A stretch of 62,401 nt of DNA, from assembly GCA_035367155.1 (NCBI GenBank), contig DAOSJI010000004.1, positions 1 through 62,401 of the forward strand, written 5' to 3'. Below the pieces are notes generated by a model. The model worked only from the letters and a program-made list of their open reading frames with translations, was not told the DNA's origin and did no database searches. The first letter of the stretch is position 1. Every line of letters begins with the position of its first letter. The position numbers and the translations under genes were made by a program. Shown piece after piece: positions 1 to 62,401 of the stretch. This DNA comes from Bacilli bacterium. Lineage in GTDB: Bacteria > Bacillota_I > Bacilli_A > RFN20 > CAG-826.

Positions 1-46
1 AACAAGGTATCCCTACGGGAACGTGGGGATGGATCACCTCCTTTCT
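1..46 (+). rRNA. rrs: 16S rRNA, 3' terminal fragment (gene continues upstream of the window)
   Basis: The window opens in the conserved 16S 3' minor domain. The tail GGATCACCTCCTTTCT (anti-Shine-Dalgarno) lies at 31-46. Confidence 0.9.
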
Positions 47-193
47 ATGGAGAAAACAACGTCAAAAACGACGTAAATTGTACAAAACCAACCTCGACGA
101 GTTTGTCGTCGATAAACAAAACAACAATCTTAATTCGTATTAATAAGTTGTTGAGTTCATCTGTTTAGTTTTGAGCGGTTAAGCTCAAACAAT

Positions 194-208
194 TGTTCTT
201 TGAAAACT
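194..208 (+). promoter_or_regulatory. boxA-like rRNA antitermination box in the 16S-23S spacer
   Basis: TGTTCTTTGAAAACT matches the conserved Firmicutes spacer boxA-type sequence. It sits just after the hairpin TTGAGC-GGTTAA-GCTCAA (172-189). Confidence 0.55.
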
Positions 209-339
209 GAATACTATAAAATAACATGTTCTTTCTGTTAATGTCGCAAGATTTACTAAATCTGCGATAAAGACAAATCAAAAAAACAAAACTAACCAAG
301 TTTTATTAACGCATTTATTAACAATCAATCAAGAAAAAT

Positions 340-3237
<2,898 letters not shown>

Positions 3238-3333
3238 ATTTCTAGTTAATGAGTACTACGCAAAACAAAGTTAGTTAATGGAAGAACATGTTATAAAGTA
3301 TAGTATTTAGTTTTGAGCGAACAATTGCTCAAC

Positions 3334-3443
3334 AGTTTGGTGACGATAGCGCCGTGGACACACCTGTTCCCATCTCGAACACAGAAGTTAAGCACGGTAG
3401 CGGTGACGATATCCGTAAGGGGAAAATAACAAGTTGCCAAACT
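3334..3443 (+). rRNA. rrf: 5S rRNA
   Basis: The 5' AGTTTGGTG pairs with the 3' TGCCAAACT. Internal CCTGTTCCCATCTCGAACACAGAAGTTAAGC is typical of 5S. Followed by a T9 run. Confidence 0.9.
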
Positions 3444-3493
3444 TTTTTTTTATTTTTTATAATAATATTACATTATATAGAGAGGAAAATAAT

Positions 3494-3931
3494 ATGAAAC
3501 TCGAAAACAAGGATTTAGTTTTAAAACAAATTAAGAGAGCAATTGTATGTATGATTATTGTACTTATTTTATCTACAATTGTTATGGCCATTACACTTGG
3601 TACTAGAGTTGCACTATCTGGTGCAGAAAACGTTGAAACTGAAGGTGAAGCCCTTACGTTTCTTGGGGCTGCTTTTGCGTCTATAGGACTTTTGGTGTTA
3701 GCAATCTTTATGATAATTGGCATGATTCCACCTGCAATTATTGCAATAATTAACTACATTAAAGTCTTTGTTACAACTTTCAAAGTTGAAGACAAAAAGT
3801 TCTTGATCTTAATGGCAGTTGGTTTTGCAGTCGCACCTGTTGGTCTTGTCGGATTATTCATGTATAAGAGTGCGATTAACAAAGTCGAAGAAGTAAAAGA
3901 AGCTGAAGTAGTTGCTGAACAAAAAGAATAA
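3494..3931 (+). CDS. small multi-pass membrane protein, paralog 1 of 4 (unknown family)
   Basis: The ORF-track start at 3434 overlaps 5S. I prefer ATG 3494, preceded by AGAGGAAAA. Three predicted TM segments. C-terminal motif Y-x10-K-x5-ILM-x-VGF-x5-GL-x-GLF-x-Y is shared with 4088, 4592 and 5133. Confidence 0.7.
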   Translation: MKLENKDLVLKQIKRAIVCMIIVLILSTIVMAITLGTRVALSGAENVETEGEALTFLGAAFASIGLLVLAIFMIIGMIPPAIIAIINYIKVFVTTFKVEDKKFLILMAVGFAVAPVGLVGLFMYKSAINKVEEVKEAEVVAEQKE

Positions 3932-4087
3932 TTCTAGACATTAACAGGCAGTTAATTATTAAATGTTAACGCAAAAAGTTTGGTTAATTTATCCCAAAGG
4001 GATAAAAAAGATACCAAACTTTTTTGTTTTCTTTATAATTTTTGAAAGTTATGATTTCTAGGTTATACTAAAAACGGGGAAGTAAGT

Positions 4088-4462
4088 ATGAACCAAAACA
4101 TAAAAGAACAAACAGTTAACAGTGTAAATAGAGCTATTAGATGTTTTAAAGCTATCATTGCAATTATAATAACAATCGCAGTTCTAACTATTATTCAAGC
4201 AATAATTGTAGTAATTGCTATTACTGAATTTACGAATGAAAGTAGTCCGTTGTGGGGAGTACCATATTTTATTTTGGTATTATTGTTACTTTCTGCTATG
4301 GCTGTAATTGTTATTATCTACATTGTTAACTACATAATAGCGTATGCTGGTTCCTTTAGACTAAAAAGTAAAGAAGTAATGGTTTTAATGTCTATTGGGT
4401 TTAAACTGAAGTTTGTAGGTATTGTCTCTTTATTTATTGCGCGCAATAGATTACAAGAATAG
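4088..4462 (+). CDS. small multi-pass membrane protein, paralog 2 of 4
   Basis: Same architecture. Shares NYIIAYAGSFRLKSKEVMVLMSIGF...GIVSLFIA with its neighbours. Confidence 0.7.
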   Translation: MNQNIKEQTVNSVNRAIRCFKAIIAIIITIAVLTIIQAIIVVIAITEFTNESSPLWGVPYFILVLLLLSAMAVIVIIYIVNYIIAYAGSFRLKSKEVMVLMSIGFKLKFVGIVSLFIARNRLQE

Positions 4463-4591
4463 CGCAAAAATAGGCTTAATTATGCATTTTCAGGTTTAAT
4501 TTAACGCCCGTTTTTTTGTTTAATTTTTATTTAAAGCACATTTTGTATCTACCAAGACTCATTATGTTATAATGAGTTGGAGGTAAAAAAT

Positions 4592-4987
4592 ATGGAAAGA
4601 GTAAACAAAGAACATACACTAAAAAATATCAAAATAGCACTAATAATGATGTTTATTACGATGGGGCTTGCAATAGTTGTTTCAACTCTTGTATTTATTG
4701 TTGTTTTTGCGAATTTAGAGGCATTTATTAATGCAGCAAATAACCAAGACACATCACAAATTATTAGTTTAACTCGTCAAATTTCTGCCGTAACAATTAT
4801 TAGTTCACTTACTTCAATCCCTGGTATTATTGGTCTTGTCTATTACATAACTGTCTATATCACATCATTTAAGTTATCTAAAAAAGATATCATGATTTTA
4901 ATGTCAGTTGGACTATTAGTTAATCTTGTTGGTATGGTCGCTTTATTTATTTATCGAAGTAGATTACTAGAAAACACTCAAGAATAA
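4592..4987 (+). CDS. small multi-pass membrane protein, paralog 3 of 4
   Basis: ATG 4592 is 8 nt after GGAGG (the track start at 4577 is TTG). Carries YYITVYITSFKLSKKDIMILMSVGL...GMVALFIY. An intrinsic terminator follows at about 4993-5016. Confidence 0.7.
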   Translation: MERVNKEHTLKNIKIALIMMFITMGLAIVVSTLVFIVVFANLEAFINAANNQDTSQIISLTRQISAVTIISSLTSIPGIIGLVYYITVYITSFKLSKKDIMILMSVGLLVNLVGMVALFIYRSRLLENTQE

Positions 4988-5132
4988 AAAAATAAATAGG
5001 CCAAGAGGCTTATTTTTTATTTCATAACATACTATAAAACCTTCAAGATTATTAGAACAAATCTTAGGTAGATTATTCAAAAACATTGTTAAATGATGTA
5101 TATTATATTCAAGTATTTATAGGAGCGGACTT

Positions 5133-5576
5133 ATGGCAGGTAAATCTACAATTGAAGATAAGTTAAAAAGAGTAAAAATAGCACTAATTTTTATATTTAT
5201 TAGTTTAGTTGGAAGAATTATTTTTGATGTTCTCCTAGCATTAAACAATTTTAAGCTTTTAAAAGAAATCATTGAATTAATATTTACTGGACAAATAACA
5301 GCAGAAGATCCGGTCGCAGCTGTAGCTGAGTTTATACTTTTTATAATTATATTAGGTATATTATTTGCGATATTTATAATACCGACAATTGTTTGGCTAA
5401 TCTATTATATTCAAACACTTGTTAATGCGGCGAATGATAAAAAAACAAATGTTATCGTTCTTCTTTCAATCGGTTTTCTTTTTCCTTTATTTGGAATCAT
5501 TGGCTTATTCATTTACTTAAGTCACTTAAATGCAATTAAAATTACTCAGGATTATGAAGTTATAGATACTAATTAA
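5133..5576 (+). CDS. small multi-pass membrane protein, paralog 4 of 4
   Basis: AGGAG RBS. Carries YYIQTLVNAANDKKTNVIVLLSIGF...GIIGLFIY. This is the most diverged member. Confidence 0.65.
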   Translation: MAGKSTIEDKLKRVKIALIFIFISLVGRIIFDVLLALNNFKLLKEIIELIFTGQITAEDPVAAVAEFILFIIILGILFAIFIIPTIVWLIYYIQTLVNAANDKKTNVIVLLSIGFLFPLFGIIGLFIYLSHLNAIKITQDYEVIDTN

Positions 5577-5588
5577 GAATAAAATTAA

Positions 5589-6056
5589 ATGACAAAAGTT
5601 GGTTTTAAAACGAAAGAGTATTTAAAGTATGCGATATTTTCTTTTCTTATTGCTTCTTTAATTTTAATTCTAACTTTTATTCTACTTTTTATTTTATTGC
5701 CTAACGAGGCAAAAAATGAAACCTTCTTAATACTTTTTGGTTTATTAGTTGTCCTTGTAATATTTATTATTCGACTTATATATTACTTAGTTTTACCTAC
5801 TAAAATTATTCAAGCAGATGAAAGGGAATTAATTCTATACCCAAAAACAAAAAAAGAACAAATTATTTTGTTCCAAGATATTTTAAATATAAGCAGAGCT
5901 AAGTTTTTTGTTACTCTTTTTTTTACGAAAGAAATGTTTACTATAGTTTTAAAAAATAACAAGATAATTCGTGTTCCTTTTTTTAAGGATGAAGTAGAAC
6001 TTTTAGCCTATTGCAAAAAGGCACATTTTGAAGCCAACTTTAAGATTAAGAAATAA
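5589..6056 (+). CDS. membrane protein with two N-terminal TM helices and a PH-like (YdbS/bPH_2-like) C-terminal domain
   Basis: The topology of 2 TM followed by an approximately 90-aa soluble domain resembles bacterial PH-domain membrane proteins. No clear RBS, so it may be coupled to 5133-5576. Confidence 0.4.
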   Translation: MTKVGFKTKEYLKYAIFSFLIASLILILTFILLFILLPNEAKNETFLILFGLLVVLVIFIIRLIYYLVLPTKIIQADERELILYPKTKKEQIILFQDILNISRAKFFVTLFFTKEMFTIVLKNNKIIRVPFFKDEVELLAYCKKAHFEANFKIKK

Positions 6057-6170
6057 ATTTTTACCATTGTATAGGAACAATTTTATTGGCACTTGTCACA
6101 ACATTTGCAAATATGATTAAATGTTTGTATAATACGTTAGGTATTTATACCTAAAAAAGGAGGAATTGAA

Positions 6171-6527
6171 ATGGCGAATGATAAAAAAACACCCTTCGGC
6201 GGCATAGCCATTTCGGCTAATGCGATTGAAGAAGTCGCCTCCGAGGCAGCTCTAAACTCATATGGAGTTGCAGGTCTATCCCAAAGAACACGGGGTAATA
6301 AGCCTCTAGATATCTTTCTAGATTCAAAGACATTTAGTAAAGGTGCTATTGCAACTAAATCCCGCAGTGGATGGACAGTAGACGTCTATATTATTGTAGT
6401 CTACGGATTAAAAATAACTGAAATTATCAGCGGTGTTCAAAGCCGTGTTAAATATGAATTAGAAAAAACCTTTGATATGAAATTAAGAGCAGTAAATATT
6501 TATATCCAAGGTGTGAAAGTGATGTAG
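6171..6527 (+). CDS. Asp23/Gls24 family (alkaline shock protein-like, YloU-type)
   Basis: AGGAGG RBS. N-terminal GGIAISANAIEEVASEAALNSYGVAG is typical of Asp23. Conserved neighbour of the DAK2/FakA gene. Consensus promoter: TTGCAA 6105-6110, 17 nt spacer, TATAAT 6128-6133. Confidence 0.8.
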   Translation: MANDKKTPFGGIAISANAIEEVASEAALNSYGVAGLSQRTRGNKPLDIFLDSKTFSKGAIATKSRSGWTVDVYIIVVYGLKITEIISGVQSRVKYELEKTFDMKLRAVNIYIQGVKVM

Positions 6528-6538
6528 AGGATTTTATT

Positions 6539-8203
6539 ATGCGTGAGTTAAATGGTTTAACCCTCAAAGAAATGCTCATCTCGGGTGCAAATAACTTATA
6601 CAATAATTATCCCGCGATTGACGCTTTAAACGTTTTCCCTGTTCCTGATGGTGATACAGGGATGAATATGAATTTAACAATTTCTAGCGGTGCTAAGGAA
6701 ATTTCAAATTTAAATGATCATGATATTTCAAGAATTGCTAAAGCCTTTAGTAGAGGTCTACTTATGGGGGCAAGAGGCAACTCTGGCGTTATAACAAGTC
6801 AAATTTTCCGCGGTTTTGCCAATGGTTTAGAAGGCAAAGAAAAAGTTAATGCACGTGAACTAGCAGAAGCATGGGTTTTAGGTAAAGAAGTTGCTTATAA
6901 AGCGGTTCTTCGTCCTGTTGAAGGAACGATTTTAACTGTTTTAAGAGAGGCTTCTGATGCACTTTTAGAAAATGTTAAAAATGATTGGTCTATAGAAAAG
7001 GCTTTTGATTTCTTTTTAAACGAAGCAAGAGAATCGCTTGAACGAACACCTGACTTACTACCAATTTTAAAAGAAGTTGGTGTTGTCGATAGCGGTGGTG
7101 CTGGTTTAGTTACAATCTTTGAAGGTATGCAACTAGCTCTAGCAGGCAAAGTAGTATTAAAAACAACTGCTACTGCTTTTGAAGAAGAAAAACCAACTGC
7201 TTTAAAAATGGAAGCTACGGAAGAATTCGGTTATTGTACAGAATTTATTATGCGAATTGGTGGTGAAAACAAACGCCCGTTCCAAGAAAAACGATTCCTT
7301 AATGTCTTAAATAGTCATGGAAATTCGATCGTATATGTAAAAGATGAAGATATCGTTAAAGTTCACGTCCATACTTTAAAGCCTGGTAATACACTTAACT
7401 ATGCTCAACAATATGGTGAATTTGTAACACTTAAAATTGAAAACATGAGTGAACAACATACTCATTTATCAAATGGTCAAAATTTACAAGTTACATCTAG
7501 TTCGCTTGCTGATGCTGTCGCGCCAGTTGAGCGAAAAAAATATGCAATAATTGCTGTAGCAAGCGGAGATGGTATTAAAAGTTTATTTGAAGAATATCGC
7601 GTTGATTATGTTGTAAGTGGTGGTCAAACTATGAACCCATCAACTGAAGACTTTATTGAAGCAATTAATAAGGTAAATGCAGAAAACATCTTCATTTTGC
7701 CGAATAATTCAAACATTATTATGGCTGCTGCCCAAGCATGTGATGTTGTAGCAGATGATCCAAATGTAACGGCACATGTCATTCCTAGTAAAACAATCAT
7801 GCAAGGTTTAGTTGCAGCTATGAGTTTTAATCCAGAAAACGATGTTGATATGATTGTTGAAGATATGAACGAAGCATTAACCGCAGTAAAAACTGGTCAA
7901 GTGACATTCGCTATTAAAGATACAACTATTAGTGGTATTGAAGTGAAAAAAGATTATTATATGGGTTTAAATGGAAAAGAAATCGTATGTTCAGTTAAAG
8001 ATAAGTTTGAAGCTGCATTAATTACCATTGAAAAAATGATCGATGAAATGAGTTCAATCGTCACAGTGATTTTTGGTGAAGATGTTAAAGAAAAAGATGC
8101 TAAAAATTTAATCAAAAAACTTGAAAACAAATATAAAGATATTGATTTTGATTTAGTTAATGGTAATCAACCTGTTTATAGTTTTATTATCGGTGTTGAA
8201 TAG
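6539..8203 (+). CDS. fakA: DAK2-domain protein, fatty acid kinase catalytic subunit FakA (YloV-type)
   Basis: DhaL motif PDGDTGMNM. About 550 aa with a two-domain layout. Located upstream of plsX, as in Firmicutes. Confidence 0.8.
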   Translation: MRELNGLTLKEMLISGANNLYNNYPAIDALNVFPVPDGDTGMNMNLTISSGAKEISNLNDHDISRIAKAFSRGLLMGARGNSGVITSQIFRGFANGLEGKEKVNARELAEAWVLGKEVAYKAVLRPVEGTILTVLREASDALLENVKNDWSIEKAFDFFLNEARESLERTPDLLPILKEVGVVDSGGAGLVTIFEGMQLALAGKVVLKTTATAFEEEKPTALKMEATEEFGYCTEFIMRIGGENKRPFQEKRFLNVLNSHGNSIVYVKDEDIVKVHVHTLKPGNTLNYAQQYGEFVTLKIENMSEQHTHLSNGQNLQVTSSSLADAVAPVERKKYAIIAVASGDGIKSLFEEYRVDYVVSGGQTMNPSTEDFIEAINKVNAENIFILPNNSNIIMAAAQACDVVADDPNVTAHVIPSKTIMQGLVAAMSFNPENDVDMIVEDMNEALTAVKTGQVTFAIKDTTISGIEVKKDYYMGLNGKEIVCSVKDKFEAALITIEKMIDEMSSIVTVIFGEDVKEKDAKNLIKKLENKYKDIDFDLVNGNQPVYSFIIGVE

Positions 8204-8319
8204 ATAAGAATAAAACATTAAAGAGGGCTTGCAAAAGCCCTTTTTTTGTAATTAAATCCTTTTTTACTATTACTTCATTAATAGTAAAAATTTGTTATAA
8301 TATAAGGCGAGGTGATTTT

Positions 8320-9075
8320 ATGAGAGCATCAAATATATTTTTATCAAGATTTGCAAAAAAAGGTGTTGGAGAACAACAAGCTACTTTAAGTGGCATTAGT
8401 ATTAAAACAATTATTTTAACACTAGTCACCATTCTTACTGGTGCAATTAGTGTTGCAACTGGGATGAGAATTATTTCAGTTGAAGGATTTGAAACTCTAG
8501 AAATGGCAATGCCACTTTGGATAGCTTTTGGTGTCAGCGTATTTATTGGTATTTTTGCGGCAATGTTAGGTCTATGGATTCCTAAAATTGCTAATGTTAT
8601 GTCGTTTATTTACGCAATTGCACAAGGGATTTACTTAGGAGTAATAAGTGCGATTATTGATATTGTTTTCCCTGGCGTTGTTTTTATGGCTGCAGGAGCA
8701 ACAGTAATTATTTTCCTAATCATGTTGCTTTTATATAGAAACAATACATTTAGAAACATTAATCTTGTTTACAAAGTAATGATGGGAATTATGATTGGTG
8801 TTTTTGCTTGTAGTATTTTATTTTTAATTATGTTTCTTATTACTGGTGGTTTAGCAATTCCTTGGTATATTCCATTTTTAATTTCTTTTGCGGTACTAAT
8901 TTATGCATCTTTAATGCTTGTAATGGATTTCGAATATGCTGTATCAGTAGTTAATGCTGGACTAGATAAGCGATATGAATGGGTAGCATCTTTAAGTCTA
9001 TTAATTACGATTTTATGGATTTATGTTAAGGTTTTACGCATTTTGATTATTCTTTTAGGTAATCGTCGGAGATAA
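8320..9075 (+). CDS. Bax-inhibitor-1-like (BaxI_1-type) 7-TM membrane protein
   Basis: The N-terminus MRASNIFLSRF resembles the SNP-x-x-S-R start of this family, followed by about 7 TM helices. The assignment is made from memory of the family. Confidence 0.45.
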   Translation: MRASNIFLSRFAKKGVGEQQATLSGISIKTIILTLVTILTGAISVATGMRIISVEGFETLEMAMPLWIAFGVSVFIGIFAAMLGLWIPKIANVMSFIYAIAQGIYLGVISAIIDIVFPGVVFMAAGATVIIFLIMLLLYRNNTFRNINLVYKVMMGIMIGVFACSILFLIMFLITGGLAIPWYIPFLISFAVLIYASLMLVMDFEYAVSVVNAGLDKRYEWVASLSLLITILWIYVKVLRILIILLGNRRR

Positions 9076-9077
9076 AA

Positions 9078-10052
9078 ATGAAATTAATTATCGACATGAT
9101 GGGGAGCGACTTAGGCTCTAAAATTACAGTTGAAGGTGTTAATGCGTTTTTAAAAGAACATCCAGATGTTACTATTTTTGCTGTTGGAAGAAAAGAAGAG
9201 TTAACTACTTTAAATCCTCAAGCAATAGTAGTTGATGCTCGTGATATTATTCCAATGGATGCTGGTCCTTTAGATGTGATGAGAGCCAAAGAAAGTTCGA
9301 TGCTTAAATCATTAAATTTATATTTAAGTGAAGAAGCAGATGGAATGGTAAGTGCAGGAGGAACAGGCGCGTATTTAAGTGCTGCAACCCTTAAATTAAA
9401 GTTAATTCCAGGTGTTGAAAGAGCAGCTCTAGTCGCCCCTTTTCCAACATTAAGAGAAAATCATTATGTCACAATATTGGATATTGGTGCTAATAATGAA
9501 AACACAGTGTCTCAACTTGTACAATTTGCAAAAATGGGTCAAATATATGCAAAAAGCGTGTTAAATATTGAAAATCCCGGTGTTTTTCTTTTAAGTAATG
9601 GAAGTGAATCTGGTAAAGGAAGCCCATTAATAATTGAAACGCATAAAGCTTTAAAGGAGCAAAACTTCCCTAACTTCAAAGGTAATATTGAAGGTCGTGA
9701 TGCATTAAACGGAGAAGCTGATGTCATAGTTGCAGATGGTTTTACAGGTAATATTTTTCTTAAAACGACTGAAGGCATTGCAAAGATGATAGGTAAACTA
9801 TTGAAGGATGCATTCACTGAACGCGCTTCTTCAAAAGTAGGTTACTTATTTGCAAGAAAAAGTATTGGAAACATGAAAACAAAACTCGATTATAAAAATA
9901 CAGGTGGTGCAATGCTACTTGGTATTAATGGCGTTGTTGTAAAAGCTCATGGTAGTAGCGATGCTATAGCATTTAAAAATGCGATCGAAGTTGCCTATAA
10001 AATGGCAAGACATGGTGTAATTAAAGAAATAAAGGAAAAAATGAATGAATAA
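9078..10052 (+). CDS. plsX: phosphate acyltransferase PlsX
   Basis: IDMMGSD, VSAGGTGA and ADGFTGNI motifs. Conserved position upstream of rnc. Confidence 0.9.
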   Translation: MKLIIDMMGSDLGSKITVEGVNAFLKEHPDVTIFAVGRKEELTTLNPQAIVVDARDIIPMDAGPLDVMRAKESSMLKSLNLYLSEEADGMVSAGGTGAYLSAATLKLKLIPGVERAALVAPFPTLRENHYVTILDIGANNENTVSQLVQFAKMGQIYAKSVLNIENPGVFLLSNGSESGKGSPLIIETHKALKEQNFPNFKGNIEGRDALNGEADVIVADGFTGNIFLKTTEGIAKMIGKLLKDAFTERASSKVGYLFARKSIGNMKTKLDYKNTGGAMLLGINGVVVKAHGSSDAIAFKNAIEVAYKMARHGVIKEIKEKMNE

Positions 10053-10722
10053 ACTTATCACTTTTTTAAAAACATACGACATAGAACCGCATGATATTAG
10101 CTTATATCAAGCGGCTTTTACTCATTCAAGTTGTAATGTAAAAGGTGATGTTAAAAGTTATGAAAGACTTGAATTTTTAGGTGATGCACTTATTAATGGA
10201 TATGTTGCATATTTAATTTTTAAACATCGTCCTAATTTAACTGAAGGTGATATGACATTAATGCGAAGCGAGATAGTTCAAACAAGATCGTTAGCAAAAA
10301 TTGGCAAAAATCTTGGACTCGGTGAACTAATTATTTTTGGCGATAGTATAAATCCTAAAGAAGCACTTCAAAATGAAAGATTTTATGAAGATGTTTTAGA
10401 GGCATTTGTTGGTGCGTTGTATCTTGATGCTGGTCCAATTAAATCAAAAGAAATAATGAGTGTTATTTTTAGTCCAATAGTAAAAAGTCATGATTTAAAG
10501 AAAACAACTAATTATAAAAATGTTCTTCAAGAAGCAATTCAAGCTGAAAGAAGAGAAACAGTTCATTATGTTTCAACAAAACACATCTCACCTAATAACG
10601 AACATTATTTTGAAGCTGAAGTCTATTTGGAAGATATTAAATTAGGTCGAGGTACGGGTAAAACCAAAAAAGCCGCTGAGCAAGAAGCGGCTAAAGATGC
10701 CCTTGAAAAGAAAGCGGGTTAA
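10045..10722 (+). CDS. rnc: ribonuclease III
   Basis: RNase III signature ERLEFLGDA plus a C-terminal dsRBD (GTGKTKKAAEQEAA). Confidence 0.9.
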   Translation: MNKLITFLKTYDIEPHDISLYQAAFTHSSCNVKGDVKSYERLEFLGDALINGYVAYLIFKHRPNLTEGDMTLMRSEIVQTRSLAKIGKNLGLGELIIFGDSINPKEALQNERFYEDVLEAFVGALYLDAGPIKSKEIMSVIFSPIVKSHDLKKTTNYKNVLQEAIQAERRETVHYVSTKHISPNNEHYFEAEVYLEDIKLGRGTGKTKKAAEQEAAKDALEKKAG

Positions 10723-10724
10723 TA

Positions 10725-11711
10725 GTGGGTCTTATTTCCTTTTTAAAGAAAAAGTTTGGTTCAAAAAAAGAAGCTAATAATAAATATGTTGTCGGCATGG
10801 AAAAAAGCCGCAAGCAGTTTTCTTCGCGTTTAAAAATATTGGCAAAGAAATATGAAAAGGTTAATGAAGAATATTTTGAAAATTTATTACAAATACTAAT
10901 CGAAGCCGATGTTGGAGTAAATTTAACTTTTAGTATTATTGAAGCAACTAAAAAAGAAGCTAACTCTCAAGGAATAAGTGATCCCACCACAATAAATGAA
11001 ATTCTTGTTGATAAGATGTTTATTGGTTATCTTCAACAAGGTGAAGACATTGTTAATGAAATTACATTTGTTGATGAACGTCCTACAGTATTACTGATTG
11101 TAGGAGTAAACGGCGTTGGGAAGACAACAACAATTGCAAAACTTGCAAAACGATATCAAAATATGCAAAAACGAGTTCTTTTAGTTGCGGGTGATACATT
11201 TAGAGCAGGTGCTGTTGAACAATTAGAAGTATGGGCGAAAAGACTTAATGTTGATATCGTCACTGGAAAGAAAAACCAAGATCCAGCTAGTGTTGCCTAT
11301 GATGGAGTAGCAAGAGCTACAGGCGAAAATTATGATCTTGTTATTATCGATACAGCAGGTCGGGTACAATCGAAAGCTCATCTAATGGATGAATTAAGTA
11401 AGATTAGACGTGTAATAGCAAGACAAATTGAAGGTGCTCCAGACGAAGTTTTTCTAATAATTGATGCTACGACTGGGCAAAATGGTGTTATCCAAGCTAA
11501 GGCGTTTGCAGAGGCGACAGGCCTTACAGGCGTAGTTATAACTAAAATGGATGGAACAAGTAAGGGTGGTATTATTTTAGCTATACGTGATGAAATAGGT
11601 GTTCCCGTTCGCTTTATAGGGCTAGGAGAAGGCCTAGACGATTTGGAAGAATTTGATTTAGAAAAGTATTTATATGGATTATGCTTAGGAGATGATGATG
11701 TGGACCTTTAG
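10725..11711 (+). CDS. ftsY: signal recognition particle receptor FtsY
   Basis: GTG start. SRP-GTPase motifs GVNGVGKTTT, DTAGR and TKMDG. Confidence 0.9.
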   Translation: MGLISFLKKKFGSKKEANNKYVVGMEKSRKQFSSRLKILAKKYEKVNEEYFENLLQILIEADVGVNLTFSIIEATKKEANSQGISDPTTINEILVDKMFIGYLQQGEDIVNEITFVDERPTVLLIVGVNGVGKTTTIAKLAKRYQNMQKRVLLVAGDTFRAGAVEQLEVWAKRLNVDIVTGKKNQDPASVAYDGVARATGENYDLVIIDTAGRVQSKAHLMDELSKIRRVIARQIEGAPDEVFLIIDATTGQNGVIQAKAFAEATGLTGVVITKMDGTSKGGIILAIRDEIGVPVRFIGLGEGLDDLEEFDLEKYLYGLCLGDDDVDL

Positions 11712-11988
11712 TATTATTAGTTTAATCATTGCTCTTGCTGTTTTTATAGGTACTAAATACCTTGTTCTTTATATTGGATCCGTTGTTGGAGGTCTTAATC
11801 CATTATTTGCTATGATACTAATAATAATTGTTGCAAGTTTTGTTATTAGTTTCATAATGACCTCAATTGAGTTTAAAAACTCTCCTAACGGTAGGCTTCA
11901 TAATCCTTTATTTCATCGACGTTTATTAACGCGTTTTCTAATAAATTCAATTACGTTAATAATAATAAACCTTTTATGGAGTTTATAA
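11698..11988 (+). CDS. small hydrophobic membrane protein (3 TM), unknown function
   Basis: Three in-frame ATGs at 11692, 11695 and 11698, within the last codons of ftsY. AGGAG at 11687-11691 favours 11698. No recognisable family. Confidence 0.45.
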   Translation: MWTFSIISLIIALAVFIGTKYLVLYIGSVVGGLNPLFAMILIIIVASFVISFIMTSIEFKNSPNGRLHNPLFHRRLLTRFLINSITLIIINLLWSL

Positions 11989-11989
11989 A

Positions 11990-12316
11990 ATGAACGAAAA
12001 AAAACTAAAACAATTTATTTATTATAACGAGTTGTTTGCTGTATATGGTAAATTATTAACTCCTCGTCAACAAGAAGTTTTTAGTATGTATTATTTGTAC
12101 AATTTAAGCCAACAAGAAATAAGTGAATCACTTAAAATATCAAAAGCTGGTGTAAGCGATAATCTAAAAAAGGCAGTAATACACTTACAAAATTTCGAAG
12201 AAATCCTTGGAAATGTAGTCAAAAACAATAAAAGGAGAGACTTGTTAGAAAAACTTGCAAAAACGGCCTCAAAAGAACAAAAAGACATTATAAATAGATT
12301 ATTAAAGGAATTATAG
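11990..12316 (+). CDS. ylxM: YlxM/UPF0122 helix-turn-helix protein (ffh-associated)
   Basis: Sigma-70 region-4-like HTH (LSQQEISESLKISKAGVSDNLKKA). Conserved position immediately upstream of ffh. Confidence 0.8.
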   Translation: MNEKKLKQFIYYNELFAVYGKLLTPRQQEVFSMYYLYNLSQQEISESLKISKAGVSDNLKKAVIHLQNFEEILGNVVKNNKRRDLLEKLAKTASKEQKDIINRLLKEL

Positions 12317-12317
12317 T

Positions 12318-13667
12318 ATGGCATTTGAAACACTATCTGAACGATTTTCTGGGATATTAAAAAAGTTACGAGGGCAATCTCGTTTAACTGAAAAAAACAT
12401 GGAAGAAATGCTACAAGAAATTCGTGTAGCACTTTTTGAAGCTGATGTTAATTTCAAAGTTGTTAAAACCTTTGTTGATAATATAAAAGAAAAGGCACTC
12501 GGTGCAAAAGTTTTTGATGAACTTAATCCATCACAAATGGTTGTTAAAATTGTTCGTGATGAAATTGTTGAATTACTAGGAAGTGATCAAAGTGAACTTC
12601 AATATCAAAAGAGTCGACCTACTGTTATTATGCTCGTCGGTCTTCAAGGGACTGGTAAAACAACAACAGCAGGTAAACTTGCTTATTTAATGAAAAATAA
12701 ATTAAATAAAAAAGTTCTTTTAGCTGCTGCAGATATATATAGACCCGCTGCTATTGATCAACTTGTAACTCTAGCAAAAACAGTGGGTGTTGATATCGTA
12801 AACATGGGAGATAAAGTTAATCCAGTTGAAATAGCAAAAGCAGCAAAGAAAAAAGCATTTGACGATAGATATGATGTACTAATTATTGATACTGCTGGAC
12901 GTTTGACAATTGATGATGAATTAATGAATGAACTTGCAAATATTAAAAAAGATGTAATACCAGATGAAATTTTGCTTCTTGTTGATGCGATGAGTGGACA
13001 AGATGCTGTTAATACTGCGTTAGGGTTTGATAAGAAGCTAGGCTTAACTGGTGTTATTATGTCTAAGTTAGATAGTGATACCCGTGGCGGCGCAGCTTTA
13101 TCGATTCGTCACTTAACAGGCGTTCCTATTAAATTTACAGGTGTTGGTGAAAAAATAGAAGACTTAGATATTTTCTACCCCGACAGAATGGCCGAACGAA
13201 TACTTGGCATGGGTGATATTTTAACATTAGTAGAAAAAGCTCAAGAGAAGATTGATGAAAAAGAAATGCGCAAATCCGCTGCTAAAATGATGGAAGGCTC
13301 CTTTACTCTTAATGATATGCTTGAGCAAATGAAACAGATTAGAAAATTAGGCTCACTTGGTGGAATCTTAAAATTAATACCAGGCATGCCGAAAATTACA
13401 CCAGAACAACAACAAAAAGCAGAAAAAGAACTTAAAGACTTTGAAACAATTATTAATTCAATGACTCTAGAAGAGAGAAATAACCCAGCTATTCTCAAAA
13501 ATTCTCGCAAACAAAGAATTGCTCGGGGTAGTGGAAAAACAAATGCAGATATAAATAAGGTTTTAAAGAAATATGATTCAATGAAGCAAATGATGAAGCA
13601 GATGCAACAGTATAAAAAAAGCGGTAAGTTACCGCCTGGAATGCCACCTGGTGGAATGCCGTTTTAA
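12318..13667 (+). CDS. ffh: signal recognition particle protein Ffh
   Basis: GLQGTGKTTT, DTAGR and SKLDSD motifs, plus a Met-rich M domain. Confidence 0.95.
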   Translation: MAFETLSERFSGILKKLRGQSRLTEKNMEEMLQEIRVALFEADVNFKVVKTFVDNIKEKALGAKVFDELNPSQMVVKIVRDEIVELLGSDQSELQYQKSRPTVIMLVGLQGTGKTTTAGKLAYLMKNKLNKKVLLAAADIYRPAAIDQLVTLAKTVGVDIVNMGDKVNPVEIAKAAKKKAFDDRYDVLIIDTAGRLTIDDELMNELANIKKDVIPDEILLLVDAMSGQDAVNTALGFDKKLGLTGVIMSKLDSDTRGGAALSIRHLTGVPIKFTGVGEKIEDLDIFYPDRMAERILGMGDILTLVEKAQEKIDEKEMRKSAAKMMEGSFTLNDMLEQMKQIRKLGSLGGILKLIPGMPKITPEQQQKAEKELKDFETIINSMTLEERNNPAILKNSRKQRIARGSGKTNADINKVLKKYDSMKQMMKQMQQYKKSGKLPPGMPPGGMPF

Positions 13668-14425
13668 TCTTTATCGGTAAACTTATTACCTTTTTTAATT
13701 GCATCCTCTTCCCATTTAGGGTTATCGCCTTCTTCAAGAAGGCTTTTTTCTTTCTTAGTTAAATGATGTTTATTAAATAAGTCAGGTCTATGATTTTGAG
13801 TTATTTTTAAAGATTGTTTTAATCTCCATTTCTTTATCGCTTCATGATTGCCAGAATACAATATTAGGGGTACCTTTTTATTTTCAAAGACAAAAGGCTC
13901 AGTATATTGCGGATATTCCAATAAGCCACTAGTAAATGATTCTTCTAAAAGAGAATCACTAGCAATTACATCAGGCAGAAGTCTGATTATAGCGTCTGTA
14001 ATTGCCATCGCGCCAATTTCTCCACCTGTTAAAATGTAGTCACCAATTGAAACAAGTTCATCAACATATTCATTCACTCTCTCGTCAACGCCTTCATAAT
14101 GGCCACATATTAAAATAATATGGTCTTTTTGTGAAAAAGAGTGCGCTTTTGCTTGATTAAATTTCTCTCCTCGCGGTGAAAGTAGTACTTTATAGCCTCC
14201 CTCAATTGATCTTAGAGCATCAACGATTGGTTGAACTTGCATAACTAGTCCAGCACCTCCACCAATAGGAGGAGTATCGACACGACCATATTTATTTTTA
14301 GTAAAATCGCGAATATTTACTAATTCAACTTTAGCACTTCCTTTTGCGATAGCTCTTTTAATAATAGAGTTATCAAGAATACCAAGAAACATTTCTGGAA
14401 ATAGAGTTAAAATTGTTATTTTCAT
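13664..14425 (-). CDS. trmD: tRNA (guanine37-N1)-methyltransferase TrmD
   Basis: ITILTLFPEMF, ICGHYEGVDERV and SIGDYILTGGE motifs. Its stop codon overlaps the ffh stop codon on the opposite strand. Confidence 0.9.
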   Translation of the reverse strand: MKITILTLFPEMFLGILDNSIIKRAIAKGSAKVELVNIRDFTKNKYGRVDTPPIGGGAGLVMQVQPIVDALRSIEGGYKVLLSPRGEKFNQAKAHSFSQKDHIILICGHYEGVDERVNEYVDELVSIGDYILTGGEIGAMAITDAIIRLLPDVIASDSLLEESFTSGLLEYPQYTEPFVFENKKVPLILYSGNHEAIKKWRLKQSLKITQNHRPDLFNKHHLTKKEKSLLEEGDNPKWEEDAIKKGNKFTDKD

Positions 14426-14946
14426 AATAACCCCTCAATTGGATTAATAATTATCCGTTTGTTTTCTAAATCGGTTTTTATTACAAATGTGTCAATGTAA
14501 GGTATAAGAACATCTTTCTTATTTTCGCGTTTTACACGAAATGTTTTATATGGTGCATATTCTAATATTTCAGTGATAATCCCTACAAAATGGCCTTCAT
14601 TTGTAAAAACTTCCAAATCTATCAGGTCGTGTTCATAATAAAAACCTTCAGGAAGTTTGTTCTCGTCTTTGTTTATTAAAACATCGTAACGTATAAAAGT
14701 TTCTGCTTCTTCAATAGTATTAATTTCTTTAAATGTTACCAATAATGTTTTCATCTGATTAACTGAAGAGATTGTAACTTTTTTTAAATAATTAATAGTT
14801 TCATTATAGAGAAAAACTTTCGCTCCAATATAAAAGCGATCTTCCAAAAAATCAGTTGTAGGATAAACTTTAAATTCACCCTTCAAACCCCTTGTTCCAA
14901 TTAAAGATCCAATTTTAATGTATTCGTTTTTTATGTTGTTTTTCAT
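14422..14946 (-). CDS. rimM: 16S rRNA processing protein RimM
   Basis: GTRGLKGEFKV motif with a PRC-barrel C-terminus. Shows a 4-nt overlap with trmD. Confidence 0.85.
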   Translation of the reverse strand: MKNNIKNEYIKIGSLIGTRGLKGEFKVYPTTDFLEDRFYIGAKVFLYNETINYLKKVTISSVNQMKTLLVTFKEINTIEEAETFIRYDVLINKDENKLPEGFYYEHDLIDLEVFTNEGHFVGIITEILEYAPYKTFRVKRENKKDVLIPYIDTFVIKTDLENKRIIINPIEGLL

Positions 14947-15004
14947 ATTTTAATTATAACAAAATGAACATAACAGAATAAAAAAAGCTGCAAAGCAGCC
15001 CTAT

Positions 15005-15274
15005 TTATTCTTCTTTTTTACTATCGTCAAAACTTTCTAATTTTAAATAGACTCGTCTATTATCAAGTTTACCAGCGATTGAAAGAACTTCTCTTAAAGC
15101 TGTAGCAACAGAACCTTTTCTGCCTATTAAAACAGCAATATCATTTGGTTCGCCATAAACTAATACAGTTGTCGTATTTTCTTCTGGACGATCGATTTCA
15201 TTAATTAATAATGCTTTTTTGTTCTCTACGAGTGGTTCGATTAACTCGCGAACAATATTTTCATATCTACCCAT
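15005..15274 (-). CDS. KH-domain RNA-binding protein (YlqC-type)
   Basis: GRKGSVATALREV carries the KH GxxG loop. Conserved position between rpsP and rimM. Confidence 0.8.
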   Translation of the reverse strand: MGRYENIVRELIEPLVENKKALLINEIDRPEENTTTVLVYGEPNDIAVLIGRKGSVATALREVLSIAGKLDNRRVYLKLESFDDSKKEE

Positions 15275-15283
15275 ATTAATTAC

Positions 15284-15556
15284 CTACTTTTTTAATTTGC
15301 TATTGTGAAATTCTTCCATAATACCGTGAGCACGGAAAATAGCACGAACTGTATCACTTGGTTGTGCACCCTTACTTAACCAATTAAGAGCGGCTTCTCG
15401 ATTAATTGTTGCTTCTTTAAGGTCTTGTCTAGGATTGCAAGCACCGATTTGTTCAATAAAACGACCATCACGGCTGTAGCGACTATCTGCTGCAACAATG
15501 CGGTAGTAAGGTTCATGTGTACGTCCGATTCGGGTTAAACGTAATTTGACTGCCAT
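15284..15556 (-). CDS. rpsP: 30S ribosomal protein S16
   Basis: N-terminus MAVKLRLTRIGRTHEPYYRIVAADSR. Promoter on the minus strand: TTGACA, 17 nt spacer, TATTAT. Confidence 0.95.
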   Translation of the reverse strand: MAVKLRLTRIGRTHEPYYRIVAADSRYSRDGRFIEQIGACNPRQDLKEATINREAALNWLSKGAQPSDTVRAIFRAHGIMEEFHNSKLKK

Positions 15557-15699
15557 AATTGCCTCCTTTTTGTCGTTATCATAATACTCGTTTTAAAATA
15601 TGGTGTCAAGTAATTTTACTTAACCCCATAAAATAATTTCTTATATAAATTAATAAAAGGGTATAATGAAAACAATAAATATGTAATGGAGGATAATTT

Positions 15700-17070
15700 A
15701 TGAAAGTATTAAACAAGTTATTCAAGTTTAGAGAACGAGGAAGTAAATTAACAACTGAATTACTTGGCGGGTTAATCACTTTTATTGCGATGATTTATAT
15801 TTTGCCTCTTAATGCTTCTATTCTTTCTGATATGGGAATGAATAGAGATGGTGTTTTTGTTGCTACTGCAATCGTAAGTGGAGTTATTTCCATTTTCATG
15901 GGTCTTTATGGTAATTTTCCGATTGTTTTAAGTGCTGGCATGGGTGTAAATGCATATTTAGCTTATGTTATTTATACTGCATTAGGATCTTGGCAGGCTG
16001 CCCTAATTGTTATGTTTTTAGCAGGTGTTATTTTCTTATTATTAACACTCACTCCGATTAGAGTAAAAATCATTAATGCAATTCCAAACGATATAAAATT
16101 AATTATTGGTGCTGGATTAGGCGCTTTTATTGCTTTTGTTGGACTTAAAAATAGTGGTGTCATTGCCATGGATACAGCTACCCTTGTCACATTAGGAGAT
16201 CTTTCTAAACCAGAAGTAATTCTTAGTGTTGTTGCAATTTTAGTTGTTATGTGTTTAATGTTTGTTCCAAATAAAAATATACAACGCTTAGCAATACCAA
16301 TTGGCTTAGTAGCTACCGTTGTAATAGGAATAATTCTTCATTATGCAATTTTCCCCGAGAATTTTTTACTTCCACATTATGATACAGCAGCTAAATGGGG
16401 TGGACGTGGTATAGAAGAAGTTGCTTTTGGTATTTTTAAAGATGGTGAATTTTGGATTACTGCATTAAAAAATCCATCAACATACGCATTTATTTTCTCT
16501 CTAATTTTTGTAAACCTCACTGATACAACTGCTACTTTATTAGCAGTAGGAAGAGGTGCAGGAATTGTTGATGAAAAAGGAAATTTAATCGGTGGAAAGA
16601 AAGTAGTTTTAGCTGATGCGGTTGGTGCTGCTGTATGTGCCCCAATTGGAACCTCGACTGTAACATCATTTGCTGAAAGTACCGTTGCTGTGGAACTAGG
16701 TGCTAAAACTGGTTTAGTTGCAGTTACTGCAGGGTTACTCTTTTTATTAAGTGCATTTATTTATCCTTTGTTTAGTATTTTTAATTCTCCTGCAGTTTTA
16801 TCTGCAGCCCTTGTATGTGTAGGAGCATCAATGTTTGTAGGTAATTTAAAAGATATTAATTGGAATGATCGTATTGTAGGATTCACTGCATTTCTTACGG
16901 TTGTATTAGTGCTATTAACATATTCAATTAGCGATGGATTAGGATTTGGTTTAATTTTCTATTGCTTAGCAATGTTAGTTAGTAAAAGAGGCAAAGAAAT
17001 AAGCCCCATGCTTTACGGACTAGCAGGTTTATATATTGTTTATTTTGTAATAAAAACAATCGTCGGATAA
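15700..17070 (+). CDS. NCS2/AzgA-family purine (adenine/guanine/hypoxanthine) permease
   Basis: The N-terminus FKFRERGSKLTTELLGGLITFIAMIYIL and about 13 TM helices are typical of PbuG/PbuO-like permeases. Confidence 0.75.
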   Translation: MKVLNKLFKFRERGSKLTTELLGGLITFIAMIYILPLNASILSDMGMNRDGVFVATAIVSGVISIFMGLYGNFPIVLSAGMGVNAYLAYVIYTALGSWQAALIVMFLAGVIFLLLTLTPIRVKIINAIPNDIKLIIGAGLGAFIAFVGLKNSGVIAMDTATLVTLGDLSKPEVILSVVAILVVMCLMFVPNKNIQRLAIPIGLVATVVIGIILHYAIFPENFLLPHYDTAAKWGGRGIEEVAFGIFKDGEFWITALKNPSTYAFIFSLIFVNLTDTTATLLAVGRGAGIVDEKGNLIGGKKVVLADAVGAAVCAPIGTSTVTSFAESTVAVELGAKTGLVAVTAGLLFLLSAFIYPLFSIFNSPAVLSAALVCVGASMFVGNLKDINWNDRIVGFTAFLTVVLVLLTYSISDGLGFGLIFYCLAMLVSKRGKEISPMLYGLAGLYIVYFVIKTIVG

Positions 17071-17207
17071 GTAAAGAAAAAGTCAATATTTTCTCTTTAC
17101 AAAGGTTCTTATCTTTGATAAGATAACAAAGCGTCTAAATAGCGCAGTAATGATCCTCTGCTAAAAGCATGAACATCTAACTAAAATTCAGTAAAGGAGA
17201 GCGTCTA

Positions 17208-17555
17208 ATGAACAAAAACTTAGTTAACGAAATTAACGCTTCCCAACTTCGTACTGATTTACCAGCATTTACGACTGGTGACACTGTCCGTGTTAACGTT
17301 CGTATTATTGAAGGTAATAAACAACGTATCCAAGCATTTGAAGGTGTTGTTATTGCAGTCCGTGGCGGTGGAGTTTCTAAAACATTCACCGTTCGTAAAA
17401 GGTCAGGCCAAGTTGGAGTTGAAAGGATTTTCCCTTATCATTCCCCTAATATTGATTCAATTGAAGTCTTGAAAATCGGGAAAGTACGACGTAAGAAAAT
17501 CTACTACATTCGTAAGCGTTCAGGTCGAAGAGCCCGAATTAAAGAAAAACTTTAA
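17208..17555 (+). CDS. rplS: 50S ribosomal protein L19
   Basis: [30 protein letters not shown]. Confidence 0.95.
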
Positions 17556-17655
17556 TCTTAAAAGGCTTAATGAGCCCCTTCAAGTGAAGGGGCTTTTTCT
17601 GTCCTTTATTGAATATATATGCGAATAAGTTATAATTAGATAGACAGGTTTTATT

Positions 17656-18381
17656 ATGGAAACAGCTTTAGAAAAAGTCGAAAGACCAGATGTAGTAGAT
17701 CCAAAAGAAGAGAAAAAACAAAAATGGGAAAAAATTCTTTCACCCATTTTAACATCACTAACAATTCTTTTTATTATCATTGGTGCTCTTTTTGTTTTTG
17801 TTGATAGTTACTATATGACAATTTATGTTGATGGATCCTCAATGTCTCCAACTTTACAAAACAAAGAATTTGGTTTGGTTAACCCTAACAAAAGAGCCCT
17901 AGAAAATATAAAACGCGGGGATATTATTGTTTTCAAACAATACAGCGGAGGTAGTGACGAAAGCTTTTCCTACTATATAAAAAGAATTATTGCTCTTCCT
18001 AATGAGAGCATTTATTTTACGGAAGGTTTTCAAGAATTTGACAAAGTAATGATTAAAGAAGTTGGAGCAGAAGATTATGTTTTACTTGATGAACCATATT
18101 TAACTGATGCTGCAAAACTTAGAACTGCTCCTGCTAATATGGAAAAATTCCCCCTAACTTTAGAAGAAAATAACTTTTTTGTAATGGGTGATAATAGAGC
18201 AAACTCTGAAGACTCAAGAAGAAACATCGTTGGTACTGTAACAAAAGATCGTATCGTAGGAGTATTATGTTTGATTCAAGGATATGTTGATGAAATTAAT
18301 ACTACAGTTGTTGATGGTGAATTAAAAACAACCTATAAAGGTAAACATTTCTATCTTTTATGGAAAATGCGGAGATATTAA
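17656..18381 (+). CDS. lepB: signal peptidase I
   Basis: N-terminal TM. Catalytic Ser box GSSMSPTL. Also GDNRANSEDSR. Confidence 0.9.
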   Translation: METALEKVERPDVVDPKEEKKQKWEKILSPILTSLTILFIIIGALFVFVDSYYMTIYVDGSSMSPTLQNKEFGLVNPNKRALENIKRGDIIVFKQYSGGSDESFSYYIKRIIALPNESIYFTEGFQEFDKVMIKEVGAEDYVLLDEPYLTDAAKLRTAPANMEKFPLTLEENNFFVMGDNRANSEDSRRNIVGTVTKDRIVGVLCLIQGYVDEINTTVVDGELKTTYKGKHFYLLWKMRRY

Positions 18382-18383
18382 CT

Positions 18384-19241
18384 ATGTCTCAAAAAAACAT
18401 CCATTGGTTTCCAGGTCACATGCAAAAGGCAATACGCCTTATTAAAGAACGATTAAAACTCGTTGATATCGTTCTTGAGCTTTGTGATGCTCGCGCACCA
18501 AGAAGTTCGTTAAATGAAGTGCTACGTGACATCACAAAGCATAAAAAAAGAATCATTATTCTTACTAAAAACGATTTAGCAGATCAAGATATAACTAACA
18601 AGTGGGTCAAATATTTATCAACTAAAGATGTGTCAACATTATTTGGTAATTTAAATGATAATCGCTTTATTAATCAAATTAAGTCCGAAATTGCTAAGGT
18701 TTGGTCGCAAAACAAGGCTAAAACACTACCTGAAGGTCATAAAATATTGCCACCTAATGTTTTAGTTATCGGGATTCCTAATGTTGGTAAATCGACATTA
18801 ATTAATAAATTAAGTGGAAGAAAAGCAGCAAGTGTTGCTAATCGTCCTGGCCATACGAAAAATCAACAATACATAAATGTTGATGGAGCATTTATTCTTA
18901 TTGATACTCCAGGCATTTTGCCGCCTAATTATGAAAATAAAACTTATATTCATAATCTTGCTCTTCTAGGTACAATTAGAGAAGAAATATTACCGATAGA
19001 AACACTAAGTATAGATTTAGCCACCTTTTTATTAGATAAATATTACCATCTTCTTAAATCTCGCTTTGATATAAAAGAAAAGATTAATTATCCACACGAA
19101 TTATTTAAAGCGATTGCCAATAGACGAGGTATTCTAGGTGATGAACTTGATGTTATTAACCGAACTCAAAGTTTATTATTAACTGAATTTAGAAATGGTC
19201 TAATAGGACCAATTAGTTTAGAAACGCCAAATGAAGAATAA
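18384..19241 (+). CDS. rbgA: ribosome biogenesis GTPase A (YlqF/RbgA)
   Basis: The start is moved to ATG 18384 (GGAG upstream). The track start at 18360 lies inside lepB. Motifs WFPGHM, TKNDL and GIPNVGKST show the circularly permuted GTPase order. Confidence 0.85.
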   Translation: MSQKNIHWFPGHMQKAIRLIKERLKLVDIVLELCDARAPRSSLNEVLRDITKHKKRIIILTKNDLADQDITNKWVKYLSTKDVSTLFGNLNDNRFINQIKSEIAKVWSQNKAKTLPEGHKILPPNVLVIGIPNVGKSTLINKLSGRKAASVANRPGHTKNQQYINVDGAFILIDTPGILPPNYENKTYIHNLALLGTIREEILPIETLSIDLATFLLDKYYHLLKSRFDIKEKINYPHELFKAIANRRGILGDELDVINRTQSLLLTEFRNGLIGPISLETPNEE

Positions 19242-19851
19242 TATTGATCAAGAATATCGTAGCAAAGGCTATCTTTATATCGTAGGTATTGATGAAGCAG
19301 GACGAGGACCACTTGCAGGTCCAGTTGTTGCCTCTGCTGTCTTATTACCACCTAAATATGAAAACCCTTTAATTGATGATTCAAAGAAAATAACAACTAA
19401 ACAAAGAGAACAACTTGCTAGAGAAATAAAAAAACATGCCCTTTCTTATAAGATTGTTGTAATTGAACCAAAAGTAATTGACGAGCTTAATATTTATCAA
19501 GCAACAAAAAAAGCTTTTGAAGATGCGTTAAATGGTATTGATGTTCCTTTTGATATGGTATTAACTGATGCAATGAAAATTAATACAATTCATCCCTATG
19601 ATCCTCTTATTAAGGGTGATGCTCGTTCGTTATCTATTGCCGCTGCATCTATCCTTGCAAAGGTAACGCGAGATGAAATAATGCTCGAACTAGATAAAAA
19701 ATATCCGCATTATGGTTTTAAAGATAATAAAGGTTATCCAACTAAAAAACACCTTAAAGCACTAGAAATTTATGGTCCAATTAAAGATGTTCACCGTTTT
19801 TCTTATAAACCAGTAGCTAAGACACAATACCAACAATTAAAACTTTTTTAG
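19231..19851 (+). CDS. rnhB: ribonuclease HII
   Basis: GIDEAGRGPLAGPVV motif. Confidence 0.9.
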   Translation: MKNNIDQEYRSKGYLYIVGIDEAGRGPLAGPVVASAVLLPPKYENPLIDDSKKITTKQREQLAREIKKHALSYKIVVIEPKVIDELNIYQATKKAFEDALNGIDVPFDMVLTDAMKINTIHPYDPLIKGDARSLSIAAASILAKVTRDEIMLELDKKYPHYGFKDNKGYPTKKHLKALEIYGPIKDVHRFSYKPVAKTQYQQLKLF

Positions 19852-19898
19852 CATATAAAGCTAGATGATCTCCAATTTATGTTTAGGAGGTCTTTTTT

Positions 19899-20690
19899 AT
19901 GAAAGCAAATGATGTGCTTTTTTTCTTTTCTCAAAAGTATCAAGGTAACTATGACAAAATCTATCAAGCTATTAAAGATAAAGAACCAATAAAACATGAT
20001 GAATTAGAAAAATCAAAACGTAACTTTACTGGTCAATTTATTACAATTTTAGATGATAATTATCCTGAAGGTTTTAAGTATATGTATCGCCCTCCGCTAG
20101 TTTTATATTATTTAGGTGATATTACATTACTTAATAATCTAGATAAAGCAATCGCAGTAATTGGTTCCCGCGAGGCAACTAAATATGGTTTAACTATGAC
20201 AGAAGAAATCGTCACTGACCTTGTAAAAGAGGATTATGTTATTGTAAGTGGAATGGCTCGCGGGATTGATGCTAAAGCTCATGAAGTCGCTTTAGCATCA
20301 AAAGGAAAAACTATTGCAGTATTAGGAAGCGGGATTAACTATCCTTATCCAAAAACTAATACTCCTCTATATTATAAAATAGTAGAACATGGTTTAGTTT
20401 TAAGTGAATATCCTGGAAACTTAGCTCCTAGTAAAGATTATTTTCCAGAACGAAATAGAATAGTAGCTGCTCTAACAAACGGCGTTCTAGTTGTAGAATC
20501 GAAAATTCGTTCAGGAACTTTTATTACTATTAATTATGCTCTTTCGCGAGGAAGTGATATTTACTGCGTTCCAACTAAGGCCAATGAAAATAGTGGTTGT
20601 AATAGATTAATTAAAGATGGAGCCTATTTAGTTGAGAGTGCTAAAGACATAATTGACGTTTGGAAAAAGGTGTCTTACAAAGAAAAATAA
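19899..20690 (+). CDS. dprA: DNA processing protein DprA (Smf)
   Basis: Rossmann-like core GMARGIDAKAHEVAL...RNRIVAAL. Conserved position upstream of topA. Confidence 0.85.
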   Translation: MKANDVLFFFSQKYQGNYDKIYQAIKDKEPIKHDELEKSKRNFTGQFITILDDNYPEGFKYMYRPPLVLYYLGDITLLNNLDKAIAVIGSREATKYGLTMTEEIVTDLVKEDYVIVSGMARGIDAKAHEVALASKGKTIAVLGSGINYPYPKTNTPLYYKIVEHGLVLSEYPGNLAPSKDYFPERNRIVAALTNGVLVVESKIRSGTFITINYALSRGSDIYCVPTKANENSGCNRLIKDGAYLVESAKDIIDVWKKVSYKEK

Positions 20691-20788
20691 AAAAACTTTT
20701 ATTTATATAAATAAACCTTTATCTTGCAAGTTTGATTAGTTGACAATGTTATTTTTTATCTTTATATTTGGTATGCAAAAGGAGCGAT

Positions 20789-22756
20789 ATGAAACTATTA
20801 ATTGTCGAATCACCAACCAAAACAAAAACGATTGCTACTTATCTAGGTAAAGACTATACCATTGCTGCAAGTAAAGGAAATATCCGCGATCTATCTACTT
20901 CTGGTAAGGGTGGTTTTGGTATTGATATTGAAAATGATTTCACAGGTCGCTATATTATCGATAAAAATAAAAAGAAAACTGTCGATGAGTTAAAAAAACT
21001 AAGTAAAAAGGCTAATTGTGTTTTAATTGCAACTGACCCTGACCGAGAAGGAGAAGCGATTGCCTGGCATCTAGCAACTGTTTTAGATTTAGATGTAGAT
21101 AATGTTAAACGTCTTAGATTTCATGAAATTACTAAGGATGCTATCCTAGAAGCAATAGAAAATCCAGATACGATTAATATGGATTTAGTTGCTAGTCAAG
21201 AAGCCCGAAGAATGCTTGATCGAATTATGGGCTTCGGTCTTTCAAATTTCTTACAAAAGAAAGCTGCTCTTAAATCAGCAGGACGAGTTCAATCAGCCGT
21301 TTTAAAAATAATCGTTGATAAAGAAAAAGAAATTGAAGCATTCATTCCTGAAGAATATTGGGTACTTTCACTAGATATAAAAAGAGAAAACGAAACGCTT
21401 AATCTTAGATTTGTAAAAGACTCATCTGGTAAAGCTAAAATTGAAAATAAGGCCGAAATTGATAAAATAACTGCGCAAATCCCAACTAAAATTGAAGTTA
21501 GTGATGTAAAAAAACGTACAAGAAAGATTGAACCAAACCTTCCTTTTACAACTTCATCACTTCAACAAGAAGCTTCATATAAATTTGGTTATACATCTAG
21601 AAGAACAATGATGATAGCCCAACAACTTTATGAAGGTGTGACAATTAACGGAGAGCAAACAGGCTTAATCACATATATGCGTACAGATGCGACAAATATG
21701 AGTTCATCGTTTATTGGAAGAGCATCTAATTATATTATCGATCAATTTGGCGATAATTATTTGCGTACGACACAACTTAAAAGAACACTTAAAGCAAATC
21801 AAATTGTTCAAGGCGCACATGAAGCAATTAGACCAACAAACATACAACGTACACCTGATAGTATTAAAAATGCCTTAACTGAAGAACAGTTTAAAATTTA
21901 TCAACTAATCTATTCTAGAGCATTGGCTAGTTTAATGACTGCTGCTAAAGAAGAAGTTACTACTGTCACCTTTAATGGCGGGGGAAATGAATTCTCCCTT
22001 GAAGGTGTTAAAACGGTCTTTGAAGGTTACCGAAAGATTTATGGTCTTTTTGAGTCACGAAAAGATAAAGAGATACCAAAATTCCATATTGGCGAATTCA
22101 TTGATGTTATAAGTGTAAATCCTGAACAAAAATTTACTGAACCACCCAGACGCTACAGCGAAGGTGGCATTGTTAAGATAATGGAAGAAAAAGGTATTGG
22201 TCGACCTTCGACATATGCAACAACAATTGATACTTTAGTAAATCGTAATTACATCACAAGAAGGCCTTCAATTAAACCAACCTTAAGAGGGAAAACAGCC
22301 GTTGAAATTTTAGAAAATTCATTTCCTTTATTAATTCAAGAAGAATATACAGCTAATCTTGAATTAAAACTAGATGACATTAGTCAAGGTAATTTAACAA
22401 AAGTAACATTTTTAACATCATTTTATGAACCATTTATGGGGAAGTTAGATAATTTAGTTAAATCACTTAGACCTGAGAAAATTGATGAGCCATGCCCTAA
22501 ATGTGGTAATAAGACACTTGTCCGTAAATATGGTCGCTATGGGCCATACATTGTTTGTGAAACAAAAGGTTGCGACTATAAACGGTCAGATGCAATTATT
22601 TATGATCAAACAGGTGAAACCTGTCCTGAATGTGGAAGTCCTCTCGTTGAAAGAAAATCCAAACACGGAAAGTTCATTAGTTGTAGCGATTATAAAAACT
22701 GCGATTATAAAAAAACAATTGAAACAAAAACACGCAAGAAAAAGAAAGCCACATAA
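20789..22756 (+). CDS. topA: DNA topoisomerase I
   Basis: ATG 20789 follows AAGGAG (the track start at 20768 is TTG). Toprim MKLLIVESPTK...DPDREGE, active-site region, and two C-terminal Cys4 zinc ribbons. Confidence 0.95.
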   Translation: MKLLIVESPTKTKTIATYLGKDYTIAASKGNIRDLSTSGKGGFGIDIENDFTGRYIIDKNKKKTVDELKKLSKKANCVLIATDPDREGEAIAWHLATVLDLDVDNVKRLRFHEITKDAILEAIENPDTINMDLVASQEARRMLDRIMGFGLSNFLQKKAALKSAGRVQSAVLKIIVDKEKEIEAFIPEEYWVLSLDIKRENETLNLRFVKDSSGKAKIENKAEIDKITAQIPTKIEVSDVKKRTRKIEPNLPFTTSSLQQEASYKFGYTSRRTMMIAQQLYEGVTINGEQTGLITYMRTDATNMSSSFIGRASNYIIDQFGDNYLRTTQLKRTLKANQIVQGAHEAIRPTNIQRTPDSIKNALTEEQFKIYQLIYSRALASLMTAAKEEVTTVTFNGGGNEFSLEGVKTVFEGYRKIYGLFESRKDKEIPKFHIGEFIDVISVNPEQKFTEPPRRYSEGGIVKIMEEKGIGRPSTYATTIDTLVNRNYITRRPSIKPTLRGKTAVEILENSFPLLIQEEYTANLELKLDDISQGNLTKVTFLTSFYEPFMGKLDNLVKSLRPEKIDEPCPKCGNKTLVRKYGRYGPYIVCETKGCDYKRSDAIIYDQTGETCPECGSPLVERKSKHGKFISCSDYKNCDYKKTIETKTRKKKKAT

Positions 22757-22813
22757 GGTGGCCTTTTTCTTACATTATTAACTTGCATTGATTTAGTTTG
22801 TTATAATACTAGT

Positions 22814-24094
22814 ATGCAAAAAGTTAATATTATCGGTGCAGGTTTAGCTGGTGTAGAAGCCGCCTTATATTTAGCAAATAGAGGAATAAGTGTTGATCTT
22901 TTTGAAATGCGTCCCAAGAAAAATACACTTGCTCATAAAACACCGTATTTTGCAGAACTAGTATGTTCAAATTCTCTTAAAAATAAAATGTTAACGAATG
23001 CTTGCGGTCTTCTTAAAGAGGAGATGAATATATTAGGTTCTACAATTATAAAAGTAGCTAATAAAGTCGCGATTCCAGGAGGTAACGCTCTTGTTGTAGA
23101 TCGTGAATTATTTAGTAAAACACTTGATAAAATTGTAAGAGAACATCCTCTAATTAATGTTATTAATGAGGAGGTTATAAATATACCAGAGGGTATTACG
23201 ATAGTCGCTAGCGGTCCCTTAACAAGTAAGGGACTAGAAAAAACACTGAGTAATTTACTTGGAGAAGAATCGCTTTTCTTTTTTGACGCTAGCGCACCTT
23301 TAGTGGAATTTTCTTCAATTGATATGGAAATTGCATACTTTAAGAGCAGATATGACCAAGGTGATGATAGTTATATTAATTGTCCTTTTACAAAAGACGA
23401 GTATGATATTTTCTATAACGAGTTAATTAAAGGAAAAATAGCTCTAGTTCATGAGTTTGACAAAAAATACTTTTCCGCATGTATGCCTATTGAAGTATTA
23501 GCAAAAAAAGGCAAACATACTCTTCGTTATGGTCCCCTAAAACCAAAAGGGTTAGAAAAAGAAGGACGACCACAACCCTACGCAGTAGCACAACTTCGTC
23601 AAGATAACGCTTTAGCGACTCTATATAATCTAGTTGGCTTTCAAACAAATTTAACATATGGTGAACAAGAACGAATTTTTCGTCTTATTCCAGGTTTAAA
23701 AAATGCTAAGTTTACTCGCTTTGGTTTAATGCATCGCAATACTTATTTGAATGCACCGAAATTATTAAATCCTGATATGAGTTTAAAAATTAATCCAAAT
23801 ATTTATATAGCAGGTCAATTAAGTGGTGTTGAAGGCTATGTTGAAAGCGCGGCTTCTGGTTTATATGTTGCAATTAATATAGTTAGGCGTCTAAATAAAT
23901 TAAAAACCCTACAAATTCCGCCTCAAACAATGTTAGGAGCCTTAATAAATTATATTATTAAAGCTAGTCCAAAACACTTTACACCAATGAATGCTAATTT
24001 TGGATTATTTCCAATGCATTCTAAAAAGGAAAGAGAACAATATATTAACAACGCCTTAGATGCGATAAAATTATATAAAGAGGAATTAGAATAA
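22814..24094 (+). CDS. trmFO: methylenetetrahydrofolate-tRNA-(uracil54-C5)-methyltransferase TrmFO (Gid)
   Basis: VNIIGAGLAGVEAA FAD fold. Conserved order topA-trmFO-xerC. Confidence 0.9.
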   Translation: MQKVNIIGAGLAGVEAALYLANRGISVDLFEMRPKKNTLAHKTPYFAELVCSNSLKNKMLTNACGLLKEEMNILGSTIIKVANKVAIPGGNALVVDRELFSKTLDKIVREHPLINVINEEVINIPEGITIVASGPLTSKGLEKTLSNLLGEESLFFFDASAPLVEFSSIDMEIAYFKSRYDQGDDSYINCPFTKDEYDIFYNELIKGKIALVHEFDKKYFSACMPIEVLAKKGKHTLRYGPLKPKGLEKEGRPQPYAVAQLRQDNALATLYNLVGFQTNLTYGEQERIFRLIPGLKNAKFTRFGLMHRNTYLNAPKLLNPDMSLKINPNIYIAGQLSGVEGYVESAASGLYVAINIVRRLNKLKTLQIPPQTMLGALINYIIKASPKHFTPMNANFGLFPMHSKKEREQYINNALDAIKLYKEELE

Positions 24095-24098
24095 ACAT

Positions 24099-25016
24099 AT
24101 GAATAAAACAATAGCGATGTTTAAAGATTATCTAAAGTTTGAACGTAACTATTCTTCTAACACAGTAAAGGCATATGTTACTGATTTAGAAGTTTATTAT
24201 GATTACCTTTTTGAAATTAAAACAACAGATGATAAAGTAACTCGTGATGAAATAAGAGGGTTTTTAAAAGATCAAGTTGAAAAAGGTATTTCAAAGCGAA
24301 CAATAAGAAGAAGAGTCTCAACTTTAAGACACTATTATTGGTTTTTGCAGTATAAAGAATTAGTTAATTATGATCCTACAATTTATATTCAAAGTCCCAA
24401 AGCTATTAATCCCTTACCGCGTGTTCTATATGAAGAACAAGTAAGAACACTTCTTAAGTACAACGCTGAACGGACAGATTTTTTGCGTGACCGCGATCAA
24501 GCAATACTTTCACTTTTATTTTCAAGTGGAATAAGAGCAAGTGAATTAATAAATCTTACAATGCAAGATATTAACTTTTCTCAGCAAACAATCAATATTA
24601 TTGGTAAAGGTAATAAACAAAGAATTGTAATGTGCTCAAAAGAAAGTTTAAATACGATAAAAAAATATAACGATGGTTTAAGAAAAGAATTGTTAAAAAG
24701 AAGACATGATCCTCGACCAACTAATATTGTATTTCTTAATGCAAGAGGAAATAAACTTACTCTACAAGGACTTGATAAAATACTTTTTTCTATTGAAAGA
24801 AAAACTGGTGAATATCTAGATCTACATCCTCACCTATTTAGACACTCATTTGCAACGAGTCTAGTTGAAAGAGGGGCAGATATTCGTGTGATTCAAGAAC
24901 TTTTAGGTCATGAATCACTTGATACAACCAACATATATACTCATATTTCTGAAGAGAAAGTCGTAAGGGATTATTTTAAATATCATCCTCGTCGAAAAAA
25001 GGATGAAGATGATTAA
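24099..25016 (+). CDS. xerC: tyrosine recombinase XerC (CodV-type)
   Basis: RHSFATSLVERGADIRVIQELLGHESLDTTNIYTH carries the R..H-x-x-R..Y catalytic residues. The context is housekeeping. Confidence 0.85.
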   Translation: MNKTIAMFKDYLKFERNYSSNTVKAYVTDLEVYYDYLFEIKTTDDKVTRDEIRGFLKDQVEKGISKRTIRRRVSTLRHYYWFLQYKELVNYDPTIYIQSPKAINPLPRVLYEEQVRTLLKYNAERTDFLRDRDQAILSLLFSSGIRASELINLTMQDINFSQQTINIIGKGNKQRIVMCSKESLNTIKKYNDGLRKELLKRRHDPRPTNIVFLNARGNKLTLQGLDKILFSIERKTGEYLDLHPHLFRHSFATSLVERGADIRVIQELLGHESLDTTNIYTHISEEKVVRDYFKYHPRRKKDEDD

Positions 25017-25246
25017 AATGTAATAAATAGATTAGTTTTGCATACTTTTTATTTAAAAAGTACACCATTTTTTAAACAATTTAATAAAACATAAGAGTTT
25101 CTCATTGCAAGGAACTTTTACCTATGGTAAGATATTCGCGGTCATAAACCAAATACACACATTGTGAATTCTTAGTTCTAGTCTAGCGTGCAAGCTAGGA
25201 ACTAAGTTAGAAACAATGGAGGAAAAAACAAAGGAGGCTCAAAAAT

Positions 25247-26449
25247 ATGAGTGAAACAAAAAAACTAGAAGAAGCCGTTGTCGTAGAACCTACAATGGAA
25301 CAAGTTCTTCCAAATACGGATTTACCCGTAGTTACAATGAAAAAGCTACTTGAAGCTGGTGCCCATTTTGGTCACCAAACAAGACTATGGAACCCAAAAA
25401 TGAAACCATATATTTATGGTGAACGTAATGGTGTTCATATTATCAATCTTGAAAAAACGGTTGTAAAAGTTGAAGAAGCATACGAAAAATTAAAAGACAT
25501 TGTCACAAGAGGTGGCAAGGTCTTATTCGTTGGAACTAGAAAAGCACATGCAGAATTTGTTAAACAAGAAGCAGAACGCTGTGGTTCCTTTTATATTAAT
25601 AATCGTTGGCTAGGCGGAACTTTAACAAATTTCCGTACAATTTTAAATCGCATTCGCTATCTTCGCGAATTAGAAATGAAAGAAGCCGATGGCGGATTCA
25701 AACACTTAAACAAAAAAGAATTAGCACGTATTCGTAAAGAAATGGAAAGATTAACGCTAAACTTTGAAGGTATCAAAGAAATGCGAAGAGTTCCAGAAGC
25801 AGTAGTTGTCACAAGCTCAATTATTGAAATTAATGCCGTTAAAGAAGCACGCAAACTTGGCATTCCAGTATTTGGCTTAATTGATACAAACTGTGATCCA
25901 GATGTTTTAGATTACATTGTCCCAGCAAATGATGATGCAACTAAAACAGTTCAACTTTTCCTTCAATTAATGGCAGATGCCGTTGCCCAAGCAAAAGGTG
26001 GTTTAACTGTCGTAGCATATACACCTGATGTTGAAACTGAAATTGAAACTCTTGAACAATCATTATCCAAAGGTCAACAACTAATGGATAAGGATGAAGA
26101 AGAAGTTCGTCCGGCACAACCTCAACGTGTTCGTAAGAAAAAGACTGAACATTCAGATAAACCAAGAAGACAACATCACGAAAGAAAAGTTGAAGAACAT
26201 GATGACCTTTTAGAAGATGTTGAACCCGTGGAAGAAGTAAAAAAACCAAAACGAACTAAAAAAGTTGAAGCAAAAGAAACAGTTGAACCAACTGTAGAAA
26301 CTAAAGAAGCTAAGCCTAAAAAAGTAAAAGAACCAAAGGCAGAAGATGAAGCTTCAACTGAAGAACCAAAGAAAAAGACTGTTAAAAAAGAAGTAAAAGA
26401 AACAGTTAAGGAAGAAAAAGTCGAAGAAAAGAAAGAGGAGGCTAAATAA
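25247..26449 (+). CDS. rpsB: 30S ribosomal protein S2 with about 26-aa N-terminal and about 140-aa Lys/Glu-rich C-terminal extensions
   Basis: Core motif MKKLLEAGAHFGHQTRLWNPKM. A strong AAGGAGG RBS at 25247 supports the long N-terminus. Confidence 0.9.
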   Translation: MSETKKLEEAVVVEPTMEQVLPNTDLPVVTMKKLLEAGAHFGHQTRLWNPKMKPYIYGERNGVHIINLEKTVVKVEEAYEKLKDIVTRGGKVLFVGTRKAHAEFVKQEAERCGSFYINNRWLGGTLTNFRTILNRIRYLRELEMKEADGGFKHLNKKELARIRKEMERLTLNFEGIKEMRRVPEAVVVTSSIIEINAVKEARKLGIPVFGLIDTNCDPDVLDYIVPANDDATKTVQLFLQLMADAVAQAKGGLTVVAYTPDVETEIETLEQSLSKGQQLMDKDEEEVRPAQPQRVRKKKTEHSDKPRRQHHERKVEEHDDLLEDVEPVEEVKKPKRTKKVEAKETVEPTVETKEAKPKKVKEPKAEDEASTEEPKKKTVKKEVKETVKEEKVEEKKEEAK

Positions 26450-26451
26450 TA

Positions 26452-27312
26452 ATGGCAACAATGATTGAACTTATTAAAGAACTCCGTGCCACAACTGGCG
26501 CTGGAATGATGGACTGTAAAAGAGCCCTTGAAGCAACAAACATGGATATTGATTTAGCAAAAGATTGGCTTCGTGAAAAGGGAATTACTACAGCTGAAAA
26601 GAAACAAGCTCGTATTGCAGCTGAAGGTTTAACAACTGCTTTAGTTGGCAAAAATGAAACCGTTATTCTTGAAATTAACTGCGAAACTGACTTTGTTGCT
26701 CGTGGTGAAACATTTATTCAAATTGTTGAAGATAGTGCAAAACTACTTCTTAAACATTTACCTAAAACACATGAAGAAGCTGATGCATTGATTCAACCTT
26801 TATTTAATGAAGCTACATTAAAAATTGGTGAAAAACTTTCATTCCGTCGTTTTGAAATTATCAAAGCCTCGGCTGAAAATGTTTTTGCCTATAAACACAT
26901 GGGTGGAAAAATCACTTCTGTAGTTGTATTAGAAAAAGCTGATCAAGAATTAGCACGTGGACTTGCAATGCACATTGCGGCAAACAATCCGTCTTATATT
27001 AAAAAGGATGATATCCCACAAAGTGAAGTTGAAAAAGAAACAAGAATTCAAACTGAAGCTGCTAAAAATGATGAAGAGCTAGCCAAAAAGCCTGCAAACA
27101 TTCTTGAAAGAATAGTTGCAGGAAGAGTTAGTAAAGCATTTAATGACAATACATTATCTGAACAAGTCTACTTGTTAGATGGCGAAAAGAAAGTCGGTGT
27201 TGTTCTTAAGGAACTAGGCAATACCGTTACTCGTTTTGTTCGTTATCAATGTGGCGAAGGTTTAGAAAAACGCAAAGATGACTTCGCAGACGAAGTTATG
27301 GGCGCAATCTAA
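26452..27312 (+). CDS. tsf: elongation factor Ts
   Basis: UBA-like N-terminus IKELRATTGAGMMDCKRAL. Confidence 0.95.
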   Translation: MATMIELIKELRATTGAGMMDCKRALEATNMDIDLAKDWLREKGITTAEKKQARIAAEGLTTALVGKNETVILEINCETDFVARGETFIQIVEDSAKLLLKHLPKTHEEADALIQPLFNEATLKIGEKLSFRRFEIIKASAENVFAYKHMGGKITSVVVLEKADQELARGLAMHIAANNPSYIKKDDIPQSEVEKETRIQTEAAKNDEELAKKPANILERIVAGRVSKAFNDNTLSEQVYLLDGEKKVGVVLKELGNTVTRFVRYQCGEGLEKRKDDFADEVMGAI

Positions 27313-27357
27313 AATTGAAAAGCATCCTTTATGGATGTTTTTCTTTAAGGAGCAAAT

Positions 27358-28071
27358 ATGCATAAATACAAAAGAATCGTTCTTAAGTTAAGTGGAGAAG
27401 CACTTAAAGACAAAAAAACATCTCAAATTTTTGACACCTTGACATTAAAGAGCATCGTTAAGATTATTAAGGAATATCTTAAACTCAAAATTCAAGTTAG
27501 CATCGTTGTTGGAGCAGGAAATATTTGGCGAGGCAAACTTGCTAAAGAAATAGGTCTTGAAGTTGAAGATGCTGACTATATGGGTATGGTTGCAACAGTG
27601 ATTAATGCTGCTGCACTTAAAAGCATTTTACTAAAAGAGGGCGTTTCTGCTGAGGTTTTAAGCGCATTAGCAGTAGAAAAGGTGGCAAAAAAATATACGA
27701 AAGAGGAAGCGATAGAATTACTAAGTAAAGGTACTGTAGTAATTTTTGCTGCAGGAACTGGCAAGCCTTTTTATACAACCGATACATGTGCTGCAATGAG
27801 AGCAATTGACATTAATGCAGATGTCTTACTTATGGCTAAAGATGGCGTAGATGGCGTTTATACTAGTGATCCACGATATCATAAAGATGCTACCTTTATT
27901 TCAAAAACAACATATGAAGAACTTATTACTTTACAAGTTGAAGTAATGGATCAAAAAGCATTAATGCTTTTAAAGGAAAGTGGCATTGATACGATTGTTT
28001 TTGGTATGAATGATCCCAATAATTTTATTAAAGTATTAAAAGATGATAAAATAGGAACACATATAAGTTGA
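27358..28071 (+). CDS. pyrH: UMP kinase
   Basis: RIVLKLSGEAL and VVGAGNIWRG motifs. Confidence 0.9.
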   Translation: MHKYKRIVLKLSGEALKDKKTSQIFDTLTLKSIVKIIKEYLKLKIQVSIVVGAGNIWRGKLAKEIGLEVEDADYMGMVATVINAAALKSILLKEGVSAEVLSALAVEKVAKKYTKEEAIELLSKGTVVIFAAGTGKPFYTTDTCAAMRAIDINADVLLMAKDGVDGVYTSDPRYHKDATFISKTTYEELITLQVEVMDQKALMLLKESGIDTIVFGMNDPNNFIKVLKDDKIGTHIS

Positions 28072-28082
28072 GGTAAATAATT

Positions 28083-28634
28083 ATGTCAGATATTAATGTT
28101 TTAGATGCTCGAGAAAAAATGGAATTTGTCATATTAAATTATGAAGAAAATTTGGCAATTCTTAGAACTGGTAGAGCTAACGCAAGTTTACTTAACAAAA
28201 TAGAATGTGATTATTATGGTGAGAAAATGCCTATTAATCAAATTTGTGCTATTTCTGTTCCTGAACCACGCCAACTACTAGTTAAACCATATGATCGAAA
28301 TGATCTTAAATCAGTTTTAGCTGCAATTTCTGCTTCAAATATTGGAATCAACCCAATAAATGATGGGGTTTCGATTAGATTAATCATTCCTCCATTAAAT
28401 GAAGAACGTCGACGTGATCTTGTTAGAGATGCAAAAAAATACGCTGAAGAAGCAAAAATTGCAGTTCGAAATATTCGTCGCGATGCAAATAATGCAATTA
28501 AAAACGATTCAGATAATTATACAGAAGATGATGTTCATAGAACACAAGATGAAGTTCAAAAATTAACTGATGAGTTTATAAGTAAGATTGATGAAATCTT
28601 CAAAGCAAAAGAAGAAGAAATTATGACAGTCTAG
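28083..28634 (+). CDS. frr: ribosome recycling factor
   Basis: LAILRTGRANASLL and IAVRNIRRDAN motifs. Confidence 0.9.
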   Translation: MSDINVLDAREKMEFVILNYEENLAILRTGRANASLLNKIECDYYGEKMPINQICAISVPEPRQLLVKPYDRNDLKSVLAAISASNIGINPINDGVSIRLIIPPLNEERRRDLVRDAKKYAEEAKIAVRNIRRDANNAIKNDSDNYTEDDVHRTQDEVQKLTDEFISKIDEIFKAKEEEIMTV

Positions 28635-28722
28635 AGCGGGCAACCGCTCTTTTTTATTTATTTGGAAAAGTTTTACTTTTTCTCTTAATTATACCTTCAT
28701 TAAAAGGTATAATATTTTATAT

Positions 28723-29463
28723 ATGGCAAAAAGAAAACAAACAACAGAACTTTCAAATTACGGTGTCAAACATATCGCTTTTATTATGGATGGCAATGGA
28801 CGCTGGGCAAAAAAACGCATGCGACCACGAAACTTTGGTCATGCTGAAGGTGCCAAACGAATTTTTGAAATTGCGCTTGATTGTAGTAAAAGAAAAATCG
28901 AAGTAATGTCTTGTTATGCTTTCTCAACAGAAAATTGGAATCGTCCACAATCTGAAATTGATTATTTGTTTAAACAACTTGAAGTTGAATTAAAAAAGAA
29001 AGTCCCAACACTAATGAAAGAAAATATTAAGTTAGTTACTATGGGTGATATAACGCGATTACCACTTTCAACTCAAAAAGCTATTAATGAAGCAATTAGC
29101 GAAACCTCAGCAAATTCAGGCTTAATATTAAATATGGGTCTAAATTATGGTAGTTATGATGAAATCATACGTGGTTTTAAAAACATCGCCAAAAAAATTG
29201 AAACAAATGAAATTAATAGTGATGATATAGATGCTAAGATGATTAGTGATCATCTATATACTGCTGGTTACCCTCCGCTAGATTTATTAATTAGAACAAG
29301 TGGAGAAATGCGTTTATCGAATTTTATGCTTTGGCAATTAGCATATACGGAATTAATTTTTACACCAGTTTACTGGCCCGATTATACTCCTGAGCAACTT
29401 GAATTAAGTTTGCAAGAGTTTTCAAAACGTAAGCGACGTTATGGAGGTTTAGACAATGAGTAA
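28723..29463 (+). CDS. uppS: undecaprenyl (isoprenyl) diphosphate synthase
   Basis: HIAFIMDGNGRWA and RTSGEMRLSNF motifs. Confidence 0.9.
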   Translation: MAKRKQTTELSNYGVKHIAFIMDGNGRWAKKRMRPRNFGHAEGAKRIFEIALDCSKRKIEVMSCYAFSTENWNRPQSEIDYLFKQLEVELKKKVPTLMKENIKLVTMGDITRLPLSTQKAINEAISETSANSGLILNMGLNYGSYDEIIRGFKNIAKKIETNEINSDDIDAKMISDHLYTAGYPPLDLLIRTSGEMRLSNFMLWQLAYTELIFTPVYWPDYTPEQLELSLQEFSKRKRRYGGLDNE

Positions 29464-30544
29464 TGAAGAAAAAGTAGTTGTTAATGATCTAAATGATGAA
29501 AAAAAACAAAGTGATAAACATAGTAAAAAAGAACGAATTTCTAATATACTATCAAAAGAAACAAAAACTACAATGGTAATTCGTATCATTACTGCTGTTA
29601 TTTTAGGGATTGTCGTTGTTCCTACTTTCTTTTTTGGGGGATGGTCCTTTTTAATAACAGTTTTAATCGCACTAGCTATATCTATTCATGAATTTTTACA
29701 TGCTGCTAAAGTCAAAAAAGGGTTTTGGTTTGTTTATGTTTTTGTCTATATAATGACAATATCTCTAACATTCTGGATTTTTATGAAAAACAACATGAAT
29801 GTGAATGTTTCACTAGGTAAACACCCTCTAAATTTAAAATTATGGGATTTTTGGCGTGGTTTTGAAAACTTAGAAGTGTCTACTTTCGGCGTTATTGCTA
29901 TTCTTGTATTTGTTTTTATAAGCGTTATTTTAGTTCCAGATTTTGACTTTTATCTAGGTAGTTATATTTTTATTATGATGATAATTGTTGGGATTGGTTT
30001 TCAATCACTGTTATTTTTAAGATTCCTACCTCAACATATGGCAAATTCTGAAGATGCTTTTATTGTGGGCTTTACAAGTGAAGGGATCGTTTCAAGTTTC
30101 TTATTACTTTATGTAATAATTGGAACGACATTTAACGATATTGGAGCCTATTTTGTAGGGGTTTTATTTGGAAGGCGCAAATTAATTGAAAGAATTTCAC
30201 CTAAAAAAACCATTGAAGGTTTCATTGGCGGAATTGTTATTTCCTTTGTATTTAGTTTTGCCTTTGCAATGATTTGTTCTCTTACTGGAAATGAAATATT
30301 ACCTTTCTTGTCACATAAAGAGTGGTATTGGCTTGTATTACTTTCGCTATTGATGCCCTTGCTTGGAAACTTAGGAGATCTCTTTTTTAGTGCTCTTAAA
30401 CGTAATTTTGAAATTAAAGACTATGGTACATTCCTTCGAGGACATGGAGGAATTTTAGATCGTTTAGATAGTATTCTTGTTGTTTCATTAGTTGTTTCTT
30501 TATTAATTGTCTTTATTCGTAATAGTTGGAGTTTCCTCTTATGA
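29456..30544 (+). CDS. cdsA: phosphatidate cytidylyltransferase with a long Lys-rich N-terminal extension
   Basis: C-terminal signature SALKRNFEIKDYGTFLRGHGGILDRLDS. At 362 aa it is longer than the usual length of about 270. Confidence 0.85.
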   Translation: MSNEEKVVVNDLNDEKKQSDKHSKKERISNILSKETKTTMVIRIITAVILGIVVVPTFFFGGWSFLITVLIALAISIHEFLHAAKVKKGFWFVYVFVYIMTISLTFWIFMKNNMNVNVSLGKHPLNLKLWDFWRGFENLEVSTFGVIAILVFVFISVILVPDFDFYLGSYIFIMMIIVGIGFQSLLFLRFLPQHMANSEDAFIVGFTSEGIVSSFLLLYVIIGTTFNDIGAYFVGVLFGRRKLIERISPKKTIEGFIGGIVISFVFSFAFAMICSLTGNEILPFLSHKEWYWLVLLSLLMPLLGNLGDLFFSALKRNFEIKDYGTFLRGHGGILDRLDSILVVSLVVSLLIVFIRNSWSFLL

Positions 30545-31704
30545 TGGATCTTATTTTGCTTGGTGCTAGCGGTAGCATTGGTACGCAAACATTGGAAATT
30601 ATTGAAGAAGAACAAGACAATTTTCGTCTTGTTGCTTTTTCAGTGGGGAATAGGGTTGATAAAATTAATGAAATTTTAGCTAAACATCCATTTGTAAAAG
30701 CCTTTTCTGTAAAAGAAAAAGCAAAATGTTTAGAACTAAAGAAAGAATATCCTCATATTGAAGTTTACCATGGTGATGAGGGGCTATTAAGACTTTTAGA
30801 AACAGTAAAAGCAAATATGGTCGTTAATGCTTTAGTTGGTTTTGTTGGTTTAGCTCCTACTATTTATGCTCTTAAAAAGGGAATGGATGTTGCTCTAGCA
30901 AATAAAGAAGCAATTGTTGTAGGTGGTGAACTTATTGATGATCTTCTTAAAAAGAAGGGTGGAAAAATATATCCAATTGATTCTGAACATGTAGCACTTA
31001 GTAAATGTCTTGGTAATAATTGCTCAATTGTTAAAGAGGCCTATATTACTGCAAGCGGAGGACCGTTTCTAGGAAAAAGTGAAAAAGAAACTGAAAATGT
31101 CACGGTTGAAGAAGCACTTGCACATCCTAATTGGAAGATGGGTGCTAAGATTACTATTGATTCTGCAACTATGATGAATAAAGGTTTTGAGGTTATTGAA
31201 GCAAGTTATCTTTTTAACTTACCAAGTGAGAAAATAAAAATTATTATTCATCCTGAAAGTAAAGTTCATGCTGCAGTGCGCTTTATTGATGAGGCGTTTA
31301 TATTTGATTTGGGGCCAGCAGATATGAAAGTTCCTATTTCATATGCCATTCATAAGGCAAGTAGAGTTAATGTTAAAACTACTCCACTTTCATTTAAAGA
31401 TATTCCTGCCCTTCATTTTATTCCTTTTGAATTAGAAAAATATCCTCTTGTAGGACTAGCATATGATGCACTTAAGCGAAAAAAATATGCACCTACAATT
31501 TTAAATGCAGCAAACGAAATAGCAGTTTATGCGTTTTTAGATAAAAAGATTGGTTTTAACGATATAACTAAAGTCGTTACACATATTTATAATGAGTTTG
31601 TAGATACACTTGATTTAGGAAAGTTATCACTAGATAAACTCATTGAAGCGGATAAGCTTATCCGTGAGAAGACAACTAAATTTATAGAAGGAGGTAAGGT
31701 TTAA
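30541..31704 (+). CDS. dxr: 1-deoxy-D-xylulose 5-phosphate reductoisomerase
   Basis: ATG 30541 overlaps the cdsA stop (ATGA). Motifs LGASGSIGTQTL, ANKEAIV and DSEH. Confidence 0.9.
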   Translation: MMDLILLGASGSIGTQTLEIIEEEQDNFRLVAFSVGNRVDKINEILAKHPFVKAFSVKEKAKCLELKKEYPHIEVYHGDEGLLRLLETVKANMVVNALVGFVGLAPTIYALKKGMDVALANKEAIVVGGELIDDLLKKKGGKIYPIDSEHVALSKCLGNNCSIVKEAYITASGGPFLGKSEKETENVTVEEALAHPNWKMGAKITIDSATMMNKGFEVIEASYLFNLPSEKIKIIIHPESKVHAAVRFIDEAFIFDLGPADMKVPISYAIHKASRVNVKTTPLSFKDIPALHFIPFELEKYPLVGLAYDALKRKKYAPTILNAANEIAVYAFLDKKIGFNDITKVVTHIYNEFVDTLDLGKLSLDKLIEADKLIREKTTKFIEGGKV

Positions 31705-32942
31705 TGGTTATTTTAAGAATATTATTATTTATTGTTATGCTTGGCATCTTAATTACCATCCATGAACTTGGCCACTTTATTATGGCGAAAGCCTTTAATG
31801 TATATTGTTTTGAATTTTCTGTTGGTTTTGGACCAAAAATTATAAGTAAGAAAAAAGGTGAGACAATTTATTCTCTGCGTTTATTACCTCTTGGTGGTTA
31901 TGTCTCAATGCTTGGAGAGGCTGAAGAAATCCCAGAAGAATTCGCAAGAGAAGAAATTGATGAAAGTCGTAGTTTATATAAAGTTCATAAGGCAAAACGT
32001 GTAGGTATTATGAGCGCAGGTATCGTTATGAACTTTATCATTGGCCTTTTAATTTTCTTTATTTCTAATACTGCGGTAAGACAAACACAAATTTATACAT
32101 CATTAGCAGTAGAAGAAGGAAGTATTGCTCAAACTGTTTATAACATTAATAACAATGACGTTTTCATTTTTAAAGAAACTAAGATTGGTGTCGATAGCAT
32201 TCAATATTTTGGCGAGGGTACATTATCAAATATGCCTGAGAAAGAATATTATGTTCTTTATAATCCTCGGAGTTATGATGATTTGGAGTTTTCAGGTTCT
32301 GCAATTATTTTAATAGATAAAGAAACAACAAATCTATACGCTGAAGGAGTAGGAAAAGTAACTCTTACTAGTACTTCAATATTAACCTTTACAGCCGAAT
32401 TTGGTCGTTATGATGATGTAAAAGTCTTACAGACGACTTCTAAAATACTTGAAATTGATACGCGTCTAATTGATACAAAAGATCCTAGTAAAGGTTATGA
32501 ATTAGGAACGTTAGGTTTTAGTTTTACAAAAGGTACTTATTTTAATCGTTTTGGAGATGCGGTTAAATTAACTTTTAAAGATTTTGGTACAGCATTTACT
32601 GCAATAGGTCGTGGCTTAGCAATGATTTTTAGTCCAGGTGGATTTAGAAATCTTTCAGGACCTGTAGGTATTTATAAAGCTACTTCATCAACACTAACAA
32701 ACTTTGGTTTAAGTCAATACTTATTTATTTGGGGCTTAATTAGTGTTAACCTTGCAATTTTTAACCTATTACCTTTCCCAGGTTTAGATGGATGGCATAT
32801 TTTAATTGTTATTATTGAATCAATAATTAGACGAGAAGTTAATCCTAAATTTAAACAAATAGCCTCAGCGGTTGGTATTATTCTTCTTTTAGCTTTGTTT
32901 GTTGTAATAACAATAAAAGATATATTTTTCATTTTAATTTAA
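31704..32942 (+). CDS. rseP: RIP metalloprotease RseP (site-2 protease)
   Basis: HELGHF zinc motif in TM1. C-terminal NLLPFPGLDGWH. Confidence 0.9.
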   Translation: MVILRILLFIVMLGILITIHELGHFIMAKAFNVYCFEFSVGFGPKIISKKKGETIYSLRLLPLGGYVSMLGEAEEIPEEFAREEIDESRSLYKVHKAKRVGIMSAGIVMNFIIGLLIFFISNTAVRQTQIYTSLAVEEGSIAQTVYNINNNDVFIFKETKIGVDSIQYFGEGTLSNMPEKEYYVLYNPRSYDDLEFSGSAIILIDKETTNLYAEGVGKVTLTSTSILTFTAEFGRYDDVKVLQTTSKILEIDTRLIDTKDPSKGYELGTLGFSFTKGTYFNRFGDAVKLTFKDFGTAFTAIGRGLAMIFSPGGFRNLSGPVGIYKATSSTLTNFGLSQYLFIWGLISVNLAIFNLLPFPGLDGWHILIVIIESIIRREVNPKFKQIASAVGIILLLALFVVITIKDIFFILI

Positions 32943-32974
32943 TAAAAAAGCAAATTTTATAAGGAGGTATTAGC

Positions 32975-35900
32975 GTGGACAAAGTAACAAAACGTTTCTT
33001 AGACTCGATTTCTTTTGATTGCCAAGGTTTAGAAATAGAAATGAAAGGCTATCGAAAGGTTGATGATATATGGATCTATGATCTTAATTTAGAAGAACCA
33101 TGGTCATATAGTGATTTAGATCGTTTTCTTTCTTGTCTTGTTAATATTAATTATCCCTATAAAATAAATTTCTCATATCAAAAACCCCCTAAAGTTGAGG
33201 ATGCTATTACTATATTTGATCCTTGGTATAGTAAAAGAACTTATTTACCTAGTGATATAGAAATTAATATTGAGCAACCATCAGTTATCCAATTTGTTGC
33301 ACATAATGAAGTAGAGTTTAACAATTATAACGGAATAGTTCGAGATTTTAATGACCTTCTAGTAAGTATTTCATATCCCTTTATAGCTAAACTAATTTTA
33401 AAAGAAGTTAATAACGATGATGAATTTTATTTAGATGAACCAGATGAATTTACTTATGAGGAAGAAGGTGGTTATTATTATGATGATGAAATTCCACCTT
33501 ATGACGATGATGACTTGCCATATTATGATAACGAAGGAACAAGATTTAGTGCTAAAGTTACTGCTGAAATTGATGAGCGTTTAGTAGAAAACATGGCCAA
33601 AATGAAGGAAGAAAGGGCTAAAGCACTAAAAAGAGAATCATATATTCCTTTAGAAATTAATGAAATTTCCCTAAATGATGAAAAAGTTGATTTTGATGGA
33701 ATTATATTTAGTTATGAAGAAAAGTTTACTAAGAACCAAACATCTATTTTTATAATTGGTATAGCTAAGAACACTCATGCTATAAATGTGAAGGCTTTTG
33801 TTCATAAAAATAGTAAACAACTAGATTTAAGCGAACTAAGAAAGTTAAGAATTGGACAAAATGTTCGTGTAAAAGGTGTAGTAAAATTAGATTCCTATAG
33901 TAAACATATTGAAGTTGTTGCTCATTCAATTGACTCTTTAGTTCGCCCTGAACTTCGAAAAGATAATTATATTGGTCCTAAAAAGCGTATTGAACTTCAT
34001 GCTCATACAAAAATGTCAGTTATGGATGGGATTGGCACAGCAGAAAACTATATAGAAGCAGCAGAAGCAATGGGACATACCGCTCTTGCAATAACCGATC
34101 ATGGTGTAGTTCAAGCATTCCCTGAAATTGTCAAAAAAACAAAAGACAAGAATATTAAAATGATTTATGGTGCTGAACTATATATGATTGATACAAAACC
34201 AAATTTTATTATCAATCCTAGTCCAGTCTTATTAAGTTCAGCCTCATACACTGTTTTTGACTTTGAAACGACGGGTCTAAGCGCTAGATATGATCGAATA
34301 ATTGAATTTGGTGCAGTTCGTGTTGTAGGAGGTCTCGTTTCAAAGCGAATTAATATTCTAATTAATCCAGGAAACGACGTAACTTTATCACCAAAAACAA
34401 TTGAAATTACGAATATTAAACCTGCATTACTTCGAAATAAGCCGCAAATTGCAGATGTAATTGATGAAATACTTGAATTTATAGGTGATTCAATATTAGT
34501 TTCTCATAATGCTGAATTTGATGTTGGCTTTTTAAATGAAGCCTTAATTAGATTAGGTCGTCCGAAAATTACAAATCCTGTTATTGATACTTTACCTTTA
34601 TCTCGATATTTATTTCCTGAAGCAAGGGATCATCGCTTAGGTGCTCTAGCAAGAAACCTTGAAGTTTTCTATGACAAAACAAAAGCCCATAGAGCAGATT
34701 ATGACGCTGAAGTTTTAAATAATGTTTGGCAGGCGATGCTTGTAAAGTTAACACATGAAAATGAAACAATAAGACATATGGACTTAGAAAAACTTGAAAT
34801 TGATAATAGTGTTTATCGGCATCTTTTCCCATATCACATTGTAGTATTAGCAAAAAATCAACAAGGAATTAAAGACTTATACGAACTAATATCTTTATCT
34901 CATATTGATTATCTTGCAGAAGTTCCAAAAATTCCTCGCCATATAATAGAAAAATATCGAACAAACCTTCTTATAAGTCCTGCTTGTTTTAATGGAGAAA
35001 TATTTCAACTTGCAATGACCAAAAGTGAAGAAGATTTAATCGATGCAATGAGTTTTTATGACTATATAGAAATTCAACCTCCTGCTAATTATTCGCATTT
35101 AATTAACATGGGTCGAATTGAAGAAGAAAGAATGCTTTTCGTCTTCCTTAAAGATATTGTTAAAGCAGCTAAAAAGGCTGGAAAGTATATAGTAGCAACC
35201 GGTGATGCTCACTATGTTGATCCAAACGAAAAACCATTTCGTGATGTTTTAATTTCAGCTAAAGCAGTTGGAAACGTACCGCACCCCCTTCATCCCTACG
35301 ATAGAGACAATTACCCTCCATTTGAAAATCCTGATCAACATTACCGTACGACAGAAGAAATGCTTGAAGCCTTTACAATCCCTGAATTGTTCTCACTAGA
35401 AGAAGCAAAACAATATGTTATTGAAAACACACACCTTATTGCTAATCAAATCGATAATGTTAAACCTTTAAAAGAAAAGTTATACACACCAAAGATTGAA
35501 AACGTTGATACTTTACTTCGTCAAATCGTAGAAGAAAACGCTGTTTCTATGTATGGTTACCCACTTCCTGCCCTTATTAAAGATCGCCTTGATAAAGAAT
35601 TAGAAGGTATTATAGTTAACGGCTTTGCTGTTATCTATTACTTATCTTATAAAATCGTTAAAAAAGCAGAAAGTGATGGTTATATGGTTGGAAGCCGAGG
35701 TTCAGTTGGCTCAAGCCTTGTCGCGACAATGGCAGGTATTACAGAAGTTAATCCACTTATCCCTCACTATCGTTGCCCTCATTGTAAATATAGCGATTTT
35801 GAAGTAGCTAGCACAGTTAAAAGCGGCTTTGATTTACCTAATAAAAAATGTCCAAAATGTGGTCATGATTTAATTGGTGACGGGCAAAATATCCCGTTTG

Positions 35901-37390
35901 AAACTTTCTTAGGCTTTAAAGCAGATAAAGTACCTGATATTGATTTAAACTTTCCTGGTGATTATCAAGCAAGAGCTCATATGTACACTCGTGAACTTTT
36001 AGGTGAATCTAATGTTTATCGAGCAGGTACAATTGAAACGATTAAGGAAAAAACTGCTGTTGGTTATGTTAAAGGATTTTTTGAACGACAAGGGGTTGAT
36101 CCTGCTACAATAAATCCTGCACAGATCAATTATCTTGCTTATGGTATTACAAATGTCAAAAGAACATCCGGCCAACATCCAGGCGGTATTGTAATTATTC
36201 CTGATGGTTATGATGTTTCTGACTTTACGCCTGTTCAATATCCTGCTAACGACATTGATGCAGAATGGAAAACGACTCACTTAGACTATCGATCAATACA
36301 CGATAATATTTTAAAGTTTGACCTTCTAGGTCACGTTGATCCTCTTGCACTAAAAATGATGGGAGAAATGACTGGTATTGATCCAGCAAGTCTACCATTT
36401 AATGATAGTAAAGTTCTAAGTTTATTTAGTTCTCCAGAGGCTCTTAACTTAAATCATAATTATTTAGAAGAAACAACAGGTGCTTTAGGATTACCTGAAT
36501 TTGGCACCGAGTTTGTAAGAAGATTACTAACTGCTGCAAACCCTAAAACATTTAACGATCTTCTTATTATTTCAGGTTTAAGTCATGGAACAAATGTTTG
36601 GACAGGTAATGCTGAAAGATTAATTGCTAATAAAATTACAGACTTAAACGGTGTTATAGGATGTCGTGATGATATTATGACATATTTAATTAGTCGCGGG
36701 ATTGAAGCAGAAGATGCTTTTATAATCATGGAAACCGTTAGAAAAGAAGGGAGAAAAATTACTTCTTCACAAGAAAGGCTAATGTTAAGTCACGGCGTTC
36801 CCCAATATTATGTAGATAGCTGTAATATGATTGAATATCTTTTCCCAAGAGCACACGCTACAGCCTATGTCATGATGGCAGTCCGGGTAGGATGGTATAA
36901 AGTTTATCGACCTCTTGCCTACTATGCGACATTCTTTTCGGTTAGGTGTCGCCAGTATGATATTAAATCAATGACCAAAGGTACCGAAGCAATTAAGAAG
37001 CGATTAAAAGAATGTGAAGAAAAATTAAAGAGTGCAGGTGGTAAAGATGCTAAAGAGAAAGATTTAGAAAGAACGCTCCAAATCGCACTCGAATTTGCAG
37101 ATCGTGGCTATAAATTTACAAATATTGATCTTTATAAAAGTGATGGGACTACCTTTGTTATAGATGAAGAAAATAAAGCACTTATTCCTCCCTTTAATAC
37201 AATTGATGGTTTAGGTGATAATACTGCTATCTCAGTTGTAGAAGCAAGAAAAGATGGAGAGTTTATTTCAATTGAAGAATTAGTTGAAAGAACAAGACTA
37301 AATAGTCAAAATATTGAAAGAATGCGCGAACTAGGCGTATTGAAAAACTTACCAGAAAAGAATCAACTTAATTTATTTGATTTCTTTTAA
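32975..37390 (+). CDS. polC: DNA polymerase III alpha subunit, PolC type
   Basis: GTG start after AAGGAGG. PHP domain (ELHAHTKMSVMDG). Inserted 3'-5' exonuclease (FDFETTGL...HNAEFDVGFL). Zn-finger CPHCKY...CPKCG. Total 1471 aa. Confidence 0.95.
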   Translation: MDKVTKRFLDSISFDCQGLEIEMKGYRKVDDIWIYDLNLEEPWSYSDLDRFLSCLVNINYPYKINFSYQKPPKVEDAITIFDPWYSKRTYLPSDIEINIEQPSVIQFVAHNEVEFNNYNGIVRDFNDLLVSISYPFIAKLILKEVNNDDEFYLDEPDEFTYEEEGGYYYDDEIPPYDDDDLPYYDNEGTRFSAKVTAEIDERLVENMAKMKEERAKALKRESYIPLEINEISLNDEKVDFDGIIFSYEEKFTKNQTSIFIIGIAKNTHAINVKAFVHKNSKQLDLSELRKLRIGQNVRVKGVVKLDSYSKHIEVVAHSIDSLVRPELRKDNYIGPKKRIELHAHTKMSVMDGIGTAENYIEAAEAMGHTALAITDHGVVQAFPEIVKKTKDKNIKMIYGAELYMIDTKPNFIINPSPVLLSSASYTVFDFETTGLSARYDRIIEFGAVRVVGGLVSKRINILINPGNDVTLSPKTIEITNIKPALLRNKPQIADVIDEILEFIGDSILVSHNAEFDVGFLNEALIRLGRPKITNPVIDTLPLSRYLFPEARDHRLGALARNLEVFYDKTKAHRADYDAEVLNNVWQAMLVKLTHENETIRHMDLEKLEIDNSVYRHLFPYHIVVLAKNQQGIKDLYELISLSHIDYLAEVPKIPRHIIEKYRTNLLISPACFNGEIFQLAMTKSEEDLIDAMSFYDYIEIQPPANYSHLINMGRIEEERMLFVFLKDIVKAAKKAGKYIVATGDAHYVDPNEKPFRDVLISAKAVGNVPHPLHPYDRDNYPPFENPDQHYRTTEEMLEAFTIPELFSLEEAKQYVIENTHLIANQIDNVKPLKEKLYTPKIENVDTLLRQIVEENAVSMYGYPLPALIKDRLDKELEGIIVNGFAVIYYLSYKIVKKAESDGYMVGSRGSVGSSLVATMAGITEVNPLIPHYRCPHCKYSDFEVASTVKSGFDLPNKKCPKCGHDLIGDGQNIPFETFLGFKADKVPDIDLNFPGDYQARAHMYTRELLGESNVYRAGTIETIKEKTAVGYVKGFFERQGVDPATINPAQINYLAYGITNVKRTSGQHPGGIVIIPDGYDVSDFTPVQYPANDIDAEWKTTHLDYRSIHDNILKFDLLGHVDPLALKMMGEMTGIDPASLPFNDSKVLSLFSSPEALNLNHNYLEETTGALGLPEFGTEFVRRLLTAANPKTFNDLLIISGLSHGTNVWTGNAERLIANKITDLNGVIGCRDDIMTYLISRGIEAEDAFIIMETVRKEGRKITSSQERLMLSHGVPQYYVDSCNMIEYLFPRAHATAYVMMAVRVGWYKVYRPLAYYATFFSVRCRQYDIKSMTKGTEAIKKRLKECEEKLKSAGGKDAKEKDLERTLQIALEFADRGYKFTNIDLYKSDGTTFVIDEENKALIPPFNTIDGLGDNTAISVVEARKDGEFISIEELVERTRLNSQNIERMRELGVLKNLPEKNQLNLFDFF

Positions 37391-37416
37391 GGATTATTTA
37401 TACTAGATAAAGTTGT

Positions 37417-37493
37417 CGGGACGTAGCACAGCTTGGTAGTGCGTCTGGTTCGGGACCAGAAGGTCGTGAGTTCAAATCTCATCGTTCCGACCA
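37417..37493 (+). tRNA. tRNA-Pro (anticodon CGG)
   Basis: Cloverleaf: acceptor CGGGACG/CGTTCCG, anticodon arm TCTGG-TTCGGGA-CCAGA, T arm GTGAG-TTCAAAT-CTCAT, encoded CCA. Confidence 0.9.
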
Positions 37494-37497
37494 TTTT

Positions 37498-37523
37498 AAA
37501 AAAACGCCATTTGGCGTTTTTTT
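37498..37523 (+). terminator. intrinsic terminator after tRNA-Pro
   Basis: AAAACGCCA-TT-TGGCGTTTT followed by a T run. Confidence 0.8.
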
Positions 37524-37933
37524 ATGTTAAATCAAGACTTTGGGCATTATACTAAATAAAACCATTTTCCTTACAATAAGCATCAATTGTCTTAGATAAG
37601 CTTCTATTAGCATGATACTCAAGAAGATGAAACACTATATTCTTTCAGTTCTTTTGGTTTACAACTTAATAAAGAAAAAAGTAGAGAGCAAATAATAAGT
37701 AATCTTTTTTTTCTACTTAACATAAGTTTCAACATAAGTTCGTTTAATTTATTAAAGTTTTTTAAAATTAAATAAATTTTCCTCTTAATTATTATCATAT
37801 ATTTTAAATTTTTTTTGACAAAAAATAAGGGTAAAAAATAACAATTTATGGCTTGTTATGAGTATAAGATTAGTGGACTTGCCTTTTTAAAAAGTTTATA
37901 ATATGCAGGAAAACCTAAGAAGGAACCAAATTT

Positions 37934-39751
37934 ATGATTATAGTTTACATTATCGACTCTTATGGCGAATTCTCAAATGGAACGACAATGACTGCCGTTC
38001 GGTCAAAACAAAAATTAGAAGAAATGGGACATGAAGTACGCGTTGTCTCAGTTAGCAATATAGAAGGTAAGGAATATTACCAACTTAAACAAAGATATAT
38101 TCCAATTGTTACGCCAGTATCAAAGAAACAAAATACTTATTTTGCAAAACCAGATAAAAAAGTTTTAAGAAAAGCATTTGAGGGTGCAGATGTTGTTCAT
38201 TTCTTTTTTCCATGGAAATCTGCTCAAGTTGCTATTAAAGTGGCTAAGGAAATGGGAATTGCGGTTACTGGTTCATATCACATGTGTCCTGAACATGTCG
38301 CTTATGGTTCAGGGATGGGTAAGTTTTTTGCACCTGTTACATGGTTTTTGTATAAATATTTTAAACATCGCGTTTATAAAGGAATTGATCGAGTCCATTG
38401 CCCTAGTCCTGTAATGGCTAATAGATTAAAAGAGCAACGATATAAAAATATTCTTCACCCAATTACTAATGGAGTTGGAAAACAATTTTTTATTGATGTT
38501 GATAGACCTAATAATCCAGAAGTTTTTCAAATTCTAATAATCGGCCGTCTTTCGCTTGAAAAGCGACAAGAAGTTTTATTAAAAGCGATTAAGCATTCAA
38601 AATATAAAGATAAGATTAAATTAGTAATTGCGGGACAAGGTTCAAAAGAAAAGAAACTAAAACGAATGGCAAAACGCTACAAATTAAATGTAGAATTTGG
38701 ATTTTACAAGCAAAAAGACTTGATAAAAAAGATAGCTGAAAGTGATTTATATGTTCATACAGCAGAAGTTGAAACTGAAGGGATCTCAGTTTTAGAAGCG
38801 CTCGCTGGAGGTTTAGTACCAGTTTTAGCAAATACGCCTTTTAGTGCACCAGGACAAATTTTTGCTCTTGATGAACGAAGTTTATTTAAACTAAACAAAC
38901 ATAAAGATCTTGCAAAGAAAATTGAATATTGGATTGAAAATCCTGCTGAACGACAAAAAATGAGTAAAGAATATCAAAAGTTCATGCAAAACTTTAATAT
39001 TGATACTGCAGTTAAGAGATTGTATGAGATGTTTGTTGCAGCAATTCATGATGAAAAAATAAGACTTATTGAAAAAAGAGATAGTGTTAAAGGTTATGTA
39101 AAAAAGTTAAGACCTAATAAATTTAAAATGGCGATTGTAAAAACGCTTTATTTTATTTTTATGCCAGTTGCTATAGGGTTATGGTATGTTTTTAAAGGTT
39201 TAAGAATTAATGGAAGAAAGAACATAAAAGAAATAAGAACAGGTGGAATTATCATTTCAAACCATGTTCATGATTATGATTCAATGATGAATGCATGTGC
39301 GACATATCCGCGTTTAGCAGTCTATACTGCAATACCAGAAAATTTAGAACATGATTCTTATGGTAAATTTGTTCGTCTTTTTGGTACAATTCCAATTCCT
39401 CGTAATATTGAAGAAACAAAAGTTTTTGTCAGCGAATGTACGACCAAGGTTAAAAACGGTGAATTAGTTTTTATCTATCCAGAGGGCAATCTTCTTTATA
39501 AATATAGAGATTTACAACCATTTAAAAAAGGTGCATTTCACATAGCTCATAATGCAATGGTTCCAATCGTTCCAACAAGAATTAATTTTGTAAAGAAGAA
39601 AAAGAAGAACGGAAAATATAAAAAACGTATAATTCTTAATGTTGGAAAGCCCATTTATCCTAGTTACTATATGTTAAAAAGAGACTCGATTGATGATCTT
39701 TTAGATATGTCTTATCAAGCAATGGAAACCTTGAAAGAAACAAGTGAATAA
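37934..39751 (+). CDS. fusion protein: N-terminal GT4-family glycosyltransferase (diacylglycerol glycosyltransferase-like) plus C-terminal PlsC/LPLAT-type acyltransferase
   Basis: N-terminal half: GT-B fold with the E-x7-E motif (ETEGISVLEA). After one hydrophobic segment come the LPLAT blocks NHVHDYD (H-x4-D), FGTIPIPR, YPEGN and PIVP. Confidence 0.75.
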   Translation: MIIVYIIDSYGEFSNGTTMTAVRSKQKLEEMGHEVRVVSVSNIEGKEYYQLKQRYIPIVTPVSKKQNTYFAKPDKKVLRKAFEGADVVHFFFPWKSAQVAIKVAKEMGIAVTGSYHMCPEHVAYGSGMGKFFAPVTWFLYKYFKHRVYKGIDRVHCPSPVMANRLKEQRYKNILHPITNGVGKQFFIDVDRPNNPEVFQILIIGRLSLEKRQEVLLKAIKHSKYKDKIKLVIAGQGSKEKKLKRMAKRYKLNVEFGFYKQKDLIKKIAESDLYVHTAEVETEGISVLEALAGGLVPVLANTPFSAPGQIFALDERSLFKLNKHKDLAKKIEYWIENPAERQKMSKEYQKFMQNFNIDTAVKRLYEMFVAAIHDEKIRLIEKRDSVKGYVKKLRPNKFKMAIVKTLYFIFMPVAIGLWYVFKGLRINGRKNIKEIRTGGIIISNHVHDYDSMMNACATYPRLAVYTAIPENLEHDSYGKFVRLFGTIPIPRNIEETKVFVSECTTKVKNGELVFIYPEGNLLYKYRDLQPFKKGAFHIAHNAMVPIVPTRINFVKKKKKNGKYKKRIILNVGKPIYPSYYMLKRDSIDDLLDMSYQAMETLKETSE

Positions 39752-39819
39752 AAATAACAAATATATTATTCAATTGAAAATATATTATTAGTGATATAAT
39801 ATTTTTCGAGGAACTTAAA

Positions 39820-41304
39820 TTGACGAAAAAAGATCAAAAACAACTTAAAACACCATACTTTACAAAACTTAAGGAATATGCAGAATCTGACCCTACATCC
39901 TTAGATGTTCCAGGTCATAAATTAGGTCGTTTAAATAATGAGCTAGCAGAATATGCTGGTCATAATTTTTTACGTTTAGATGCTAATGGACCTCGAGGTC
40001 TAGATAACATGTCAAATCCTAAAGGTGTTATTAAAGAAGCTCAAAGTTTAATGGCTGAAGCCTTCGGAGCAGATAGGTCATATTTTTTAACTAATGGAAC
40101 AACACAAGGTATTTTAGCGGTTATTATGTCTGCGTGTAGAGCAAATGAAAAAATAATTATTCCTCGAAATGTTCATAAATCAGTTATAAATGCCCTAATT
40201 TTAAGTGGAGCAAAACCGATCTTTGTTAAACCAAATATTGATAAAACATTAGGTATTGCTAATGGAGTGTCTATAAACGCAATAAAAAGAGCAATTGATG
40301 AAAACCCCGACGCTAAAGTTGTTTTTGTAATAAATCCAACTTATTTTGGTGTTGTTAGTGATTTAAAAGAGATTGTTAATCTTGCTCATAAGAAAGATAT
40401 GAAAGTAATCGTTGATGAAGCTCATGGAGGACAATTTTATTTTTCCAAAAAACTTCCTTTTGGTGCAATTGAAGCTGGAGCAGACGTAAGTATTGTTTCT
40501 ATTCATAAGACAGTTGGTTCTCTAACTCAAAGTTCTGCCATTTTAACAAAGGGTGATCGTGTTGATCATAACCGACTTCAAGCTACACTTAATATTTTAA
40601 ATTCAACATCACCTAGTTCTTTATTATTAGCAAGTTTAGATGTTGCAAGAAAAGACATTTATTTTAATGGAAATAAGAAGATTAATAGATTAATTAATAT
40701 GACTGAAAAGGCACGAGAAAAAATTAATCAAATCCCTGGAGTAGAAGCTATAACGGAAGACTATTTTAAATCAAAGGGTGAATTTGGTTATGACAATACT
40801 AGAATTATTGTTAAAGTCTCAGATCTTGGAATTACAGGTTTTGAAGTCTATAATGAATTAAGAGATCGCTACAATATTCAACTAGAACTTGCAGAAACGC
40901 ACTTGATTTTAGCAGTTTTAACAATGGGAACAGAAGAAAAAGATTTAAATCATTTTGTAAGTTCGCTTAAGAAAATAGCTAAAAAATATTTAAAATTGAA
41001 TCTAGATCCAATCGTTCAAAAACCTGTTTATAATGAACCTATATATTATATGAGGCCTCGTGAAGCCTACCATGCATATAAAAAATATGTTTCTATTGAT
41101 GAGGCTAAGGATGAGGTCGCGGCGGAATCAATTATGATTTATCCGCCTGGTATTCCAGTTGTCATTCCTGGTGAAGTAATAAGTGAAGAAATCATCAATG
41201 ACTTAAAAGATTATTTAAAGAAGGGTTCAACAATTTTAAGTGAATCAGAATCGGGATTTATTAAAGTTGTAGATTTAGAAAATACTCATTCGGAGGAAGA
41301 TTAA
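39820..41304 (+). CDS. speA: PLP-dependent Orn/Lys/Arg decarboxylase, probably arginine decarboxylase (SpeA, Firmicutes type)
   Basis: TTG start after GAGGAA. PLP lysine box SIHKTVGSLTQSS. Directly followed by agmatinase. Confidence 0.75.
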   Translation: MTKKDQKQLKTPYFTKLKEYAESDPTSLDVPGHKLGRLNNELAEYAGHNFLRLDANGPRGLDNMSNPKGVIKEAQSLMAEAFGADRSYFLTNGTTQGILAVIMSACRANEKIIIPRNVHKSVINALILSGAKPIFVKPNIDKTLGIANGVSINAIKRAIDENPDAKVVFVINPTYFGVVSDLKEIVNLAHKKDMKVIVDEAHGGQFYFSKKLPFGAIEAGADVSIVSIHKTVGSLTQSSAILTKGDRVDHNRLQATLNILNSTSPSSLLLASLDVARKDIYFNGNKKINRLINMTEKAREKINQIPGVEAITEDYFKSKGEFGYDNTRIIVKVSDLGITGFEVYNELRDRYNIQLELAETHLILAVLTMGTEEKDLNHFVSSLKKIAKKYLKLNLDPIVQKPVYNEPIYYMRPREAYHAYKKYVSIDEAKDEVAAESIMIYPPGIPVVIPGEVISEEIINDLKDYLKKGSTILSESESGFIKVVDLENTHSEED

Positions 41305-42165
41305 ATGAAAAAAGTCGATTTATCGTTTCAAAGTTGCAATAGCGAATACAAAGAAAGTAAGGTAGTTATTTTTAGTGCCCCACTTGATACAACAACATCG
41401 TATCGACCAGGAACTCGCTTTGCTGGTAATGCTATTAGAGTAGAATCAAAAGGAATTGAATGGTATAGCCCGTACCAAGAGGATAATCTTAAAAATTACA
41501 AGACTTGCGATATTGGTGATTTAGAGTTGCCAATCGGAGATGTTAAAACCTCGCTAGATATTATCTATAAGACAACGAAGAAAATTATTAAAGATAACAA
41601 ATTACCTATGATGGTCGGCGGGGAACATTTGGTAACTTATGCAGTTATTAAAGCATTATTTGAAAAATATCCAAATTTACACATAATTCATTTAGATGCT
41701 CATACCGACCTTAGAGAAAGTTTTTTAGGAATGAAATTTTCTCATGCTACCTTTATGAGACATGTACATAATTTTGTTGGAGATAATAAAATTTATCAAT
41801 TTGGTATTAGAAGTGGTGACGAAGAAGAATTTAAATGGGTTAAGGAAGGTCATGTCTATCAACAAAAATTTGATTTAAATGGGTTAGATGAAATTGTAAA
41901 AAAACTAAAAGATGTTCCTGTATATATTACAATTGACCTAGATGTACTTGATCCAAGTGTTTTCCCTGGTACTGGTACACCTGAACCTGGTGGAATTACC
42001 TATAAGGAATTATTGTGGGCTTTTGATCAATTTAGTAAATTAAACTGTATTGTTGGAGCAGATATAGTGGAATTATCTCCTATGCTTGATCCAAGTCAAA
42101 CTTCTACAATTGTTGCAGCCAAAAGCTTAAGAGAACTAGTATTAATTTTACAAAAACAAAAATAA
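41305..42165 (+). CDS. speB: agmatinase (ureohydrolase family)
   Basis: Mn-binding motifs GGEHLVT, HLDAHTDL and DLDVLDP. Confidence 0.85.
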   Translation: MKKVDLSFQSCNSEYKESKVVIFSAPLDTTTSYRPGTRFAGNAIRVESKGIEWYSPYQEDNLKNYKTCDIGDLELPIGDVKTSLDIIYKTTKKIIKDNKLPMMVGGEHLVTYAVIKALFEKYPNLHIIHLDAHTDLRESFLGMKFSHATFMRHVHNFVGDNKIYQFGIRSGDEEEFKWVKEGHVYQQKFDLNGLDEIVKKLKDVPVYITIDLDVLDPSVFPGTGTPEPGGITYKELLWAFDQFSKLNCIVGADIVELSPMLDPSQTSTIVAAKSLRELVLILQKQK

Positions 42166-42304
42166 ATCGTATTTATGGTTAATTTGTAAAAAGGGACTCA
42201 AAAATGTAGTCCCTTTTTAAGTATAAAAGAGTGACAAGATATTGATAAATGGTATAATACAGTTCAGCTTTCATTAAAATGAAAGCTAATAAGGAGGAAA
42301 AAAT

Positions 42305-43174
42305 ATGAAAAAATTTAGTATTGTGATTAACTCAAGCACTGACCTAACAGAAGATTTAAGAAAAGAACTTAACTTGGTTGTTGCTCCTTTAAAATTCATC
42401 ATGGATGGAAAAGAATATGTTAATCATCTTGACTATCGTAGTTTAGGTGTTAAGAAATTTTACGAATTACTTAGAAAAGGTGTTGTTGCCACAACATCGC
42501 AGTTAAATGTTAATGAATATATGGAAATCATTGAACAAGAATTTAAAAAGGGTAACGATGTATTAATTCTTTCACTATCTAGTGCTCTTTCAAGCAATTA
42601 TAATAGTGCTCGCCTTGCAGCAGAAGCTTTTGAAGGACACAAGCGTAAAGTTTATCTAGTTGATACAAAAGCTGCTTCTTTAGGAGAAGGCTTAATTGCC
42701 TATGCAGCTGCGAAGAAAAGAGAAGAAGGTGCAACAATTGAAGAAACTTATAAGTATATTGAGCAAATTAAGTACAATGTTGCTCACTGGTTTACGGTAG
42801 ACGATTTAATGTTTTTAAAACGAGGAGGTCGTTTAGGCGGTGCAACTGCAGTTTTAGGTACATTATTATCAATTAAACCTATTTTACATGTTGATATAGA
42901 GGGAAGATTAGTAGCAATGGAAAAAGCCCGTGGAAGAAAACGTGCTATTCAAACCCTTGTTGAAAAAGTTAAGGAAACACATGATCCAAAACTTCCAAAA
43001 GATGTCTTTATTTCTCATGGCGATGACTTAGAATCAGCAGAAGTATTAAAAAAACAGATCGAAAGTTTAAATTTAGGTTTAAAAGTGAATTTAATTAATC
43101 ACATTGGTCCTGTTATTGGAGCTCATGCAGGTCCAGGTACTTTGGCCGTATTTTTCTTTGCGACACAAAGATAA
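42305..43174 (+). CDS. DegV family fatty-acid-binding protein (FakB-type)
   Basis: Typical DegV length and motifs (SSTDL..., TSQLNV, GPGTLAVFF). Confidence 0.85.
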   Translation: MKKFSIVINSSTDLTEDLRKELNLVVAPLKFIMDGKEYVNHLDYRSLGVKKFYELLRKGVVATTSQLNVNEYMEIIEQEFKKGNDVLILSLSSALSSNYNSARLAAEAFEGHKRKVYLVDTKAASLGEGLIAYAAAKKREEGATIEETYKYIEQIKYNVAHWFTVDDLMFLKRGGRLGGATAVLGTLLSIKPILHVDIEGRLVAMEKARGRKRAIQTLVEKVKETHDPKLPKDVFISHGDDLESAEVLKKQIESLNLGLKVNLINHIGPVIGAHAGPGTLAVFFFATQR

Positions 43175-43195
43175 TTATTGCCAAAATTTAAAATT

Positions 43196-43222
43196 AAAAG
43201 CGAGCTCGTGCTCGCTTTTTTT
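43196..43222. terminator. bidirectional intrinsic terminator between degV and tRNA-Arg
   Basis: AAAA-GCGAGC-TCGT-GCTCGC-TTTTTTT. Confidence 0.8.
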
Positions 43223-43223
43223 A

Positions 43224-43301
43224 TGGCGATGCATCCCTGACTCGAACAGGGGACCTTCCGCTTAGGAGGCGAATGCTCTATCCAAACTGAGCTAATGCAC
43301 C
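43224..43301 (-). tRNA. tRNA-Arg (anticodon CCU)
   Basis: The reverse complement folds as a cloverleaf: acceptor GGTGCAT/ATGCATC, anticodon loop CTCCTAA, T arm CCCTG-TTCGAGT-CAGGG, encoded CCA. Confidence 0.85.
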
Positions 43302-43338
43302 ACAGCCATATTTTGTAACTTTAATAGCATTTTTGCAA

Positions 43339-43863
43339 CTATTTATTAGATAAATCAATCCAATAACGTAGAGTAAATATCATTCGTCCTTCGATAACAT
43401 TATATATTTTACTATCTAGGATACCACCGTTTTTTTCAATTACACGTTTAGAAGCGTAATTATTTGAATGGCAAGTTATTAACACTTTTTCTAAGCCTAT
43501 TTTTTTTGCCTCAATTAGGGCTAAAGAAAGCATCTTCGTACCATATCCTTTATTCCACTCGCTATACCTAATTTTATAACCAATATGTCCTCCATACTTT
43601 TCTAAAGCAGGTGTCAAACGATGTCGAATACTAATTTCTCCAATAAATTCATTGTCTTTTACGAGCCAAAAATAAGAAGCAGGTACATAGTTTTCAGGTA
43701 GATTAATACCTTTATCATAATTTTCAAAATCAGTAAAAATGTCTGATCTTGTATAACCAAAATATTGAGAATATGTAGGATCATAGATTTCTGCTTCTTT
43801 TAATGTTTCTAAATATGAAGCAAGAAACTTTTGTGATGGTTTTACTAACTGAATTTTATTCAT
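43339..43863 (-). CDS. GNAT-family N-acetyltransferase (COG3981-like)
   Basis: Acetyl-CoA binding region RYSEWNKGYGTKML...NYASKRVIEKNGG. Confidence 0.7.
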   Translation of the reverse strand: MNKIQLVKPSQKFLASYLETLKEAEIYDPTYSQYFGYTRSDIFTDFENYDKGINLPENYVPASYFWLVKDNEFIGEISIRHRLTPALEKYGGHIGYKIRYSEWNKGYGTKMLSLALIEAKKIGLEKVLITCHSNNYASKRVIEKNGGILDSKIYNVIEGRMIFTLRYWIDLSNK

Positions 43864-43944
43864 TGTAATTTCCTATCTAACAAACATTAAGAAGAACAAT
43901 CTTAAAGATGGATTAAAGAATCATTTATAATTTTGCAAGTAAGG

Positions 43945-44301
43945 TTATTTATTTTTTTTGGGTTTTAAAGGGTAAATGCCAGAAACTGGTAAAGTAAACA
44001 TAAAACCAATGACTTTTTCGTGTGTGTCAGTTAAGGCATTTTGAATGGCAGATACAACTTCAGGAACTTTTTCTTCTTCGGGGATAACGGTAAAGATTGT
44101 TTTAGAGCCATTTACTTTCTCGGGTAATGTTTTTGAAAATGGTCCACCTAATAAAAAGTTTAAACCTTGTGATTCTAAGACAGCTTTTGCCATACCTTCG
44201 CTGTCAAGAATTGTTGCTCCTCGAACTTTTAGTTTGATAAAAATTTCTAAAATTTCTTGAAGATGTGATAAATCATTTAAAACAATAAATAGAATTTGCA
44301 T
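43945..44301 (-). CDS. PII-like (beta-alpha-beta-beta-alpha-beta) small signalling protein, translationally coupled to the antiporter
   Basis: Length 118 aa. The hydrophobic/polar pattern fits a PII/ferredoxin-like fold. Its GGAGGAG RBS lies inside the last codons of the upstream antiporter, and the start is 2 nt after that gene's stop. Confidence 0.5.
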   Translation of the reverse strand: MQILFIVLNDLSHLQEILEIFIKLKVRGATILDSEGMAKAVLESQGLNFLLGGPFSKTLPEKVNGSKTIFTVIPEEEKVPEVVSAIQNALTDTHEKVIGFMFTLPVSGIYPLKPKKNK

Positions 44302-44303
44302 AA

Positions 44304-45632
44304 TTATTTCTCCTCCGTTGTTTCTATTCCTTCAATACTTGATAATAATTCCAATTTATCAAGACCATTGATTTCGCCTGCTTTACTAATAGCAATTTTA
44401 GCAAAAATCGGACCAGTTGTTTCATAAACTAAGATACTTAGCATAATAATAGTTGAAATAAGTGGATAGAAGTCAGACATTTGGGCTGCTACCATAACAA
44501 GCAAGCCCAGCGACACCCCTCCTTGCGGCAACAAGGCTAAACCAAGATATTTTTGCACGGTCGGTTCAGCTTTTGCTACTACCGCCCCAGTTCTAGCACC
44601 TAAGTATTTACCAAAGCCACGTGCTAAAACATAGGCAACAGCTAGAATTGCAATTAAGGCGCTTTGTCCTAAAATTCTTAGATCAAGTGATGCTCCTGCT
44701 AATGTAAAGAAAATTACATAAAATGGAGTTGTAAAGTCGTTAACACTAGAGAAAGTTTTATTTGGTTTCTTAACAAGGTTAGCAACCATTGTTCCAAGCG
44801 TAATACAAGCAAGAAGTGATGAAAGCGAAATTGCATATTGTTGTAACCATCTATTAAGTAAATATATTATACCAATAGCTAGCAGAATCGATGTAATTGA
44901 AAGTATTTGTAAGTCGTCACGAGATTTATCCATTATATTAGCAAGCTTAGATAAGATAAAACCTAGGACTAGTCCAATAAATACTGATCCTAAAACTTCA
45001 ATAAATGGTTTTGCAATCATTAATGCAACTGGAATTTCACTCGTTGAAACGAGTATTTGTGCGACTGAAAATGCAAAACCAAATGCAACGATACCGTAAA
45101 TATCGTCTAAAGCAGTTACAGGAAGAAGGGCTTTAGTAACAGGGCCATATGCACGGTATTGACGAATAACCATTAGCGTTGCAGCAGGTGCAGTCGCAGC
45201 ACTCATTGATCCTAATACTAGTCCAAAAGCAACATTTCCTTTACTAAAAGGATTATAGCCATCTGGCATTATAGGTGCAGGCTTTGGTATAAAAAACAAT
45301 ATCAAAAACACGCCCAATATCGCAAAAATGACCTCAAAAATAGTAATGATGTTTATTTGACGACCCATTTTTCTAACTTGACCAAAATTAAATTCACTAC
45401 CAATTGAAAAAGCAATAAAGGCAAGAGCCATTTCACTAATAAACTTTAAAGTATTTTGATCTTTTGCAGTTATAAATCCTTCATATCCTTTAAAGATGAT
45501 AGCTAATGATGGGCCAAGGAATAGGCCCATAATTAAATAGCCTGACACATCAGGCAATTTTAATTTTCTTGCGAGTCTACCACCGATAAAGCCGACAATC
45601 AATACAACCGCGACTTTGAAAATTAATTCCAT
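44304..45632 (-). CDS. cation:proton antiporter (Na_H_Exchanger / CPA family), membrane domain only
   Basis: About 12 TM helices. The N-terminus VVLIVGFIGGRLARKLKLPDVSGYLIMGLFLGPS is typical of CPA1/2 antiporters. There is no fused RCK domain. Confidence 0.8.
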   Translation of the reverse strand: MELIFKVAVVLIVGFIGGRLARKLKLPDVSGYLIMGLFLGPSLAIIFKGYEGFITAKDQNTLKFISEMALAFIAFSIGSEFNFGQVRKMGRQINIITIFEVIFAILGVFLILFFIPKPAPIMPDGYNPFSKGNVAFGLVLGSMSAATAPAATLMVIRQYRAYGPVTKALLPVTALDDIYGIVAFGFAFSVAQILVSTSEIPVALMIAKPFIEVLGSVFIGLVLGFILSKLANIMDKSRDDLQILSITSILLAIGIIYLLNRWLQQYAISLSSLLACITLGTMVANLVKKPNKTFSSVNDFTTPFYVIFFTLAGASLDLRILGQSALIAILAVAYVLARGFGKYLGARTGAVVAKAEPTVQKYLGLALLPQGGVSLGLLVMVAAQMSDFYPLISTIIMLSILVYETTGPIFAKIAISKAGEINGLDKLELLSSIEGIETTEEK

Positions 45633-45640
45633 AATTTTTC

Positions 45641-45783
45641 CTCCAAATCTATAAATAATGTGGTCTTAATAACTCCTATGAGGTTAGCTGTCGGGTTAAG
45701 AACAGTAAGTGTCCTCTTAACTGATGTTAATTCACCCCAATTGATTGGGTCCCCCACTCAAATTTATAGATTCGGAGATTCTC
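45641..45783 (-). promoter_or_regulatory. c-di-AMP riboswitch (ydaO/kimA class) in the 5' leader of the antiporter operon
   Basis: The minus-strand RNA CUCCGAAUC...GAGUGGGGGACCCAAU...UUGGGGUGAAU...ACCCGACAGCUAACCUCAUAGGAG matches the conserved blocks of the B. subtilis ydaO element (recalled: CGCUUAAUC...GAGCGGGGGACCCAAU...UUGGGGUGAAUC...CCCGAAUCCGUCAGCUAACCUCGUAAGCG). A promoter lies upstream. Confidence 0.8.
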
Positions 45784-45787
45784 TACG

Positions 45788-45816
45788 ACTATAACATAAG
45801 GTAGTCTTTTAATCAA
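45788..45816 (-). promoter_or_regulatory. sigma-A-type promoter of the riboswitch-antiporter operon
   Basis: On the minus strand: TTGATT (45816-45811), 17-nt spacer, TATAGT (45793-45788). Confidence 0.6.
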
Positions 45817-45928
45817 TAGATTAAAGAGTAAAAAATGTAATTAAATCAATAAGGTCGTCGTATATGAAAATAACACTATTTATGTTATACTCAAAAGCGG
45901 TTAAAAGTATTCATGGAGGTATATAAAT

Positions 45929-46612
45929 ATGCGTACAAAAAGAATTTTAAAAGTCACACTTGGAAGCGTTGTTAATGGTATTGTTGTAGCAATGGCAGCA
46001 CTAGGTAATGTAATTGCTTATCACTTTTACAATTATCTAATCGGTGCACTAGTATATGGTGTTATTTATGGAATTGGTGTCTTTGTCTATAATTATTTCT
46101 TTATGACAGAATCAGTTCATGTAGAAGGTAAGATTAAAGACCATATTGTTGATGTTTTAATTGGTTTTGTTGTTAGTTTAGTTACAATCGCATTAATGGG
46201 TAATTTAATTAGATTCTCATTATTTGGTGATAAATATGGTGAAACAGTAGATTCTTTAATTTCCGGCAAAATGGCGGCTCACCCTCTTAGTGTAGTTGGT
46301 TTAGCGATAGTAACTGGTTTATGTATAGGTATTATGAAACTAGCTATTAAAGGAACAACTAAGAAAAGTCATCACTATTTAATTACTGTTGTAATTGCTT
46401 TTGCCTATGTAGCAATGGGAAGTTCCCCCTATATTAGTGAGTTAATGTATGTCTCTTTATCTCATAAACTTTTTACAGGTCAAGGTATCCTTCATCTATT
46501 ACTTTTATTAGCAGGCAACTATATTGGTTTCTTGGTAACGTTACCATTTGCAAAGGCATTTAAAGAACCTAAAGTCTTAGAAACAAAAGAAGAACAAACA
46601 AAAAACGAATAA
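45929..46612 (+). CDS. hypothetical polytopic membrane protein
   Basis: GGAGG RBS and about 6 TM segments. No recognisable family. Confidence 0.6.
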   Translation: MRTKRILKVTLGSVVNGIVVAMAALGNVIAYHFYNYLIGALVYGVIYGIGVFVYNYFFMTESVHVEGKIKDHIVDVLIGFVVSLVTIALMGNLIRFSLFGDKYGETVDSLISGKMAAHPLSVVGLAIVTGLCIGIMKLAIKGTTKKSHHYLITVVIAFAYVAMGSSPYISELMYVSLSHKLFTGQGILHLLLLLAGNYIGFLVTLPFAKAFKEPKVLETKEEQTKNE

Positions 46613-46680
46613 AATAGATATTGATTAATTAAGTAAATGGTGTAGAATGAGAAAATAGTTTAACTATTTTTGAATACACC

Positions 46681-48384
46681 ATGACAAAAGAAAAAAAGGA
46701 ATTACGTAAATATTTGATTGCTACACTATTAGGTGTAGCGGTACTAACAACAACTTATTTTGTTAGAAATGAGTTTAGTTTTAATGCGCGTGGAGAAAAT
46801 ACAACATATACAATTCAATTTAGCGATTTGAAAAATAAAATCGCTACTGGAACATATAATCCATCAGGATATGATGGAACTGGTACAGTTACAACTGAGT
46901 TAGGTAATAATCTAAATTTTGATTTTGTAGGGCTTAGAAACGATGCAACCATTTGGCAAACTATAAATGCTAATGGGTATATTACTAATAAAACTAGAAT
47001 AAGCGGGATGTCAAGCTTAGTAGTAAACAAAAAAGATACTAACTGCAATATCAAGGTGTATTGGTCAGATTCGACCTCTTTTATTGAATCAAGAAGCATT
47101 GTATTTGATCAAAGTAGCCCTCTACAAGTAGAAACAACGTTTGATGGATTTAAACCTAATTATTTTAAACTTTTAGCAATAGGGGCTGCAGCCTCTTCAA
47201 TTGAAAGTATGACTTTAACTTTTTCATGTATGCCAGAATATCCAACAGTTTTAGCAGAATCAACTGATATTGAAAGAGGCTATACAACTGGAAGTGGTAT
47301 TTATCAGGTCGGTGTAAATGTTACGGTTGATGCTACCGCTAACTCGGGTTTCTTATTTAAGGGATGGTACGATGAAAACGATATTTTAATTTCAAGTACG
47401 CCCTCATATACCTTCATAATGCCGTCCTATGATGTTACATATTATGCTCATTTTAAGATTGACTTAGGCCTCTTAATTAAAGGTGATAATATTGAATTTG
47501 GATCTTATCCTCAAAGTAATGTTACTGATACAACGATTATTTCTGAACTTAATAGCTTAGCAGGAACACTACCTACCCCAACAAATAGTTATGCTTGGAC
47601 AGATTATAACTATTACATAAACTCTCAAATAACATCATACATGTGGTATATAGATTTACCTTTAGGTGATGATATATATCGAGGTGTTTACTTTACTTCA
47701 TATCGTCTTTATAATACCTCAGTATCTCAAAGTGCAGGCTCGTCATATCAAGATGATAACGGCTACTTTATTAACAATACATATTGGTTTAAATTTGATC
47801 CAATACAATGGAAAATAAGAGATCTATCAGCTGATAAGGCGTTTTTGGTTTCTAATTTAATTCTAGATTGTCAAGATTTTAATCCTTTTACTGTGGCACG
47901 TAATATAAATGGAAATACGGTATATGCTAACAATTATGAATACTCTTCAATTAGAACATGGCTAAATTCTAAATTTTATAATGTCTCTTTTGATAGTGAG
48001 CAAAAATCTCGCATTTTAACTACATTAGTTGATAATAGTCTACCTACAACCGGATATCCATCATTACCATATGTTTGTAATAATACTTGCGATAAAGTCT
48101 TTTTATTGAGCTATTCAGAAGCAAGTAGTTCAAATTATCTATTCTCTACTAATGCTGACCGTGTATTTGTTTCAACAGAATATTCACAATCTCAAAATCT
48201 ATATGTTTACCTAAGTTCAAACAAAGAGTGTGGCCGGTGGTTTTTACGCTCTCCAGCCGAAAATCCTCAAACAAATGCAAATTATTTAGTTAGATCTACT
48301 CATAACGGAGGAATCTTTACACCGAACATGTGGTCAATCGAAACGTATCGTGGAGTTGTGCCTGCAATTTGGATTGAACGATAA
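46681..48384 (+). CDS. membrane-anchored surface protein with a Listeria/Bacteroides-type (Flg_new, G-x-x-F-x-GWY) repeat and a DUF6273-like C-terminal domain
   Basis: N-terminal signal anchor. GFLFKGWYDEND repeat. C-terminal region with FGSYPQ, IQWKIRDL, SIRTWLN, KVFLLSYSEA, WFLRSP and VVPAIWI, which is characteristic of DUF6273 as I recall it. Confidence 0.6.
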   Translation: MTKEKKELRKYLIATLLGVAVLTTTYFVRNEFSFNARGENTTYTIQFSDLKNKIATGTYNPSGYDGTGTVTTELGNNLNFDFVGLRNDATIWQTINANGYITNKTRISGMSSLVVNKKDTNCNIKVYWSDSTSFIESRSIVFDQSSPLQVETTFDGFKPNYFKLLAIGAAASSIESMTLTFSCMPEYPTVLAESTDIERGYTTGSGIYQVGVNVTVDATANSGFLFKGWYDENDILISSTPSYTFIMPSYDVTYYAHFKIDLGLLIKGDNIEFGSYPQSNVTDTTIISELNSLAGTLPTPTNSYAWTDYNYYINSQITSYMWYIDLPLGDDIYRGVYFTSYRLYNTSVSQSAGSSYQDDNGYFINNTYWFKFDPIQWKIRDLSADKAFLVSNLILDCQDFNPFTVARNINGNTVYANNYEYSSIRTWLNSKFYNVSFDSEQKSRILTTLVDNSLPTTGYPSLPYVCNNTCDKVFLLSYSEASSSNYLFSTNADRVFVSTEYSQSQNLYVYLSSNKECGRWFLRSPAENPQTNANYLVRSTHNGGIFTPNMWSIETYRGVVPAIWIER

Positions 48385-48440
48385 ATTAAACAATCAATTG
48401 ACAAGTTTATTAACATAACTTAGAATTATTGAGCGTCAAT

Positions 48441-48516
48441 GGGGCTGTAGCTCACCTGGGAGAGCGCCTCCATGGCATGGAGGAGGTAGCGAGTTCGATC
48501 CTCGTCAGCTCCACCA
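48441..48516 (+). tRNA. tRNA-Ala (anticodon GGC)
   Basis: Acceptor GGGGCTG/CAGCTCC with the G3:U70 identity pair. Anticodon arm CCTCC-ATGGCAT-GGAGG. Encoded CCA. Confidence 0.9.
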
Positions 48517-48610
48517 TTTACGCTCAAAACACCTTATAGGTGTTTTTTCTTTTATTTTTTATTAATTATTTAATTAGGAATATAATATATTTAGGAAAGA
48601 GGTATTTGAG

Positions 48611-50377
48611 ATGAAAAAGAATATGCTTTGTTTACTAACCTTTTTAATTCTTGCAAGTTGTAAGTGCGGCGTTCCAATATCAAGCAGCGAACCACCTAGT
48701 GAACATATGGATATAACAAGTGAAGATTTTGTTATTGAAGGTGTTTATGAAAATGATGTAAGTAGTCCTTATGTCTATTTTCAAAATAAGTATTACGATA
48801 TGAGAACTGATGAATTAGTCCCAACTACTTTATTTGATAATAAAGCTGTTCCTTCTTATTTAGAACTACCATCATACGATGAAAATGATTATGTTTTTTA
48901 TGTATTAACTGCATCTTTACCCGTTTTATATGGATCACTTATTGCATTTAATACAAATGCTCCAAATACATATTTTTGGTTTGAACGTGGTAATACATTT
49001 AGTGTTCAGTATACAATGGAAAACTTCCCTAATTTTACTTTTCTAGAAGGTCAAACATTTGATAATAGAGTAAGTGGCTACAAGTATTTAGCCATGCGTC
49101 AAACTGTAAGAGATATTATTGCAACTAATCCAAATGCTAAGTTTCATCTTTATATAAATGATACAACCGTAAGCCTAATTTTAGATATTATGGTTCAAGC
49201 TGGCGTTAATTTTAGCGATTTAAATGTTACTTTTCTAAGTGACGGGACTTTTACTTATGGATGTTATAAAGATAATCTTCCAGAAGAAGTCTATTCTGCG
49301 CAAAAGAGTTACTTTGAAGCAGTCCTTGCTGAATATGAAAATATAGAAAATCGTGCGATTGATGACTTTTATATTAATTTTGTTCAACCAGGAACAACTC
49401 TAAATGAAAACTATAAACTTGAAGGAACTGCTAGAGGTCTTGACCGTCTTTCCTTTATGCTTGATGCTAATTATCCAAATGTAAAACATATTATGCAATT
49501 TCCTGAACTTTTAACTAATGAAGGCGAAGCAGTCACTTCAGATCGTGAAGCAATGCTTCAAGCGATTAATAAAAGACAACCAAGCGAATACTTTTATAAT
49601 TTAGAAGAAACTGTGCGAAATCAGGTTCATTTAGCTTTTATGGCAGGTGCTGTTGCCTATACTTATAATCCAGATACTGGGGAACACTACTTTGATAATG
49701 CCGCAAATTTAGAAACACTTGAAGATGCAATTGCTTATTTTGATGAAAAACTTCTCACCCCTACAAAACAGCCAGTTGTAATTACTGGAACAAGAGATGT
49801 TAATACCTCTTCAACTGTTCCATATGGAGAACAACAACTAGAATTTAACGAATCATATATGCTTCAAACGATTGAATATTACAATGTTAAAAGTAATTTT
49901 GTTCATGAAAATGCTATATTTGATAGCAAAACCTCGACGATATCTTTATATGAAGGAGAAGAAGTTGTTGCAATTCTTGAAGCTGGGTATGGAAGTATTG
50001 ATGGAGTTAGACCAGTTGAAAAACTTATTGAAACTAGAGATTATAAACTTAAATATCGTGAAAGAGAGTTAAGCCCTGGAGAAAATGGCGGAGTATTTTA
50101 TTTTAAACCTCACCCATCTTGCATGCCACTTGGTGTATTTAGTGACTTCTTACTAGAAAAAGGTATTGAAGTTTTACCAAGAAGAACTCCAGCAGAAATT
50201 TTCCTATGGTTATATCCTGATGTTGATTACGGTGGATTTACAAGTTCTCTCTATATGAGTGCTTCAGCTGATCAAACTAGATTTTATTATGCAGATGACA
50301 TGAGTGCACTTGCTAACCCAACTAACATACTTGCTGAATTAGGATACTATCCTAATGCTTACTATTTTCAAAAGTAG
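48611..50377 (+). CDS. hypothetical lipoprotein (588 aa)
   Basis: Signal peptide with lipobox LILASC. No recognisable domain. Confidence 0.65.
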   Translation: MKKNMLCLLTFLILASCKCGVPISSSEPPSEHMDITSEDFVIEGVYENDVSSPYVYFQNKYYDMRTDELVPTTLFDNKAVPSYLELPSYDENDYVFYVLTASLPVLYGSLIAFNTNAPNTYFWFERGNTFSVQYTMENFPNFTFLEGQTFDNRVSGYKYLAMRQTVRDIIATNPNAKFHLYINDTTVSLILDIMVQAGVNFSDLNVTFLSDGTFTYGCYKDNLPEEVYSAQKSYFEAVLAEYENIENRAIDDFYINFVQPGTTLNENYKLEGTARGLDRLSFMLDANYPNVKHIMQFPELLTNEGEAVTSDREAMLQAINKRQPSEYFYNLEETVRNQVHLAFMAGAVAYTYNPDTGEHYFDNAANLETLEDAIAYFDEKLLTPTKQPVVITGTRDVNTSSTVPYGEQQLEFNESYMLQTIEYYNVKSNFVHENAIFDSKTSTISLYEGEEVVAILEAGYGSIDGVRPVEKLIETRDYKLKYRERELSPGENGGVFYFKPHPSCMPLGVFSDFLLEKGIEVLPRRTPAEIFLWLYPDVDYGGFTSSLYMSASADQTRFYYADDMSALANPTNILAELGYYPNAYYFQK

Positions 50378-50392
50378 TTAATGTTTCTATGT

Positions 50393-50477
50393 GGAGCCTT
50401 GGCGGAACTGGTATACGCGCTAGTTTCAGAAGCTAGTACTTAATAGTGTTCGAGTTCAAATCTCGAAGGCTCCACCA
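50393..50477 (+). tRNA. tRNA-Leu (anticodon CAG), class II with a long variable arm
   Basis: Acceptor GGAGCCT/AGGCTCC, anticodon arm CTAGT-TTCAGAA-GCTAG, T arm TCGAG-TTCAAAT-CTCGA, encoded CCA. A terminator follows at about 50484-50516. Confidence 0.85.
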
Positions 50478-50672
50478 TAAATAAACAGGTATTGGTAACA
50501 ATGCCTGTTTTTTTAAAAAGAGTAAGGTTTTGTAGTGTTTTAATTAAAAAAGAAGAGATTTGCAATGGTTTTCACATACGTATTTAATATGTGTATTACT
50601 ATCAATAGTAATAAGTGATATTAAGATCTATTTGTGTTAAAATGTATCAAGAAAGTATGGCGTTAGATTAAT

Positions 50673-51239
50673 ATGGCGGAAAGAAAAACTAAAGTTATTC
50701 TTGTAGGAGGTGACTTAGCAAGTGGTAAGTCAACCTTTGCCCATCAATTTAGTAGTAAGCACAATATTATATGCCTTACAAAAGATAGATTTAAAGAAAT
50801 ATTAGCCGATAGTTTTGGGTTTAAAAATCGAAAAGAAAATTACCATTTAAGTAAAACTACTTTTAAATTGCTGTATTATTCATGTGAAAGGGCACTTGAA
50901 AGTAAGGTAGATGTTTTGTTAGAAAGTAATTTTCGCCAATATGAGGTTAATGAAATTGAAGAGTTGGTAAAAAAATATAATGCAGACTTAGTTAGTCTTG
51001 TATTCTATGGTGAACCAAACGAATTATTTAGGCGTTATAACGAACGAATTAAGCAAGGTAATCGACATATCGCCCATCAAAGTGAAGAATTTAATAGTAT
51101 TGAAGAATTTAAAGAACTGTTAGATAAAATGCATTTAGTCAAATTTCCAGGTCGTGTTATGTATATAGATAACACTGAACTTAAAGTTTTTAATGATGAG
51201 AAAATTGTTAAGTCTATTGATGACTTTGTTTTTAATTAA
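50673..51239 (+). CDS. P-loop NTPase / small-molecule kinase-like protein (AAA_33-like)
   Basis: Walker A motif GGDLASGKST near the N-terminus. Length 188 aa. Confidence 0.5.
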   Translation: MAERKTKVILVGGDLASGKSTFAHQFSSKHNIICLTKDRFKEILADSFGFKNRKENYHLSKTTFKLLYYSCERALESKVDVLLESNFRQYEVNEIEELVKKYNADLVSLVFYGEPNELFRRYNERIKQGNRHIAHQSEEFNSIEEFKELLDKMHLVKFPGRVMYIDNTELKVFNDEKIVKSIDDFVFN

Positions 51240-51250
51240 GGAAAAAGAAA

Positions 51251-52828
51251 ATGGTTAACGAAAATAAACATAAAAACTATCGACCACGCCATAAGATGAA
51301 GCGACATATAATAGGGAAAATTTTCTCAAGAACAAGTTTGATTCTTGTTCTTTTCCTTCTTCAACTTGCATTACTTGTATTTGTTTTAATTTACTATTCT
51401 AAACAATTCTATACATACTTCTTTATTCATCAATTAATATCTATAATTTTGTTAGCATTTATACTTGCGCAAGACACCGAACAAACATATAAGATTGCGT
51501 GGATTATTACTATTATGTTAATCCCTTTTCTTGGATCGTTGATCTACATACTTGTAAGAATTGATATCATTCCTCATTTGTTTAAAAAGTCATACCGAAA
51601 AGAGATTGAAAAGAACAAATTAATATTAGACAAGAACTCACAGATAAGAAAAGAATTCAACAAAAAAGATGCCCGTTTTGCAGGTTTGGCAAACTATTTG
51701 CAAAGTAAGGCTTATTTCCCAACCTACAAAAATAATGATTTAAAATATTATAAAGTTGGTGACTTAGCATTTGAAGATATTTTAGAATCTCTAAGAAATG
51801 CTAAAAAATTTATTACTCTTGAATTTTTTATTGTTAAAGATGGCATCTTTTGGCGAGAGGTTTTAAAAATCTTAAAAGAAAAAGCAAAAGAAGATATTGA
51901 AATATATTTTCTTTATGACGGACTCAATGAAATGTTTAATGTTTCTCGACGTTTACCTAAAAGATTAGAGAAATTCGGCATTAATGCACGTGTTTTTGCC
52001 CCAGCCAAAAGCCCATATCCACATAGAGAAAATTATCGTAATCACCGAAAATCAATCATAATTGATGGGGAAGTTGCTTTTGTAGGAGGAATAAATCTAG
52101 CAGATGAATATATCAACCAAGAAGAACGATTTGGTCATTGGAAAGATGCTGTTTTACGCGTCAAAGGTAACAGCGTTAATTCAATTACAGTAATGTTTTT
52201 TACTATGTGGAATCTAAGAAATAGAAAGCCGATAGATCCTAAAACATATATTGTTGATAATCATAAGTCTTATGAACGAAATAACTTTGTTGTTCCATAT
52301 GGGGATTCTCCATTTTCAAAAGAAACAATTGCATACAATGTCTACTTAGAAATTATTAATAAAGCAACAGATTATGTATATATTTGTTCGCCATATTTAA
52401 TTTTGACGCGTGAATTTACAAACGCTATTGAATATGCAAGTCGTCGCGGCGTTGATGTAAGAATTTTAATGCCGGGTATTCCAGATAAGAAAATACCATT
52501 TTTAGTAGCTAGAACATATTATAAAGAACTTATAAAAAGCGGTATTAAGATTTATGAGTACACGCCAGGATTTAGTCATAGTAAGTTATTTGTAAGTGAC
52601 GATGTTGTTTCTACAGTAGGATCTTCAAATCTAGACTTTAGATCATTTTTCTTAAGTTTTGAAAATGGGGTTTTTTGTCATGATGAAAAACTAGCGAAAA
52701 ATATTAAAAATGATTTAGTAACTACATTTAAGCAAAGTGAACTAATTACACTTGAAAAATACAAAACCATGAGTAAATGGGATAAAATTATTGGTCAAAT
52801 TTTCCGTATTTTTATTCCTTTATTATAG
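51251..52828 (+). CDS. cls: cardiolipin synthase (PLD superfamily)
   Basis: Two N-terminal TM helices plus two HKD motifs (HRKSIIID and HSKLFVSD). Confidence 0.85.
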   Translation: MVNENKHKNYRPRHKMKRHIIGKIFSRTSLILVLFLLQLALLVFVLIYYSKQFYTYFFIHQLISIILLAFILAQDTEQTYKIAWIITIMLIPFLGSLIYILVRIDIIPHLFKKSYRKEIEKNKLILDKNSQIRKEFNKKDARFAGLANYLQSKAYFPTYKNNDLKYYKVGDLAFEDILESLRNAKKFITLEFFIVKDGIFWREVLKILKEKAKEDIEIYFLYDGLNEMFNVSRRLPKRLEKFGINARVFAPAKSPYPHRENYRNHRKSIIIDGEVAFVGGINLADEYINQEERFGHWKDAVLRVKGNSVNSITVMFFTMWNLRNRKPIDPKTYIVDNHKSYERNNFVVPYGDSPFSKETIAYNVYLEIINKATDYVYICSPYLILTREFTNAIEYASRRGVDVRILMPGIPDKKIPFLVARTYYKELIKSGIKIYEYTPGFSHSKLFVSDDVVSTVGSSNLDFRSFFLSFENGVFCHDEKLAKNIKNDLVTTFKQSELITLEKYKTMSKWDKIIGQIFRIFIPLL

Positions 52829-52841
52829 AAAGAAGTAATTT

Positions 52842-53567
52842 ATGAAAACAATATATGAAACTAAGTATAAAGTCACAACGAACATGCGTGACAAAAAAGG
52901 CAATCTTGCTTTAGATAGTATTCTTGATTTATTTCAAGATATTGCAGGATTACATGCTGATGAACTAGGAAGCGCCGATACTCAAATGAAGCAAATTGGT
53001 ATTTATTGGGTTATTTCTAGAACTGAAATTGATATTCTTGGTGACACTTCGCATGTTAATGTGGCTCATGTATCAACATGGCCTCAAAAGCCCAAGAGAT
53101 TTCTATGTGAAAGACAATACTCATTAAAAGATGAGGACGGAAACTTACTTGTAATGGGTCGCTCATACTGGGTATTACTTTCAATAGAAACTCAACAACT
53201 TCAACCTAGTAGTGTATTTTCATACCCCTTAGATACTTTCTATGAAGATAACTTTTATAGTGATCGCCCGTACAAAAATGCAAAAGTAGTAGACAACAAT
53301 AATGAACTGCTCGTAAAAGAAATTAAGATTCCACGCCGCTTTATTGATAAAAACGGGCACTTGAATAATACAAGATATACTGAGTTAATGTATAACTGTT
53401 TAAGCGATGATGATAATATAAAAATCGCTACTTTCTATTATCATGAGCAAGTTAAAGAAGGCCAAGAACTAAAATTTTACCGACTTGATGAAGATAATAA
53501 AGTTCATTTTACAGCTTATGTAAATGACAAGGTTGTTTTTAAGACAATCCTTGAACTAGAAAAATAG
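52842..53567 (+). CDS. acyl-ACP thioesterase family protein
   Basis: Double hot-dog length (241 aa). The N-terminal pattern YKVTTNMRDKKGNLALDSILDLFQDIAGLHA is typical of Acyl-ACP_TE. Confidence 0.6.
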   Translation: MKTIYETKYKVTTNMRDKKGNLALDSILDLFQDIAGLHADELGSADTQMKQIGIYWVISRTEIDILGDTSHVNVAHVSTWPQKPKRFLCERQYSLKDEDGNLLVMGRSYWVLLSIETQQLQPSSVFSYPLDTFYEDNFYSDRPYKNAKVVDNNNELLVKEIKIPRRFIDKNGHLNNTRYTELMYNCLSDDDNIKIATFYYHEQVKEGQELKFYRLDEDNKVHFTAYVNDKVVFKTILELEK

Positions 53568-53575
53568 ATAGTAGT

Positions 53576-53651
53576 GCGCTCGTAGCTCAGGGGATAGAGC
53601 ACTACCCTCCGAAGGTAGGGGTCGAACGTTCAATTCGTTTCGAGCGCGCCA
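53576..53651 (+). tRNA. tRNA-Arg (anticodon CCG)
   Basis: Acceptor GCGCTCG/CGAGCGC, anticodon arm CTACC-CTCCGAA-GGTAG, encoded CCA. Terminator GGAGA-TAAG-TCTCC plus a T run follows. Confidence 0.9.
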
Positions 53652-53796
53652 ATTATATAAGAAGGGAGATAAGTCTCCTTTTTTATATTAAAAGCAAGTT
53701 TGAGCATTAACAAAGGTTAAAAATGTAAATTATGTTATATTAAGGTTGAATCTACAAAATTAGGTAGAAAAAAAGAAAAATAAAGGAGATTAAATT

Positions 53797-54474
53797 ATGG
53801 AAGAAAACATTACAAAAATGCCCTTAATTGGCGAAAAAGCCCCTGCTTTTACAGCAGTTACAACGCAAGGAACAATTAATTTCCCTGCTGATTATGAAGG
53901 AAAATGGGTTATTCTATTTTCTCACCCAGCTGACTTTACCCCAGTTTGTACAACTGAATTTATGACTTTTGCATCTTTAGAAAAAGAATTCAAAGCTTTA
54001 AATACAGAACTTATTGGTTTATCAGTCGACTCCCTATATGCCCATATAGCGTGGCTTCGTAAAATTCAAGAACTTGAATGGAACGGCCACAAAAACTTAG
54101 AAGTAAAGTTCCCTCTTATTGAAGACATTACGATGAATGTAGCAAAAAAATATGGAATGATTCAACCAAATCAATCAACCACTCAAGCTGTACGTGCTGT
54201 CTTTATTATCGATCCAAAAGGAATTATTAGAACGATTCTTTACTATCCAATCTCAACTGGACGTAATTTTGATGAATTACTCCGTCTTATCCAAGCTCTT
54301 CAAAAAGCTGATAAAGACAACGTTGCAACCCCCGCTGATTGGAGACCAGGAGATGACACCATTATTCCAACTGCAGGATCATGTGGAACTGCAAAAGAAA
54401 GAATGGAAGATAAGTCTGATGATAAGTATTGTTTAGACTGGTTCCTTTGCTTTAAACGAGAAAAGAAAAAATAG
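53797..54474 (+). CDS. peroxiredoxin (Prx6/1-Cys-like)
   Basis: Peroxidatic Cys motif HPADFTPVCTTE. AAGGAG RBS. Confidence 0.85.
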   Translation: MEENITKMPLIGEKAPAFTAVTTQGTINFPADYEGKWVILFSHPADFTPVCTTEFMTFASLEKEFKALNTELIGLSVDSLYAHIAWLRKIQELEWNGHKNLEVKFPLIEDITMNVAKKYGMIQPNQSTTQAVRAVFIIDPKGIIRTILYYPISTGRNFDELLRLIQALQKADKDNVATPADWRPGDDTIIPTAGSCGTAKERMEDKSDDKYCLDWFLCFKREKKK

Positions 54475-54574
54475 AATATCTTATTTTCTATCTAGTAAGC
54501 ACACTAAATTGTGTGCTTTTTTTCTTTTCAATTTTATTACGGTAAAGATATAATAAAAGCAAGAGGTAATTATT

Positions 54575-57500
54575 ATGAGAAAATCAAAAAACAAAAACAT
54601 TAGAAGATTTTTCTTAGGTGCAATTTTCGCCTCGCTTAGTTTCTCCTTCTTATTAGGAGTTAACACGAAACGAGAAGTTCGTGTTGGCGACATCACTTCT
54701 GATGTCGGAATAGTGTACCAAATTGGTGTTGAAGATGTAGGACGTACAAGGGTTCAACCATTTGTAACTCCAACCGATACAGAGTATAACACCCAAAAAA
54801 CATATTCCATGAACAATGTTGGAAACATTGAAGCAACTTGGGATTATTACACTGGTGAAGATGTCCTAATTGCAATTATTGACAGTGGAATTGTCTATAA
54901 TCATGAAGATTTTTATGATTCACTTGGCAACTCAATTTTAAGTAATGATTCAGGTTATATTTATACTGACTTTGAAGCTCAACAGATTAAAATTAAATAC
55001 GCTACAAGTGATAATTGGGATTGTATGAAACATGATTATGATTCTTATTGGTCTGAGTGGGATACACATGGTTCTAACGTCGCTGGAAGTGCAGCTGCTG
55101 CACTAAATAATGTTGGAACCGTTGGAATTGCTCCAAAAGCAAAAATTCTTGCTCTTAAAATAGACTTTTATTTATCTTCGGTCGGTGCTGCAATTCAATA
55201 TGCAGCAGACTGCGGCGCTGATGTTATTAACCTTTCACTTGGTGCATATGATAGTGGCGATCCAGGTCCAAATGGCGGAGGTGATGGTGTCGCAACTTAT
55301 CTTGCAGATGTTATTGATTATGCTCGTAATACAAAAGGATCAATCGTTATTGCTGCAGCAGGAAATGAAAATACAAGTGCAAGAAGTTATCCTGCTTGTA
55401 ATGATGGAGTAATTGGCGTTGGTGCTCTTTATAAAAACAGTAGTACAAATAGAGCCAGTTTCTCAAATTTCAATAAATCTAATACTCCGAGTGTTAACGA
55501 TAATGTTGATTTAATGGCACCAGGCTATGTTTGGGCTGCGGGCTTAGAAGGTACTCAACTTGACAATCCTTCAACAACTTATCCAGATCCAGGTTATAGT
55601 GCTACACAAGGAACATCATTTGCTTCCCCAATTGTTGCAGGTGCTGCTGCTCTTTGGAAAGAAAAGCATCCAACAGGCACACCTGATCAATTTGAAACAG
55701 CCCTATATGATAGTGTTGTTCCATTATCTGGCTTTCAATATTACGGAAGAGGTCGTTTAGATGTATATGAACTTCTTGATATTGCAAATGAAGGTGCACC
55801 TACATTAAGTGTAGAAGAACTAAACCTAACTCCAACTTCAAGTCCAGTTACAGTTACTGCAACATCAACTACTTCAACTATTAAAAGTTGGTCAACATCT
55901 GATACAGGTGTATTTACTTTTAGCAACGTTACTGGATTAGATACTGCATCAAGTAGCGCAAAAGTAAATGTTGTCGGCGAAGGAAATGCTACATTAACCG
56001 TAACTGATCATCTTAATAGAACGACATCTATTCCTGTTATTGTTGCGACTCCGCAACTTAACCACACGATTACTTTTAAACAAAATGCAAGTGATGGATC
56101 AACGGCTTTAGTAAATCAAGATGATTTTCTTGCTGAGGTTACGAGTGGAGCAAATATTATTAGCTCAGTAACTAATGTTTCAAGAGTATATGCTGGTCAA
56201 CAAGGTCTAAAACTATCAAGTGGAAGTGGTAACGGACAGTTTACTTTAAACTTAGATCAAAGTTATACAATTACAAAAGTTGTTCTAAGTGCTGCTCAAT
56301 ATGGTACTGAAGCATCTACTTTAGCTGTAAATGGTGGAACCGCTCAATCTATTAACGGTAATACTCTAACTGACTATACTTTTAATTTTGATGGAACAGC
56401 AATATCCTCAATTACGATTAATGCTTACAAGCGTAATTACATAGGAGGAATTACTCTTCACTTTGGCGCTGCCTTAACGCCTACTGTAACAAGCGTAACG
56501 GTAACACCATCGACTTTAGCACTTGATTTATATAGTAATCCATCGTCTACTTTAAGCGCTACAGTTAACGGAACTAATAATCCTAGCCAAGAAGTAACTT
56601 GGTCTAGTAGTGATGCTACAACAGCAACTGTAAGTAGTAGTGGCCTTGTTACGGCTTTAAAAACTGGAACAGTAACAATAACTGCTACATCAGTTCAAGA
56701 TACAAGCAAAAGTGGCACATGTGATGTAACTATTTCAGATACAACCCCACCTGCACCAACTAACATCTTGACGCAGGATTCTCCATATATGAATGGCGTT
56801 GCTTATAAGATGTATTTCTATAATACAAGTAAAGCAAGTGAGTATTATTTCACTGGTACTATGAATGGTTATTATGGTGCAACTTCAACAGTAAAAAGTG
56901 CTGGTGTTAATGTTTTCTTCGAAGAAAGTGGAACTGGTCAAAACATCTATTTTATGAATAGCGGCGTTAAAAACTATTTCTATGTTGAGGATACTGGAAC
57001 TCATATTAACTTTAAGTTTGGAACCGCAGTTCCTACTACAACTTGGACATATTATAGTACTCGTAATGTTATAGCATATGAAATAGCAAGCGTACTCTAT
57101 ACCTTTGGAACGCACGGAACATATACAACTTTTGCAGCCTTTAAGATTGAACAATATCCTGATAACTATAAAGTTCAATTCGTTACGACAAATCAAAGTA
57201 GTGCTACCGATTATGCTAATGCGTTCTCAAAATACTTAACTTGTGATGCAACTGGTAATAGCACTCCTACATTTACAAGTCCAAAATCTTGGAATGTTTA
57301 TAAATTAGCCTTTGATAGTCTAGATCAAAGTGCTAAAACAGTTCTAGTTAATGCAACGGCTAATCCAGCAGGAACAGAAGTAGAAAAAGCAATGGCCCGC
57401 TATGACTATATCGTTGCTAAGTATGGTACTGCTACATATATTGACTTTATTGGAAGAGCACCAAGTTCTCCAGTTAACTTTAAGGTATTTGCTTATAATA

Positions 57501-57598
57501 AAAATCAACTAATTTATATTATTGTCTTTACCTTAGTTGCTTCTATTGCCTTTGCAGGTTATATAGGTACTAGAAGTAAACAAAAGAAAACCTACTAA
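54575..57598 (+). CDS. cell-surface S8 (subtilisin-family) serine peptidase with Big_2 Ig-like domain(s) and a C-terminal TM anchor
   Basis: Catalytic triad motifs IAIIDSGI (Asp), HGSNVAGSAAA (His) and GTSFASPIVAGAAAL (Ser). Big_2-like VTVTPSTLALDL...VTWSSSDATTATVSSSGLVTALKTGTVTITATS. C-terminal helix IIVFTLVASIAFAGYIG followed by basic residues. Confidence 0.85.
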   Translation: MRKSKNKNIRRFFLGAIFASLSFSFLLGVNTKREVRVGDITSDVGIVYQIGVEDVGRTRVQPFVTPTDTEYNTQKTYSMNNVGNIEATWDYYTGEDVLIAIIDSGIVYNHEDFYDSLGNSILSNDSGYIYTDFEAQQIKIKYATSDNWDCMKHDYDSYWSEWDTHGSNVAGSAAAALNNVGTVGIAPKAKILALKIDFYLSSVGAAIQYAADCGADVINLSLGAYDSGDPGPNGGGDGVATYLADVIDYARNTKGSIVIAAAGNENTSARSYPACNDGVIGVGALYKNSSTNRASFSNFNKSNTPSVNDNVDLMAPGYVWAAGLEGTQLDNPSTTYPDPGYSATQGTSFASPIVAGAAALWKEKHPTGTPDQFETALYDSVVPLSGFQYYGRGRLDVYELLDIANEGAPTLSVEELNLTPTSSPVTVTATSTTSTIKSWSTSDTGVFTFSNVTGLDTASSSAKVNVVGEGNATLTVTDHLNRTTSIPVIVATPQLNHTITFKQNASDGSTALVNQDDFLAEVTSGANIISSVTNVSRVYAGQQGLKLSSGSGNGQFTLNLDQSYTITKVVLSAAQYGTEASTLAVNGGTAQSINGNTLTDYTFNFDGTAISSITINAYKRNYIGGITLHFGAALTPTVTSVTVTPSTLALDLYSNPSSTLSATVNGTNNPSQEVTWSSSDATTATVSSSGLVTALKTGTVTITATSVQDTSKSGTCDVTISDTTPPAPTNILTQDSPYMNGVAYKMYFYNTSKASEYYFTGTMNGYYGATSTVKSAGVNVFFEESGTGQNIYFMNSGVKNYFYVEDTGTHINFKFGTAVPTTTWTYYSTRNVIAYEIASVLYTFGTHGTYTTFAAFKIEQYPDNYKVQFVTTNQSSATDYANAFSKYLTCDATGNSTPTFTSPKSWNVYKLAFDSLDQSAKTVLVNATANPAGTEVEKAMARYDYIVAKYGTATYIDFIGRAPSSPVNFKVFAYNKNQLIYIIVFTLVASIAFAGYIGTRSKQKKTY

Positions 57599-57728
57599 AT
57601 TAAATAAGTGCGATTTTGCTAAACAAAAAGCAAATCGCACTTTTTTTATGCAAAAATGATTTTAATTTCATTTTTGCTAAATAATATTTAATTGTAAAGT
57701 TTAAATATTTTTACTATAATTTTGTAGC

Positions 57729-57815
57729 GCCCTCGTGGTGAAATTGGTAAACGCGGTGGACTCAAAATCCACTGGTAGCGATACCTTGCCGGTTCGAGTC
57801 CGGCCGAGGGCACCA
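57729..57815 (+). tRNA. tRNA-Leu (anticodon CAA), class II
   Basis: Acceptor GCCCTCG/CGAGGGC, anticodon arm GTGGA-CTCAAAA-TCCAC, long variable arm, encoded CCA. Promoter TTGTAA, 17 nt spacer, TATAAT upstream. Confidence 0.9.
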
Positions 57816-57870
57816 TTGTATAAATAAAACACTTTTAATATATATATTAATTTGATATATTATTATCGCT

Positions 57871-57946
57871 GCCGACTTAGCTCAATTGGTAGAGCAACTG
57901 AATCGTAATCAGTAGGTTGGGGGTTCAAGTCCTCTAGTCGGCACCA
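57871..57946 (+). tRNA. tRNA-Thr (anticodon CGU)
   Basis: Acceptor GCCGACT/AGTCGGC, anticodon arm ACTGA-ATCGTAA-TCAGT, encoded CCA. Confidence 0.9.
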
Positions 57947-57958
57947 TATAGAAAGAAT

Positions 57959-57986
57959 AGCCCAAAATATTGGGCTTTTCATTTTA
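57959..57986 (+). terminator. intrinsic terminator after tRNA-Thr; left boundary of the ncRNA array
   Basis: AGCCCAA-AATA-TTGGGCT followed by TTTTCATTTT. Confidence 0.75.
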
Positions 57987-58029
57987 TTAACAGATTAACT
58001 TGGGCTATCTAGGATTATTAAATAATTAT

Positions 58030-58112
58030 AAAAAAATGAGGTAAGCGACCCGATAAATCGTTCCTAGCAAACCTCACACTAATATAATAAACGATTATGT
58101 ATAATTAGTCAA
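58030..58112 (-). ncRNA. array unit A1 (family A): promoter plus an approximately 48-nt hairpin RNA
   Basis: Minus strand: TTGACT (58112-58107), 17 nt spacer, TATTAT (58089-58084). The RNA GUGAGGU...ACCUCAU plus U7 starts about at +1. Confidence 0.55.
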
Positions 58113-58215
58113 AAAAAGTGAGAACCAGTCACCCAATTCTCAAGCCGTAGCTGGACACACATGAATTATCATGCAACCCCACAAATGTATTTAAGCATTT
58201 ATCAATTAAAGTCAA
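58111..58215 (-). ncRNA. array unit B1 (family B): approximately 70-nt small RNA
   Basis: TTGACT (58215-58210), 16 nt spacer, TAAATA. RNA: GGGGUUGCAUGAUAAUUCAUGUGUGUCCAGCUACGGCUUGAGAAUUGGGUGACUGGUUCUCAC plus U7. Its U-tract overlaps the -35 of A1. Confidence 0.6.
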
Positions 58216-58232
58216 TAAAAATATAAATTATT

Positions 58233-58336
58233 AAAAAAGAACATGATAGTGACAGAGCAAATGCTCCGAATATGTTCCTAAAAGGAATGAGTATCATGTT
58301 CATTTGTAAAATAAGCTATTTACACATAATTGTCAA
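58233..58336 (-). ncRNA. array unit C1 (family C): approximately 70-nt three-way-junction RNA
   Basis: TTGACA (58336-58331), 17 nt spacer, TATTTT. A 10-bp closing stem GAACAUGAUA/UAUCAUGUUC encloses the hairpins UUCCU-UUU-AGGAA and GGAGC-AUUU-GCUCU. A U6 tail follows. Confidence 0.6.
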
Positions 58337-58359
58337 GCAAAAAAGGAGTAAATAGATAT

Positions 58360-58463
58360 AAAAAAAGTGAGAACCAGTCACCCGATTCTCTTGGTGTAGT
58401 CAGACACACATGAATTACCACATCGCCCGTTAGCAAACTAAACCACGTAACAATAAATGTCAA
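58360..58463 (-). ncRNA. array unit B2 (family B variant)
   Basis: TTGACA (58463-58458), 17 nt spacer, TAGTTT. The 3' half ...UAAUUCAUGUGUGUCUGACUACACCAAGAGAAUCGGGUGACUGGUUCUCAC plus U7 is shared with B1, B3 and B4. Confidence 0.6.
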
Positions 58464-58464
58464 G

Positions 58465-58541
58465 AAAAATAAAGGCGGAGATAAACTCCGCTTGACGAAT
58501 GTGGTTACTGAGAATTCCATAGTTACCGCATAAATATAATA
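58465..58541 (-). ncRNA. array unit D1 (family D): approximately 65-nt RNA
   Basis: -10-like TATTAT (58541-58536) with no clear -35. RNA: GCGGUAAC...GUAACCAC hairpin, then terminator GCGGAG-UUUAU-CUCCGC plus UUUAUUUUU. Confidence 0.45.
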
Positions 58542-58563
58542 GTATATATTTTTAAAAATAAAT

Positions 58564-58765
58564 AAAAAATAGGCATTTCAGCCTATTATCGTAGGTTTTG
58601 AGTACACCATGCTTATCCCTGACACCTACAAACTACCGGGGCAACCGCGAATTAATAATGGCTGAAGCCTTACTACAGTGGTACTCCCTTCTGTAACCTT
58701 CTTAACGCACACCAGCAAGATTTCTCTTGCTCATATATTATTTATAAATATATTAAAATAGTCAA
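58564..58765 (-). ncRNA. array unit E1 (family E): approximately 170-nt structured RNA
   Basis: TTGACT (58765-58760), 17 nt spacer, AATAAT. 5' hairpin GCAAGA-GAAA-UCUUGC. Internal helices are supported by compensatory changes against E2a. Terminator AUAGGC-UGAAAU-GCCUAU plus U6. Confidence 0.65.
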
Positions 58766-58774
58766 TTATTTTAT

Positions 58775-59000
58775 AAAAAATAGGTCTGATTTCTCACTCA
58801 GACCTGGGTGATGCGCCAACCCCGTTATCTCCGTGCTTATAAAAGTGAGGGAGGCGGTTTTAACTCTTCTCATAGTGGATGGCATGCCCTTTTACATTCC
58901 TAGCTTTACATGACGGCATCAATGGTCAACACATTATGGGCAAGAATGGCAAGATTTCTCTTGCATTTATATTATTAATTAAACAATTATAAAAATCTAA
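58775..59000 (-). ncRNA. array unit F1 (family F): approximately 190-nt structured RNA
   Basis: Same 5' hairpin GCAAGA-GAAA-UCUUGC as family E. Terminator AGGUCUGA-GUGAGAAA-UCAGACCU plus AU6. -10 AATAAT with a weak -35 (TTAGAT). Confidence 0.55.
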
Positions 59001-59001
59001 T

Positions 59002-59167
59002 AAAAAATAGGCATTTCAGCCTATTAAGCGTAGGTTCTGACGAAAATGTCTACCCTGACACCTACAAACTAACGGGGACACGCCGCGTATTATGGTCGAG
59101 GAGCTACAATAGTGTCGCCACATTCTATTACCCTCTATACGCCCAACCACCAAGATAACTCTTGGAA
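59002..59167 (-). ncRNA. array unit E2a (family E, diverged copy; downstream half of a tandem dimer)
   Basis: 5' hairpin CCAAGA-GUUA-UCUUGG. Conserved core GUUAGUUUGUAGGUGUCAGGG. Terminator AUAGGC-UGAAAU-GCCUAU plus U6. No promoter of its own is recognisable. Confidence 0.6.
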
Positions 59168-59370
59168 CTAAGCATTTCAGCTTAATCTTTGTAGGTTTTG
59201 CAACCTTCAGCTTCCCTGAACTCCTACAAACTACTGGGACAGCTACTCCAGAATTCAAATTGGTCGAAGCCTTACTACAGGTCGATTGCCAACATCTGTA
59301 ACCTTCTTAACGGAAACCAGCAAGATTTCTCTTGCGTTTATATTGTTATTCGTAATTATAAAATTGTCAA
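59168..59370 (-). ncRNA. array unit E2b (family E, diverged copy; upstream half of a tandem dimer)
   Basis: TTGACA (59370-59365), 17 nt spacer, AACAAT. 5' hairpin GCAAGA-GAAA-UCUUGC. The 3' hairpin UAAGC-UGAAAU-GCUUA lacks a U-tract, so read-through into E2a is expected. Confidence 0.6.
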
Positions 59371-59378
59371 ATAAATAT

Positions 59379-59461
59379 AAAAAAATGAGGTAAGCGACCC
59401 GATAAATCGTTCCAAGCGAACCTCACACTAATATAATAAACGATTATGTATAATTAGTCAA
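59379..59461 (-). ncRNA. array unit A2 (family A)
   Basis: Copy of A1 with 2 substitutions inside the hairpin. TTGACT (59461-59456) and U7 terminator. Confidence 0.55.
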
Positions 59462-59564
59462 AAAAAGTGAGAACCAGTCACCCGATTCTCAATATGTAGT
59501 AAGGTACACATGAATAATCATGCAACCCCACAAATGTATTTAAGCATTTATCAATTAAAGTCAA
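59460..59564 (-). ncRNA. array unit B3 (family B)
   Basis: Same promoter, 5' part and terminator as B1. The central window differs at 8 of 13 positions (GUGUACCUUACUACAUAUUGAG against GUGUGUCCAGCUACGGCUUGAG). Confidence 0.6.
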
Positions 59565-59582
59565 TAAAAAATATAAATTATT

Positions 59583-59684
59583 AAAAAAGAACATGACATT
59601 GACCGAGTAACCTCCGAATGAGTTCCAATAAGGAACAAAAATCATGTTCAATTGAAAAATAAACTATTTACACATAATTGTCAA
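59583..59684 (-). ncRNA. array unit C2 (family C)
   Basis: TTGACA (59684-59679). Closing stem GAACAUGA/UCAUGUUC and hairpin GUUCC-UUAUU-GGAAC. Conserved AUUCGGAG. U6 tail. Confidence 0.6.
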
Positions 59685-59712
59685 GTAAAAAAGGAGTAAA
59701 TAGATATGTGAT

Positions 59713-59816
59713 AAAAAAAGTGAGAACCAGTCACCCGATTCTCTTGGTGTAGTCAGACACACATGAATTACCACATGGCCCACTAACAAACTAAACCATT
59801 TAAAAGTAAATGTCAA
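59713..59816 (-). ncRNA. array unit B4 (family B variant, copy of B2)
   Basis: TTGACA (59816-59811). The 3' two-thirds are identical to B2. The 5' segment differs (GUGGGCCAUGUGG against ACGGGCGAUGUGG). Confidence 0.6.
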
Positions 59817-59817
59817 G

Positions 59818-59982
59818 AAAAATAGCCTTACGAATAAGGCTATTCAGTGGCTAGTCTTTTAACGAAACCTACACCCGTACCGAACATTCTAGCCTGTGTT
59901 AGCGTCCTCTGGCCTAACCCCACTTTTTATCGTGCTTTTCACGGGATTAACTTTATTGTATTAAAAGAAAAGTAAATGTCAA
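59818..59982 (-). ncRNA. array unit X (single copy): approximately 130-nt multi-helix RNA
   Basis: TTGACA (59982-59977), 16 nt spacer, TACAAT (59960-59955). Helices CGUG-AAAAG-CACG, AGUGG/CCACU, GUUAG/CUAAC and GGCUAG/CUAGCC. Terminator AGCCUUA-UUCG-UAAGGCU plus AU5. Confidence 0.6.
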
Positions 59983-59983
59983 G

Positions 59984-60060
59984 AAAAATAAAGGCGGAGA
60001 CAAACTCCGCTTGACGAATGCGGTTACTGAGAATTCCATAGTTACCGCATAAATATAATA
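59984..60060 (-). ncRNA. array unit D2 (family D)
   Basis: Copy of D1 with 2 substitutions. One of them restores a pair (GCGGUAAC...GUAACCGC). Confidence 0.45.
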
Positions 60061-60082
60061 GTATATATTTTTAAAAATAAAT

Positions 60083-60284
60083 AAAAAATAGGCATTTCAG
60101 CCTATTATCGTAGGTTTTGAGTACACCATGCTTATCCCTGACACCTACAAACTACCGGGGCAACCGCGAATTAATAATGGCTGAAGCCTTACTACAGTGG
60201 TACTCCCTTCTGTAACCTTCTTAACGCACACCAGCAAGATTTCTCTTGCTCATATATTATTTATAAATATATTAAAATAGTCAA
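60083..60284 (-). ncRNA. array unit E3 (family E; identical to E1)
   Basis: By eye the sequence is identical to 58564-58765, including promoter and terminator. Confidence 0.65.
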
Positions 60285-60293
60285 TTATTTTAT

Positions 60294-60518
60294 AAAAAAT
60301 AGGTCTGATTTCTCACTCAGACCTGGGTGATGCGCCAACCCCGTTATCTCCGTGCTTATAAAAGTGAGGGAGGCGGTTTTAACTCTTCTCATAGTGGATG
60401 GCATGCCCTTTTACATTCCTAGCTTTATATGACGGCATCACTGGTCAACACATTATGGGCAAGAATGGCAAGATTAGTCTTGCGTTTATATTATTGATTA
60501 TAATTGTAAACATGTCAA
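60294..60518 (-). ncRNA. array unit F2 (family F)
   Basis: Canonical TTGACA (60518-60513), 17 nt spacer, AATAAT. 5' hairpin GCAAGA-CUAA-UCUUGC. The body is near-identical to F1. Confidence 0.6.
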
Positions 60519-60606
60519 ATAGATAAATAAAGGTTTATTTATTAGGGGATCAAAATATCGAAATAACACTAAATGATTATTAGTAATATATCTAATTTGC
60601 ACTATA

Positions 60607-60639
60607 GAAAAAAGCAAGTGCACTGGACACTTGCTTTTG
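60607..60639 (-). terminator. intrinsic terminator of the lipoprotein gene; right boundary of the ncRNA array
   Basis: AAGCAAGTG-CACTGGA-CACTTGCTT, flanked by an A run and a T run. Confidence 0.75.
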
Positions 60640-60670
60640 TGTTTACTTTTTAATTATGAGAAATTATTAG

Positions 60671-61216
60671 TTACTTATAAGTGATTTTCCATAGTTGTGT
60701 TTCAACTTTTTCATTTGCCTCATAACCTACGCCACTAGCTTCAATAGCAAATCCGTACTCATTATAAATAAAGTAGGCTTCATAATAATCACCACTTTCT
60801 TTATCAGGTATAAATTCTAGTTTAAGACGTTTATTAATTAAACGTTCAGTATAGAATTTAGCTTTACCTTCTGCGCCTTCTTCAGTATTAAACTCTCCAT
60901 ACTCACCAAAGTAGGCATCAACGGTGAACATCACAATAAATGCTAAAGTGATTTGTTCCTCTTCAGTTCCTTGGTTTCGCGAATCATCTTCTGCAAGACG
61001 GACCGTTGATTCAGTTTTTGAACCATCTTTTTCGACTTTTACTTTTGCTTCAATTTCTGTAAACTCTTCAAGTTCTTCACGTTTTTCAGCTGTGGCAAGT
61101 GCTTTTTCTTTAAATGTCGCATAAGATACTTCTTTATATCTTAAATTACTTAAAGAACAACTTCCTAAAAGTGCGACAAGTGAAAGAGTAGTAAAAATTT
61201 TTGTGATTTTTTTCAT
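60671..61216 (-). CDS. hypothetical lipoprotein (181 aa)
   Basis: AAGGAG RBS. Signal peptide with lipobox LLGSC. Confidence 0.7.
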   Translation of the reverse strand: MKKITKIFTTLSLVALLGSCSLSNLRYKEVSYATFKEKALATAEKREELEEFTEIEAKVKVEKDGSKTESTVRLAEDDSRNQGTEEEQITLAFIVMFTVDAYFGEYGEFNTEEGAEGKAKFYTERLINKRLKLEFIPDKESGDYYEAYFIYNEYGFAIEASGVGYEANEKVETQLWKITYK

Positions 61217-61494
61217 GGGTTTATATCTCCTTTTCTTTATAATATCATTAAATTTTAATTTATGGGAATACTATTTGTCTAAAAACTTATATTTCGGGAC
61301 CAAAAAAAAGTCGATATTATCGACATTTTGAACCTTAAAAAGGTAATAAATAGAGTATTCATTTAATATTTTATAAGTGGATCAATGGTTAATTTTATTG
61401 AAGTAAATGTTATATATTACGATCTTTAATACTATTAAAGCCTAGTTAAATAAATCTTTTTAATAAAAAAAGCATCTTAATGAATAAGATTGCT

Positions 61495-61560
61495 TTAGTT
61501 ATTAGCGAAGATAATTTGATCCATCACTAATTTTGCAATTTTAAGTAATAGTTTACTCAT
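61495..61560 (-). CDS. candidate 21-aa amphipathic peptide gene (MSKLLLKIAKLVMDQIIFANN), not in the ORF track
   Basis: AAGGAGGTG lies 7 nt upstream of the ATG (61560). TAA stop at 61497-61495. Intrinsic terminator directly downstream (about 61466-61494). Promoter: TTGCAA, 16 nt spacer, TATGAT. About 60-nt structured 5' UTR. Confidence 0.45.
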   Translation of the reverse strand: MSKLLLKIAKLVMDQIIFANN

Positions 61561-61741
61561 AATTACACCTCCTTTTCTTTTATTTGCTAGGGGGAGGGCA
61601 AGGGCAAGATTAACTTGCCCGATTATCATAACAAATAATAAATTATTTGCAAGGAAAATGCTTGATTATATAGTTAATTAGTAATTTTAGTGTTTATTTT
61701 CCTTGAACTCTAACAAAGTTATGATAATATATAAAAGCGCT

Positions 61742-61817
61742 GGATGTTTAGCTCAGCTGGGAGAGCATCTGTTTGACGTACAGAAGGTCGGGGGTTCGAT
61801 CCCCTCAGCATCCACCA
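61742..61817 (+). tRNA. tRNA-Val (anticodon GAC)
   Basis: Acceptor GGATGTT/AGCATCC, anticodon arm TCTGT-TTGACGT-ACAGA, encoded CCA. Promoter TTGAAC, 16 nt spacer, TAATAT. Terminator AACTCGC-ATTA-GCGAGTT plus T8. Confidence 0.9.
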
Positions 61818-61916
61818 TTTGATTTATAACTCGCATTAGCGAGTTTTTTTTGTTTATTTTACTCGTAATTTGAAAACTAACTAATAATTTATTAGAATAT
61901 TACTTGGAGGGAATAT

Positions 61917-62168
61917 ATGGCAAAAAAAGATAATAAAAAAGAAGAACAAGTCGTTGAAAGAAAGGAAAGAGCCCAAGTTTATCACGTTAAAAGAAGAGCA
62001 AGTGATGGAAAATGGGAAGTAAAATTAAGCAAAGGCGAAGTCGCTATTAAACTATTTAATACTCAAAAAGAAGCAATTGAAGAAGCCAAACGCTTATCTG
62101 AATCAACCGGAAGAGGTATGGTTGTTCACGGCTTAAAAGGTCAAGTTCGCAAGAAAAATACTTATTAG
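61917..62168 (+). CDS. DUF2188-like small basic protein
   Basis: GGAGG RBS. YHVKRRASDGKWEVKLSKGEVAIKLFNTQKEAIEEAKRLSESTGRGMVVHGLKGQVR fits the DUF2188 pattern as I recall it. Confidence 0.55.
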   Translation: MAKKDNKKEEQVVERKERAQVYHVKRRASDGKWEVKLSKGEVAIKLFNTQKEAIEEAKRLSESTGRGMVVHGLKGQVRKKNTY

Positions 62169-62207
62169 TTATTGCGAAACAATATTATTAACTTATAATT
62201 AAATGGC

Positions 62208-62281
62208 GCAGTCGTAGTTTAGTGGCAGAACTTTAGCTTCCCAAGCTAACCGTGCGGGTTCGATTCCCGTCGACTGCTCCA
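62208..62281 (+). tRNA. tRNA-Gly (anticodon CCC)
   Basis: Acceptor GCAGTCG/CGACTGC, discriminator U, anticodon arm TTAGC-TTCCCAA-GCTAA, encoded CCA. Confidence 0.85.
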
Positions 62282-62401
62282 ATTCTATTTTGATTAGTAT
62301 TATACATAATTAGAATTAGGGCTTAATAAAGCCATTTGTTTTTAAGACAAGAGTCTATCAAGGTTGTAAAATTACTTCCTAGATAGATTTTTTTACTTTT
62401 A

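Follow-up and report, generated by a model that had tools for sequence, protein, structure and literature searches.

The sRNAs LhrC1-4 of Listeria form a sibling sRNA cluster in which each gene has its own promoter and terminator; further sibling sRNAs are PrrF1/2, OmrA/B and AbcR1/2. The CiaR-dependent csRNAs of streptococci are multiple paralogues of 90-150 nt, some of them adjacent, and every gene has a strong promoter and a terminator to itself. ToxI-type arrays consist of near-identical tandem repeats of ~36 nt with one promoter, and a toxin gene follows whose product cuts them.

The array described here (58030-60518, minus strand) is a protein-free region of ~2.5 kb in an uncultured Bacilli genome. 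The window, meaning the whole stretch of DNA analysed, comprises 62,401 nt. Read along the minus strand, the array holds 17 GC-rich structured units with very AT-rich spacers between them, in the order A B C X D E D' F, then B' B'', then A B C D E D' F. An earlier note had proposed 17 minus-strand units, and all were found where it placed them. The unit order that it gave as 5' to 3' on the minus strand was wrong, as its list runs along ascending plus-strand coordinates. On sequence predictions, the array contains adjacent paralogous sRNA genes with their own promoter and terminator, as a sibling cluster does. The features are as follows (promoters, terminators, RNA ends and folds are predicted).

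60671-61216, minus strand: lipoprotein-like gene, no Pfam family
60610-60638, minus strand: terminator of the lipoprotein gene, directly upstream of U1
60291-60518, minus strand: U1, RNA A copy 1; -35 TTGACA (60518-60513), 17-nt spacer, -10 AATAAT; RNA ~60483-60294 (~190 nt); 5' hairpin GCAAGA-CUAA-UCUUGC, complex core, terminator hairpin 60324-60301 plus six U
60081-60284, minus strand: U2, RNA B copy 1; -35 TTGACT, 17-nt spacer, -10 AATAAT; RNA ~60250-60081 (~168 nt); 5' GAAA-tetraloop hairpin, helices P2-P5, terminator hairpin 60106-60087
59984-60060, minus strand: U3, RNA C copy 1 (~65 nt); -10-like TATTAT only, without consensus -35; long imperfect hairpin, then terminator 60010-59994
59817-59982, minus strand: U4, RNA X, single copy (~130 nt); -35 TTGACA, 16-nt spacer, -10 TACAAT; 5' hairpin, closed multi-stem core, terminator AUAGCCUUA-UUCG-UAAGGCUAU plus five U; cassette flanked by an exact 22-nt direct repeat (59989-59968 and 59823-59802)
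59713-59816, minus strand: U5, RNA D copy 1 (~68 nt); -35 TTGACA, weak -10; two hairpins, linker containing CUAC, terminator GAGAAUCGG-GUGA-CUGGUUCUC
59583-59684, minus strand: U6, RNA E copy 1 (~65 nt); -35 TTGACA, 17-nt spacer, -10 TATTTT; three-way junction whose closing stem plus six U doubles as terminator
59460-59564, minus strand: U7, RNA D' copy 1 (~66 nt); -35 TTGACT; T-run and the -35 of U8 share 2 nt
59379-59461, minus strand: U8, RNA F copy 1 (~48 nt); -35 TTGACT, 17-nt spacer, -10 TATTAT; single long interrupted hairpin plus seven U
59165-59370, minus strand: U9, RNA B' (diverged B, ~171 nt); -35 TTGACA, 17-nt spacer, -10 AACAAT; last hairpin UAAGC-UGAAAU-GCUUA kept, without T-run
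59000-59164, minus strand: U10, RNA B'' (diverged B, ~160 nt); without own promoter; 5' hairpin CCAAGA-GUUA-UCUUGG with C-G in place of G-C as closing pair; terminator 59025-59006
58775-58999, minus strand: U11, RNA A copy 2, 98% identical to copy 1; -10 AATAAT, degenerate -35 TAGATT
58562-58765, minus strand: U12, RNA B copy 2, identical to U2
58465-58541, minus strand: U13, RNA C copy 2, 97% identical to U3
58360-58463, minus strand: U14, RNA D copy 2
58233-58336, minus strand: U15, RNA E copy 2, 79% identical to U6, 2 nt longer, three-way fold retained
58111-58215, minus strand: U16, RNA D' copy 2; T-run overlaps the -35 of U17
58030-58112, minus strand: U17, RNA F copy 2, last unit of the array, 96% identical to U8
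57959-57976, plus strand: two-way terminator hairpin of tRNA-Thr(CGU)
57871-57946, plus strand: tRNA-Thr(CGU), converging on the array

Seven RNA families (A, B, C, X, D, E and F) were distinguished. B and D/D' have four copies each, A, C, E and F two each, and X is single copy. Repeat analysis identified a module of ~1.35-1.5 kb that is present twice, plus one B'B'' pair, and the number of distinct cassettes is therefore ~8 and not 17. The diversity claimed in the earlier note was inflated by segmental duplication. The second module carries one diverged copy of the 22-nt repeat at the X site and no X. The D-E-D'-F halves of the two modules differ by 7-21%, so the modules are not collapsed copies. 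The whole 3110-nt region was matched at 99.8% by a JGI contig from a separate sample (L004), a second contig (L005) covers its first 1.9 kb, and parts are also covered by several other assemblies. Several metagenomes yielded the array independently, and it is not an assembly artefact.

The minus strand of the array has nine strong sigma-70-type promoters (at least 10 of 12 matches) and the plus strand has none, against an expectation of 0.93 ± 0.96 (a maximum of 5 in 500 first-order Markov simulations). The array contains 13 copies of the motif TTGAC[AT], or 5.2 per kb, compared with 0.36 per kb across the remaining window. Terminator-like sites between 57600 and 61400 numbered 21, compared with 2.1 ± 1.5 in shuffles, and 11 of these lie on the minus strand at unit ends. 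The hairpin and T-run ends of X, E and F were seen in the sequence and folds; they fall outside the geometry of the terminator scan. All array promoters and terminators are consensus matches. The GC content was 44.6% in the RNA bodies, 14.7% in the spacers and 33.3% in the whole window. No common operator was seen on reading the promoter regions. The cassette junctions are promoter/terminator repeats; an integron array would have attC sites between its cassettes and an IntI integrase at one end.

TTGACA or TTGACT had been ascribed to every unit. A consensus -35 box is present in 13 of 17 units and absent from both C copies, U10 (B'') and U11 (the second A copy). A terminal stem-loop with a U-tract, likewise ascribed to every unit, was found in 16 of 17 units, the exception being U9. 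Since U9 has no T-run and runs straight into U10, the two are read as one tandem transcript unit and are probably co-transcribed. Independent transcription is a fair description of ~13 units as far as promoter evidence goes. The overlap of a T-run with the -35 of the neighbouring unit was confirmed (e.g. 59466-59456 and 58117-58107).

The 4227 models of Rfam 15 were run at gathering thresholds and at E≤10. At gathering thresholds, there was no match inside 58030-60518. At E≤10, no unit was matched; there were only two weak plus-strand matches, rli34 (26 bits vs 48) and CRISPR-DR6 (22 vs 39). The same run recovered a c-di-AMP riboswitch elsewhere in the window as a positive control. ARAGORN found nine tRNAs in the window and neither a tRNA nor a tmRNA in the array, and the Rfam tRNA model matched the flanking genes only; the predicted folds are not cloverleaves. 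The earlier note had likewise matched no unit to the common RNA classes. Type III toxin-antitoxin systems were rejected, as the units are heterogeneous and self-promoted and no ORF follows on the minus strand. A CRISPR or guide array was rejected, as the repeats are long and cassette-sized instead of following a repeat-spacer pattern, and no cas-like Pfam family was found among the scanned neighbouring genes. Riboswitches and other cis leaders were rejected because no unit has a minus-strand gene downstream and no aptamer family was matched.

On balance, we lean slightly towards reading the array as a lineage-specific cluster of mostly self-transcribed, trans-acting small RNAs that changes size by cassette recombination. 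Most units would be compact cassettes consisting of a housekeeping-type promoter, an RNA with a 5' hairpin at or close to its start, and an intrinsic terminator; the T-run of this terminator would double as the AT-rich upstream region or the -35 of the next cassette. The RNAs would be made as separate, stable and abundant transcripts (B'-B'' as a tandem transcript) and would act in trans. C, D, D', E and F, with two hairpins or a three-way fold, would most likely be sibling base-pairing regulators acting via conserved linker or loop sequences. A, B and X, which combine a 5' hairpin with a closed multi-helix core and a terminal hairpin, more closely resemble scaffolds that bind a protein or ligand. 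The array may have grown out of a small A-B-D core such as that of the sister species, which carries only these RNAs beside the same tRNA-Thr. Growth would proceed via unequal recombination between near-identical promoter/terminator junctions, by which whole cassettes would be duplicated, deleted and shuffled.

Conserved stretches are CUAC in the D linker, UAGUUUGUAGG in B and AUUCAUGUGU in D. The most conserved D and B segments lie partly within predicted stems, which is atypical for seed regions. Complementarity to translation-initiation regions was not significant when checked across the 62-kb window, which is only part of the genome and has 52 such regions: the best duplex had -33.3 kcal/mol, and the best values of six shuffled sets were -26 to -38 kcal/mol. 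No partner protein gene was found near the array, and this counts against the reading as an sRNA cluster.

A wider reading is possible but doubtful. The array could be a new kind of genomic feature, an 'RNA-gene island', whose structured RNAs, unrelated to one another, would travel as self-contained promoter-RNA-terminator cassettes and be shuffled by recombination at the junctions that they share, with A and B as at least two new complex-fold classes. A (~190 nt) is under near-absolute sequence constraint, and B (~165 nt) has 6 helices. If this reading is true, A and B could be ribozyme-, aptamer- or RNP-type molecules instead of ordinary base-pairing sRNAs.

Homologues were found in two or three closely related genomes only, and the searches gave none that are more distant. 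The lineage is isolated, with TopA identity falling from 94% to 56%. In another strain, both B copies have a common 3-nt deletion, and this sequence pattern indicates concerted evolution. It is unlikely that the RNAs are the cargo or remnant of a mobile element with the neighbouring tRNA genes as its integration sites; in that case, they would serve the element and not host regulation, possibly in maintenance, anti-defence or interference with competitors. The position between tRNA-Thr/Leu and tRNA-Val/Gly would fit such an element. So would the surroundings, which vary by strain (an AbiEii cassette, two large serine recombinases, a different island beyond tRNA-Thr), the sharp differences in array content among close relatives, and a third contig (L144) in which B'B'' adjoins unrelated genes. 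However, genes for an integrase, for replication or for transfer are absent next to the array in the window, and no tyrosine-recombinase family was found among the scanned genes nearby. The order of lipoprotein gene, A, B and tRNA-Thr is the same in both species. Moreover, 50,697 phage and 72,556 plasmid records showed no similarity to the array, and pattern scans of IMG/VR gave chance matches only.

It is quite unlikely that A, B and X are sensor RNAs, i.e. orphan riboswitch-like aptamers with the terminal hairpin as expression platform. Binding of a ligand or protein would set the choice between stop and read-through into the next units, and the array would therefore be a chain of attenuators yielding different RNA isoforms. 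In all three RNAs, a complex closed core directly precedes the terminator hairpin. The B' hairpin without T-run, fused to B'', recalls tandem aptamers, and the C units and U11, which have no good promoter, could depend on read-through. Against this, the minus strand has no protein-coding gene downstream of the units, a consensus promoter belongs to most units individually, the aptamer families were unmatched and an alternative anti-terminator pairing was not identified. The loop sequence of the B terminal hairpin is conserved even where the hairpin does not terminate, and it therefore looks like part of the fold.

There is a slim chance that the units are functionless, either as a self-propagating stack of promoter/terminator repeats or as an insulator between the convergent lipoprotein and tRNA genes. 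The array is located between convergent genes, expands and contracts freely between relatives and is restricted to one narrow lineage. The pattern of substitutions points the other way. RNA A showed no substitution between the two species outside two loops, compared with 9.3% at third codon positions of the adjacent gene and ~10% in intergenic DNA. In RNA B, 32 base pairs were kept (98.2% of cells paired). Five of these pairs were changed on both sides, with no such changes in slid controls, the base being ~four independent B lineages plus paralogues that possibly exchange sequence. Both hairpins of RNA D were retained across five variants, and the helices of B and D were maintained via compensatory or wobble changes. 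The E copies are 79% identical, yet the same three-way fold is predicted for both. The small units folded better than shuffles (z of -1.4 to -4.5); the folding energies of A, B and X were no better than those of shuffles (z = -1.1, -0.8 and -0.25). Furthermore, an insulator needs terminators and not 13 outward-firing consensus promoters.

It is very improbable that the units are genes for very small proteins or for type I toxin-antitoxin pairs. Short ORFs exist, the longest having 80 aa, and the claim that the array has no protein gene was borne out; no reading frame is conserved between array copies or species. The 80-aa ORF spans B'B'' and differs at five amino-acid positions between the window and L144. 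A hydrophobic 33-aa frame starts from the predicted 5' end of E copy 2 but crosses the terminator and ends in the next promoter; in E copy 1, with its RNA body 2 nt shorter, the frame extends to 57 aa. In A, the two species are separated by a 2-nt indel that shifts the frames. Among the ORFs of at least 20 aa, an SD-like sequence precedes a single one, a frame of 35 aa that is rich in Cys and Arg and lies within a B copy. Antisense promoters, as for a type I system, are not present on the plus strand (0 strong). On the sequence evidence, which is good with regard to selection on RNA, the units are real, selected, non-coding structured RNA genes.

The chance of a repeat assembly artefact is negligible: several contigs break at the first repeated unit, and ~100 bases inside the array of an NCBI MAG locus (L001, 12361-12460) did not align to the window, but L004 and L005 and the divergence between the modules argue against it.

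As a cluster of small RNA genes, the array can be set beside several known systems. Like ROOL, GOLLD, drum and raiA, it comprises structured Bacillota RNAs with no assigned function, often near tRNA genes; in contrast to them, it gave no match even at E≤10, and its sizes and folds differ. These RNAs are not known to be organised as multi-family cassette arrays. With tRNA arrays, it has in common dense head-to-tail genes for stable RNAs, GC-rich bodies and AT-rich spacers, and it adjoins real tRNA genes; the difference lies in the negative ARAGORN and tRNA-model results. With ToxI arrays, it shares a protein-free run of structured RNA units in one orientation, but its units are heterogeneous, most of them have a promoter and a terminator of their own, and there is no toxin ORF after them. 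The csRNAs are likewise several paralogous self-promoted RNAs of a low-GC Gram-positive host; they have a common CiaR repeat in the promoter and anti-SD/anti-AUG motifs, whereas the array showed no common operator on reading and no Rfam match.

Sibling sRNA clusters likewise consist of head-to-tail paralogous small RNA genes in one intergenic region, which arose by local duplication and diverged with the fold kept. No shared seed motif, regulator site or chaperone was identified in the array, and A, B and X by far exceed typical seed-type sRNAs in size and have more intricate folds. Known sibling clusters have 2-5 copies of one family, whereas seven unrelated families make up the 17 units of this 2.5-kb array, in which a multi-family module is repeated. 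As adjacent paralogous sRNA genes (sibling sRNAs) have already been described (PMC4211561), the array's kind is not without precedent. Its unusual features are the size, the packing and the combination of several families.

The array (window 58030-60518, minus strand) is a real feature, and the locus most likely represents a cluster of small RNAs that are transcribed independently, are stable and act in trans. An earlier note had described 17 consecutive minus-strand units, and this was borne out on reading the strand. The array is flanked by the terminator of a lipoprotein gene (60610-60638) and that of tRNA-Thr (57959-57976). The repeat analysis showed two copies of one module of ~1.35-1.5 kb, with a pair of diverged B units (B'B'') in between. 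The unit order given previously was that of ascending plus-strand coordinates and not, as labelled, that of the minus strand from 5' to 3'. The transcription order is as follows.

Units U1-U17 of the array (minus strand) with their RNA types, in order of transcription
First module: U1 A, U2 B, U3 C, U4 X, U5 D, U6 E, U7 D', U8 F
Middle pair: U9 B', U10 B''
Second module: U11 A, U12 B, U13 C, U14 D, U15 E, U16 D', U17 F

Between the modules, the A-B-C part was 97-100% identical and the D-E-D'-F part 79-99%. X was confined to the first module. The X cassette (one promoter-RNA-terminator unit) is bordered by an exact 22-nt direct repeat, ATTTTTCTTGACATTTACTTTT; this sequence combines the terminator tail with the promoter, for X and for D alike. 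At the corresponding site of the second module, there was a single diverged copy of this repeat and no X. The sister species carries a three-unit array including a chimeric D unit, in the order lipoprotein gene, A, B, one D-type unit, tRNA-Thr. A homologous array next to a tRNA gene, which the earlier note had suggested looking for, does occur there. Together, the repeat around X, the sister-species array with its chimeric D and the B'B'' pair found elsewhere in another context indicate gain, loss and shuffling of whole cassettes. This would proceed by recombination at the shared promoter/terminator junctions. Cargo of a mobile element was weighed as a rival explanation; blastn searches of phage and plasmid collections, with one module as query, found nothing similar.

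The surroundings of the array were also variable. In the sister species (L131:9607-18278), similarity to the window stops at ~57813, near the 3' end of tRNA-Leu(CAA). ARAGORN found no tRNA-Leu in this contig, and a different island (radical-SAM, AAA ATPases, DUF4238) lies beyond that point, which suggests integration or replacement at this tRNA. Just beyond window 62168, a strain-variable hotspot beside a DUF2188 gene and tRNA-Val/Gly was seen in L005, L131-L136 and L133:1-8700 (contigs from this region). Some strains carry an AbiEii + 196-aa pair there; another has two large serine recombinases, together with NERD and further defence-like genes. Nine tRNA genes are spread singly across 25 kb (window 37417-62281), and in every one the wobble position of the anticodon is C or G (CGG, CCU, GGC, CAG, CCG, CAA, CGU, GAC, CCC). 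They look like 'extra' isoacceptors apart from the main tRNA clusters. At window 50673-51239 (+), a zeta-toxin/AAA_33-like kinase gene adjoins a cardiolipin-synthase-like PLD gene.

A promoter had been claimed for every unit, and this held except for both C copies, U10 and U11, which have no consensus -35. The hairpin and T-run said to end each unit were likewise present apart from U9, which has no T-run and directly adjoins U10. As had been noted, T-runs do contribute to the following -35 at several sites (e.g. 59466-59456 and 58117-58107). A read-through attenuator chain was weighed as an alternative explanation. Of strong sigma-70-type promoters (at least 10/12 matches), the array has nine on its minus strand and none on its plus strand; Markov simulations gave an expectation of 0.93 +/- 0.96 (a maximum of 5 among 500). 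The array has 13 TTGAC[AT] sites (5.2 per kb) vs 0.36 per kb elsewhere in the window, and 21 terminator-like sites were found in 57600-61400 vs 2.1 +/- 1.5 in shuffles. GC content was 44.6% in the RNA bodies, 14.7% in the spacers and 33.3% in the window, with 50-59% in the two flanking tRNAs. High-GC bodies with low-GC spacers are the contrast expected of structured-RNA genes in an AT-rich genome.

The reading as functionless repeats was weighed alongside the evidence for selection, which comes from few independent lineages and with sequence exchange among paralogues possible (one strain has a 3-nt deletion common to both B copies). In RNA A (~190 nt), differences between the two species were limited to two loops, namely the 5'-hairpin tetraloop and an internal one; the other ~178 positions were identical. 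The third codon positions of the neighbouring gene were 9.3% different and intergenic DNA ~10%. At this neutral rate, ~17 changes were expected outside the two loops of A, and 0 were found.

For B (~165 nt), seven distinct variants were compared. Their consensus has a 5' hairpin, whose tetraloop is of the GNNA type, and a terminal hairpin, whose UGAAAU loop is invariant; between the two are a closing helix, a two-part hairpin arm and a 7-bp helix. Over its 32 pairs, 98.2% of cells were paired and both sides had changed in 5 pairs; sliding the partners by 1-3 columns as a control gave 0 such changes. B' keeps the terminal hairpin through a compensatory change from G-C to A-U, although no T-run follows, so this hairpin is part of the fold and not only a terminator. 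In the five D/D' variants, both hairpins were kept, mainly by changes between wobble and Watson-Crick pairs; conservation also covered the 3' arm, the linker motif CUAC and the terminator. The E copies, at 79% identity, nevertheless have the same predicted three-way junction. The small RNAs had modest folding z-scores (-1.4 to -4.5), and those of A, B and X did not reach significance; the case for these three therefore rests on comparative evidence. The B covariance model misses A and X; thus, A and B share only the promoter and the 5'-hairpin module.

The absence of a protein gene from the array was confirmed: the longest of its ORFs, which overlap the structured bodies, has 80 aa. Regarding small-protein genes as a rival explanation, an SD-like sequence was found upstream of only one ORF of at least 20 aa in the array. 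In the sister species, a 2-nt indel shifts the ORFs within A. The hydrophobic frame starting at the E start reads through the terminator, and with a 2-nt length difference within the RNA body it has 33 aa in one E copy and 57 aa in the other. The 80-aa frame spanning B'B'' showed 5 amino-acid differences between the window and a JGI metagenome contig (L144). As far as sequence evidence goes, the non-coding RNA reading is well supported.

The protein-gene neighbourhood of the array was shared by 22 contigs. Samples from which the organism has been assembled include JGI 3300058954, 3300049647 and 3300049702 and the runs ERR14232083, ERR14232077, SRR34217561 and SRR5007224. Short contigs end at the start of the repeat, L005 (JGI) spans the first 1.9 kb of the array region, and ~100 array bases of the NCBI MAG locus did not align to the window. 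An assembly artefact was rejected, as a JGI contig from a separate sample (L004) covers the whole 3110-nt region with a 99.8% match.

A cmscan against Rfam 15, a check proposed in the earlier note, gave no match in the array at gathering thresholds. Outside the array, the same search recovered the rRNAs and tRNAs of the window and, serving as a positive control, a c-di-AMP riboswitch. With permissive filters (E<=10), the array yielded noise-level Rfam matches only, and ARAGORN gave no match within it. The riboswitch (82 bits; window 45658-45787, minus strand) lies upstream of a Na+/H+-exchanger-family gene (44304-45632), after which a P-II-like gene (43945-44301) follows; this arrangement is ordinary.

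Homologues were sought by pattern scans of three collections, with a gapped pattern built from the conserved B core. The single real find was L144 among the JGI metagenome contigs. This 1.9-kb contig holds B'-B'' at 97-98% identity, and after the pair come three unrelated genes on the other strand (328-1860, minus strand). These genes gave no credible Pfam or PHROGs family, and a search of 5.8 billion proteins with a neighbour gene from L144 found no homologues. In 185,579 species genomes, four matches in unrelated phyla were rejected by the B covariance model, and IMG/VR gave none. Scans of IMG/VR with the D terminator and A segments gave one chance match only, in a high-GC contig.

The array-adjacent lipoprotein has only two homologue clusters among 5.8 billion proteins. 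The 94% homologue is the marker of the sister species. The 42% homologue is in another Bacilli MAG, and the 5.3-kb gene-free gap after it turned out to be an rRNA operon, with no array. In this MAG (L139:10001-15955, compared with window 337-8203), the lipoprotein homologue is directly upstream of the rRNA operon, followed by Asp23 and FakA genes; the rRNA operon of the window is also followed, a few genes on, by FakA. In the window, 57 kb lie between the rRNA operon and the lipoprotein gene, and in L139 the two adjoin, so a rearrangement separates the two lineages. Host TopA shared 94% identity with its sister-species counterpart, with the next at 56% and Erysipelotrichaceae at 46-50%. Judged by such comparisons, the host lineage is isolated, and this can be sufficient by itself to explain the missing distant RNA homologues.

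An exact IMG/VR scan for the shared 5' hairpin 16-mer, GCAAGAGAAATCTTGC, gave >120 loci. These were rejected as relatives of the array and treated as coincidence. In ~70 of 120 contigs, the 16-mer lies within one highly conserved intergenic element (a terminator-like hairpin, the 16-mer hairpin and a third hairpin) with no Rfam match. At the one locus examined (L054:6290-6441), the element has an endolysin-like gene on one side and, on the other, the gene for a phage single-strand DNA-binding protein (SSB; phrog_1192); it is upstream of the SSB gene and on the strand opposite to that of the array's hairpin. A conserved leader that regulates the SSB gene is one possible role for this viral element.

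Unlike the short RNAs, A, B and X each combine a 5' hairpin, placed where transcription is predicted to begin, with a closed core of several helices and a hairpin at the end. Given this design and the near-absolute sequence constraint on A, protein- or ligand-binding RNAs fit better than seed-type regulators. The short RNAs C, D, D', E and F would behave as sibling sRNAs. No partner gene adjoins the array, and an RNA-duplex search against 52 start regions in the window found complementarity no better than in shuffled controls.

If expressed as predicted, the 17 units (about one per 146 bp) would form the densest and most diverse stand-alone bacterial sRNA gene cluster known to us. They would add seven RNA families without catalogued relatives, from an uncultured Bacilli lineage, and provide a natural case of modular RNA-gene cassettes whose copy number varies among close relatives. 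RNA A, whose sequence is frozen across the two species, may well represent a new class of functional RNA. Minimal expression cassettes are a possible practical use of the compact promoter/terminator junctions.

Listeria LhrC1-4 form an sRNA gene cluster in which each gene has its own promoter and terminator. The short RNAs C, D, D', E and F fit such a sibling-sRNA pattern. The kind is known, as clusters of related sRNA genes have been described (PMC4211561). What is new relative to known clusters is the scale, the packing, the multi-family cassettes and the two large RNAs without a known family.

Follow-up and report, generated by a model that had tools for sequence, protein, structure and literature searches.

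Morons are autonomous accessory transcription units of phages (PMC3594210). In the Staphylococcus aureus prophage phiNM2, an experimentally mapped cluster of small RNAs (sRNAs), srn_9342-9346, follows the lysin gene (PMC5496865); SprY, another prophage sRNA, works through titration (PMC8501977). An sRNA gene carried as accessory cargo beside the attachment site attP is, in this sense, already known; new here are the RNA family that we call E and its fold, an obligate two-unit transcript, and the presence of the family in both a protein-free array and mobile elements. Like the phiNM2 cluster and SprY-type prophage-end sRNAs, the E genes are autonomous promoter-to-terminator RNA genes, sited with the last late or lysis gene to one side and the attachment site to the other, and are accessory, being reshuffled among relatives. 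They differ in having no sequence relation to those sRNAs, in being longer (about 165 nt), with a covariation-supported multi-helix fold and an invariant core, in forming an obligate two-unit transcript at one locus, and in occurring also in a chromosomal array of about 13 RNA genes that holds no protein genes and has no phage genes nearby. As with morons, the E cassette has its own promoter and terminator, is inserted between genes that are adjacent in related elements, and is common to the host through horizontal transfer; classic morons encode proteins, whereas this cassette encodes a structured RNA.

Adjacent paralogous sRNA genes are represented by PrrF1-PrrF2/PrrH of Pseudomonas aeruginosa and by LhrC1-5, and regulated read-through past a functional terminator produces PrrH. 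The E2 locus, made of units E2b and E2a, likewise combines adjacent paralogs with a longer transcript over both, but its unit 1 has lost the U-tract and its unit 2 the promoter, and the dimer is the default product. ToxI, the antitoxin RNA of type III systems, consists of tandem repeats of about 36 nt and has been captured by phage PhiTE; E2 shares with it the tandem units on one promoter and the near-identical host RNA on a mobile element, whereas it has no adjacent toxin gene and only two, diverged units of 164-170 nt. GOLLD, ROOL and HEARO are large structured RNAs, often located in prophages near tRNA genes, and all are in Rfam. Family E is also phage-linked, structured and found in tRNA-rich neighbourhoods, but it is several times smaller, has no Rfam match and belongs, as far as searched, to one digester lineage.

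The window, by which we mean the whole stretch of 62,401 nucleotides analysed (Bacilli bacterium, GCA_035367155.1, DAOSJI010000004.1:1-62401), is low-GC bacterial DNA (33% G+C) with 23S and 5S rRNA genes and nine scattered tRNA genes. Similar DNA is found in activated-sludge, wastewater and anaerobic-digester metagenomes, and the metagenome-assembled genome GCA_035395205.1 (NCBI) carries the same locus. Between tRNA-Thr (57871-57946) and a lipoprotein gene (60671-61216) lie about 2.6 kb without credible open reading frames (ORFs), an array of about 13 small RNA genes of several families, partly duplicated, with nine minus-strand promoter-like sites (score of at least 10/12) and 20 terminator-like hairpins, against 1.8 expected. 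Units of the array are gained and lost between strains. The original prediction had listed four E copies, with E1 equal to E3; a covariance model scan returned exactly four in the window, all on the minus strand, with E1 and E3 identical. The genes and their signals are as follows:

58564-58730, minus strand: E1 RNA gene, 167 nt, 178.8 bits against the covariance model, sequence identical to E3
58737-58765, minus strand: E1 promoter, TTGACT-17-AATAAT, with the -10 hexamer ending 7 nt ahead of G58730
58587-58568, minus strand: E1 terminator, from the terminator scan
58790-58965, minus strand: family F unit, between E2a and E1, a separate RNA family and not family E
59002-59165, minus strand: E2a, unit 2 of the dimer, 164 nt, with its own 5' hairpin CCAAGA/UCUUGG and without a promoter
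59025-59006, minus strand: E2a terminator, from the terminator scan
59166-59335, minus strand: E2b, unit 1 of the dimer, 170 nt, without a terminator
59342-59370, minus strand: single promoter of E2b-E2a, TTGACA-17-AACAAT
60083-60249, minus strand: E3 RNA gene, same sequence as E1, covariance model match
60256-60284, minus strand: E3 promoter, from the promoter scan
60106-60087, minus strand: E3 terminator, from the terminator scan

Across the family, the E RNAs measure 164-173 nt. Mean column identity in the alignment of the four copies is 82%, with the identical pair E1/E3 included, and E2a and E2b are about 70% alike. The F unit has only the 5' hairpin GCAAGA-GAAA-UCUUGC in common with E, and the E model matches it at positions 1-16 only; the range of the original prediction, 58564-59370, also takes in this unrelated unit.

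The promoter scan, which looked for sigma-70-like hexamers with a cut-off of 10/12, gave E1, E2b and E3 a 10/12 promoter each, with the -10 hexamer ending 7 nt upstream of the first G of the 5' hairpin, and the 3' ends of E1, E2a and E3 are terminator-like hairpins followed by a U-tract. E2b ends in the hairpin UUAAGC-UGAAAU-GCUUAG, followed by UU alone and then by the 5' hairpin of E2a. At the E2b/E2a boundary, the signal scan found no promoter-like site of at least 10/12 and no terminator-like site, in agreement with the earlier view that E2b has a hairpin without a U-tract and E2a no promoter. Coding potential is slight: no ORF of note was found in the array and no conserved one in E, and the sole ORF over the dimer (80 aa, TTG start) is missing from E1 and E3 and has no ribosome-binding site.

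Parts of the locus are present in nineteen metatranscriptome runs, and in six runs the E2b/E2a junction (59165/59166) is spanned by RNA contigs identical to the window, at a depth of 4-33 (59030-59326, 59034-59421, 59032-59321, 59037-59321, 59096-59394 and 59036-59298). Coverage of the surrounding 16 kb in the same runs is patchy, from 0 to about 9000, as would fit RNA and not contaminating DNA. The contigs are strandless and broken at repeats, and most of their ends fall where sequence common to other copies starts, so that they do not map the transcript ends. All those found carry the chromosomal E2 allele and not the element allele described below; exact E1/E3 contigs were not met in four RNA runs, which does not amount to absence. 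Since E2b lacks a U-tract, E2a lacks a promoter and contigs cross the junction, E2b-E2a is a single 334-nt transcription unit from one promoter. The promoter-sharing dimer that had been proposed is thereby borne out by the signal scan, by the junction contigs in six metatranscriptomes and by the conservation of the unit on a mobile element. Two of the contigs extend past the E2b promoter (to 59394 and 59421), so that some transcripts begin upstream of the predicted start, which points to read-through from the neighbouring RNA gene. In a relative, one contig joins an E unit and an F unit at a depth of 335.

Evidence for the fold comes from a covariance model, R1, which aligned 14 matches representing nine distinct sequences, five of them from outside the window (down to 75% identity) and four belonging to other lineages, and about five independent lineages, all sampled from digesters and wastewater. 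Its elements, in E1 RNA numbering and with further variants from the homologs L011 and L015, are the following:

nt 1-6/11-16: P0; GCAAGA/UCUUGC becomes GUAAGA/UCUUAC in L011
nt 22-29/76-85: P1, bulged, drawn by hand
nt 30-33/64-67: P2; GAAG/CUUC becomes AGAG/CUCU in L011 and GAGG/CCUC in L015
nt 35-40/53-58: P3; UUACAG/CUGUAG becomes UUACGG/CCGUAG in L011
nt 91-93/112-114: S1, candidate pseudoknot, drawn by hand
nt 100-106/136-142: S2, core stem
nt 145-150/157-162: E1 terminator hairpin, followed by the U-tract

Standard pairs occupy 252 of 252 cells (28 pairs in nine distinct sequences, covering P0, P2, P3, S2 and the terminator) in an alignment that was fitted to the model itself. Two-sided changes occur at 10 of these 28 pairs, a number reached by none of 500 column shuffles, and sliding the partners by 1-3 columns left only 0-1 pairs with double changes. 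Compensatory changes of the kind expected of a structured RNA are present in P0, P2, P3 and the terminator; S2 is invariant across the sequences, and covariation is therefore silent on it. P1, which would enclose P2-P3, has the strands UGCG-UUAA and UUAA-bulge-CGCG and varies to UCCG/UGGA in E2b and to GCGUAU/AUACGC in E2a, with three double changes and 5 of 72 cells unpaired; P1 and S1 both come from a manual table, and neither passed a tool-based test. Folding energy is ordinary (z is -0.75 in E1 and -1.4 in the dimer), so that the case for structure rests on covariation in about five lineages and not on thermodynamic stability. On this comparative evidence, family E is a multi-helix RNA fold, previously uncatalogued.

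Within the window, the original prediction had argued for selection on RNA structure and not on coding from three helix comparisons, all of which we recovered. E1 and E2b close the 5' hairpin with a G-C pair and have UUACAG/CUGUAG as the inner and GAAG/CUUC as the flanking helix; E2a has C-G at the closing pair, UAAUAG/CUAUUG in the inner helix (two double changes) and GAGG/CCUC in the flanking helix. With the homologs from outside the window, compensatory changes recur in further lineages and all 28 pairs are kept in each of the nine distinct sequences. A structural reading is also favoured by the differences between the chromosomal and the element copy of E2, where six of the seven substitutions are unpaired and the seventh, C-G to U.G, keeps a G.U pair, and by the lack of the ORF in E1 and E3. 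Helix P1, the possible pseudoknot and the link to a mobile element go beyond what had been noted before.

The core that had been singled out in the four copies, followed by a stem onto AACCUAC, is present and unvarying in all of them. It is a 20-nt block, UAGUUUGUAGG(U/A)GU(U)CAGG (repeat family D7), part of which pairs in the model with the downstream AACCUAC(R)A to give S2, and its 12-mer has 5 matches, against 0.19 expected:

58617-58641, minus strand: core of E1, RNA CCCCGGUAGUUUGUAGGUGUCAGGG, repeat family D7
59053-59077, 59215-59239 and 60136-60160, minus strand: the same core block in the other copies

Just 5' of the core is a conserved C-run (CCCC, UCCC or CUCC), which is predicted to be paired in S1. 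There, CCC would pair with the GGG of CAGGG in a candidate H-type pseudoknot, and the manual table gives CUCC/GGAG in L011 and UCCC/GGGA in E2b in place of CCC/GGG. We regard S1 as tentative because the events are few (one double change and one extension) and because a rival pairing exists, in which the conserved UGG (nt 17-19) would pair with CCR (nt 92-94) or CCA (nt 70-72).

Searches of RNA catalogues and sequence collections placed the family in a narrow range. Rfam 15 gave E no match at gathering thresholds, nothing overlapping an E copy at an E-value of at most 5 over 5.4 kb, and noise only at an E-value of at most 10 for the E2 locus and L011. An exact-core scan of 185,579 species-representative genomes returned 5 chance matches and no homolog, while the same scan of JGI metagenomes yielded two true loci among 8 matches, namely L007, an E2b-E2a dimer at 98%, and L011, a 75% homolog with a TTGACA/TATAAT promoter and a terminator. 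Contigs retrieved through flanking genes added an 89% E1 variant (L015) and a variant with a 3-nt deletion (L025). In IMG/VR, the exact-core scan met chance matches in coding DNA only and scans with the family B terminator and the E 5' half found nothing, as did a distant blastn search of the INPHARED phage collection. As far as could be searched, E is thus confined to one digester lineage and its elements.

One element, L039, comes from a 14.6-kb contig, is integrase-bearing and about 14.6 kb long, and is arranged in this order:

first part: X (720 aa), TM (87 aa) and a 169-aa gene
next: E2a and E2b, in reverse orientation and under a promoter of their own
about 190 nt beyond E2b: attP, whose core ends in GGTTGCACCA, along with four arm repeats of TTGGGTATC
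beyond attP: tyrosine integrase, HTH repressor, replisome organiser and HNH endonuclease gene

Given at greater length, the end of the attP core reads CTCTCTGGTTGCACCA; the core resembles a tRNA 3' end, and none of the tRNAs of the window match it. The sequence L040 equals L039 up to the attP core and then diverges into other genes, the point of divergence, exactly after the core, being that expected of a prophage-host junction. In L039, L040 and L041, the cassette occupies the same site, after the last late gene and before attP. The genes that follow the dimer in L007 are unfamiliar and include X and TM, and in L011 an E gene immediately follows an X homolog (37% identity) and a TM homolog (40%), on a second, divergent element, which appears to read TGA as tryptophan. 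The chromosomal E2 locus matches these elements over one segment:

58987-59379, minus strand: mobile cassette, promoter to terminator, 95% identical to L039:2862-3255 and L040:3695-4088

This cassette is the sole similarity between the 62-kb window and the element at the DNA and protein levels. Differences affect 8 of the 334 transcribed nucleotides (2.4%) and 11 of the 59 in the flanks (19%), and the promoter of the element copy reads TTGACA and AATAAT, both hexamers being kept.

Relatives of the element frame the insertion. Full-length X has 16 homologs, and three of the contigs bearing them, 11.5-14.3 kb in size, are elements that keep this gene order but have no TM, 169-aa gene or E; throughout this integrase-bearing family of 12-15 kb, E is missing. 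The relatives L051-L055 have X and the integrase and not E, and L051, which carries the same integrase arm repeats as L039, has X and attP adjacent, where L039 has the cassette inserted between them. Prophages with TM homologs yielded no E, bar one weak match; this match, L056:10591-10686, resembles the E 3' half at an E-value of 0.01, too weak to be counted as a member. A search with a fragment of X led to a plectrovirus-like Rep neighbourhood (L036), with no E there. Most late genes of the element, the E neighbours included, have no Pfam or PHROG match, and one match to X, at 30%, lies in the record of an uncultured phage; given so few phage matches, we label the element as temperate, phage-like and integrative and not as a proven phage. 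Three JGI metagenomes contain both the element and the host array, which agree in G+C content.

Taken together, the E2 cassette has its own promoter and terminator, and in L039, L040, L041 and L011 an E gene sits at the site between the late end and attP that is without E in relatives. Such a cassette, bearing its own signals, present on the array and on elements and absent from distant relatives, behaves like a moron, and the E2 cassette is probably an RNA "extra gene" that a sludge bacterium and its phage-like element exchange. The chromosomal E copies lie outside any recognisable prophage, and the window around the array holds no phage genes, tRNA 3' fragments, integrase arm repeats or element-like proteins, so that transfer in either direction is possible; the array copies may serve the host alone.

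On balance, we favour the reading in which E is a family of structured non-coding sRNAs, independently transcribed and moving as a self-contained "RNA moron" cassette, with the core as a trans-binding surface. The transcript opens with the 6-bp hairpin, runs on into the irregular arm P1-P2-P3 and then presents the invariant core. The 5' and 3' terminal hairpins would shield the RNA from exonucleases. The dimer may be cut between the 3' hairpin of E2b and the 5' hairpin of E2a, releasing two capped monomers. In each, the arm would serve as a scaffold and the core, possibly held in the H-type pseudoknot (CCC/GGG crossing UUGUAGG/CCUACRA), would bind a partner in trans. Cargo beside attP usually acts in the dealings between element and host, and E, as attP-side cargo, likely acts in that arena too.

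What the core binds bears on the alternative that E RNAs are ordinary base-pairing siblings, each pairing with its own mRNA targets, as RsaE/RoxS and LhrC do, by way of a single-stranded, partly variable segment or with the C-run serving as an anti-Shine-Dalgarno seed. The several paralogs with their own promoters and terminators and the conserved C-run ahead of the core would suit such sRNAs, and nt 60-75 of E1/E3 are perfectly complementary, over 16 nt, to window positions 40049-40064 inside a 494-aa decarboxylase-like ORF, for which the chance expectation is estimated at about 0.01 for the comparisons made. This segment, however, is partly paired in P2 and is missing in E2a, E2b, L015 and L011, the C-run itself is predicted to be paired in S1, and E exceeds typical seed-plus-terminator sRNAs in both length and complexity of fold. 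The seeds of sibling base-pairing sRNAs usually diverge. Because the core is identical in all paralogs and has no complement in the 62-kb window or in the 12.9 kb of element sequence searched, its partner is more probably a protein or something else that is fixed than an mRNA, and we consider the sibling sRNA explanation conceivable but unlikely. A role as RNA antitoxin or anti-defence decoy, in which the element copy would neutralise a host effector during infection in the manner of the ToxI-like repeats of PhiTE, draws on the 95-98% identity between the element cassette and the host copy and on tandem units under one promoter that recall processed antitoxin repeats. We rate it as quite improbable: no toxin-like gene stands beside any E copy, whether among the array ORFs or among the element neighbours searched in Pfam and PHROG, and the endoribonuclease toxin gene that lies directly downstream in type III systems is found neither in or beside the array nor, by Pfam and PHROG, among the element neighbours. 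Where those systems have near-identical repeats of about 34-36 nt, or the ~36 nt of ToxI, the E2 units measure 170 and 164 nt and are only about 70% alike, and monomeric E copies are the rule.

The remaining explanations deny that E is a trans-acting RNA. Conservation as DNA, in which E would be a site of recombination or attachment, or a dispersed repeat, and be transcribed incidentally, might account for its position next to attP on the element, for a core that is unvarying at the DNA level too and for the gain and loss of array units between strains. Yet the element crosses over elsewhere, at the core ending GGTTGCACCA about 190 nt from E2b, compensatory changes keep the RNA pairing, and a promoter and terminator are retained with every copy, the dimer counting as one unit, which leaves this explanation very little room. 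Least probable of all, and close to negligible in our view, is a cis-acting leader or riboswitch, or a small-protein gene. A multi-helical fold with an invariant core and a terminator directly 3' would look familiar in a leader, and an 80-aa ORF does cross the dimer, but no E copy lies in the 5' UTR of a regulated gene; each is followed by a terminator and then by the promoter of the next RNA gene or, in L039, by the convergent 169-aa gene. The ORF, for its part, is confined to the dimer and has no ribosome-binding site, and Rfam is silent even at an E-value of 10.

The trans-acting RNA moron interpretation can be extended, more speculatively, to the array as a whole, as a standing library of structured RNA cassettes swapped with temperate elements for use in element-host conflict, with the core as a mimic. 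E would then be one module of this library, acting for instance as a decoy or antidote against an RNA-binding factor of defence or immunity, which would recognise the pseudoknotted core as a mimic; the E2 dimer would represent a cassette in passage between chromosome and element. We hold this extension to be rather unlikely.

The family adds to the catalogues a structured RNA hitherto absent from them, from a poorly known low-GC digester lineage, and the E2 locus supplies a purely RNA-coding cassette that is common to a chromosome and a small temperate element and whose RNA is about eight times better conserved than its flanks. It also links chromosomal sRNA arrays with attP-side RNA "morons", which are usually treated apart. 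As a natural obligate dimer, E2 offers a simple test case for the processing of multi-unit sRNA precursors in bacteria, and the invariant core, set on a scaffold that covaries, gives a handle for partner pull-down. Two small features of the core sequence may be added, to which we attach little weight: it contains a NAG repeat with a 7-nt period (UAG-N4-UAG-N4-CAG) reminiscent of HutP-type sites, and the 11-nt-phased AGTA arrays of the same genome share AGUAGUU with it.

Within positions 59336-59421 of the window (minus strand), two metatranscriptome contigs run from the inside of E2b, one of the family E RNA genes, across the E2b promoter and reach the terminator that belongs to a family A RNA gene lying upstream; they indicate that the small-RNA array is transcribed with read-through. 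Elsewhere in the window, the gene for an AhpC-TSA peroxiredoxin (53797-54474, plus strand) stands out in one metatranscriptome from biogas, where its contigs have depths of roughly 6000-9000 and its neighbours are far lower.

The unit content of the array (window 57950-60650) varies among the strains compared (L015, L024, L025 and L027), and a single F unit and a single E unit, together with a short hairpin RNA, are all that one lineage keeps of it. Adjacent pairs of F and E units recur. The spacer between the lipoprotein and protease genes measures 2874 nt in one assembly versus 3067 nt in others. Some strains (L015:2476-3927, L020-L023) also carry an AbiEii-type toxin gene and a 196-aa partner inserted beside the DUF2188 gene, an insertion absent from the window.

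Families E and F have their 5' hairpin in common, GCAAGA-GAAA-UCUUGC, which in family F lies at:
58949-58964, minus strand, family F 5' hairpin, same as that of family E
60467-60482, minus strand, family F 5' hairpin, same as that of family E
Since the covariance model of family E matches the family F units over model positions 1-16 only, this hairpin is a module common to both families. The E cores (window 58617-58641, minus strand, and the other copies) follow the pattern UAG-N4-UAG-N4-CAG, that is, NAG triplets with a 7-nt period, and those of E2b and of the L015 variant contain AGUAGUU, which is also the unit that makes up AGTA arrays, phased at 11 nt, elsewhere in the same genome.

Nucleotides 60-75 of the E1/E3 RNA (AAGGCUUCAGCCAUUA) find a 16-nt perfect complement at window 40049-40064 (plus strand), within one open reading frame:
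39820-41304, plus strand, 494-aa Orn/Lys/Arg-decarboxylase-like protein
Such a match is expected by chance about 0.01 times, by our estimate, and the complementarity is not kept in E2a, E2b, L015 or the L011 homolog.

Close to where a related prophage ends, beside rimP-nusA, the model gives one weak match:
L056:10591-10700, minus strand, 3' half of family E, 18.6 bits, E-value 0.01
The match has a CCCU...AGGG pair, a stem UUGUUAGU/ACUAACGA and a terminator whose loop, UGAAAU, is that of family E; it may represent a distant relative, or chance.

Adjoining the 75% E homolog of metagenome locus L011, a membrane-protein gene (L011:499-690, minus strand) is open only when TGA is read as tryptophan, and its TGA codon falls within a membrane helix, so that this element or its host, unlike the window, probably uses genetic code 4.

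The small integrase-bearing elements form one family of 11.5-14.6 kb:
L039:1-12886, element with the E2b-E2a cassette
L040, likewise
L051-L055, relatives lacking E
Their gene order is fixed, with the 720-aa protein X last, and nearly all their late genes are without a match in Pfam or PHROG. The attP has a tRNA-3'-end-like core with one TTGGGTATC arm repeat on one side and three on the other. The family may constitute an uncharacterised temperate-virus group of low-GC, wall-less-like bacteria.
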